Part shown: piece after piece, positions 1-14,730 of the stretch
How the letters are laid out: each line of letters begins with the position of its first letter
Numbering within the stretch: position 1 is the first letter of the stretch
NCBI GenBank assembly: GCA_964587565.1
Contig: CAZPLK010000013.1
Coordinates: 1-14,730 of the forward strand
Direction: 5' to 3'
Source of the DNA: an uncultured Muribaculaceae bacterium
GTDB lineage: Bacteria > Bacillota_I > Bacilli_A > RF39 > UBA660
DNA length: 14,730 nt
Made by a program: the position numbers and the translations under genes
The notes under the pieces: model-generated
What the model was told of the DNA's origin: nothing
Database searches by the model: none
The model's input: only the letters and a program-made list of their open reading frames with translations

Positions 1-41
1 TTGTTTTAACTTTACCAAATTACACACCTCCATTTGCTCTA

Positions 42-71
42 ATTATACAAAAAAACGTAAAAAAATGTCAA
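42..71 (-). promoter_or_regulatory. Sigma-A-like promoter (TTGACA-18 nt-TATAAT) for a gene that starts near the left edge and runs out of the window
   Basis: On the minus strand, TTGACA is the reverse complement of 66-71 and TATAAT of 42-47, with an 18-nt spacer. A GGAGGTG RBS (reverse complement of 25-31) follows, with a possible TTG start at 16-18. AT-rich genomes give chance promoter matches. Confidence 0.35.
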
Positions 72-100
72 TCCTTTTATGGTAGCTTTACACTTTAATA

Positions 101-124
101 CACAAAAAAAGAGGATAACCTCTT
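101..124 (-). terminator. Rho-independent terminator of hisS
   Basis: Minus-strand hairpin AAGAGG-UUAU-CCUCUU (109-114 pairs with 119-124) overlaps the hisS TAA stop and is followed by a U-run (complement of the A-run at 104-110). Confidence 0.6.
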
Positions 125-1475
125 ATTTTATGTTTATAATTTCTTCATTTTTTAATAATAATTCATTTTTAATTACTTTGATAGCTTCATCAACACTTAA
201 TAAGTTTTGCTCGCCACTATTCATATTTCTTAGTGTAATCTTATCTTTCTTAAGCTCTTCATCTCCTAAAAAAACTACAAATAATATGTTATTTCTATTC
301 GCATAACTAATTTTATTTTTCAATTTTTTTTCTTCAAAGTATATTTGTGTTTTAATATTTTTGGTTCTAAATTTAGTTGATGTATTGATAGCCCACGAAA
401 TATCATTAATCATTGGAATTATCAGGACATCAGCTGGCGAATCATTAATATCATTTATATAATCCATTTCATGTAAAATAGAAAATAATCTTGTTAATCC
501 TATAGAGATACCTACTCCTGGTAATTTTTTACTTGTATAATGTTCAGCCAAATCATCATAACGGCCACCAGAACATATACTTCCAATTTCTGGATGTTTG
601 TTAAATGTAGTTTCATATACCGTCCCTGTATAATAATCTAAACCTCTTGCAATTGTTAAATCAATCATATAATTTTCATCCGGTACACCAAAGTTAGCAA
701 TATAATTATATACAACTTTAAGTTCTTCAACTCCTTTTATAAAAGTATCAGTTTTGTTATCAAATTTTAATAACTCATTTATTATTTTTTCACCATCACC
801 TTTTATTTCTAAAAATTTTATTATTTTCTCACAAGATTCATTAGAAAGTTTCAAATCGTGTAATTCTTTTATAAAATTACTTGTGCCAATTTTTTCCCTC
901 TTATCAATTATTCTAATAACCTCTGTTTTTTTATCATTGATATTTATCATTTCAAAAAAACCATTTAATATTTTTCGGTTATTTATTCTTATTGTAAAGT
1001 CAGAAAGTCCTAAATTTTTAAATACATTATAAATAATGCTTGGGATTTCTGCATCATTAACAACATTTAACTCTCCATCTCCAATTATATCAATATCTGC
1101 TTGATAAAACTCCCTATATCGTCCCTTTTGAGCGCGTTCACCTCTATAAACTTTGCCAATTTGATATCTTTTAAACGGAAATATAATATCATTATAATTT
1201 TTGGCAACATATTTAGCCAATGGTACTGTTAAATCAAAACGCATTGTAATATCAGTGTTTCCTTTTAAAAACCTATAAATTTGTTGTTCAGTTTCACCGC
1301 CAGCTTTCGCCAATAACACTTCAGATTTTTCTAGTATAGGTGTATCCAAAGGGAAAAAACCAAATAATTCATAAGATTCTTTTAGTATTTGTTTCATAAT
1401 ATTAAATTTTATTTGATCTTCTGGTAGTAATTCCATAAAACCAGATAAGGTTGTTGGTTTAACTTTTTTATTCAT
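123..1475 (-). CDS. hisS: Histidine--tRNA ligase (class II aaRS)
   Basis: 450-aa ORF with HisRS-type class II motifs: FKRYQIGKVYRGERAQKGRYREFYQADIDIIG, SGGRYDDL and PGVGISIGLTRL. It has a C-terminal anticodon-binding-like domain and an AGGAG RBS 8 nt upstream of the ATG. Confidence 0.92.
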   Translation of the reverse strand: MNKKVKPTTLSGFMELLPEDQIKFNIMKQILKESYELFGFFPLDTPILEKSEVLLAKAGGETEQQIYRFLKGNTDITMRFDLTVPLAKYVAKNYNDIIFPFKRYQIGKVYRGERAQKGRYREFYQADIDIIGDGELNVVNDAEIPSIIYNVFKNLGLSDFTIRINNRKILNGFFEMININDKKTEVIRIIDKREKIGTSNFIKELHDLKLSNESCEKIIKFLEIKGDGEKIINELLKFDNKTDTFIKGVEELKVVYNYIANFGVPDENYMIDLTIARGLDYYTGTVYETTFNKHPEIGSICSGGRYDDLAEHYTSKKLPGVGISIGLTRLFSILHEMDYINDINDSPADVLIIPMINDISWAINTSTKFRTKNIKTQIYFEEKKLKNKISYANRNNILFVVFLGDEELKKDKITLRNMNSGEQNLLSVDEAIKVIKNELLLKNEEIINIK

Positions 1476-1600
1476 AAATTCATCTCCTTTTATTATTATA
1501 ACATTTTAGTAAAATCAATGGAGATAATTAGAATTAAAGTATTTACTACATAACACAACAATCACTATAATTCCTCCTTTAATACAAAATTATTTTATCA

Positions 1601-2026
1601 CTATAACTTATTACTGTCAATTTTTTCAAACGTAAATAAATAAAGATTTAAAACAATATAAATAATATTAAAATAAATTATATTATTCGCAACATATTTC
1701 ATTCTATAATTATTGTAGTTATTTACATCATCAATAAACATAACGTTTGAAATAATTTTCGTATCTAGAAGCCCCCTTAGTAAAATTGTTGTAATAATTA
1801 TATTAGATAAAATAAATATTATATTATATTTATTATTATAATTTATATATTGTAAATCCTTTACGTATAAAATTGCCATAATTATTAGCGTTATTGATAA
1901 CAAAATATAAAAAAGGGGAACATTAACATTTTCCATTTTAGGCAAACCTAGTTTAGTACAAAGTAATAATAAAATAAAATTAATAAAAAAACTAATGTTT
2001 TTTAAATAATAAATTTTTTTAGCCAA
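1601..2026 (-). CDS. Hypothetical polytopic membrane protein (about 4 predicted TM segments)
   Basis: 141-aa ORF with several 18-22-residue hydrophobic stretches (FINFILLLLCTKLG, LFYILLSITLIIMAILYV, IIFILSNIIITTILL, IIYFNIIYIVLNLYLFTF). Its start overlaps the upstream ORF's stop by 8 nt. I recognise no family. Confidence 0.5.
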   Translation of the reverse strand: MAKKIYYLKNISFFINFILLLLCTKLGLPKMENVNVPLFYILLSITLIIMAILYVKDLQYINYNNKYNIIFILSNIIITTILLRGLLDTKIISNVMFIDDVNNYNNYRMKYVANNIIYFNIIYIVLNLYLFTFEKIDSNKL

Positions 2027-2654
2027 CTAATTCACCACTTTCTAAAGTCAGTTCTGACAAATATTCAATCACTTTAACTTTGGCAAACAAGTTATTTAAT
2101 AACAAATTAATTTGTGTACCATTTTTTAAGCTTTCAAAATTATTAAATTTATACTCATAATTGTTGATTATAGGCTCAACAATAAAACTTGTCGCTAATA
2201 TTAGTTGAACATTATAATTTATAAAATTCTCCAAATTTAATCCTTTATTATTACTAGATAAAATCCTATAAATTTCTATTGATTCTAAGACATTAATTTT
2301 TGAACAGTCTTTTGCAAATTCATAAAATTGGTTTACATTCATAACATCATTATTACTGCTATAATTCCACATTTTTAATGATTCAATTAATTTTATTTGG
2401 TGAAGTAAATTATTTTTTATTATACTTAACTCTTTCTCTGATAAATAACTATCATTTATTTTATCTATTTTCTCAATGTTTGTTTTAATATTTTTAGATG
2501 TTTCCTGAATTTTTTCTATTTCATTACTATTCTCAAAATTATAATAAAATTTTTCACAATTTATTATAACAAAATGTTTGAAATTACATATTACTAAAAA
2601 ACCTAACACACTAATTAATATAAATATAAGAATATTTTGAAAGTGTTTTTTCAT
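2019..2654 (-). CDS. Hypothetical N-terminally anchored protein with an Asn/Ile/Glu-rich, probably helical ectodomain
   Basis: 211-aa ORF with one N-terminal TM or signal anchor (ILIFILISVLGFLVICNF) and no recognisable catalytic motif. It overlaps the 141-aa ORF by 8 nt, which suggests translational coupling. Confidence 0.5.
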   Translation of the reverse strand: MKKHFQNILIFILISVLGFLVICNFKHFVIINCEKFYYNFENSNEIEKIQETSKNIKTNIEKIDKINDSYLSEKELSIIKNNLLHQIKLIESLKMWNYSSNNDVMNVNQFYEFAKDCSKINVLESIEIYRILSSNNKGLNLENFINYNVQLILATSFIVEPIINNYEYKFNNFESLKNGTQINLLLNNLFAKVKVIEYLSELTLESGELVG

Positions 2655-2697
2655 GCTATCACCTTTTTAATTATATCACAAAAAAAGATAATTATCG

Positions 2698-3786
2698 CTA
2701 ATTATCTTCTACACTTTTATTAAGTTTTACCTTTGTATCCCCAATTTTTCCATCTCGATAAAATTTAATATTTATTTCTTCGCCAACTTCATATTTATAT
2801 AATACAAACCTAAAATGGCCTATACCAGTAATTTTAACGTTATTAATTTCCAGTATAACGTCACCCTTTTTTAATCCAGCGGCTTCAGCAGCTGACTTTT
2901 TTTGAACATTAATAATAGCTATTCCAGATTCAAAAGGCTCGTCATACTGCAATCCATTACGATATAATGCATACGTTTCAGTTGCATCAATTATTTCAAC
3001 ACCTAATAGTGGACGCTTTATCTCTTCGCCTTTTTCTAATCTATCAACTGCACTCATTGCTATTTCAATAGGTATAGCAAAGCCCATACCTTCGATTTCG
3101 TCTTTTACTAATTTTAATGAATTTACGCCTACCACTTCACCATTTATATTTACAAGAGGACCACCACTATTGCCTGGATTAATAGCAGCATCTGTTTGTA
3201 AAACATCCATCATAAAATTACCATTGGGTAGTGTTACAGTAACTGTTCGATCTTTTCCAGATAATATTCCTTTCGTAACAGTACCAATATATTCTGAACC
3301 TAGTGGAGATCCAACCGTAAATAGTGTATCCCCTAAATTTAATTTTGTACTATCACCAATTTTAACAACTTTTAATACTTCTTCTTTATCTATTGCTAAA
3401 ACCGCAATATCGGCATAAGAATCACTTCCTAATAATTTAGCTTCACTCTCTATGCCGTTAATACTTAAAATTTTGATTTTATTTGATTTTTCAATAACAT
3501 GATGATTAGTTATAATATAACCATTTTTATTATCCTTTTTATATACAAACCCTGTTCCTGTTCCGATTAACCTGTTATCTTTATATGCTTCCACTAATAC
3601 AACCCCATCGTACACTTTTGCAATTGCTGGTTGAATTGTGTCTTGTTCTTTAATCTCAACATCATTAATAGTTTTTATTACACTTTCTCCTTTAAAAGGC
3701 ATATTATAAACAACAACATACGTGCCAGTCGCACCTACAAAAAAAGATAAAATTATTATTGATATATAAGTTATTCTTTCACGCAT
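2698..3786 (-). CDS. htrA: HtrA/DegP-family serine protease with a C-terminal PDZ domain
   Basis: 362 aa with an N-terminal TM anchor. The trypsin-like triad context is present (ITNHHVI His, DIAVL Asp, GNSGGPLVN Ser), along with a PDZ-like GLKKGDVILEINNVKI. RBS GGGGTGAT upstream. Confidence 0.9.
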   Translation of the reverse strand: MRERITYISIIILSFFVGATGTYVVVYNMPFKGESVIKTINDVEIKEQDTIQPAIAKVYDGVVLVEAYKDNRLIGTGTGFVYKKDNKNGYIITNHHVIEKSNKIKILSINGIESEAKLLGSDSYADIAVLAIDKEEVLKVVKIGDSTKLNLGDTLFTVGSPLGSEYIGTVTKGILSGKDRTVTVTLPNGNFMMDVLQTDAAINPGNSGGPLVNINGEVVGVNSLKLVKDEIEGMGFAIPIEIAMSAVDRLEKGEEIKRPLLGVEIIDATETYALYRNGLQYDEPFESGIAIINVQKKSAAEAAGLKKGDVILEINNVKITGIGHFRFVLYKYEVGEEINIKFYRDGKIGDTKVKLNKSVEDN

Positions 3787-3799
3787 CTTATCACCCCTA

Positions 3800-4732
3800 T
3801 TATAAATTTATAATTTCCCGCCAATTATCAGGAAATCCGATTTTATTTAATATTGTGTTTAATGGTACTGTTTTGACTTTACCTTCTAAAATATTAATTT
3901 CATAACCAATTTCATATATAAACTCCCTAAACTCATCATCAGTAAGCATTTGTTTCATAATTATAACCAGAGCATATAAATCATTTTTCCCAAAATTATA
4001 TTCATCATTTGTCATATCTATATTTAATAAATAATGATATTTTGTATCTGGAATTCTTCTTTGAGTTCTATGATCATAAAGTATATCTTCGTGAGCACAT
4101 AAATTTCTATAATTAGCAAGCATTGATAAATATACTGTTAAATTTTCAGGCTCCAAATCATACGTATTAGAAAGTTCAATTTGATCTTCTGGTTTTAATA
4201 TATTAAATAATTCAGCAACTATTCCAAATGATAATACTTTCACTAGTATCCACATTGGTATATAACCATAATTACTTAAATAATGCATTGTCGCAGTATG
4301 TTGTTTACCATTTACCCTTATTTGCCTTTTCATTTTATTTAAAACGTCATTAACTTGTTTAGTTTTGTAACTGTCTTGATTAAAGTTTTTAGGGTCCAAA
4401 TATTTCTTTTCTTTAAAACCATATTTTCTAGATAACGTATAACTAATTTTTGATTTAATGTTGTTTTCAACAATTAAAATATATTTAAACATAATATTTC
4501 TAATTTTCCTATCGAAAACAAAAGTTGCATATAATTCCTCAAATGTCGTACCAGGAAAAAATCTCCTATCCCTATGAGAACGCATAAACAAGTGACGATA
4601 TCCACTTATAAAAAAATAATTTTCTCTATATAAAATATCTTTAGCTTTTTCAGGAAAATCAATAACTAAACCTTTATTTCTTAATATTTCAATTTGTTCA
4701 TCTAATGTCCGAAATATTTTACTGCCCATCAT
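3800..4732 (-). CDS. Abi_2-family protein (AbiD/AbiD1/AbiF-like abortive-infection domain)
   Basis: 310 aa. The N-terminus (F-TLDEQIEILRNKGLVI...AKDILYRENYFFISGYRHLF) and the overall length and helical pattern match my memory of the Abi_2 (PF07751) family. RBS AGGTGAT upstream. Confidence 0.7.
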   Translation of the reverse strand: MMGSKIFRTLDEQIEILRNKGLVIDFPEKAKDILYRENYFFISGYRHLFMRSHRDRRFFPGTTFEELYATFVFDRKIRNIMFKYILIVENNIKSKISYTLSRKYGFKEKKYLDPKNFNQDSYKTKQVNDVLNKMKRQIRVNGKQHTATMHYLSNYGYIPMWILVKVLSFGIVAELFNILKPEDQIELSNTYDLEPENLTVYLSMLANYRNLCAHEDILYDHRTQRRIPDTKYHYLLNIDMTNDEYNFGKNDLYALVIIMKQMLTDDEFREFIYEIGYEINILEGKVKTVPLNTILNKIGFPDNWREIINL

Positions 4733-4765
4733 ATCACCTATTATTTATTATAACATATTTTTTTA

Positions 4766-6985
4766 TTATTGACCTTTTATTTTATATTTCATTTTTTTTA
4801 ATCTTAATGCATTAAAAACGACACTTAAACTACTAATGGTCATAGCTAAACCTGCTAACAGTGGATTTAATACAATCCCTATTGGTCTTAAAAAGCCAAT
4901 AGCAATTGGTATCATAGCAACATTGTAAATAAAAGCCCAAAATAAGTTTTGTTTTATATTTTTAATAGTGTTTCTACTAATCTCCAAAACACTTATTATT
5001 TTACTTAAATCATCATTTAATAAAATAATATCTGCTGAATCATTAGCAATATCAGTTCCACTACTAACACTGACTCCTATATTTGCAATCGTCAAAGCTG
5101 GAGCATCGTTTATACCGTCACCAATCATCATTACAACTTGGTTTTTATTTTTCAATTTAATTATAACGTTTGACTTTTCTTTTGGCAATACATTAGCAAA
5201 TACCTTTTCTATACCTATTTCATTTGCAACTAAATTCGCTGTTTTTTCGTTATCACCAGTTAACATAATTGTTTTTATATTAAGTGATTTTAAATCCACG
5301 ATAATTCCTTTTACATTTTCTCTTAATACATCCTTAACACCAATTATACCTAAAACTTCCTTATCTTTCACAACATATACAATGCTGTTTCCAGCAGAAG
5401 TGAGTTTATATTCTATATCACTGTACTTATTTAAAATTTCGTATTTTTTCAAAAGTGCTCTGTTACCAATATATATTGTTTCATTATTTATCTTTCCTTT
5501 AAGACCATATCCGGGCAAGTTTATAAAATTAGTAACATTTTTAAGTTTTATATTTTTTTCTTTTGCATATTTAACAATTGCTAATGCGATAGGATGTGTC
5601 GAATGACGTTCAACACTAGCTACTATACTAATTAATTTATTATCACTAATATTACTAAAATTATATATTTCGGATATTGTCAAATTTCCTTTAGTTAATG
5701 TACCTGTTTTATCAAAAACAATCGTATTAACTTTATGTGCATTTTCTAATACTTCACTCGATTTAATTAATATACCATTATTAGCACAAAGTCCTTCAGC
5801 AATAACAATCGCTAATGGTGTCGCTAATCCTAATGCACACGGACAAGATATTACTAAAATACTTACAAAAACATTTAGTGCAACACTAAAATGATAACCA
5901 AGTAACAAATATATTGCGAAAGTAATTAATGAAATGGCCATAACTATAGGTACAAAATAACTACTTATTTTATCAACAAATAATGCAATTGGGGGTTTAG
6001 TATTTGCAGCCTCTATAACTAAACGTACTATTTCAGAAATAGTAGATTCTTTACCAATTTTTTCTGCCTTATATTCTATATATCCAGAATAATTAATACT
6101 GCCTGCTATAACTTTTGATCCTTTTTCTTTTTTAACTGGAATACTTTCACCTGTAATAAAAGTTTCATCTAAATGCGACATTCCAAAAACTACCTCACCA
6201 TCAACTGCTATTTTATCACCGGGCTTTGCCACTAAAATATCCCCTTGTTTCACTTCATCAATTGTAACCTTTTTAGTTTTATTTCCTTTTTTTATTATCG
6301 CCATTTGAGGTGTTATTTGAACCAGTTTTTCAATAGCTTCTTTAGTTTTATTTTTACTATTTTTATCTATAAAACGCCCTAATTTAATAAAAAATAAAAT
6401 CATAATAGCTGATTCAAAATATAAATTGTGTGCATAACTTACATCTCCCATAAAAATTTTAATTGTACCAAAAATACTATAAAGAAAGCTACTTACAACA
6501 CCAATACTCACTAATGTATCCATGTTTGGATTTTTATTTAACAAACTTTTAAAACCGTTTTTTAATATATCTAATCCGTAAAACAAAACTGGTAATGATA
6601 AAATTAATAGTAATACAGCATATGACCTAGGGGAAATTTTAGGATCCATAATCAAAAACAAAGGTTTTTTAATCATCGCTATCATCGAAATATACATAAC
6701 AAAAAAAGATATGATTCCATAAAAAATAATTTTAACTGTTTCTCTCTTTGATGTTTTGACGTTATCAATAGGATTATATTCACCTAAACTAATATATCCA
6801 GCTTTTTTAACAAAACTTTCAATATTATTGATTGTCAATGAATCATCGTATTCTATTAGTGCTGTCGCCATTATTAAATTCACATTTACTTTAACAATAC
6901 CTTTTTGCTTTTTTAAGTATTTTTCAAGACTATTAGAACAAGCACTACAACTCATACCTTCTATTTTTAATATAATTTTATTCAT
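4766..6985 (-). CDS. copA: Copper-translocating P1B-type ATPase
   Basis: 739 aa with an N-terminal HMA domain (GMSCSACS), a TGES actuator motif, the CPC transmembrane metal site (SCPCALGLATP), the DKTGTLT phosphorylation site and the GDGINDAPAL hinge. Confidence 0.93.
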   Translation of the reverse strand: MNKIILKIEGMSCSACSNSLEKYLKKQKGIVKVNVNLIMATALIEYDDSLTINNIESFVKKAGYISLGEYNPIDNVKTSKRETVKIIFYGIISFFVMYISMIAMIKKPLFLIMDPKISPRSYAVLLLILSLPVLFYGLDILKNGFKSLLNKNPNMDTLVSIGVVSSFLYSIFGTIKIFMGDVSYAHNLYFESAIMILFFIKLGRFIDKNSKNKTKEAIEKLVQITPQMAIIKKGNKTKKVTIDEVKQGDILVAKPGDKIAVDGEVVFGMSHLDETFITGESIPVKKEKGSKVIAGSINYSGYIEYKAEKIGKESTISEIVRLVIEAANTKPPIALFVDKISSYFVPIVMAISLITFAIYLLLGYHFSVALNVFVSILVISCPCALGLATPLAIVIAEGLCANNGILIKSSEVLENAHKVNTIVFDKTGTLTKGNLTISEIYNFSNISDNKLISIVASVERHSTHPIALAIVKYAKEKNIKLKNVTNFINLPGYGLKGKINNETIYIGNRALLKKYEILNKYSDIEYKLTSAGNSIVYVVKDKEVLGIIGVKDVLRENVKGIIVDLKSLNIKTIMLTGDNEKTANLVANEIGIEKVFANVLPKEKSNVIIKLKNKNQVVMMIGDGINDAPALTIANIGVSVSSGTDIANDSADIILLNDDLSKIISVLEISRNTIKNIKQNLFWAFIYNVAMIPIAIGFLRPIGIVLNPLLAGLAMTISSLSVVFNALRLKKMKYKIKGQ

Positions 6986-7035
6986 ATAATTATCACCACT
7001 TAATATATTTTAAACTTAAAATATCTCCATAATAA

Positions 7036-7064
7036 AATATACACTTTTTGAATTTTTATGTCAA
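7036..7064 (-). promoter_or_regulatory. Sigma-A-like promoter upstream of copA (TTGACA-17 nt-TATATT)
   Basis: On the minus strand, TTGACA is the reverse complement of 7059-7064 and TATATT of 7036-7041, with an exact 17-nt spacer. It lies in the 94-bp cwlD-copA gap. I saw no CopY box (TACAnnTGTA) or CsoR-type operator. Confidence 0.4.
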
Positions 7065-7079
7065 ATATAAAAACGGATT

Positions 7080-7742
7080 TCAATTTTGAAAATACTTAAC
7101 AATCCCTCCTGCAATAACATTACTTACTTTTTGTTGATAATATTTTTTTCTTAATAAATATCTTTCGTTTGGATTACTTATAAAGCCAACCTCTATTAAA
7201 ACACCTGGCCGTTTAACACGTTTATGAAGATACATCTCTGCAGTCTTCTTATACTTTCTTTTGGTATTCAAGTGTTTTGCTAACTCAGATTGTATAATTC
7301 GTGCAATTTTTTCATTTGATTCATGCACATCATCATAAAAAACTTGCGCACCATACCAAACAGGAGAAGAGTCGGAATTTAAATGAATAGAAATATATAA
7401 ATCACACCCTGACCGATTTATTATATTTCCTCTTCTGGATAAATCACTTCTTTTCCTGTTTATAGCGTTTATAACACTTAAATCATAATCACCATACCTT
7501 GTCATATATACAATAGCACCCATATTGCCTAAAGTATCACTCAAAGTTTCACTTATTTCCAAATTAATATTTGATTCATATATATCTTTATATACTGCCC
7601 CTGGATCAGCACCTCCATGACCTGGGTCAATGTATATGACTTTGCCTAATAACGGGTACTCTTTTTCTTTTGCTTCAATATAATTAAAAAACAGCAATGA
7701 AATTACAAATAATGAGGTGCACATTATTTTATATTTGAACAT
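7080..7742 (-). CDS. cwlD: N-acetylmuramoyl-L-alanine amidase (Amidase_3), CwlD-like
   Basis: 220 aa with an N-terminal signal anchor. Amidase_3 motifs are present (IDPGHGGADPGA, YISIHLNS, LIEVGFISN). Its position just downstream of rplM-rpsI matches the Bacillus cwlD neighbourhood. Confidence 0.75.
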   Translation of the reverse strand: MFKYKIMCTSLFVISLLFFNYIEAKEKEYPLLGKVIYIDPGHGGADPGAVYKDIYESNINLEISETLSDTLGNMGAIVYMTRYGDYDLSVINAINRKRSDLSRRGNIINRSGCDLYISIHLNSDSSPVWYGAQVFYDDVHESNEKIARIIQSELAKHLNTKRKYKKTAEMYLHKRVKRPGVLIEVGFISNPNERYLLRKKYYQQKVSNVIAGGIVKYFQN

Positions 7743-7782
7743 TTTATCACCTAATTAATTATATTCATCTAAATTTTTAATA

Positions 7783-7811
7783 TAAAAAAAACCTACATAT
7801 GTAGATTTTTT
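7783..7811 (-). terminator. Weak bidirectional-looking rho-independent terminator after rpsI
   Basis: A palindrome (cctacatatgtag within 7792-7805) is flanked by an A8 run at 7784-7791 and a T-run at 7806-7811. On the minus strand the hairpin is followed by U8. The stem is short and AT-rich. Confidence 0.45.
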
Positions 7812-7833
7812 AAACAATTTAATGTTAAATCAA

Positions 7834-8253
7834 TTAACGTTTTGAATATTGTGGTGCACGACGTGCTGCTTTTAATCCAGGTTTTTTACGTTCTTTAATA
7901 CGTGAATCCCTTGTAATAAATCCAGCTCTTTTTAAAATTTGTCTAAAACTATCTTCATTGTTAGGGTCGTTATTAACATCATACTCTAAAAGTGCACGAG
8001 TTATTCCTAAACGAATCGCTCCAGTTTGACCATTAAAGCCGCCTCCATTTACTTTAACATCTATATCAAACATGTTTTCAGTGTTTGTAGCAACTAAAGG
8101 TTGTTTTAAATCCATAACATTTGTTTCATATGGAAAAAACTCTTTAACATCAATTCCATTAACTGTTATTTTACCTTTACCAGGAATCATCTTAACTTGT
8201 GCGATTGAAGATTTTCTTCTTCCTGTTCCAATATAAATTTTATTTTTAGTCAT
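7834..8253 (-). CDS. rpsI: 30S ribosomal protein S9
   Basis: 139 aa. The N-terminus has [27 protein letters not shown] and the C-terminus has [17 protein letters not shown], both typical of uS9. AGGAGG RBS. Confidence 0.95.
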
Positions 8254-8266
8254 TTAAAACCCTCCT

Positions 8267-8701
8267 TTAATTAATTTTTAACTCAACTGGTTGCTGAGCT
8301 GTATGAGGGTGTTCATTACCTTCATACACAAATAACTTTCTATACATTTGCCTACCTAATCTCCCTTTAGGAAGCATACCTTTAATTGATCTTTCTACCA
8401 TTTCAACTGGATATCTATCTTTCATTTCGCGTGCTGTTCTTTTCCTTAAACCACCTGGATAACCACTGTGATTATAATAAACTTTTTGGTCTAATTTATT
8501 ACCAGTTAAATTTATTTTAGATGCATTAATTATAATAACATAGTCACCACCATCAACATGTGGTGTAAAAGTTACCTTATTTTTCCCACGAAGTATGTGT
8601 GCAGCTTGGGTTGCGAGACGTCCTAAGATGACATCTTCTGCATCAATTACATACCAGTTACGTTTAACATCTTCTTTTCTTTGCATATATGTTGTTTTCA
8701 T
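8267..8701 (-). CDS. rplM: 50S ribosomal protein L13
   Basis: 144 aa. [46 protein letters not shown]...[10 protein letters not shown] is canonical uL13. Confidence 0.95.
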
Positions 8702-8812
8702 ATAACTTTCCTTTCTTATCTCATACTAATATAAGTAGTCCCAATACTTATAATAGTGGGATATATAAAATGTACCAACTAAAATTTTACTAAATTTCAT
8801 AACAATTGTCAA
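8702..8812 (-). promoter_or_regulatory. rplM promoter (TTGACA-17 nt-TAAAAT) plus an approximately 75-nt 5' leader with a hairpin; possible L13 autoregulatory leader
   Basis: On the minus strand, TTGACA is the reverse complement of 8807-8812 and TAAAAT of 8784-8789, with a 17-nt spacer. The leader contains the stem UCCCA...UGGGA (8739-8743 pairs with 8757-8761). A ribosomal-protein L13 leader is described in low-GC Gram-positives, but I cannot match a covariance model by eye. Confidence 0.35.
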
Positions 8813-8840
8813 CATTATCATATGTTTTTTTGTTTTATTT

Positions 8841-9581
8841 TTAATAAAATACATCTTTTAAATATAAACCTTCGGGATTAGCTGTTTTACCAGCATTTTT
8901 TCGTTCTAGCGATTTTAAAATGGTTATTATATCTTCACTTTTTCTTTTACCTTCGCCTATTTCAATTAATGTACCAACCATGTTACGAACCATATATCTC
9001 AAAAAACCCGTACCAACAAAGGAAATTGTAATTTTATTAACATTTTTAACATCTCTTATTAAATTTGTTTGAACAATAATCCTAACAAAATCTTCTTTCT
9101 CGTCATCAACTTTTGAAAAAGCTTTGAAATCGTGTTCTCCTTCCAAATACTTTAAAGCCCTTTCCATTTCTACAACATCTAATCTTTTATTATATTGATA
9201 TACATAATTCTTTTCAATTGGATCATATTCACCCATATTAATTTTATATATATACTCCTTTGCTTTAGCATCAAATCTTGCATGAAAATTGTCATTAACC
9301 TCCATAACACTTTTTATATAAATATCATCTGGGATCAAACTATTTAATGCCTTTTTTAATTTTTCTGGTGTTATATCCATTTCCAAATCAAAATGGGCTT
9401 TTTGATTTATTGCGTGAACTAACGCATCAGTTCTTCCACTAGCATGGATTGAAACTGCTTTACTATCATTAATGATTTTTAATGCTTTTTCGATTTCACC
9501 TTGAATAGTTTTAACCCTCGCTTGTTTTTGATAACCCTTATATTTAGAACCATCATATGAAAACGTTATAAAGTATCTCAT
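8841..9581 (-). CDS. truA: tRNA pseudouridine(38-40) synthase
   Basis: 246 aa. The catalytic-Asp motif GRTDALVHA is present with a TruA-like fold pattern. It sits in the canonical ecfT-truA-rplM position and overlaps the ecfT stop by 4 nt. Confidence 0.9.
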   Translation of the reverse strand: MRYFITFSYDGSKYKGYQKQARVKTIQGEIEKALKIINDSKAVSIHASGRTDALVHAINQKAHFDLEMDITPEKLKKALNSLIPDDIYIKSVMEVNDNFHARFDAKAKEYIYKINMGEYDPIEKNYVYQYNKRLDVVEMERALKYLEGEHDFKAFSKVDDEKEDFVRIIVQTNLIRDVKNVNKITISFVGTGFLRYMVRNMVGTLIEIGEGKRKSEDIITILKSLERKNAGKTANPEGLYLKDVFY

Positions 9582-10333
9582 AATATTACCTCTCTAACTA
9601 CTAATAGTACTAAAATAATTGAATGAATAAGTACCATATATGTATCAAAAAAGCGCCAGTTATTCATTCTAAAATTAGTTCTTTTTTTATTTATATTATA
9701 TAATCTTAATTCCATTGATACTGCTAACTCGTCTGCCCTTTTAAAAGAATACACTAACATTGGTAAAACTAATGATCTTATTCCAATTAACTTATCTTTA
9801 ACTTTTGAATTAGTATAATCTATTCCACGGCAAGTTTGTGCTTTTATTATTTTATTTGCCTGATCTATAATTGTTGGAATAAATCTTATCGCTAAACTTA
9901 AGGTTAGTGCCATTTTATTAACTGGTATTCCAATTAAGCGTAATGGTGTAAAAAACTGTTCCAAACCATAAGTTAATTCAGTAGGTGGGGTTGTTAAAGT
10001 TAGTACAGACGAATAAATAACTACCAAAACTAACCTAGATACCATAATAATACTTACGGTTACACTTACTTTTAGTATAGCATTAATCATTATTATAAAG
10101 ATTATTATTATTTTCAAACTTTTAATTGCTTTAATATATATTTTCAAAGGAATATTAGTCATTAACGTAATTAAAATTACAAATATAGTTATTAAACATA
10201 CAAAAAATAAACTATTATTTAAAAACATTAATAATGTAAATATGAATGTGCATATTATTTTGGATAATGGATTCATACAATGTATTTTAGAAGTTATTGG
10301 ATAATATCGCCCTATCATCACGTTATTTAGCAT
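9578..10333 (-). CDS. ecfT: ECF transporter transmembrane (T) component, CbiQ family
   Basis: 251-aa polytopic membrane protein directly downstream of two ECF-type ATPases, with a conserved Arg-containing helical region near the C-terminus (RADELAVSMELR). Confidence 0.85.
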   Translation of the reverse strand: MLNNVMIGRYYPITSKIHCMNPLSKIICTFIFTLLMFLNNSLFFVCLITIFVILITLMTNIPLKIYIKAIKSLKIIIIFIIMINAILKVSVTVSIIMVSRLVLVVIYSSVLTLTTPPTELTYGLEQFFTPLRLIGIPVNKMALTLSLAIRFIPTIIDQANKIIKAQTCRGIDYTNSKVKDKLIGIRSLVLPMLVYSFKRADELAVSMELRLYNINKKRTNFRMNNWRFFDTYMVLIHSIILVLLVVREVIL

Positions 10334-11174
10334 ATCTATATATGTCCTTAATTAAATCATTTATTTCATCACGATATCCCATTTTAATATTTTTTTCTTT
10401 CAACACTTTATTTGAAAATTCCATTATTTTAGGAACCCCTATGCCATGTTTTTGTAACAGTTCATAATTACTAAACACATCATATTTATTACCTTCTAAA
10501 ATTATTGTTTTATTACTTAATACAAATATTTGATCTGATATCTTATGTAAAAAATCAACATCTTGTGATACTATTATTATTGTTTTATTATAATTATTGC
10601 GAAGCATCTTTATCAATCTAATTAAATTGTTTTTACTATTACTATCCAATCCAACTGTAGGCTCATCAAAAATTATAACTTTAGGATTAAACACTAAAAT
10701 TGATGCAATGGCAACTTTTCTTTTTTCACCATTACTTAATGTCAATGGGTTTCTTTTTAAATAACTTTCATCTAAGCCTACCATTTTTAAAGAGTTCTGA
10801 ACCCTTTCATCAATATTTTCCACTTTATAATTAAAAGTTTTTAGTGCAAATTCTATTTCTTTTTTTACTGTTGAATTAAAAAATTGATCTTCAGGAAACT
10901 CAAATATAAAACCAATATTAAATCTTAATAAATAAATATTTTTAATTTTCTGCTTTTTATCAATATAACAGTTATCTACTTTAATTCTTCCCTCTGTTGG
11001 TATTATTAATGACATTATCATCTCTATTAAACTAGTTTTTCCACTTCCACTTTTACCAATAATAGCGTTTACTTTATTTTTATGTATTTTAAAATTAATA
11101 TTGTTTAAAATTTCTTTTTCTAATGGGGTATCTTTATTGTATGTTAATCCAACATTTTCGATCACTATCTCCAT
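10323..11174 (-). CDS. ecfA2: ECF transporter ATPase component A2
   Basis: 283 aa with Walker A GKSGSGKTS, signature LSNGEKRKV and Walker B IIFDEPT. It is the second ATPase in the ecfA1-ecfA2-ecfT order. Confidence 0.88.
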   Translation of the reverse strand: MEIVIENVGLTYNKDTPLEKEILNNINFKIHKNKVNAIIGKSGSGKTSLIEMIMSLIIPTEGRIKVDNCYIDKKQKIKNIYLLRFNIGFIFEFPEDQFFNSTVKKEIEFALKTFNYKVENIDERVQNSLKMVGLDESYLKRNPLTLSNGEKRKVAIASILVFNPKVIIFDEPTVGLDSNSKNNLIRLIKMLRNNYNKTIIIVSQDVDFLHKISDQIFVLSNKTIILEGNKYDVFSNYELLQKHGIGVPKIMEFSNKVLKEKNIKMGYRDEINDLIKDIYRYAK

Positions 11175-11971
11175 AATTTTTCCACCATCTCATCCATATC
11201 AAAAACAAATTCTTCTACTAACCCATAATACATTAATTTAAGTGATAGCTCAGCCATAAAAGGAATATCTATTCCTATGGAATTAAAAATTTTATCTTCT
11301 TTAAAAACTAATTCTTTACTGCCATTTAAAACAATTTTACCAGAATCAATAAGAATTACATCATCTCCGTAAATAGATTCTTCAATATCGTGAGTTATAT
11401 TAATTATTGTTATTCCTTTTTCTTCTTTAAGTTTTAATAATATATTTAAAATGTTTTCCCTGTCTAAATAATCAATTCTATTAATGGCTTCATCCAGTAT
11501 AAGTATTTTAGGTTCTAATACTAATACACTAGCTAAGGCAACTAATTGTCTCTGACCACCACTTAGAGAAAAAGGATTTTTTTCTAATAAGTTTGTTATA
11601 TTTAAATAATTACTAACTTCTAACACTTTTTTTCTTATATATTCCTTATCCTTTTCTAAATTTTCAAGTGCAAAGGCCATCTCATCCATTACCGTTTCAG
11701 CAACAAATGTGCTATCGGGATGTTCAAAAATAACACCAACAAATTGCCTGATTTTTTTAACGTTGTCTTTTGTAAGAATAACATCATTTATAAAAATTTT
11801 ACCATCTGCCTCTAAAAGGCCAACAATTATCTTAATAAGTGTACTCTTACCACTACCATTTGGACCGATTATAGTTGTCCAAGCACCTTTTTTTATGTTT
11901 AAATTAAATTTATCAAAAATTTTATTATCATTGTATTTAAATGATAAGTCTTGAATCTTTAATATATCCAT
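11165..11971 (-). CDS. ecfA1: ECF transporter ATPase component A1
   Basis: Walker A GPNGSGKST, signature LSGGQRQLV and Walker B LILDEA. The ORF track starts at 11983 (MEVAM...). The ATG at 11971 (MDILKIQ...) has a GGAGG RBS 5 nt upstream and the 11983 ATG has none, so I prefer 11971. Confidence 0.85.
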   Translation of the reverse strand: MDILKIQDLSFKYNDNKIFDKFNLNIKKGAWTTIIGPNGSGKSTLIKIIVGLLEADGKIFINDVILTKDNVKKIRQFVGVIFEHPDSTFVAETVMDEMAFALENLEKDKEYIRKKVLEVSNYLNITNLLEKNPFSLSGGQRQLVALASVLVLEPKILILDEAINRIDYLDRENILNILLKLKEEKGITIINITHDIEESIYGDDVILIDSGKIVLNGSKELVFKEDKIFNSIGIDIPFMAELSLKLMYYGLVEEFVFDMDEMVEKLWR

Positions 11972-11991
11972 GGCAACCTCCATTGGACATT

Positions 11992-12020
11992 ATTATAATA
12001 TAAAAAAAATAATTTGACAA
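11992..12020 (-). promoter_or_regulatory. Sigma-A-like promoter for the ecf-truA cluster (TTGTCA-17 nt-TATAAT)
   Basis: On the minus strand, TTGTCA is the reverse complement of 12015-12020 and TATAAT of 11992-11997, with a 17-nt spacer. It lies in the 67-nt gap between the RT stop and the ecfA1 start. Confidence 0.4.
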
Positions 12021-12038
12021 CTTTTGAAATTTACAATA

Positions 12039-13226
12039 TTATTTTAAAACGACTTTAAAGTACCATTTAGATACTTTAAAATAATTCCAAAAATTTACAT
12101 GTAATATATTAATTAATTTACTACGCAAATAGTAAGTATTAAAATGTAATAAAAGTCCTAAATAAGAATTCAATATTGCTTGAATCTTTTTAACGTCTTT
12201 TTCGCATAAATTTTGTTCTAACAATGTGTTAACATAGGCAATCGCACAGTAAAAATTATTTTTAACTCTCGGTGTAATATACCTCCTCCATGGTTTTATG
12301 TAAGCCCCTAAAAATTCAACGCCATGAGTAATATTTTGTAAATATATTTTATTAGGATGAAGTTCAAGTTGTAAATTATTTTTAAGAAATTCTTGTATTT
12401 TGGGTATGCAATCTTTTAATTCTTCTCTTGAGGTAGATAATAAAAAAAAGTCATCAACATATCTACCATAAAATTTTATTTTTAATTTACTTTTAACAAA
12501 ATGGTCCAAAGAATTTAAATAGAAATTAGAAAAAATTTGACTAGTATAGTTGCCAATAGGAAGTCCACAATTTTCATTAGTATGAAAAAGACTTTTAGAT
12601 TTGGGAAGACCATCCCATTTACTATAAGAACATTTAATTGTGCAATTGTTAGTGGCATCATTTAAAATTATTAATTGGCATAACCAAATTAATTTCTCTT
12701 TATCATTATAAATATATTTTAGTTTTAAAAAGTTTTCTAGTTTTTCTAATAATATAAGTTTATTTATACTCATAAAATAACTTTTAATATCTAATTTCAA
12801 AACATAAGCATCGCGATTATAATTATGAGTAATTTTTCTAATAAATTTGTTTAACCGATTAATTCCAAATAAGGTTCCCTTACCCTTTCTACAACTATAA
12901 GAATCATAAATAAATTCACGTTCAAACATCTTTTCTAATTTCATTACAATTAAATGATGAATAACCCTATCCCTAAAAGACGAGGCACAAATTTCCCGTT
13001 TAACAGGCTTTTCAACTATAAAAAAAGAAGTAGGACTTATTTTATAATCCCCACTTTTTACTTCTTCCCATAACTCTATTAAATTTTCCTCATAGTCAAT
13101 ATCAAATTCTAGACAGTCAAGTTTACTCTTTTTATTTTTACGACATTGATAATATGCCTTAAAAAAGTCTTCTAAGCAAATATCATTAAGTTCTTCAGTT
13201 AATACAAAATCATTTAATCTGCTCAT
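12039..13226 (-). CDS. DGR-type reverse transcriptase
   Basis: 395 aa from the ATG at 13226, which is preceded by an AAGGAG RBS. RT motifs are present: KREICASSFRDRVIHH, YVLKLDIKSYFMSI, the DGR-diagnostic motif 4 LPIGNYTSQ (IGxxxSQ), YGRYVDDFF (YxDD) and HGVEFLGAYI. There is no endonuclease or maturase extension. It lies immediately 3' of the TR. Confidence 0.93.
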   Translation of the reverse strand: MSRLNDFVLTEELNDICLEDFFKAYYQCRKNKKSKLDCLEFDIDYEENLIELWEEVKSGDYKISPTSFFIVEKPVKREICASSFRDRVIHHLIVMKLEKMFEREFIYDSYSCRKGKGTLFGINRLNKFIRKITHNYNRDAYVLKLDIKSYFMSINKLILLEKLENFLKLKYIYNDKEKLIWLCQLIILNDATNNCTIKCSYSKWDGLPKSKSLFHTNENCGLPIGNYTSQIFSNFYLNSLDHFVKSKLKIKFYGRYVDDFFLLSTSREELKDCIPKIQEFLKNNLQLELHPNKIYLQNITHGVEFLGAYIKPWRRYITPRVKNNFYCAIAYVNTLLEQNLCEKDVKKIQAILNSYLGLLLHFNTYYLRSKLINILHVNFWNYFKVSKWYFKVVLK

Positions 13227-13252
13227 ATAATAATCTCCTTTAATTGTAATAA

Positions 13253-13435
13253 GTCCCAAAACGCAACGAACCGAGCGACCGTTACTCTGACTGTTGTCGT
13301 TGCGATTAACACCATCATTAGAAGAGTTCATGTTACGTCTCCAAGCATTCGAACCTGAGAGAGAAGACGTCCACCAATTACCGTTAGACCCAACATTGTT
13401 GATCGTACCAGAGGTGTTACGGTTACCAGCAGGCA
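13253..13435 (-). repeat. DGR template repeat (TR)
   Basis: 183 bp, collinear with 14505-14687 at a constant offset of 1252 with no indels. 165 of 183 positions are identical. All 18 mismatches are T on the plus strand here, which is A on the coding (minus) strand. Its conceptual translation is Asn-rich, with 14 AAY codons. Confidence 0.95.
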
Positions 13436-13594
13436 ATCAAATAGTAAAATGACTCCTAAAAGCGTTTAAAGTGACTACTGTACTCGTCCGCATATTCTCG
13501 TGAATACCGACATATAAATCCCAAAAAATCGGGGAGTCACCGGACTTAATAGGCACACTCCTAAACAGCAGTACCATTTAGAACTCCGGCCAAG
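13436..13594 (-). ncRNA. GC-enriched noncoding segment between the avd stop and the TR; candidate structured 5' portion of the DGR template RNA
   Basis: 159 nt with no ORF. My hand count gives about 42% GC (65 of 154 nt counted), against about 25% in the neighbouring avd and RT genes. It is contiguous with the TR on the same strand. The function is inferred only. Confidence 0.35.
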
Positions 13595-13954
13595 TCAATT
13601 TTTTAAAAATTTTTCCCACCCTATAAGTTGCCTTCTAACATTTTCCATTTTTACACTTACTTCAACATGTTCATCTATACTTATTTGATGAAGATCATGT
13701 AACAATCGAAACAACAATCTAATCACTTCTATATTTTCAATAGCAGCCTCAACTTTATTTAATTTTAAATTTTTCTCCCTTATCTTATTTGCTCGATATA
13801 CATTCATTAGCAAATCAGTCATTTCATTTTTAATTTTTTCACCTAAAGTATACTTATATTCACGGGATAAATTCTTTATTAATTTAAAACTATCAAGTAA
13901 CAATTCATAGCTTACCTTATAAACAGGAAGTTCAATAGCCTTTGATTTACTCAT
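13595..13954 (-). CDS. avd: Avd-type DGR accessory protein (four-helix-bundle, 23S rRNA-IVS protein family)
   Basis: 119 aa, all-helical and basic. The pattern LPVYK.SYEL...L.K.LSREYKYTLGEKI......L...YRAN...........IE.IE.IRLLFRLLHDL..IS......V......V.RQL.GW.K is typical of Avd/TIGR02436-like proteins. It sits immediately upstream of the TR. The start overlaps the upstream ORF's stop (ATGAGTAA). Confidence 0.82.
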   Translation of the reverse strand: MSKSKAIELPVYKVSYELLLDSFKLIKNLSREYKYTLGEKIKNEMTDLLMNVYRANKIREKNLKLNKVEAAIENIEVIRLLFRLLHDLHQISIDEHVEVSVKMENVRRQLIGWEKFLKN

Positions 13955-14300
13955 TATCCATCAATATTTTTCTATAATAATTTAGTTTATCCAAAGCTTC
14001 TTCAGCAGTTATGTCTTTACTTGCCTTTATATCTTCTATTACATAATCAACAGTACTTAAAACAATTTCATAATCATATTCCAATAACTCAATAAATTTT
14101 ATATAAGTATCTATTTTTTCTGATGGAAAACCACATTTGTTTGTTAATTTAGAAAATTTTGTCAACTTTAAACCTAATTCTTCAGACATAAGTTTAGCAT
14201 CTTCCCCTAAAAATATATAAAACTTACCCACTTTAAACAAATATAGTTTGTTCTTATCGTCTTTTTTCTTACTCAAATATTTTTTATATAACTTACTCAT
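13947..14300 (-). CDS. Small MutS-domain-I-like protein (mismatch-binding-domain homolog only); candidate DGR accessory factor
   Basis: 117 aa. LYKKYLSKKKDDKNKLYLFKVGKFYIFLGEDAKLMSEELGLKLTKFSKLTNKCGFPSEKIDTYIKFI aligns by eye with E. coli MutS residues about 13-80 ([46 protein letters not shown]....MAGIPYHAVENYLAKL). There are no connector, clamp or ATPase domains. AGGAG RBS. 8-nt overlap with avd. Confidence 0.7.
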   Translation of the reverse strand: MSKLYKKYLSKKKDDKNKLYLFKVGKFYIFLGEDAKLMSEELGLKLTKFSKLTNKCGFPSEKIDTYIKFIELLEYDYEIVLSTVDYVIEDIKASKDITAEEALDKLNYYRKILMDNE

Positions 14301-14334
14301 CTTTTCTCCTTATAACTTCTACAAATTTTAGTTT

Positions 14335-14380
14335 TTTTAAAAAATTCTGTTGTCACTAGCCTCAAAAGGCTAGTGACAAC
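14335..14380 (-). terminator. Strong rho-independent terminator downstream of the DGR target gene
   Basis: Perfect 13-bp stem (14349-14361 pairs with 14368-14380) with a 6-nt loop. On the minus strand it is followed by AGAAUUUUUUAAAAAAAC. Confidence 0.65.
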
Positions 14381-14438
14381 CTTTAAATTTGTTTATTAAC
14401 ACTTTTCATTGCATGGATTAAAAAAATTATTTACTAAG

Positions 14439-14458
14439 CCATGGCGTAAACGCCATGG
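14439..14458 (-). promoter_or_regulatory. GC-rich hairpin (8-bp stem, 4-nt loop) downstream of the VR
   Basis: CCATGGCG-TAAA-CGCCATGG is a perfect inverted repeat (14439-14446 pairs with 14451-14458) in an otherwise AT-rich spacer. Its role in DGR target recognition or transcript stability is inferred. Confidence 0.4.
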
Positions 14459-14474
14459 AAAGTGGAAGGGTGAA

Positions 14475-14497
14475 GCCTAAGTCCTTACGGACTTGGC
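14475..14497 (-). promoter_or_regulatory. Hairpin immediately 3' of the VR and target stop codon; candidate DGR target-recognition (cruciform) element
   Basis: In minus-strand sense the sequence is GCC-AAGUCC-GUAA-GGACUU-A-GGC: 6+3 bp with one bulge and a GNRA-type GUAA loop. It starts 2 nt after the TAA stop and 7 nt after the last VR base. No equivalent hairpin follows the TR. Confidence 0.5.
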
Positions 14498-14499
14498 GG

Positions 14500-14730
14500 T
14501 TAATGTCCCAAAACGCAACGAACCGAGCGACCGTAACTCTGACTGTAGTCGACGCGATGAACACCATCATTAGAAGAGAACATGAAACGCCTCCAAGCAT
14601 CCGAACCTGAGAGAGAAGACGTCCACCAATTACCGCCAGACCCAACATTGCCGATCGCACCAGAGGCGTTACGGTGACCAGCAGGCAGGGCACTAAACCC
14701 ATAATCATCTGTTCCACCCATAACTACTGC
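14500..14730 (-). CDS. DGR target protein, C-terminal fragment (C-type-lectin-fold variable domain, FISUMP/DUF1566-like); the 5' part lies outside the window
   Basis: The reading frame is open to the window edge (AVVMGGTDDYGFSALPAGHRNASGAIGNVGSGGNWWTSSLSGSDAWRRFMFSSNDGVHRVDYSQSYGRSVRCVLGH*). The GFSALPAG...G..WW(S/T)SS...AW......G........G.SVRCV pattern matches my memory of the Fibrobacter-succinogenes-major-paralogous/DUF1566 type of DGR variable domains. The VR occupies the extreme C-terminus. Confidence 0.85.
   Translation of the reverse strand, partial: AVVMGGTDDYGFSALPAGHRNASGAIGNVGSGGNWWTSSLSGSDAWRRFMFSSNDGVHRVDYSQSYGRSVRCVLGH
14505..14687 (-). repeat. DGR variable repeat (VR), inside the 3' end of the target gene
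   Basis: It is the 183-bp counterpart of TR 13253-13435. At the 18 mismatches the VR carries A, C or G on the plus strand where the TR has T. The 30 nt at the 3' end in coding sense (14505-14534) are identical to the TR and GC-rich, which resembles an IMH (initiation of mutagenic homing) element. Confidence 0.95.

Follow-up and report, generated by a model that had tools for sequence, protein, structure and literature searches.

In this study, we analyzed a window of 14,730 nucleotides from an uncultured, AT-rich bacterium, most closely related to MAGs that carry the label Bacilli, and found that it holds a genuine chromosomal diversity-generating retroelement (DGR) of an already described type, Architecture D, comprising a target gene with its variable repeat (VR), a MutS-like accessory gene (MSL), avd, a template repeat (TR) and a reverse transcriptase (RT) gene. 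All parts are on the minus strand and run from the truncated, VR-bearing target gene through MSL, avd and a 159-nt spacer to TR and RT, and every part named in the original prediction was found at its predicted position. The parts form, as had been proposed, a single co-oriented DGR including an RNA segment; neither a closer affinity of the RT to other kinds of RT nor adenine-independent mismatches between the repeats was found. The element had also been called complete, and each part is indeed there, but the target gene runs off the end of the sequence and only its last 76 codons are present. The window spans practically all of the public contig (14,731 nt). The ORF listing obscures this layout, as was pointed out previously, by joining the TR to the RT in one 465-aa ORF and placing the VR under two overlapping ORFs. 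Taken as a whole, the explanation that we favor, an Architecture D DGR with the models for its upstream RNA and for MSL given below, has in our estimation a probability of about 0.8.

The arrangement is shared by related genomes. The target-MSL-avd-TR-RT gene order recurs in ~10 independent loci, and an adenine-biased TR/VR pair lies beside an RT, in the same order, in 52 loci among the 80 closest genomic relatives. Three departures from the textbook DGR layout had been claimed, namely the coupling of a MutS-like ORF to avd, a short TR-RT gap and a terminator after the target gene. All three are real. Relatives in the close subclade conserve two of them, with MSL overlapping avd and a terminator preceding MSL, whereas the short gap occurs only in the subclade with MSL.

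The RT (395 aa; 12039-13226, minus strand) starts at an ATG at 13226 after AAAGGAG and matches RVT_1 (E = 1.4e-21). The motifs LPIGNYTSQ and YVDD, on which its identification had relied, are seen in the translation and are invariant across homologues, which have the same start position and lengths of 394–403 aa. Its best PDB match was the Bordetella phage DGR RT, bRT (8UB7), with E = 1e-27; group II intron RTs reached 1e-8 and retron RTs 1e-4, and retron RT models scored far under cutoff. No marked excess of synonymous conservation was found in the RT 5' codons (0.81–0.85 versus 0.78).

The TR (13253-13435, minus strand) and the VR (14505-14687, minus strand), which makes up approximately the last 61 codons of the target, are 183-nt direct repeats of 90% identity. 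All 18 of their differences are at adenines of the TR (A>G 9, A>T 7, A>C 2), giving a hypergeometric probability of 1e-13 that every mismatch would hit one of its 42 A's by chance, which speaks against an ordinary duplication, and the adenine restriction that had been predicted is 100%. At the protein level the repeats have 12 amino-acid differences in 60 codons. Because 39 of the 42 A's occupy the first or second position of a codon, with 14 AAY codons, the TR has coding room for ~1e25 DNA variants and ~1e23 protein variants. The distance from the TR to the RT ATG is 26 nt, exactly as described before; the gap is 5–26 nt in the MSL subclade, with no post-TR hairpin, and has a median of 56 nt in the wider clade, with a hairpin inside it.

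The ORF upstream of the spacer and TR was correctly recognized as Avd-like. It encodes a basic protein of 119 aa (13595-13954, minus strand; pI 9.40) that matches Pfam bAvd at 56.1 bits (cutoff 40) and NCBIfam DivGenRetAVD with E = 1.5e-14, the latter under its cutoff of 80. The start of avd is overlapped by 8 nt by the stop of MSL, in keeping with the coupling proposed for the two genes, and the overlap is 8–11 nt in every subclade locus. MSL (13947-14300, minus strand) encodes a stand-alone MutS domain I protein of 117 aa (pI 7.67; Pfam MutS_I E = 5.9e-13, above cutoff) that does not have the ATPase or clamp domains. It had been considered an extra accessory gene; the MutS-domain-I-like ORF is real but not new, belonging to the MSL class already described in Architecture D DGRs, which was named by Wu et al. 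2018 (PMC5758913) for proteins of 112–283 aa with neutral pI that are always found with avd. The fold as modelled by AF2 (pLDDT 94.6) is that of MutS domain I: all 47 PDB matches at E <= 0.001 are MutS/MSH chains, with alignments of ~65–99 residues and an rmsd of 1.3–2.0 Å for most. MSL retains the wedge Phe of the MutS F-x-E motif, whose Glu is replaced by Ile here and is likewise replaced in 116 of 120 MSL family members.

The 3' end of the target gene (14500-14730, minus strand; 76 codons and stop) encodes a FISUMP/Fib_succ_major (C-type-lectin-like) C-terminus truncated by the contig end. Only a fragment being present, its scores are just below the cutoffs of both Pfam Fib_succ_major (E = 1.5e-7, 32.3 bits versus 33.9) and TIGR02145 (39.6 versus 41.65 bits), while the full-length or longer targets of relatives score 84–107 bits. 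A prepilin N_methyl N-terminus was identified in two complete targets of relatives. The fragment corresponds to the C-terminal lectin-like domain of a protein whose counterparts in relatives are surface proteins resembling type IV pilins, and the copy here is probably pilin-like as well; Fib_succ_major/FISUMP targets are an already known type. One nucleotide past the target stop codon begins a hairpin (hairpin 1, CCGCC-AAGTCC-GTAA-GGACTT-AGGC; 14475-14499, minus strand) whose position is conserved in nine subclade loci and whose inner stem covaries (GTCC/GGAC, GCAC/GTGC, GCCC/GGGC, GCTC/GAGC, GCCA/TGGC), making it a candidate target-recognition element. A conserved pyrimidine tract, TTCACCCTTCCACTTTCC (14457-14474, minus strand), lies 3' of hairpin 1, and the same tract (TTTCACTTTYCACTTTCC) follows it in loci L003, L004, L015, L083, L084, L085, L087 and L090. 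A second hairpin, CCATGGCG-TTTA-CGCCATGG (14439-14458, minus strand), was read directly from the sequence, and relatives have a strong hairpin of other sequence in its place. The terminator predicted between the target gene and the accessory, TR and RT genes corresponds to an intrinsic-terminator-like hairpin and T-run that separate the target gene from MSL (14339-14380, minus strand; 14-bp stem with 7 GC pairs, loop of 4). Four such sites were found versus 0.9 expected, and subclade relatives have an equivalent strong hairpin before MSL, followed in several (L083, L084, L085) by a T-run.

The most informative part of the locus is a segment to which the original prediction gave no function. 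It had been described only as GC-rich, which the avd-TR spacer is (~43% GC versus a window average of 27%), and comparative evidence indicates that it encodes a structured RNA akin to Rfam RT-7, conserved and present across a large RT clade. The RNA (13457-13597, minus strand; structured core 13470-13591) begins at the avd stop codon and is predicted to comprise a hairpin, P1, and a multi-stem domain that the 7-bp helix P2 closes, with a single-stranded junction between the two. Of its 36 pairs, 12 have compensatory changes, a number reached in none of 500 shuffles (3.9 ± 1.4), and 98.1% of cells in the alignment are paired, compared to 41–51% in slid controls. The Rfam RT-7 model matches the spacer here at 37.5 bits (E = 6.8e-6), below its gathering score of 116.8, and also matches the spacers of nine relatives, with E down to 1.7e-16, all below the gathering score. 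Our model R1 scores 145 bits on the RNA here, and an iterated model, R2, locates it at the avd stop in ~66 of 80 related DGR loci, in each case on the same strand as the RT, as well as in some phage contigs.

The junction, J (UAAGUCC; 13542-13548, minus strand), which lies between P1 and P2, is complementary to J' (GGACUUA; 13250-13256, minus strand), composed of the last 4 nt of the TR and the next 3 nt, at the exact 3' limit of TR/VR homology. RNAalifold predicted this 7-bp helix unaided, paired in seven of seven sequences with two compensatory pairs. Across loci J and J' form at least 10 distinct complementary classes, such as AAGTCC/GGACTT, AAATCC/GGATTT (twice independently), AAGTTC/GAACTT, GAGTCC/GGACTC, CCTAGTT/AACTAGG, GTTTAAAA/TTTTAAAC (up to 13 bp), GGTTCAAAA/TTTTGAACC and TTTGAAAAG/CTTTTCAAA. 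In a fixed-position test, each J paired with its own J' at a mean of 5.50 of 6 positions versus 3.91 for crossed partners (permutation P < 5e-6). TR/VR differences are rarer at A's inside J' (22%, 11 of 49) than at other TR A's (42%; P = 0.007), and the TR end is overall a better partner for J than the VR end (P = 0.01), the opposite being the case in 9 of 32 loci. The J:J' helix would stack on helix P2 and close a single loop containing the P2 domain together with the entire TR, although for J:J' itself the covariation fits RNA pairing and a DNA inverted repeat alike and does not tell them apart.

These features suggest how the element may operate. MSL, avd, the RNA, TR and RT would form one transcription unit, insulated by the terminator from the target gene; a search for a sigma-70-like promoter upstream of MSL found none. 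Avd and the RT would bind the structured RNA, and the J:J' helix would present the TR 3' end to the RT, with cDNA starting just 5' of J'. By analogy with retrons (a1/a2 stem) and with A56 of the BPP-1 Sp, the upstream RNA would provide the primer, most likely from a 2'-OH at the J/P2 boundary. The adenine-mutagenized cDNA would then replace the VR, with the post-VR hairpin as a guide, and MSL would bind the heavily mismatched cDNA:VR heteroduplex, shielding it from host mismatch repair. Our identification of J:J' as the initiation duplex is tentative, at somewhat less than even odds. Nonetheless, the pairing of the RNA with the TR end suggests how a large group of DGRs may start copying and represents a mechanistic lead.

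It is fairly unlikely that the upstream RNA serves solely as a scaffold for protein binding, or as a closing or stop element, with the primer elsewhere, such as an Sp-like site in the 5' part of the RT ORF, the 3'-OH of a nicked RNA or a primer in trans. Such a role has a precedent in BPP-1, in which the segment upstream of the TR pairs with the downstream Sp for termination rather than priming; because that avd:Sp "cPRT stop" duplex is a stop element, J:J' could be one as well. Priming by nicked template RNA is reported as an alternative mode (PMC5703328), and the partial protection of the A's in J' and the nine loci with a better fit of J to the VR end also accord with a scaffold or stop role. 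However, since the P2 domain and a linker of 30–40 nt separate J from the TR 5' end, J would be a poor stop signal for cDNA ending at that boundary, whereas the position of J' is that expected for initiation. In addition, the 5–26 nt from the TR to the RT ATG in the subclade, and the ordinary synonymous conservation of the RT 5' end, leave no room for a BPP-1-like downstream spacer. We consider it improbable that the spacer RNA and J:J' are a cis-regulatory leader acting on RT translation or on transcript stability or processing, outside the reverse transcription machinery. J' is so near the RT Shine-Dalgarno and ATG in the subclade (2–24 nt upstream) that J:J' could influence ribosome access, and the terminator-like hairpin after the TR in the wider clade suggests control at the transcript level. 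Yet the pairing is conserved even though most of the clade has J' at a distance of 50–100 nt from the start of the RT, it extends to the exact TR boundary as a templating role predicts, and the RNA strictly accompanies avd and TR. Weinberg et al. 2017 likewise proposed that RT motifs act within retroelements.

The shielding role of MSL is also one to which we would give slightly less than an even chance, and no published test of the role of MSL in any DGR was found in the literature searched. A positive role in retrohoming, in which MSL recognizes or stabilizes the cDNA:target heteroduplex for integration or recruits host factors, appears fairly unlikely. It would be compatible with the retained mismatch-wedge Phe and DNA-binding fold and with the constant association of MSL with avd, and MutS and MutL may be absent from many AT-rich reduced Bacilli. 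On the other hand, the majority of elements in the same RT clade function without MSL, which is therefore not essential to the core mechanism. Host MutS, moreover, is a known antagonist of DGR output, deletion of mutS in Bacteroides increasing DGR mutagenesis 5–10 fold (bioRxiv 10.1101/2024.11.15.621889), and shielding is for that reason the simpler role. Least probable of these readings is that the repeats are an ordinary paralogous duplication or that the element has decayed into an inactive relic. The assembly holds a truncated target, RT-less remnants occur among relatives (L083), and activity is judged here from the assembled sequence. Against this, all four ORFs are intact, the RT retains its catalytic YVDD and its LPIGNYTSQ, every mismatch is on an A, and the TR adenines are concentrated in codon positions 1 and 2.

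Among known systems, the locus most resembles the Architecture D DGRs (Wu et al. 2018, NAR 46:11), which include that of Legionella pneumophila Corby, in that a small neutral MutS-like protein accompanies avd, TR and RT on one strand, the target is of the DUF1566/Fib_succ_major (CLec2, category "d") class with a C-terminal VR, and the location is cellular rather than phage-borne. It differs in its AT-rich Bacilli-like host MAGs, in the prepilin N-terminal methylation domain on targets of its relatives, in the 5–26 nt TR-RT gap lacking a post-TR hairpin and in the conserved upstream RNA, which is absent from the description in that survey. The DGRs with which Bacteroides diversifies its type V pilus tip adhesins (bioRxiv 10.1101/2024.11.15.621889) also have Msl, likened here by its published description, together with Avd and a pilus-associated variable lectin-like protein, and an interplay with host MutS is likely in both; the phylum differs, and the pilin-like signature here is type IV (N_methyl/TIGR02532), not type V.

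The BPP-1 DGR (bRT-Avd-DGR RNA; Handa et al. 2018, 2024 cryo-EM preprint) has a homologous RT, Avd, adenine mutagenesis, a hairpin following the VR and a short RNA duplex in which the TR 3' region takes part. BPP-1 is phage-borne and without MSL; its avd abuts the TR and its structured RNA (Sp, Rfam RT-10) is downstream of the TR, with the primer strand 3' of the template. Here, the structured RNA is upstream, between avd and TR, with almost nothing downstream, and the strand to which the TR end pairs lies 5' of the template, a permuted, retron-like topology. Like Rfam RF03028 RT-7, to which Weinberg et al. 2017 gave no function, tying RT-10 alone to a DGR, the RNA has a 5' hairpin inside a GGC/GCC stem, a junction, a multi-stem domain and a 7-bp closing helix, and RT-7 is always beside an RT gene. 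The form here is a compact variant, with two variable insertions reduced from 51 to 6 nt and from 44 to 27 nt. In retrons, the msr-msd RNA, with its a1/a2 stem and branching G, likewise has the structured RNA recognized by the RT 5' and the template 3', and a short helix that joins a 5' segment to the template 3' end sets the initiation site beside a purine where the helix ends. The element described here has, however, neither sequence nor RT-clade kinship with retrons; branch formation in it is putative, and its cDNA would serve mutagenic homing.

A repeat search of the window found one long direct repeat (13253–13435 and 14505–14687; 183 nt, 90% identical), and on the coding (minus) strand all 18 differences between its two copies lie at adenines of the RT-proximal copy (A to G in nine, A to T in seven, A to C in two; P = 1e-13 given 42 adenines in the 183 nt). 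The RT-proximal copy is the template repeat (TR) and the other the variable repeat (VR), which ends 2 nt ahead of the stop codon of the target gene. As is typical of such templates, the TR has 14 AAY codons and 39 of its 42 adenines at codon positions 1 or 2, giving a potential of ~1e23 protein variants with a stop reachable by mutation from one codon only. These adenine-only mismatches, together with a DGR-type reverse transcriptase (RT) and a lectin-like target carrying the VR at its 3' end, confirm on sequence grounds the original prediction that the element is a diversity-generating retroelement (DGR).

The genes of the element, all on the minus strand, comprise the RT (12039–13226; Pfam RVT_1, 1.4e-21), the accessory genes avd (13595–13954; Pfam bAvd, 56.1 bits, cutoff 40) and MSL (MutS-like; 13947–14300; Pfam MutS_I, 49.5 bits, cutoff 20.6), and a 76-codon target fragment. 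Avd fits the bAvd class, being a basic protein (pI 9.40) of the ~110–130 aa four-helix-bundle type encoded next to the RT and TR; its score against the NCBIfam equivalog NF033474 (54.2 bits, cutoff 80) means that it is not an equivalog-level match. The layout was largely as predicted: in the ORF table one 465-aa ORF joins the TR to the RT and the VR lies under two overlapping ORFs, MSL and avd share 8 nt where the former stops and the latter starts, only 26 nt separate the TR from the RT ATG, the avd–TR spacer is GC-rich (~43% versus 27% for the window), and a terminator with a 14-bp stem and a T-run, conserved in position among the closest relatives, lies between the target gene and MSL. The description of the element as complete holds for every part except the target gene, which runs off the window. 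Neighboring genes in the window are of a housekeeping nature (hisS, an HtrA-like protease, copA-like, an amidase, rpsI, rplM, truA and ecfT/ecfA2/ecfA1), and the DGRs of relatives adjoin infB/rbfA, priA or ecf genes, surroundings which indicate that the element is chromosomal rather than phage-borne. Among these housekeeping genes, at a distance of ~7 kb from the DGR, lies the gene of an Abi_2 protein of 310 aa (Abi-like, abortive-infection family; 3800–4732, minus strand; E = 7e-41). The window also has two adjoining minus-strand ORFs of 141 and 211 aa with an 8-nt overlap (1601–2654) that had no Pfam match at E ≤ 1e-5.

The RT carries the motifs LPIGNYTSQ and YVDD, which are invariant across 36 homologues. 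Its best solved relative is bRT, the RT of the Bordetella phage BPP-1 DGR (8UB7, E = 1e-27), ahead of group II intron RTs (1e-8) and retron RTs (1e-4), and the group II, retron and DRT models of NCBIfam all scored far under their cutoffs (50.3 versus 235 for the retron RT model). The enzyme would accordingly be classed by homology with DGR RTs and not with retron, group II intron or Abi/DRT RTs. A search of genome contigs with an alignment query (a single-sequence RT query gave no match) placed it in a family with matches in at least 589 species-representative genomes, which come from Bacteroidota, CPR phyla, Actinomycetota, Proteobacteria, Spirochaetes and Bacilli. The order VR–avd–spacer–TR–RT with an adenine-biased TR/VR pair could be mapped in 52 of the 80 best loci (numbered L003, L004 and so on). 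In the clade the avd–TR spacer has a median of 156 nt and the TR–RT gap a median of 56 nt. That gap usually carries one terminator-like hairpin across the clade, whereas in the MSL-bearing loci nearest the window (hereafter the subclade) it is 5–26 nt long and devoid of structure. The traits initially considered unusual are real, but they are lineage-wide; only the loss of the post-TR hairpin, and hence the very short TR–RT gap, is special to the MSL subclade. Several further features of individual loci were observed. The RT and avd ORFs of four Gracilibacteria MAGs (L013, L029, L061 and L069) look broken up under genetic code 11; Gracilibacteria use an alternative code in which UGA is a sense codon, and their DGRs are probably intact. 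L032 has a group II intron domain V/VI match above the gathering score (RF00029, 62 bits; 3982–4057, minus strand) on the strand opposite to the DGR RT ORF and overlapping its final few bases, and L057 has a DUF805b RNA (RF02914, 36.2 bits versus a gathering score of 35.6; 2100–2134, plus strand) upstream of its DGR.

The target fragment corresponds to the C-terminal end of a FISUMP/Fib_succ_major domain; this is target category 'd', the class of Legionella LdtA (Wu et al. 2018). Its scores are just below the cutoffs of Fib_succ_major (32.3 bits versus 33.9) and TIGR02145, the former because the gene runs off the window; the full or longer targets of relatives score 84–107 bits. The window is essentially the entire public contig (14,731 nt) and other contigs with an identical MSL are ~1 kb, placing the target N-terminus beyond recovery. 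Many subclade contigs (such as L093, L095, L096, L098 and L099) stop in or beside the TR or VR; the DGR repeat is where assemblies typically break, and this probably also explains why the target gene is cut off at the window end. In two complete targets of close relatives (L094, 1147–2181; L004, 2052–3158) a prepilin N-terminal cleavage/methylation domain (TIGR02532, N_methyl) precedes FISUMP/Fib_succ_major. By domain content these proteins are type IV pilin-like and have a lectin tip diversified by the DGR, much as DGRs of Bacteroides diversify type V pilus tips. The window target is therefore probably also type IV pilin-like, its lectin tip being the variable part.

The region 3' of the target stop has a fixed layout common to the subclade: hairpin 1, whose inner stem covaries, a pyrimidine tract, a strong hairpin 2, an A-rich stretch, and the terminator-like hairpin directly ahead of MSL. 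The conserved pyrimidine tract (TTTCACTTTYCACTTTCC; 14457–14474, minus strand) lies between the two hairpins just 3' of the target stop, occurs in the same place in L003, L004, L015, L083–L085, L087 and L090, and may belong to the site targeted in homing. Hairpins are needed for homing in the BPP-1 and Legionella DGRs, and by analogy hairpin 1 is likely a target-recognition element, making it a candidate for that role.

MSL itself is real, but the accessory gene is not new as a class. It was described as one of four DGR accessory classes, comprising proteins of 112–283 aa and neutral pI that always occur with avd and define Architecture D, with an example in the Legionella DGR (Wu et al. 2018, PMC5758913). 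The window MSL matches that definition, with 117 aa, a pI of 7.67 and a gene that overlaps avd; an HRDC domain had no match in the Pfam search of the window. An AlphaFold (AF2) model of MSL (pLDDT 94.6) had 47 significant PDB matches in Foldseek, all to domain I of MutS/MSH proteins, with alignments of ~65–99 residues at an rmsd of 1.3–2.0 Å for most, and it has two extra helices after that domain. Aligned with Taq MutS, MSL retains the mismatch-wedge Phe of the F-x-E motif and has Ile in place of the Glu. This pattern is consistent among small stand-alone homologues (120 proteins of 66–143 aa, drawn from 1,719 matches), which are aromatic-aromatic-aliphatic at this site in 116 and have the Glu in none.

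Within the RT clade, MSL is restricted to the closest subclade (L003, L004, L005, L015 and the metagenomic L083–L087), which keeps the order target–MSL–avd–RNA–TR–RT and an MSL/avd overlap of 8–11 nt; no MSL relatives were found in IMG/VR viral contigs. Elsewhere, the MSL and avd of L088 (549–2404) lead straight to a more distant RT, neither spacer nor TR lying between, and in L092 (732–2052) an RT is ahead of MSL. In L003 (1191–3542) the MSL–avd–RNA–TR unit is present twice in tandem (694 nt identical, start-to-start 1,267 nt), which is either a true duplication of the accessory/template module or an assembly artefact at the TR/VR repeat. As MutS domain I alone, MSL cannot signal to MutL. In its simplest role it would bind the cDNA:VR heteroduplex, with its dense mismatches, and keep mismatch repair from acting there, and the consistent loss of the Glu with retention of the wedge Phe frames this anti-mismatch-repair role in testable terms. 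In Bacteroides, three of five DGRs diversifying pilus tip proteins carry Msl, and deletion of the host mutS increased VR mutagenesis 5–10 fold (bioRxiv 10.1101/2024.11.15.621889).

The avd–TR spacer contains a structured RNA. An Rfam scan of the window in E-value mode gave a single match, to RT-7 (RF03028; 13464–13590, minus strand; 37.5 bits, E = 6.8e-6), which spans the whole model with two insertions shortened. RT-7 was matched in the same spacer of nine relatives (L005, L006, L007, L015, L051, L058, L064, L065 and L082), the best at 78.8 bits (E = 1.7e-16). Neither the window nor its relatives reached the curated gathering score of 116.8 bits, and at gathering threshold the 20 related loci scanned had no RT family match, RT-7 appearing in E-value mode only; the spacer RNAs are thus relatives outside the curated family. 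Judged by E-value and architecture they are homologous to RT-7, their layout agreeing with its consensus line and adjoining an RT gene. RT-1 to RT-19 were reported as motifs beside RT genes, of which only RT-10, from the BPP-1 TR–RT spacer, was tied to a DGR, with the speculation that others might belong to DGRs or retrons (Weinberg et al. 2017).

A consensus structure from ten alignable spacers has 36 pairs in five helices, in the order of a GGC/GCC stem around an 11-bp hairpin (P1), a single-stranded junction (J), and a domain closed by the 7-bp P2 that holds two or three hairpins. In this structure 98.1% of cells are paired versus 41–51% with slid partners, and 12 pairs have compensatory changes versus 3.9 ± 1.4 in shuffles, none of 500 shuffles having as many. 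A candidate pseudoknot of the P1 internal loop (CCGGA) with the junction (TCCGG) was rejected, being broken in L004, L015 and L096, and also as position 59 covaries with P2 instead. A covariance model built from these spacers and iterated once detected the RNA in ~66 of ~80 RT-clade loci, always on the RT strand and always from the avd stop codon, and in several phage-contig relatives. This distribution indicates that the RNA belongs to the RT clade and not specifically to MSL-bearing elements.

The junction of this RNA pairs with the 3' boundary of the TR. The invariant J (UUAAGUCC, 13542–13549 in the window) is the reverse complement of GGACUUA (J', 13250–13256), which consists of the final four TR bases and the next three. 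Across loci both sides change together: AAATCC/GGATTT in L083 and, independently, L065, AAGTTC/GAACTT in L084, GAGTCC/GGACTC in L080, and CCTAGTT/AACTAGG in L029 (8/8). More distant members have wholly different classes: GTTTAAAA/TTTTAAAC, which reaches 13 bp in L025, GGTTCAAAA/TTTTGAACC, TATTTAAAA/TTTTAAATA, TTTGAAAAG/CTTTTCAAA and GTTGAA.../...TTCAAC. When the partner was taken at a fixed distance (5 or 6 nt) past the final Cys codon in the TR, own pairs matched at a mean of 5.50 of 6 bases versus 3.91 for crossed pairs, of which one in 124 was perfect (by permutation, P < 5e-6 on the mean and P = 3.5e-5 on the number of perfect matches); a looser window scan for the partner gave P = 2.5e-4. 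RNAalifold, unprompted, placed the same 7-bp helix in seven full avd-stop-to-RT-start sequences, 100% paired, with two compensatory pairs and abutting P2. The J:J' pairing is, at the level of covariation, demonstrated.

Other properties of the pairing were less uniform. The expectation that J' would have no mutated adenines was borne out in part, the TR/VR difference rate at adenines being 22% inside J' versus 42% elsewhere in the TR (P = 0.007). J pairs better with the TR end in 19 loci and with the VR end in nine (P = 0.01), a tendency and not a rule. The loci in which J is more complementary to the VR 3' end include L004, L013, L043, L057, L061, L064 and L069, the last with 9/9 pairing to the VR (GAACTAGAA) where the TR has GAACTCGAA; J may also pair with the VR end of the target during homing. 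A fixed difference between TR (GGGRTTTTAAAC) and VR (GGGCTTTTTAAC) recurs at the same positions in independent Bacteroidota loci (including L016, L021, L023, L025, L031, L034 and L068), resembling the IMH*/IMH distinction of BPP-1. L083 (1–4334) is an RT-less remnant in which the target/VR, MSL, avd, RNA and TR are intact, J and J' are among the co-varied pairs, and downstream there is only an HD-domain-like ORF ~700 nt off. The idea that the post-VR hairpin mimics J:J', suggested by the same sequence in the window (AAGTCC-GTAA-GGACTT), was rejected: the hairpin stems do not track J in L083 (GTCC/GGAC) or L084 (GCCC/GGGT), so the identity in the window is a coincidence.

Considered alone, the element is ordinary: a DGR of Architecture D whose target falls in category 'd', a type already described, which probably diversifies a pilin-like lectin in an uncultured AT-rich bacterium. 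What weight the finding may have lies in the RNA. In the literature searched we found no description of an RT-7-like RNA in the avd–TR spacer of a major DGR clade, nor of a helix in which its junction covaries with the 3' boundary of the TR, although an earlier report of either is possible. To our knowledge, how reverse transcription works in DGRs is known from one phage element, in which the priming RNA is downstream of the TR. A covariation-backed helix that ties an upstream and previously unassigned Rfam motif to the exact 3' end of the template, throughout a clade with hundreds of genomes, puts RT-7 in a concrete biological setting and predicts the cDNA start site in DGRs of the clade. It would also help in porting DGRs other than that of BPP-1 into engineered hypermutation systems, which requires the minimal RNA.

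In BPP-1, the RNA for cDNA synthesis consists of 20 nt of avd, the TR and 140 nt of the downstream Sp. Sp 53–56 pairs with TR 118–121, priming is by the 2'-OH of Sp A56, and copying begins at TR G117, while a second duplex, avd:Sp, acts as the stop. The window departs from this arrangement: in place of a structured Sp of ~140 nt with a priming site, the TR is followed by 26 nt with an MFE of 0, Rfam RT-10 had no match in the window, and the 5' codons of the RT had no marked excess of synonymous conservation as would mark a hidden Sp, a test weakened by the AT-biased codon usage. The layout of the clade is reversed relative to BPP-1. Such a permuted RNA would be missed by current surveys of DGR RNAs because the survey of other DGRs in the BPP-1 study was confined to 40 nt on the upstream side of the TR and 100 nt on the downstream side.

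This reversed layout, a retron-like topology and the bases at the helix boundaries (a purine opening P2 after J, and mostly G 5' of J') led us to propose that J:J' is the initiation helix, which would select the template, set the initiation site and probably supply the cis-primer. The lower rate of adenine differences in J' and the preference of J for the TR end both favor this proposal, though neither is clean, and we put priming through J:J' at somewhat short of even odds. It is also possible that the RNA and J:J' serve as a scaffold or stop, or have a regulatory role. The broadest reading combines initiation at J:J' with the other features of the clade. The RT-7-like RNA upstream of the TR would be the equivalent of Sp, with J:J' selecting the template, fixing the cDNA start and giving a cis-primer in the manner of retron a1/a2; this would constitute a circularly permuted DGR RNA of a very widespread clade of mostly cellular DGRs (at least 589 species-level genomes), and in the MSL subclade a MutS-domain-I decoy would guard the mismatched homing intermediate from mismatch repair. 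To this joint reading we assign a probability of roughly 0.35.

The comparison with retrons lies in the order of the RNA parts, as P1–J–(P2 domain)–linker–TR–J' shares its topology with the a1, msr, msd and a2 segments of retron RNA. That likeness is confined to RNA topology: with retron RT models far below cutoff, the element falls outside the retrons, resembling them in how its RNA is arranged and not in the enzyme that would copy it.

Follow-up and report, generated by a model that had tools for sequence, protein, structure and literature searches.

A complete, probably active DGR of the MSL-containing type with a structured RNA upstream of TR in an uncultivated Bacilli-like bacterium

The window, i.e. 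the whole 14,730-nt stretch of DNA analysed and essentially the whole of a 14731-nt NCBI contig, carries on its minus strand a complete and probably active chromosomal diversity-generating retroelement (DGR). It is of the type containing MSL, a small MutS-like protein, and belongs to an uncultivated low-GC Bacilli-like bacterium; we put the probability of this reading at about 0.9. The host is a Bacilli-like bacterium and not a phage, and the gene order ecfA-ecfA-ecfT-truA-rplM-rpsI is part of the basis for this label. In the order of the minus strand the cassette reads target-MSL-avd-TR-RT, with a scaffold RNA between avd and TR. The same gene order was found in the related loci L003/L004, L005 and L007, and also in L006 and L014, whose target genes are truncated by the start of the contig. 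An ordinary member of a known DGR system is described; new is the position of the scaffold RNA on the unusual side of TR. The features of the cassette are as follows.

12039..13226, minus strand: DGR reverse transcriptase (RT), 395 aa, ATG at 13226 behind an AGGAG ribosome-binding site
13253..13435, minus strand: template region (TR), 183 nt, non-coding, 42 adenines
13460..13593, minus strand: structured RNA scaffold, 134 nt, between avd and TR
13595..13954, minus strand: Avd, 119 aa, start overlapping the MSL stop by 8 nt
13947..14300, minus strand: MSL, 117 aa, MutS domain I only
14349..14380, minus strand: intrinsic-terminator-like hairpin, 14 bp and a T-run, between target gene and MSL
14439..14458, minus strand: hairpin 2, CCATGGCG-TTTA-CGCCATGG, preceded by the conserved spacer GGCTTCACCCTTCCACTTTCC
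14475..14497, minus strand: hairpin 1, GCCAAGTCC-GTAA-GGACTTAGGC, directly 3' of VR and stop codon
14500..14730, minus strand: 3' end of the DGR target gene, 76 codons and stop TAA at 14502-14500
14505..14687, minus strand: variable region (VR), 183 nt, 90% identity to TR
14507..14532, minus strand: adenine-free G+C-rich VR tail, 26 nt, IMH-like invariant end, TR counterpart at 13255-13280

A first-pass annotation had aligned TR (13253-13435) and VR (14505-14687) by hand at a constant offset of 1252. This was reproduced by a computed pairwise alignment, which is gap-free over 183 nt and holds 18 mismatches, at exactly the sites listed by hand (13283, 13295, 13300, 13301, 13307, 13327, 13328, 13333, 13334, 13338, 13349, 13384, 13385, 13399, 13400, 13406, 13415 and 13424). 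With T as the TR base, the changes on the plus strand are T>C (9), T>A (7) and T>G (2), which in the coding sense of the minus strand means A>G (9), A>T (7) and A>C (2). The counts of 18 changed among 42 TR adenines and 0 among 141 non-adenine bases are identical in annotation and computation, and the hypergeometric probability of all 18 mismatches falling on adenines is 1.0e-13. Non-adenine mismatches and indels, named in the annotation as evidence against its reading, were looked for in the computed alignment; neither is present. On both sides the homology ends sharply, with about 25% matching in the flanks, and the TR/VR pair forms the only long repeats in the window.

At the codon level, 39 of the 42 TR adenines lie at codon position 1 or 2 of the VR frame. 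Thirteen VR codons differ from TR, 12 of them non-synonymously, and the residues reported before were recovered: ten of 14 AAY codons now specify H, G, G, D, F, F, H, V, Y and Y, Thr has given way to Ala at two ACN codons, and one AGA>AGG change is silent. The 12 residues are recoded with zero stops in VR; one TR codon, AGA, could become the stop TGA. The former estimate of 15^14 (about 10^16) variants is valid for the 14 AAY codons (2.9e16), but the full theoretical repertoire is larger, about 1e23, because 25 codons contain adenines, beyond the 14 AAY codons. As the contig was assembled from a metagenome, its VR may be a consensus or mosaic of variants. The 26-nt tail, read from the sequence as common to TR and VR, cannot be mutagenized since adenine is absent from it.

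The TR adjoins an intact RT gene and lies 26 nt upstream of its ATG; the gap is A+T-rich and unconserved and contains the ribosome-binding site. The RT matches RVT_1 (E=1.4e-21) and has the motifs YVDD and LPIGNYTSQ, the latter of which we take to be the DGR signature of the enzyme. Its best NCBIfam match, below cut-off, is a group II intron RT. A total of 6794 RT homologues was found, and within the RT clade adenine-biased repeat pairs occur in 111 of 166 loci, window included. With tblastn, 34-41% identity to RTs of phage records was detected, including DGR-bearing Bacteroides uniformis phages; Bordetella phage records were also among the matches. Avd was identified by Pfam bAvd (E=5.8e-15, 56.1 bits, cut-off 40) and by NCBIfam DivGenRetAVD (E=1.5e-14, under the curated cut-off). 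MSL matches Pfam MutS_I (E=5.9e-13, 49.5 bits, cut-off 20.6) and aligns to residues 16-85 of Taq MutS. In its mismatch-binding motif the Phe is retained, and an invariant Ile takes the place of the Glu. Small MutS-like proteins of 112-283 aa are a known class of DGR accessory proteins (PMC5758913), and the 117 aa of the window MSL fall inside this range. No HRDC domain was detected in the cassette by domain search.

The target frame runs uninterrupted from the window edge to its stop codon, 2 nt before which VR ends. The 5' part of the gene is lost at the contig end, and as the cut lies 43 nt upstream of VR, the nature of the target has to be inferred. Fib_succ_major of Pfam (E=1.5e-7, 32.3 bits, cut-off 33.9) and FISUMP of NCBIfam (TIGR02145, E=8.6e-10, below the curated cut-off) match the fragment; the scores stay just below the cut-offs because only 76 residues are inside the window. 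Full-length relatives reach 109-119 bits. The recoded residues had been assigned to a lectin-fold binding surface. This putative assignment is based on the near-cut-off match and the published classification. Hairpin 1 is kept in six related cassettes with seven pairs 100% paired, three of them with compensatory changes, compared to 18-50% in slid controls; it is a candidate target-site hairpin or cruciform. The position of hairpin 2 is occupied by a hairpin in 6/6 relatives, with differing sequences. A sigma-70 promoter scan of this A+T-rich DNA gave 22 sites, compared with an average of 15.6 (sd 3.9) in shuffled sequence, and no promoter was assigned. With intact RT, Avd and MSL, a FISUMP target, hairpin and RNA, the TR/VR assignment and the DGR reading of the first-pass annotation are correct.

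With MSL and Avd and without an HRDC gene, the cassette has the known architecture D. The DGR of Legionella pneumophila with the target LdtA is an example of Architecture D and of target category 'd' (Wu et al. 2018, PMC5758913). By its published description it is, like the window element, chromosomal with Avd, a small MSL and no HRDC, and its VR is located at the C-terminus of the DUF1566/Fib_succ_major-type (CLec2) module of a surface protein. In contrast to Legionella, the host of the window is low-GC and Bacilli-like, and the targets of the closest complete relatives are anchored by a type IV prepilin signal instead of a lipoprotein signal.

The scaffold RNA 5' of TR consists of the following parts.

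13591-13552, minus strand: P1 hairpin
13551-13542, minus strand: linker UAUUAAGUCC
13541-13535 with 13476-13470, minus strand: P2 stem
13534-13520, minus strand: P3 hairpin
13511-13486, minus strand: P4 hairpin
13250..13256, minus strand: anti-linker GGACUUA, last 4 nt of TR and 3 nt downstream, complementary to UAAGUCC of the linker (13548-13542)

Purpose-built covariance models located this scaffold 5' of TR at 74 places in 73 related loci. Pairing was found in 92.5% of cells, compared to 41-47% in slid alignments, and 0/500 shuffles were as high, counts that are favoured by the fitting of the alignments to the model structure. Double changes were observed in 30 of 36 scaffold pairs. Linker and anti-linker form a 7-bp duplex (RNAduplex), and this pairing co-varies across 42 loci: the mean for own pairs is -6.87 kcal/mol, for permuted pairs -3.45 kcal/mol, with 0/20000 permutations as low, although such P-values overstate independence because the loci are related. 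At the duplex edge the mismatch pattern changes. Across this edge, mismatches at adenines drop from a rate of 39.5% to 8.3%, and those at other bases climb from 0.9% to 6.7% (29 loci, Fisher p=3e-4, with only 10 mismatches inside the duplex). Pairing of the linker with VR DNA instead of TR RNA was considered and rejected. The linker is complemented better by TR in 26 loci and by VR in 9, with 7 ties; thus, intramolecular RNA pairing is kept as the interpretation, to which the nine loci favouring VR are exceptions.

Comparison with the DGR of Bordetella phage BPP-1 (Mtd, Avd, bRT, TR, Sp RNA) gives a possible meaning to this arrangement. Both systems have Avd and RT, adenine-specific transfer from TR to VR, an invariant G+C-rich 3' end of VR followed by an inverted repeat, and a duplex of about 7 bp at the TR 3' end beside a second duplex, followed by a stem-loop and adenosines. 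They differ in that BPP-1 is without MSL and targets a phage tail-fibre, whereas the window target is a cellular surface protein. The BPP-1-type layout with a structured spacer between TR and RT gene was not found in the window; here the conserved structure is upstream of TR. With TR directly beside the RT gene and the scaffold on the 5' side of TR, the connectivity is circularly permuted relative to BPP-1. The scaffold RNA thus resembles a circularly permuted form of the Bordetella phage DGR RNA, in which the duplex of linker and TR end may be the template:primer duplex and the P2 stem may act as the cDNA stop. Synthesis of cDNA would then begin near 13257, with the linker (13542/13541) as primer, and halt at P2. 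The full proposal is that this DGR family uses a permuted RNA, with the RT/Avd-binding scaffold, the primer-like strand and one of the two stop-duplex strands 5' of TR, and that in its MSL-bearing Bacilli subclade the element diversifies the C-terminal lectin-like module of a modular type IV pilin. We regard it as tentative, with chances slightly short of even.

A competing reading is that the upstream RNA serves only to regulate or stabilize the operon, for instance as a leader or processing site, and that priming is Bordetella-like, from a sequence downstream of TR within the RT gene. In line with it, a published survey lists putative stem-loops for Avd binding downstream of TR in 207 of 278 Avd-containing DGRs (bioRxiv 10.1101/2023.10.23.563531). 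In the window, the space between TR and the RT ATG is merely the 26 nt of A+T-rich unconserved sequence, and no match to Rfam RT-10 was obtained. A regulatory role would also have to account for the co-variation of linker and TR end, for the stop of adenine mutagenesis at the duplex edge and for P2, which is placed relative to TR as the Bordetella stop duplex is. We consider a regulatory element less likely than not.

Furthermore, the scaffold was compared to Rfam RT-7 (RF03028). Alignment to this model covers the 5' hairpin and the long-range stem, in the window (E=6.8e-6, 37.5 bits) and also in L005 and L014 (37.6-43.3 bits), and both RNAs adjoin an RT gene, but the internal region of the window scaffold is much shorter. 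The RT-7 gathering score of 116.8 was reached by 0 of 16 related loci. The scaffold RNA is thus related to RT-7, but not a member by the Rfam criterion. Weinberg et al. (2017) assigned RT-7 no function and connected RT-10 alone with a DGR (PMC5737381).

The VR had been described as a product of recent mutagenic retrohoming. The mutagenic pattern was confirmed; the word recent is supported only indirectly, by the 0/141 non-adenine differences, the intact components and the VR differences within a sister element. The alternative is a fossil DGR, in which a cassette that formerly diversified VR is now inactive and the 18 differences merely preserve its past. In its favour, VR is present on a single contig, and metagenome and genome scans yielded no second copy of the element. 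Exact-protein look-up of RT, with 395-aa and 430-aa calls, returned no contig, and the look-up of MSL returned two short Logan contigs (L001, L002), the only other contigs of the element, which stop before VR and reach only the first part of TR. The read sets SRR8925797 and SRR8925798 both contain the element, and a hisS contig of the same genome was recovered from SRR8925797. A scan of a genome collection gave no match with RT alone as query and 80 loci with the RT alignment, the genome of the window not included. The metagenome scan delivered relatives only, with RT identities of at most 53%, and a homologue search with the 76-aa VR fragment gave one weak match.

Against a fossil, non-adenine differences are absent despite a G+C content of 27% in the genome and 48-54% in the repeats. 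The ORFs of RT, Avd and MSL are intact and conserved, and RNA scaffold and VR hairpin are intact as well. In addition, the sister element is polymorphic in VR. Its independent assemblies L003 (JGI) and L004 (NCBI) differ over 21.2 kb only in VR and one LysM repeat; the TRs are identical, and the VRs show four substitutions at TR AA dinucleotides and three indels. We thus judge a fossil improbable; retrohoming is probably still operating. An ordinary duplication, i.e. a paralogous repeat or gene-conversion tract with a one-base bias by chance or by non-RT mutation, has in its favour the existence of a repeat and nothing further, and is refuted by the computed alignment (18/18 mismatches on adenines, P=1e-13) and the gene context, with one non-coding copy adjoining a DGR-type RT with Avd and the same pattern in >100 related loci.

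For a DGR that is still active, the unit of MSL, avd, RNA, TR and RT would be transcribed, and RT and Avd would assemble on the structured RNA just upstream of TR. Reverse transcription of TR with random misincorporation opposite adenines would yield a cDNA that replaces VR at the 3' end of the surface-protein gene. The adenine-free 3' end common to both repeats, together with the conserved hairpin beyond the stop codon, may guide homing. The present VR would be one such product, with 12 recoded residues in a FISUMP or C-type-lectin-like module. MSL may handle the mismatched cDNA:VR intermediate. With Phe kept and Glu lost, it offers a handle on how such intermediates escape or use mismatch recognition.

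In general, the window contributes a further well-formed and probably active example of the rare MSL type, from an uncultivated Bacilli lineage. If the linker duplex is the template:primer duplex, the RNA logic worked out for a single phage DGR would be conserved but permuted in a large cellular clade, and designers of DGR mutagenesis tools would learn which RNA parts are modular.

The targets of the relatives L004, L005 and L007 carry a prepilin signal (TIGR02532, KKQGFTLIELLAV), recognized by a G/FTLIE motif for cleavage and methylation at the N-terminus with a hydrophobic helix behind it; among the top 120 homologues, about 30 have this feature. The truncated target of the window may thus be type IV pilin-like, as in its closest complete relatives. 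None of the pilin-FISUMP homologues retrieved is the target of the window itself. The targets of the closest relatives point to hypervariable pilus adhesins in Gram-positive-type bacteria. In the literature searched, no description of a DGR diversifying a modular type IV pilin was found. Bacteroides DGRs are reported to diversify Type V pilus tip adhesins (bioRxiv 10.1101/2024.11.15.621889). They share with our reading the idea that a DGR of a cell varies the adhesive portion of a pilus subunit; unlike in Bacteroides, the relatives' targets have a type IV prepilin signal and belong to another phylum, and the pilin part lies outside the window. An AlphaFold model of good confidence (pLDDT 85) was obtained for the L005 target and shows a long helix at the N-terminus, a sheet and a module at the C-terminus. 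Foldseek found nothing significant for it in PDB (best E=0.3), so that no fold is claimed. The target of L006 has a different upstream module.

The window carries a complete and probably active diversity-generating retroelement (DGR) of a known MSL/Avd type with a FISUMP-type variable region (VR). The first-pass annotation had read the element as a DGR from 18 differences between a template region (TR, 13253-13435) and the VR (14505-14687), all at TR adenines; the finding was real and the interpretation correct. Alignment at offset 1252 gave 183 columns without indels, and the 18 mismatches lay exactly where that annotation had placed them. The 13253-13435 copy carries T on the plus strand at every mismatch (T>C 9, T>A 7, T>G 2). 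In coding (minus-strand) sense, 18 of 42 adenines and none of the 141 other bases were changed (hypergeometric P = 1.0e-13 for 18/18 mismatches on adenines). The codon counts could be reproduced as well: ten of 14 AAY codons differ, two ACN threonine codons became alanine and one AGA became AGG silently, with 12 residue changes and no stop. The proposed variant number (15^14) had been calculated from AAY codons alone; with all 25 codons that contain adenine included, the theoretical repertoire amounts to about 1e23. Codon positions 1 or 2 hold 39 of the 42 TR adenines, and a single TR codon, AGA, could become a stop (TGA). The last 26 nt of TR and VR are free of adenines and thus form an invariant IMH-like end, and right beyond both repeat ends the identity drops to chance. 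The pair is the sole long repeat within the window. G+C content is 48% for the TR and 54% for the VR, compared to 26.9% for the window; TR, VR, RNA scaffold and VR-flanking hairpins (13253-13593 and 14439-14687) are G+C islands of 44-54% in this genome.

Features of the cassette and its surroundings
14730 (window edge) to TAA at 14502-14500, minus: 3' end of the target gene, open frame, Fib_succ_major/FISUMP match
14497-14475, minus: hairpin after the VR
between 14497-14475 and 14458-14439, minus: conserved pyrimidine-rich spacer
14458-14439, minus: second hairpin
14380-14349, minus: strong terminator-like hairpin
14300-13947, minus: MSL, MutS-like accessory protein of 117 aa, MutS domain I only (Pfam E=5.9e-13)
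13954-13595, minus: Avd (Pfam bAvd, 56 bits), 8-nt overlap with the MSL end
after Avd and before the TR, minus: non-coding stretch of 159 nt, unusually G+C-rich
13435-13253, minus: TR
13226-12039, minus: reverse transcriptase (RT) of 395 aa with LPIGNYTSQ and YVDD, 26 nt past the TR, AGGAG site ahead
downstream of the RT: ecfA1-ecfA2-ecfT-truA-rplM-rpsI, amidase, copper ATPase, Abi_2, HtrA, hisS

The setting of the DGR is chromosomal, not phage. Between the VR end and the target stop codon lie 2 nt. Since the window is nearly the entire source contig (14731 nt), with the assembly ending 43 nt upstream of the VR, the 5' part of the target gene is unassembled. No stop codon separates the TR from the RT gene, and both share one frame (12039-13436, minus), which results in a mechanical ORF of 465 aa and a public gene call of 430 aa (P0001) versus the real RT of 395 aa. 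Annotations can mistake TRs for coding sequence; in the related locus L004 the TR is annotated as a 73-aa 'Fib_succ_major' gene. No Pfam match was obtained for the two ORFs of 141 and 211 aa that lie side by side between hisS and htrA (1601-2654, minus).

Regarding activity, the element could also be a fossil. Sequence look-ups and genome and metagenome scans yielded no second copy of the window VR. All ORFs and non-coding elements of the window are intact and conserved. A sister element is available in two independent assemblies, L003 (JGI) and L004 (NCBI), whose 21.2 kb differ in two places only. One is a LysM repeat (17356-17611) with seven substitutions. The other is the VR (about 8446-8635), with four substitutions, all at TR AA dinucleotides, and three single-base indels, while the TR is identical in both. 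With the indels the gene call changes from 367 to 430 aa, and they resemble artefacts of building a consensus from a mixed population. The lack of differences at the 141 non-adenine positions, the intact parts and the polymorphic sister VR together make an active DGR much more likely than a fossil.

Homologues of the RT number thousands. The closest ones with context belong to uncultivated 'Bacilli bacterium' MAGs (L003/L004, which are one region; L005; L007, the second cassette in the MAG of L004; L014) and to L006. The gene order target-MSL-Avd-TR-RT was found in all of them, as far as the genes are present (L006 and L014 include just the 3' part of the target gene), and their chromosomal insertion sites differ. 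Self-comparison of 166 loci, window included, revealed adenine-biased repeat pairs in 111. Avd was present in 141 of the 166, and MSL was confined among them to the closest subclade. With tblastn, RTs were detected in 107 phage records (34-41% identity among the matches listed), including DGR-bearing Bacteroides uniformis phages and five Bordetella phage records. The literature already lists MSL as a DGR accessory class ('Architecture D') that accompanies Avd, never occurs together with HRDC and is also known from the Legionella DGR; VRs of the Fib_succ_major/DUF1566 kind make up target category 'd' (Wu et al. 2018, PMC5758913). The MSL proteins of the window (13947-14300, minus) and its homologues keep the mismatch-stacking phenylalanine (F27, corresponding to Taq MutS Phe39) in the motif GxFYIFLGDDA, and an invariant isoleucine replaces the neighbouring catalytic-site glutamate (Taq MutS Glu41).

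The main interest of the element would lie in an RNA scaffold 5' of the TR whose pairing with the TR 3' end co-varies, and in the pilin-type targets of its relatives. The targets of the closest complete relatives (L004, L005, L007) begin KKQGFTLIELLAV, a prepilin cleavage/methylation signal (TIGR02532), and also show ComGC/GspG-like N-terminal matches, followed by the FISUMP module. A search with the L005 protein identified a family of PF07963+PF09603 proteins of about 330-390 aa, assigned to 'Bacilli bacterium' where a source name is given. Furthermore, many pilins of about 400-570 aa, some from Bacilli MAGs, aligned with the N-terminal 40% of the query alone and have different C-terminal modules. 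The AlphaFold model of the L005 target (pLDDT 85) combines an N-terminal helix of 54 residues with a sheet and a C-terminal module; Foldseek found no significant match to it in the PDB. The window covers just the last 76 target residues, and the upstream module of the L006 target differs from the pilin type of L004, L005 and L007, so that the window target may be of the pilin or of another type. Our literature search found no paper linking DGRs to type IV pilins; Bacteroides DGRs targeting type V pili are described in a preprint (bioRxiv 10.1101/2024.11.15.621889).

In six related cassettes, seven pairs of the hairpin after the VR are always formed, three of them changed on both sides; slid controls gave 18-50% pairing. 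This hairpin matches the G+C-rich inverted repeat of phage BPP-1, which enhances homing according to PMC5758913.

The region between avd and TR matched Rfam RT-7 below threshold (37.5 bits against a gathering score of 116.8; E=6.8e-6), as did the equivalent region in L005 and L014. The RT-7 motif belongs to a set of 19 'RT' motifs located near RT genes (Weinberg et al. 2017, PMC5737381). With a covariance model from five relatives, 19 copies were detected; a second one yielded 74 in 99 sources. Every copy lies on the RT strand and 5' of the TR. In the 19-sequence alignment, which was fitted to the model so that its pairing figures are to be read with caution, 92.5% of cells are paired compared to 41-47% in slid controls, both partners have changed in 30 of 36 pairs, and none of 500 shuffles reached the observed scores. 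In the scaffold, the 5' hairpin P1 is long, and a single-stranded linker connects it to P2, a long-range stem around hairpins P3 and P4 that lies about 34 nt ahead of the TR. Distant clade members retain P1 and the linker alone.

The linker UAAGUCC (13548-13542) can pair with GGACUUA (13256-13250), a segment made up of the final four TR bases and the three that follow. Both partners co-vary in related loci: UUAAGUUC/GAACUUAA (L005), CGAGUCC/GGACUCG (L070), UUUAAAUCC/GGAUUUAAA (L136) and a 12-bp version (L085). For 42 non-identical loci the mean duplex energy of the linker with its own TR end was -6.87 kcal/mol versus -3.45 (sd 0.30) for permuted partners; 0 of 20000 permutations reached the observed value, a statistic that overstates independence because the loci are related. 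The TR flank was the better complement in 26 loci and the VR flank in nine, with seven ties. In one subclade (L049, L053, L072, L077, L013, L069) the VR 3' end, not that of the TR, complements the linker perfectly, and TR and VR differ there at bases other than adenine. Such sites may be static and lie outside the copied segment, or they may hint at the linker also reading target DNA. Among 29 loci, mismatches upstream of the duplex affected 39.5% of adenines (559/1414) and 0.9% of other bases (31/3396), compared to 8.3% (4/48) and 6.7% (6/90) inside it; the non-adenine rise is significant (Fisher p=3e-4). Such a shift at the duplex 5' edge is expected if mutagenic copying starts there and the TR bases within the duplex never pass to the VR.

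In the cryo-EM structure of BPP-1, seven canonical pairs join TR117-129 to Sp47-56, and the Sp strand carries the priming nucleotide at its 3' end. After two further nucleotides, Sp59-70 forms a duplex with a part of avd immediately ahead of the TR ('cPRT Stop'), and a short stem-loop and adenosines come next (bioRxiv 10.1101/2023.10.23.563531). The window RNA has the same local order, with a primer-like linker, the P2 5' strand, the P3 stem-loop and an A-rich stretch, and the P2 3' strand lies just upstream of the TR as in the BPP-1 stop duplex. Unlike in BPP-1, the block is located 5' of the TR. On this likeness we propose, at close to but not above an even chance, that the window RNA is a circularly permuted form of the BPP-1 RNA. 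The cDNA would then be primed from the linker 3' end opposite G13257 and terminated at P2.

Some features of single relatives were also observed. One Bacilli MAG (JBMNEQ010000001.1) contains two complete MSL-Avd-TR-RT cassettes, L004 at about 304 kb and L007 at about 66 kb, each with a separate pilin-FISUMP target; their TRs and RNA scaffolds are almost identical. An Abi_2 (abortive-infection-like) gene with an HtrA-type protease directly behind it is kept a few kb from the DGR in the window (2698-4732, minus) and in its distant relative L003/L004 (12718-14775), while the remaining neighbourhood differs. In L006 (1188-3331) the MSL-avd-RNA-scaffold block is duplicated in tandem, with MSL ORFs at 1188-1550 and 2455-2817 and identical scaffold matches at 1907-2064 and 3174-3331, yet a single TR was detected. 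The L006 contig is binned as Muribaculaceae, but all its DGR genes resemble the Bacilli set.

Follow-up and report, generated by a model that had tools for sequence, protein, structure and literature searches.

How a mutagenised cDNA replaces the variable repeat (VR) of a DGR, and how the heavily mismatched intermediate evades mismatch repair, are open questions in the study of these elements. VR replacement and escape from repair also limit engineered DGR mutagenesis, for which the current remedy is deletion of mutS or a dominant-negative MutL. At the locus analyzed here, a 117-aa ORF next to avd was taken in the original prediction for a solitary mismatch-binding domain of MutS that might bind or shield the mismatches of a cDNA:VR heteroduplex. 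We asked whether the ORF is such a domain, how firmly it belongs to DGRs, and what it could do there. The window, by which we mean the whole stretch of 14,730 nucleotides that was analyzed, is a chromosomal segment of 27% G+C carrying tRNA synthetase, ribosomal protein, truA and ECF transporter genes.

The window contains a complete DGR on the minus strand, in the order VR, MSL (the ORF in question), avd, template repeat (TR) and RT. The 183-nt TR (positions 13,253–13,435, minus strand) holds 42 adenines, and the VR (14,505–14,687, minus strand), also 183 nt long, is 90% identical to it. All 18 mismatches between the two repeats fall at TR adenines, which gives the element the signature of a DGR. 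The VR lies at the 3' end of the target gene (14,500–14,730, minus strand, from the ORF list; stop codon 14,500–14,502), which runs off the window. The truncated C-terminus of the target matches Fib_succ_major weakly in Pfam (31 bits, cut-off 33.9), and its full-length counterpart in the related locus L001 carries N_methyl and Fib_succ_major. Directly downstream of the VR, in the DGR target-site hairpin region, are two stem-loops (14,439–14,497, minus strand; 14,475–14,497 and 14,439–14,458) with a DNA folding energy of -16.8 kcal/mol (z = -5.9; none of 200 shuffles was equally stable). Between the target gene and MSL, a terminator scan found a strong terminator-like hairpin with a 14-bp stem followed by a T run (14,349–14,380, minus strand).

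On the other side of MSL, avd (13,595–13,954, minus strand) encodes a 119-aa protein of pI 9.4 that matches bAvd (PF22296, E = 5.8e-15) and NCBIfam DivGenRetAVD (E = 1.5e-14, 54.2 bits, below the model cut-off of 80). The 158-nt spacer between avd and the TR holds a candidate structured RNA (13,464–13,590, minus strand) that matches Rfam RT-7 below threshold (37.5 bits, E = 1.3e-6; gathering score 116.8), and the same element is found at the corresponding place in loci L008 and L009. The DGR reverse transcriptase (12,039–13,226, minus strand; 395 aa; RVT_1, E = 2e-21) contains IGNYTSQ, which fits the DGR-type motif I/LGxxxSQ. The RT motif, Avd, adenine-only TR/VR differences, and a VR that closes the target gene with a hairpin behind it are thus all found together, and the ORF sits, as had been assumed, in an active-looking DGR. 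The window ORF list holds no further ORF in the cassette, HRDC included.

The MSL gene itself (13,947–14,300, minus strand) encodes a domain I core followed by two extra C-terminal helices, and direct sequence reading places an AAGGAG ribosome-binding site (14,306–14,311, minus strand) 5 nt 5' of its ATG. MutS_I (PF01624) is the sole Pfam domain in the protein (E = 5.9e-13, 49.5 bits, cut-off 20.6), and the match runs from residue 5 to residue 80, corresponding to profile positions 4–81 of 113. A phmmer search of PDB sequences matched Taq MutS (1ewq, E = 0.0024). NCBIfam MutS models matched over only the first ~80 positions (3–83 and 5–83), scoring 42 bits where the cut-off is 480, and no dedicated NCBIfam model for MSL was found. 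The AlphaFold2 model, built from 45 homologs, has a mean pLDDT of 94 and a pTM of 0.77. When this model was compared with the PDB by Foldseek, all 48 matches at E ≤ 1e-3 were domain I of MutS, MSH3 or MSH6, the best superpositions having an rmsd of 1.4–2.0 Å across ~83 residues. On superposition with MutS domain I, the core extends over about residues 3–82, and the C-terminal helices (83–93 and 99–115) fall outside the well-superposed region. Pfam detected none of MutS domains II–V, and 117 aa are too short for another domain. The MSL ORF is a genuine stand-alone MutS mismatch-binding domain; the predicted homology and the predicted lack of other MutS domains were both borne out, with strong similarity at the profile and the structural level.

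With canonical MutS (Taq 1ewq and 1nne, E. coli 1e3m), MSL has in common the fold, the wedge Phe and the G-x-F-Y, D-A and G-x-P motifs. In contrast to canonical MutS, MSL lacks domains II–V, its loop preceding G-F-P is shorter by about 4 residues, a family-specific and nearly invariant Lys-Cys precedes G-F-P, and the end of domain I is replaced by the two extra helices. A further difference lies in the Phe-X-Glu motif, whose Glu is mostly Ile, Leu or Val across the MSL family. In the phmmer alignment, LFKVGKFYIFLGEDA of MSL is aligned to LFQVGDFYECFGEDA of Taq MutS, which pairs Phe27 with the wedge Phe and Ile29 with the Glu, as the original prediction had read the motif. The Phe of MutS stacks on the mispaired base and the Glu hydrogen-bonds the same base; an E38Q substitution abolishes the discrimination between matched and mismatched DNA, and Glu38 is also part of the ATPase relay (PMC3848065, review).

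We then examined these positions in an alignment of 195 MSL family members. Phe27 is present in every member and Tyr or Phe at position 28 in 193; Asp34 and Phe58 likewise never vary, and K-C-G-F-P hardly does. At position 29, the equivalent of Glu38 in E. coli MutS, the family has Ile (147), Leu (32), Val (10), Asn (3), Tyr (2) or Ser (1) and not a single Glu, a survey that covers the Bacillota MSL subfamily only. Because Phe27 is universal and Glu is absent from all 195, the loss of the Glu is a fixed and selected feature across the Bacillota subfamily, not the drift of a single sequence. The structures of E. coli MutS E38T, E38A and E38Q on a G.T mismatch (1wb9, 1wbb and 1wbd, respectively) are among the Foldseek matches of MSL. 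Like MSL, these mutants lack the Glu and keep the Phe wedge, and since they still crystallise on G.T, a mismatch can be bound even without the Glu; they have lost discrimination and repair signaling (PMC3848065). Whereas these are engineered, full-length proteins, MSL is natural, consists of the domain only, and has the substitution fixed. With its Phe-X-Glu incomplete and domains II–V absent, MSL is not a MutS in the functional sense. For a lone domain with the wedge but not the Glu, and with no onward signal to give, the best reading is a putative binder of mispaired or distorted duplex that would be unable to license repair.

The statement in the original prediction that DGR surveys had listed an 'MSL' ORF proved to be accurate. 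MSL (MutS-like) was named together with one other new class of accessory genes in DGRs, was present in 16 of 372 DGRs, measured 112–283 aa with a pI of 7.2 ± 1.7, and always occurred with avd and never with HRDC ('Architecture D'; Wu et al. 2018, PMC5758913). The classification was repeated in a later survey (PMC8632793), PF01624 is statistically associated with DGRs (PMC10053308), and Msl was noted in three Bacteroides DGRs, Bfr, Bth and Bun (Macadangdang et al., bioRxiv 2024.11.15.621889). The literature searched reports no functional test of any MSL, in agreement with the earlier statement that no demonstrated function was known. The ORF has 117 aa, MutS similarity and a near-neutral pI (7.67), and is DGR-encoded with avd present and HRDC absent; it is a member of the published MSL class, assigned by the published class description rather than by direct sequence comparison. 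The published MSLs, those of Architecture D and the Bacteroides Bfr, Bth and Bun Msl, are likewise small, MutS domain I-like, near neutral in pI, and DGR-encoded with avd and without HRDC. By description nothing essential differs between them and the window MSL, which comes from a large, unnamed subfamily of uncultured low-GC gut Bacillota with chromosomal DGRs. Since MSL was already defined in 2018, the present finding amounts to re-discovering a class already described. What goes beyond the published statements is the family size, the quantified linkage to DGRs, the invariant Phe with universal loss of the Glu, and the Avd fusions described below; with the host range of the subfamily, these make up the added value.

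The exact MSL protein is present, unnamed, in NCBI and Logan data (P0001). A sequence search with MSL recovered 46 relatives, a profile search no fewer than 1,472 clusters (90% identity), and an exhaustive search of 50%-identity representatives 314 proteins at E ≤ 1e-10; nearly all family members are 115–150 aa long. A genome scan with 19 closer MSL sequences as query gave 80 loci in GTDB species representatives, all in gut MAGs of low GC under the labels Bacilli, Clostridia, Mollicutes, Tenericutes or Erysipelotrichaceae, with a few labelled Muribaculaceae, which we suspect to be mis-binned contigs. No tblastn match was found among 50,697 phage records, a scan of IMG/VR found no relative, and the plasmid search gave one weak, irrelevant Fusobacterium match only. 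Since these searches were empty of relatives, this MSL subfamily looks chromosomal. Stand-alone MutS-I-like phage proteins do exist among the BFVD fold matches, so distant phage MSLs may exist.

In relation to DGRs, the order MSL-avd-RT is found at all six metagenome loci examined, and both Avd and RT lie within 5 kb of MSL at 69 of the 80 GTDB species-representative loci. The homologs are therefore mostly found inside DGR loci, and the predicted linkage to DGR genes held up in this survey. Among the 11 exceptions, two loci are cut by contig ends, one has a truncated MSL and two have avd only; the remaining ones adjoin unrelated genes, for example SpoIVA, YhcG, Tpt1/KptA or rnc/smc. These exceptional loci may be remnants or trans-acting copies. 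The divergence of MSL correlates with that of Avd (r = 0.47) and of RT (r = 0.46; Mantel p = 0.001), whereas the co-divergence of Avd and RT is tighter (r = 0.90). A simple scan with strict criteria detected adenine-biased repeat pairs at 28 of the 69 RT-containing loci, many of which are truncated upstream, and we regard this TR/VR scan as supportive only.

That MSL is a hitch-hiking MutS fragment without a DGR role could be argued from the loci, about 9 of the 80, that have neither a detectable Avd nor RT nearby. Against this stand the size of the family, at least 1,472 clusters alike in length and unvarying in their core residues, a confidently folded model, a conserved position beside avd, and the fusions. 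We hold this explanation to be extremely improbable, and we rejected the relic fragment as close to refuted on account of conservation, family size and fusions.

Gene order bears on another explanation, that MSL is a structure-specific binder in targeting, which would recognize the VR hairpins or cruciform, the D-loop or the junction of the annealed cDNA, and would aid cDNA integration. The two strong hairpins just downstream of the VR, and the position of MSL directly after the target gene in the window cassette, speak for such a role, and the loss of the discriminating Glu fits general binding of distorted DNA better than mismatch binding. However, the order VR-MSL-avd-TR-RT is kept in the relatives of the window, whereas more distant members have VR-TR-MSL-avd-RT; because the order varies, the proximity of MSL to the VR is not conserved. 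Furthermore, evidence that domain I recognizes hairpins is lacking, and target hairpins are also found in DGRs that have no MSL. A role of MSL in targeting is thus rather improbable in our estimate.

The MSL stop codon TAA (13,947–13,949) and the avd ATG (13,952–13,954) lie within an 8-nt gene overlap in ATGAGTAA, and the overlap that had been read at this junction is thus real. An overlap of 1–20 nt was found at about 49 of the 65 adjacent MSL-avd junctions in the GTDB species-representative loci, a count biased towards overlap by a heuristic that took the ATG nearest to the stop. At locus L007, a tandem MSL-avd-MSL-avd duplication precedes a single RT. The two proteins are also found as natural fusions. 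P0194 (237 aa) has MutS_I at residues 4–88 and bAvd at 126–232, and a second fusion, P0188 (205 aa), has the same architecture; in both, a linker takes the place of the MSL C-terminal helices. P0194 is not an assembly artefact, because it occurs on 9 contigs from independent samples, immediately 5' of RT. The Avd fusions, together with the overlapping genes, suggest that MSL may be delivered along with the RT-Avd complex.

Delivery with RT and Avd opens the possibility that MSL acts during cDNA synthesis, binding the RNA:cDNA hybrid at mispairs opposite template adenines within the Avd-RT ribonucleoprotein. As part of this reading, MSL might stabilize mispaired primer ends for extension by RT, or tune adenine infidelity or processivity. 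The Avd fusion and the overlapping genes would indeed put MSL at the RT complex and not at the chromosome; the hydrophobic residue that replaces the Glu could mean another substrate, such as an RNA:DNA hybrid; and the more distant subfamily has its MSL and avd genes placed after TR and before RT. However, binding of RNA:DNA hybrids is not known to us from any MutS domain I, which counts against a role in synthesis. In addition, bRT-Avd of the Bordetella phage recapitulates adenine-mutagenised cDNA synthesis according to Handa et al. 2018 (PMC6182149), and MSL is absent from most DGRs (Wu et al. 2018, PMC5758913). For these reasons we consider participation in cDNA synthesis unlikely.

Our preferred reading, which we put forward tentatively, is that MSL may be docked on Avd as a signaling-dead mismatch binder and guard the cDNA:VR heteroduplex against mismatch repair by the host. 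MSL would be made together with Avd from the overlapping genes, would most likely ride on the Avd-RT complex, and would thereby arrive with the adenine-mutagenised cDNA. On the cDNA:VR heteroduplex, its Phe wedge would bind where bases are mispaired or the duplex is kinked, and bound MSL would stop host MutS and MutL from restoring the parental VR, leading to more diversified targets. Our observations concern the MSL fold, the state of its motif, its gene linkage and its Avd fusions; from them we infer a contact of the unfused MSL with Avd, binding to nucleic acid and the anti-repair outcome. The role first proposed for MSL, that it could bind or shield heteroduplex mismatches, is compatible with all of these findings.

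In a Bacteroides DGR without Msl, deletion of mutS raised VR mutagenesis 5–10 fold, with an all-or-nothing pattern (bioRxiv 2024.11.15.621889), and therefore host mismatch repair limits retrohoming there. In E. coli reconstitutions of DGRs, mutS was removed or a dominant-negative MutL was added. The outcome of these measures in engineered DGR and recombineering systems (MutL E32K or mutS deletion) is the same as the one proposed for MSL, namely that mismatch repair is kept off the cDNA/oligo:target heteroduplex and the yield of mutations rises; unlike them, MSL would act locally and by a different putative mechanism, and not globally on host repair. Retrohoming of the Bordetella phage does not require host MutS (Wu et al. 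2018, PMC5758913), so MSL would be at most a modulator.

Several points count against the shielding of the heteroduplex. First, the majority of DGRs function although they have no MSL (Wu et al. 2018, PMC5758913). Second, an isolated domain I, without clamp domains and dimer, may bind DNA weakly. Third, there are the roughly nine loci without Avd or RT and the co-divergence of MSL that is looser than that of Avd and RT. Finally, the shielding would fail if mutS and mutL are lacking from the hosts, which are uncultured, low-GC MAGs of Bacilli- or Mollicutes-like type.

Repair could in principle also be blocked without binding of nucleic acid, if MSL, as a decoy, engaged MutS, MutL or the beta clamp by protein contacts. 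Its descent from MutS and the limitation of retrohoming by host MutS speak for a decoy. However, MutS dimerises and recruits MutL via its connector and ATPase domains, domain I is not known to take part, direct sequence reading of the MSL C-terminus revealed no evident clamp-binding motif, and the Phe wedge, kept throughout the family, points to base stacking. A decoy is therefore highly improbable.

If MSL instead shields the heteroduplex as a local anti-repair or heteroduplex-stabilizing factor, it could be used in DGR directed evolution without a general mutator host. The invariant Phe, the universal loss of the Glu and the Avd fusions make this function testable, with F27A and I29E as mutants and Avd as the partner. 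A more specific and more doubtful version of the shielding is that MSL would be an Avd-tethered mismatch 'cap' of the retroelement, which has shed the Glu and the repair-signaling domains, is loaded on the cDNA by Avd-RT and locally blinds MutS and MutL. The Avd of the Bordetella phage is a pentamer, and the cap might be loaded in multiple copies if the window Avd oligomerises. As such a cap, MSL would be, to our knowledge, the first factor dedicated to countering mismatch repair that has been found in a natural diversity generator. Phage proteins and the giant polyvalent, ArdC-containing proteins of mobile elements also have MutS-I modules, stand-alone or repeated; the cap, if true, would explain these modules as well.

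In the window, the DGR reads VR-MSL-avd-TR-RT on the minus strand, whereas the more distant members place the MSL and avd genes between the TR and the RT. Their order is VR-TR-MSL-avd-RT, with the TR placed after the target gene and before MSL; it was found roughly 200–400 nt upstream of MSL in seven loci carrying MSL relatives (L014, L020, L021, L023, L024, L029 and L031). In the locus L007, the MSL-avd pair is tandemly duplicated (MSL-avd-MSL-avd, 1188-4747) upstream of a lone RT, which suggests that MSL and avd act as a single unit.

The spacer between avd and TR in the window holds a candidate structured RNA (13464-13590, minus strand) whose Rfam RT-7 match, at 37.5 bits (E 1.3e-6), falls short of the gathering score of 116.8. 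Two relatives, L008 (1275-1401) and L009 (830-956), have this element 3' of avd as well. A more distant MSL-type DGR, L028, carries in its place an RT-14 RNA, matched above the Rfam threshold just upstream of MSL (2029-2162). The RT-7-like and RT-14 elements look like lineage-specific structured portions of the DGR RNA. Fold computation also placed two stable stem-loops directly 3' of the window VR (14425-14505, minus strand): AAGTCC/GTAA/GGACTT, inside a longer stem, and CCATGGCG/TTTA/CGCCATGG; folded together, they reach -16.8 kcal/mol (z = -5.9). For retrohoming, the Bordetella phage DGR requires a target-site hairpin, and the two stem-loops resemble it.

In one locus, L060 (features at 1252-1755 and 2039-3625), the TR/VR pair is adenine-biased, with 10 of the 11 mismatches at A, and the MSL is a 224-aa protein with a C-terminal extension. 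Neither Avd nor RT was detectable downstream of this MSL, which is followed by an unknown 124-aa ORF and a Tpt1/KptA RNA 2'-phosphotransferase, with an integrase further along. An insertion may have disrupted the DGR at L060, or else the locus may carry an unusual accessory set.

The window (3800-4732 and 2698-3786, minus strand; inferred from ORF translations) and the relative L001 (8852-10354, both genes with Pfam matches) each carry, at a distance of a few to several kb from the DGR, an Abi_2-family gene and, after it, an HtrA-like protease. This shared gene pair suggests that the DGR belongs to a conserved chromosomal synteny rather than being mobile.

Foldseek also retrieved short, stand-alone MutS-domain-I-like proteins from uncultured siphovirus and myovirus genomes in BFVD (A0A8S5PPT8, 153 aa; A0A8S5PL02, 74 aa; A0A8S5L9N2, 84 aa; E from 5e-8 to 2e-4); therefore, domain-I-only proteins extend beyond the Bacillota DGR subfamily of the window. 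Two giant proteins, P0087 (2323 aa; L090 6968-13939) and P0189 (1756 aa), combine DUF285 repeats and an ArdC-N anti-restriction domain with 4–6 MutS_I-like repeats in tandem, and look like mobile-element polyvalent proteins. P0087 adjoins a second large ORF (2270 aa) and a DNA methylase. Read by eye, the Phe-X-Glu positions of the repeats in both proteins vary among FYE, FYH, FYQ and non-Phe variants.
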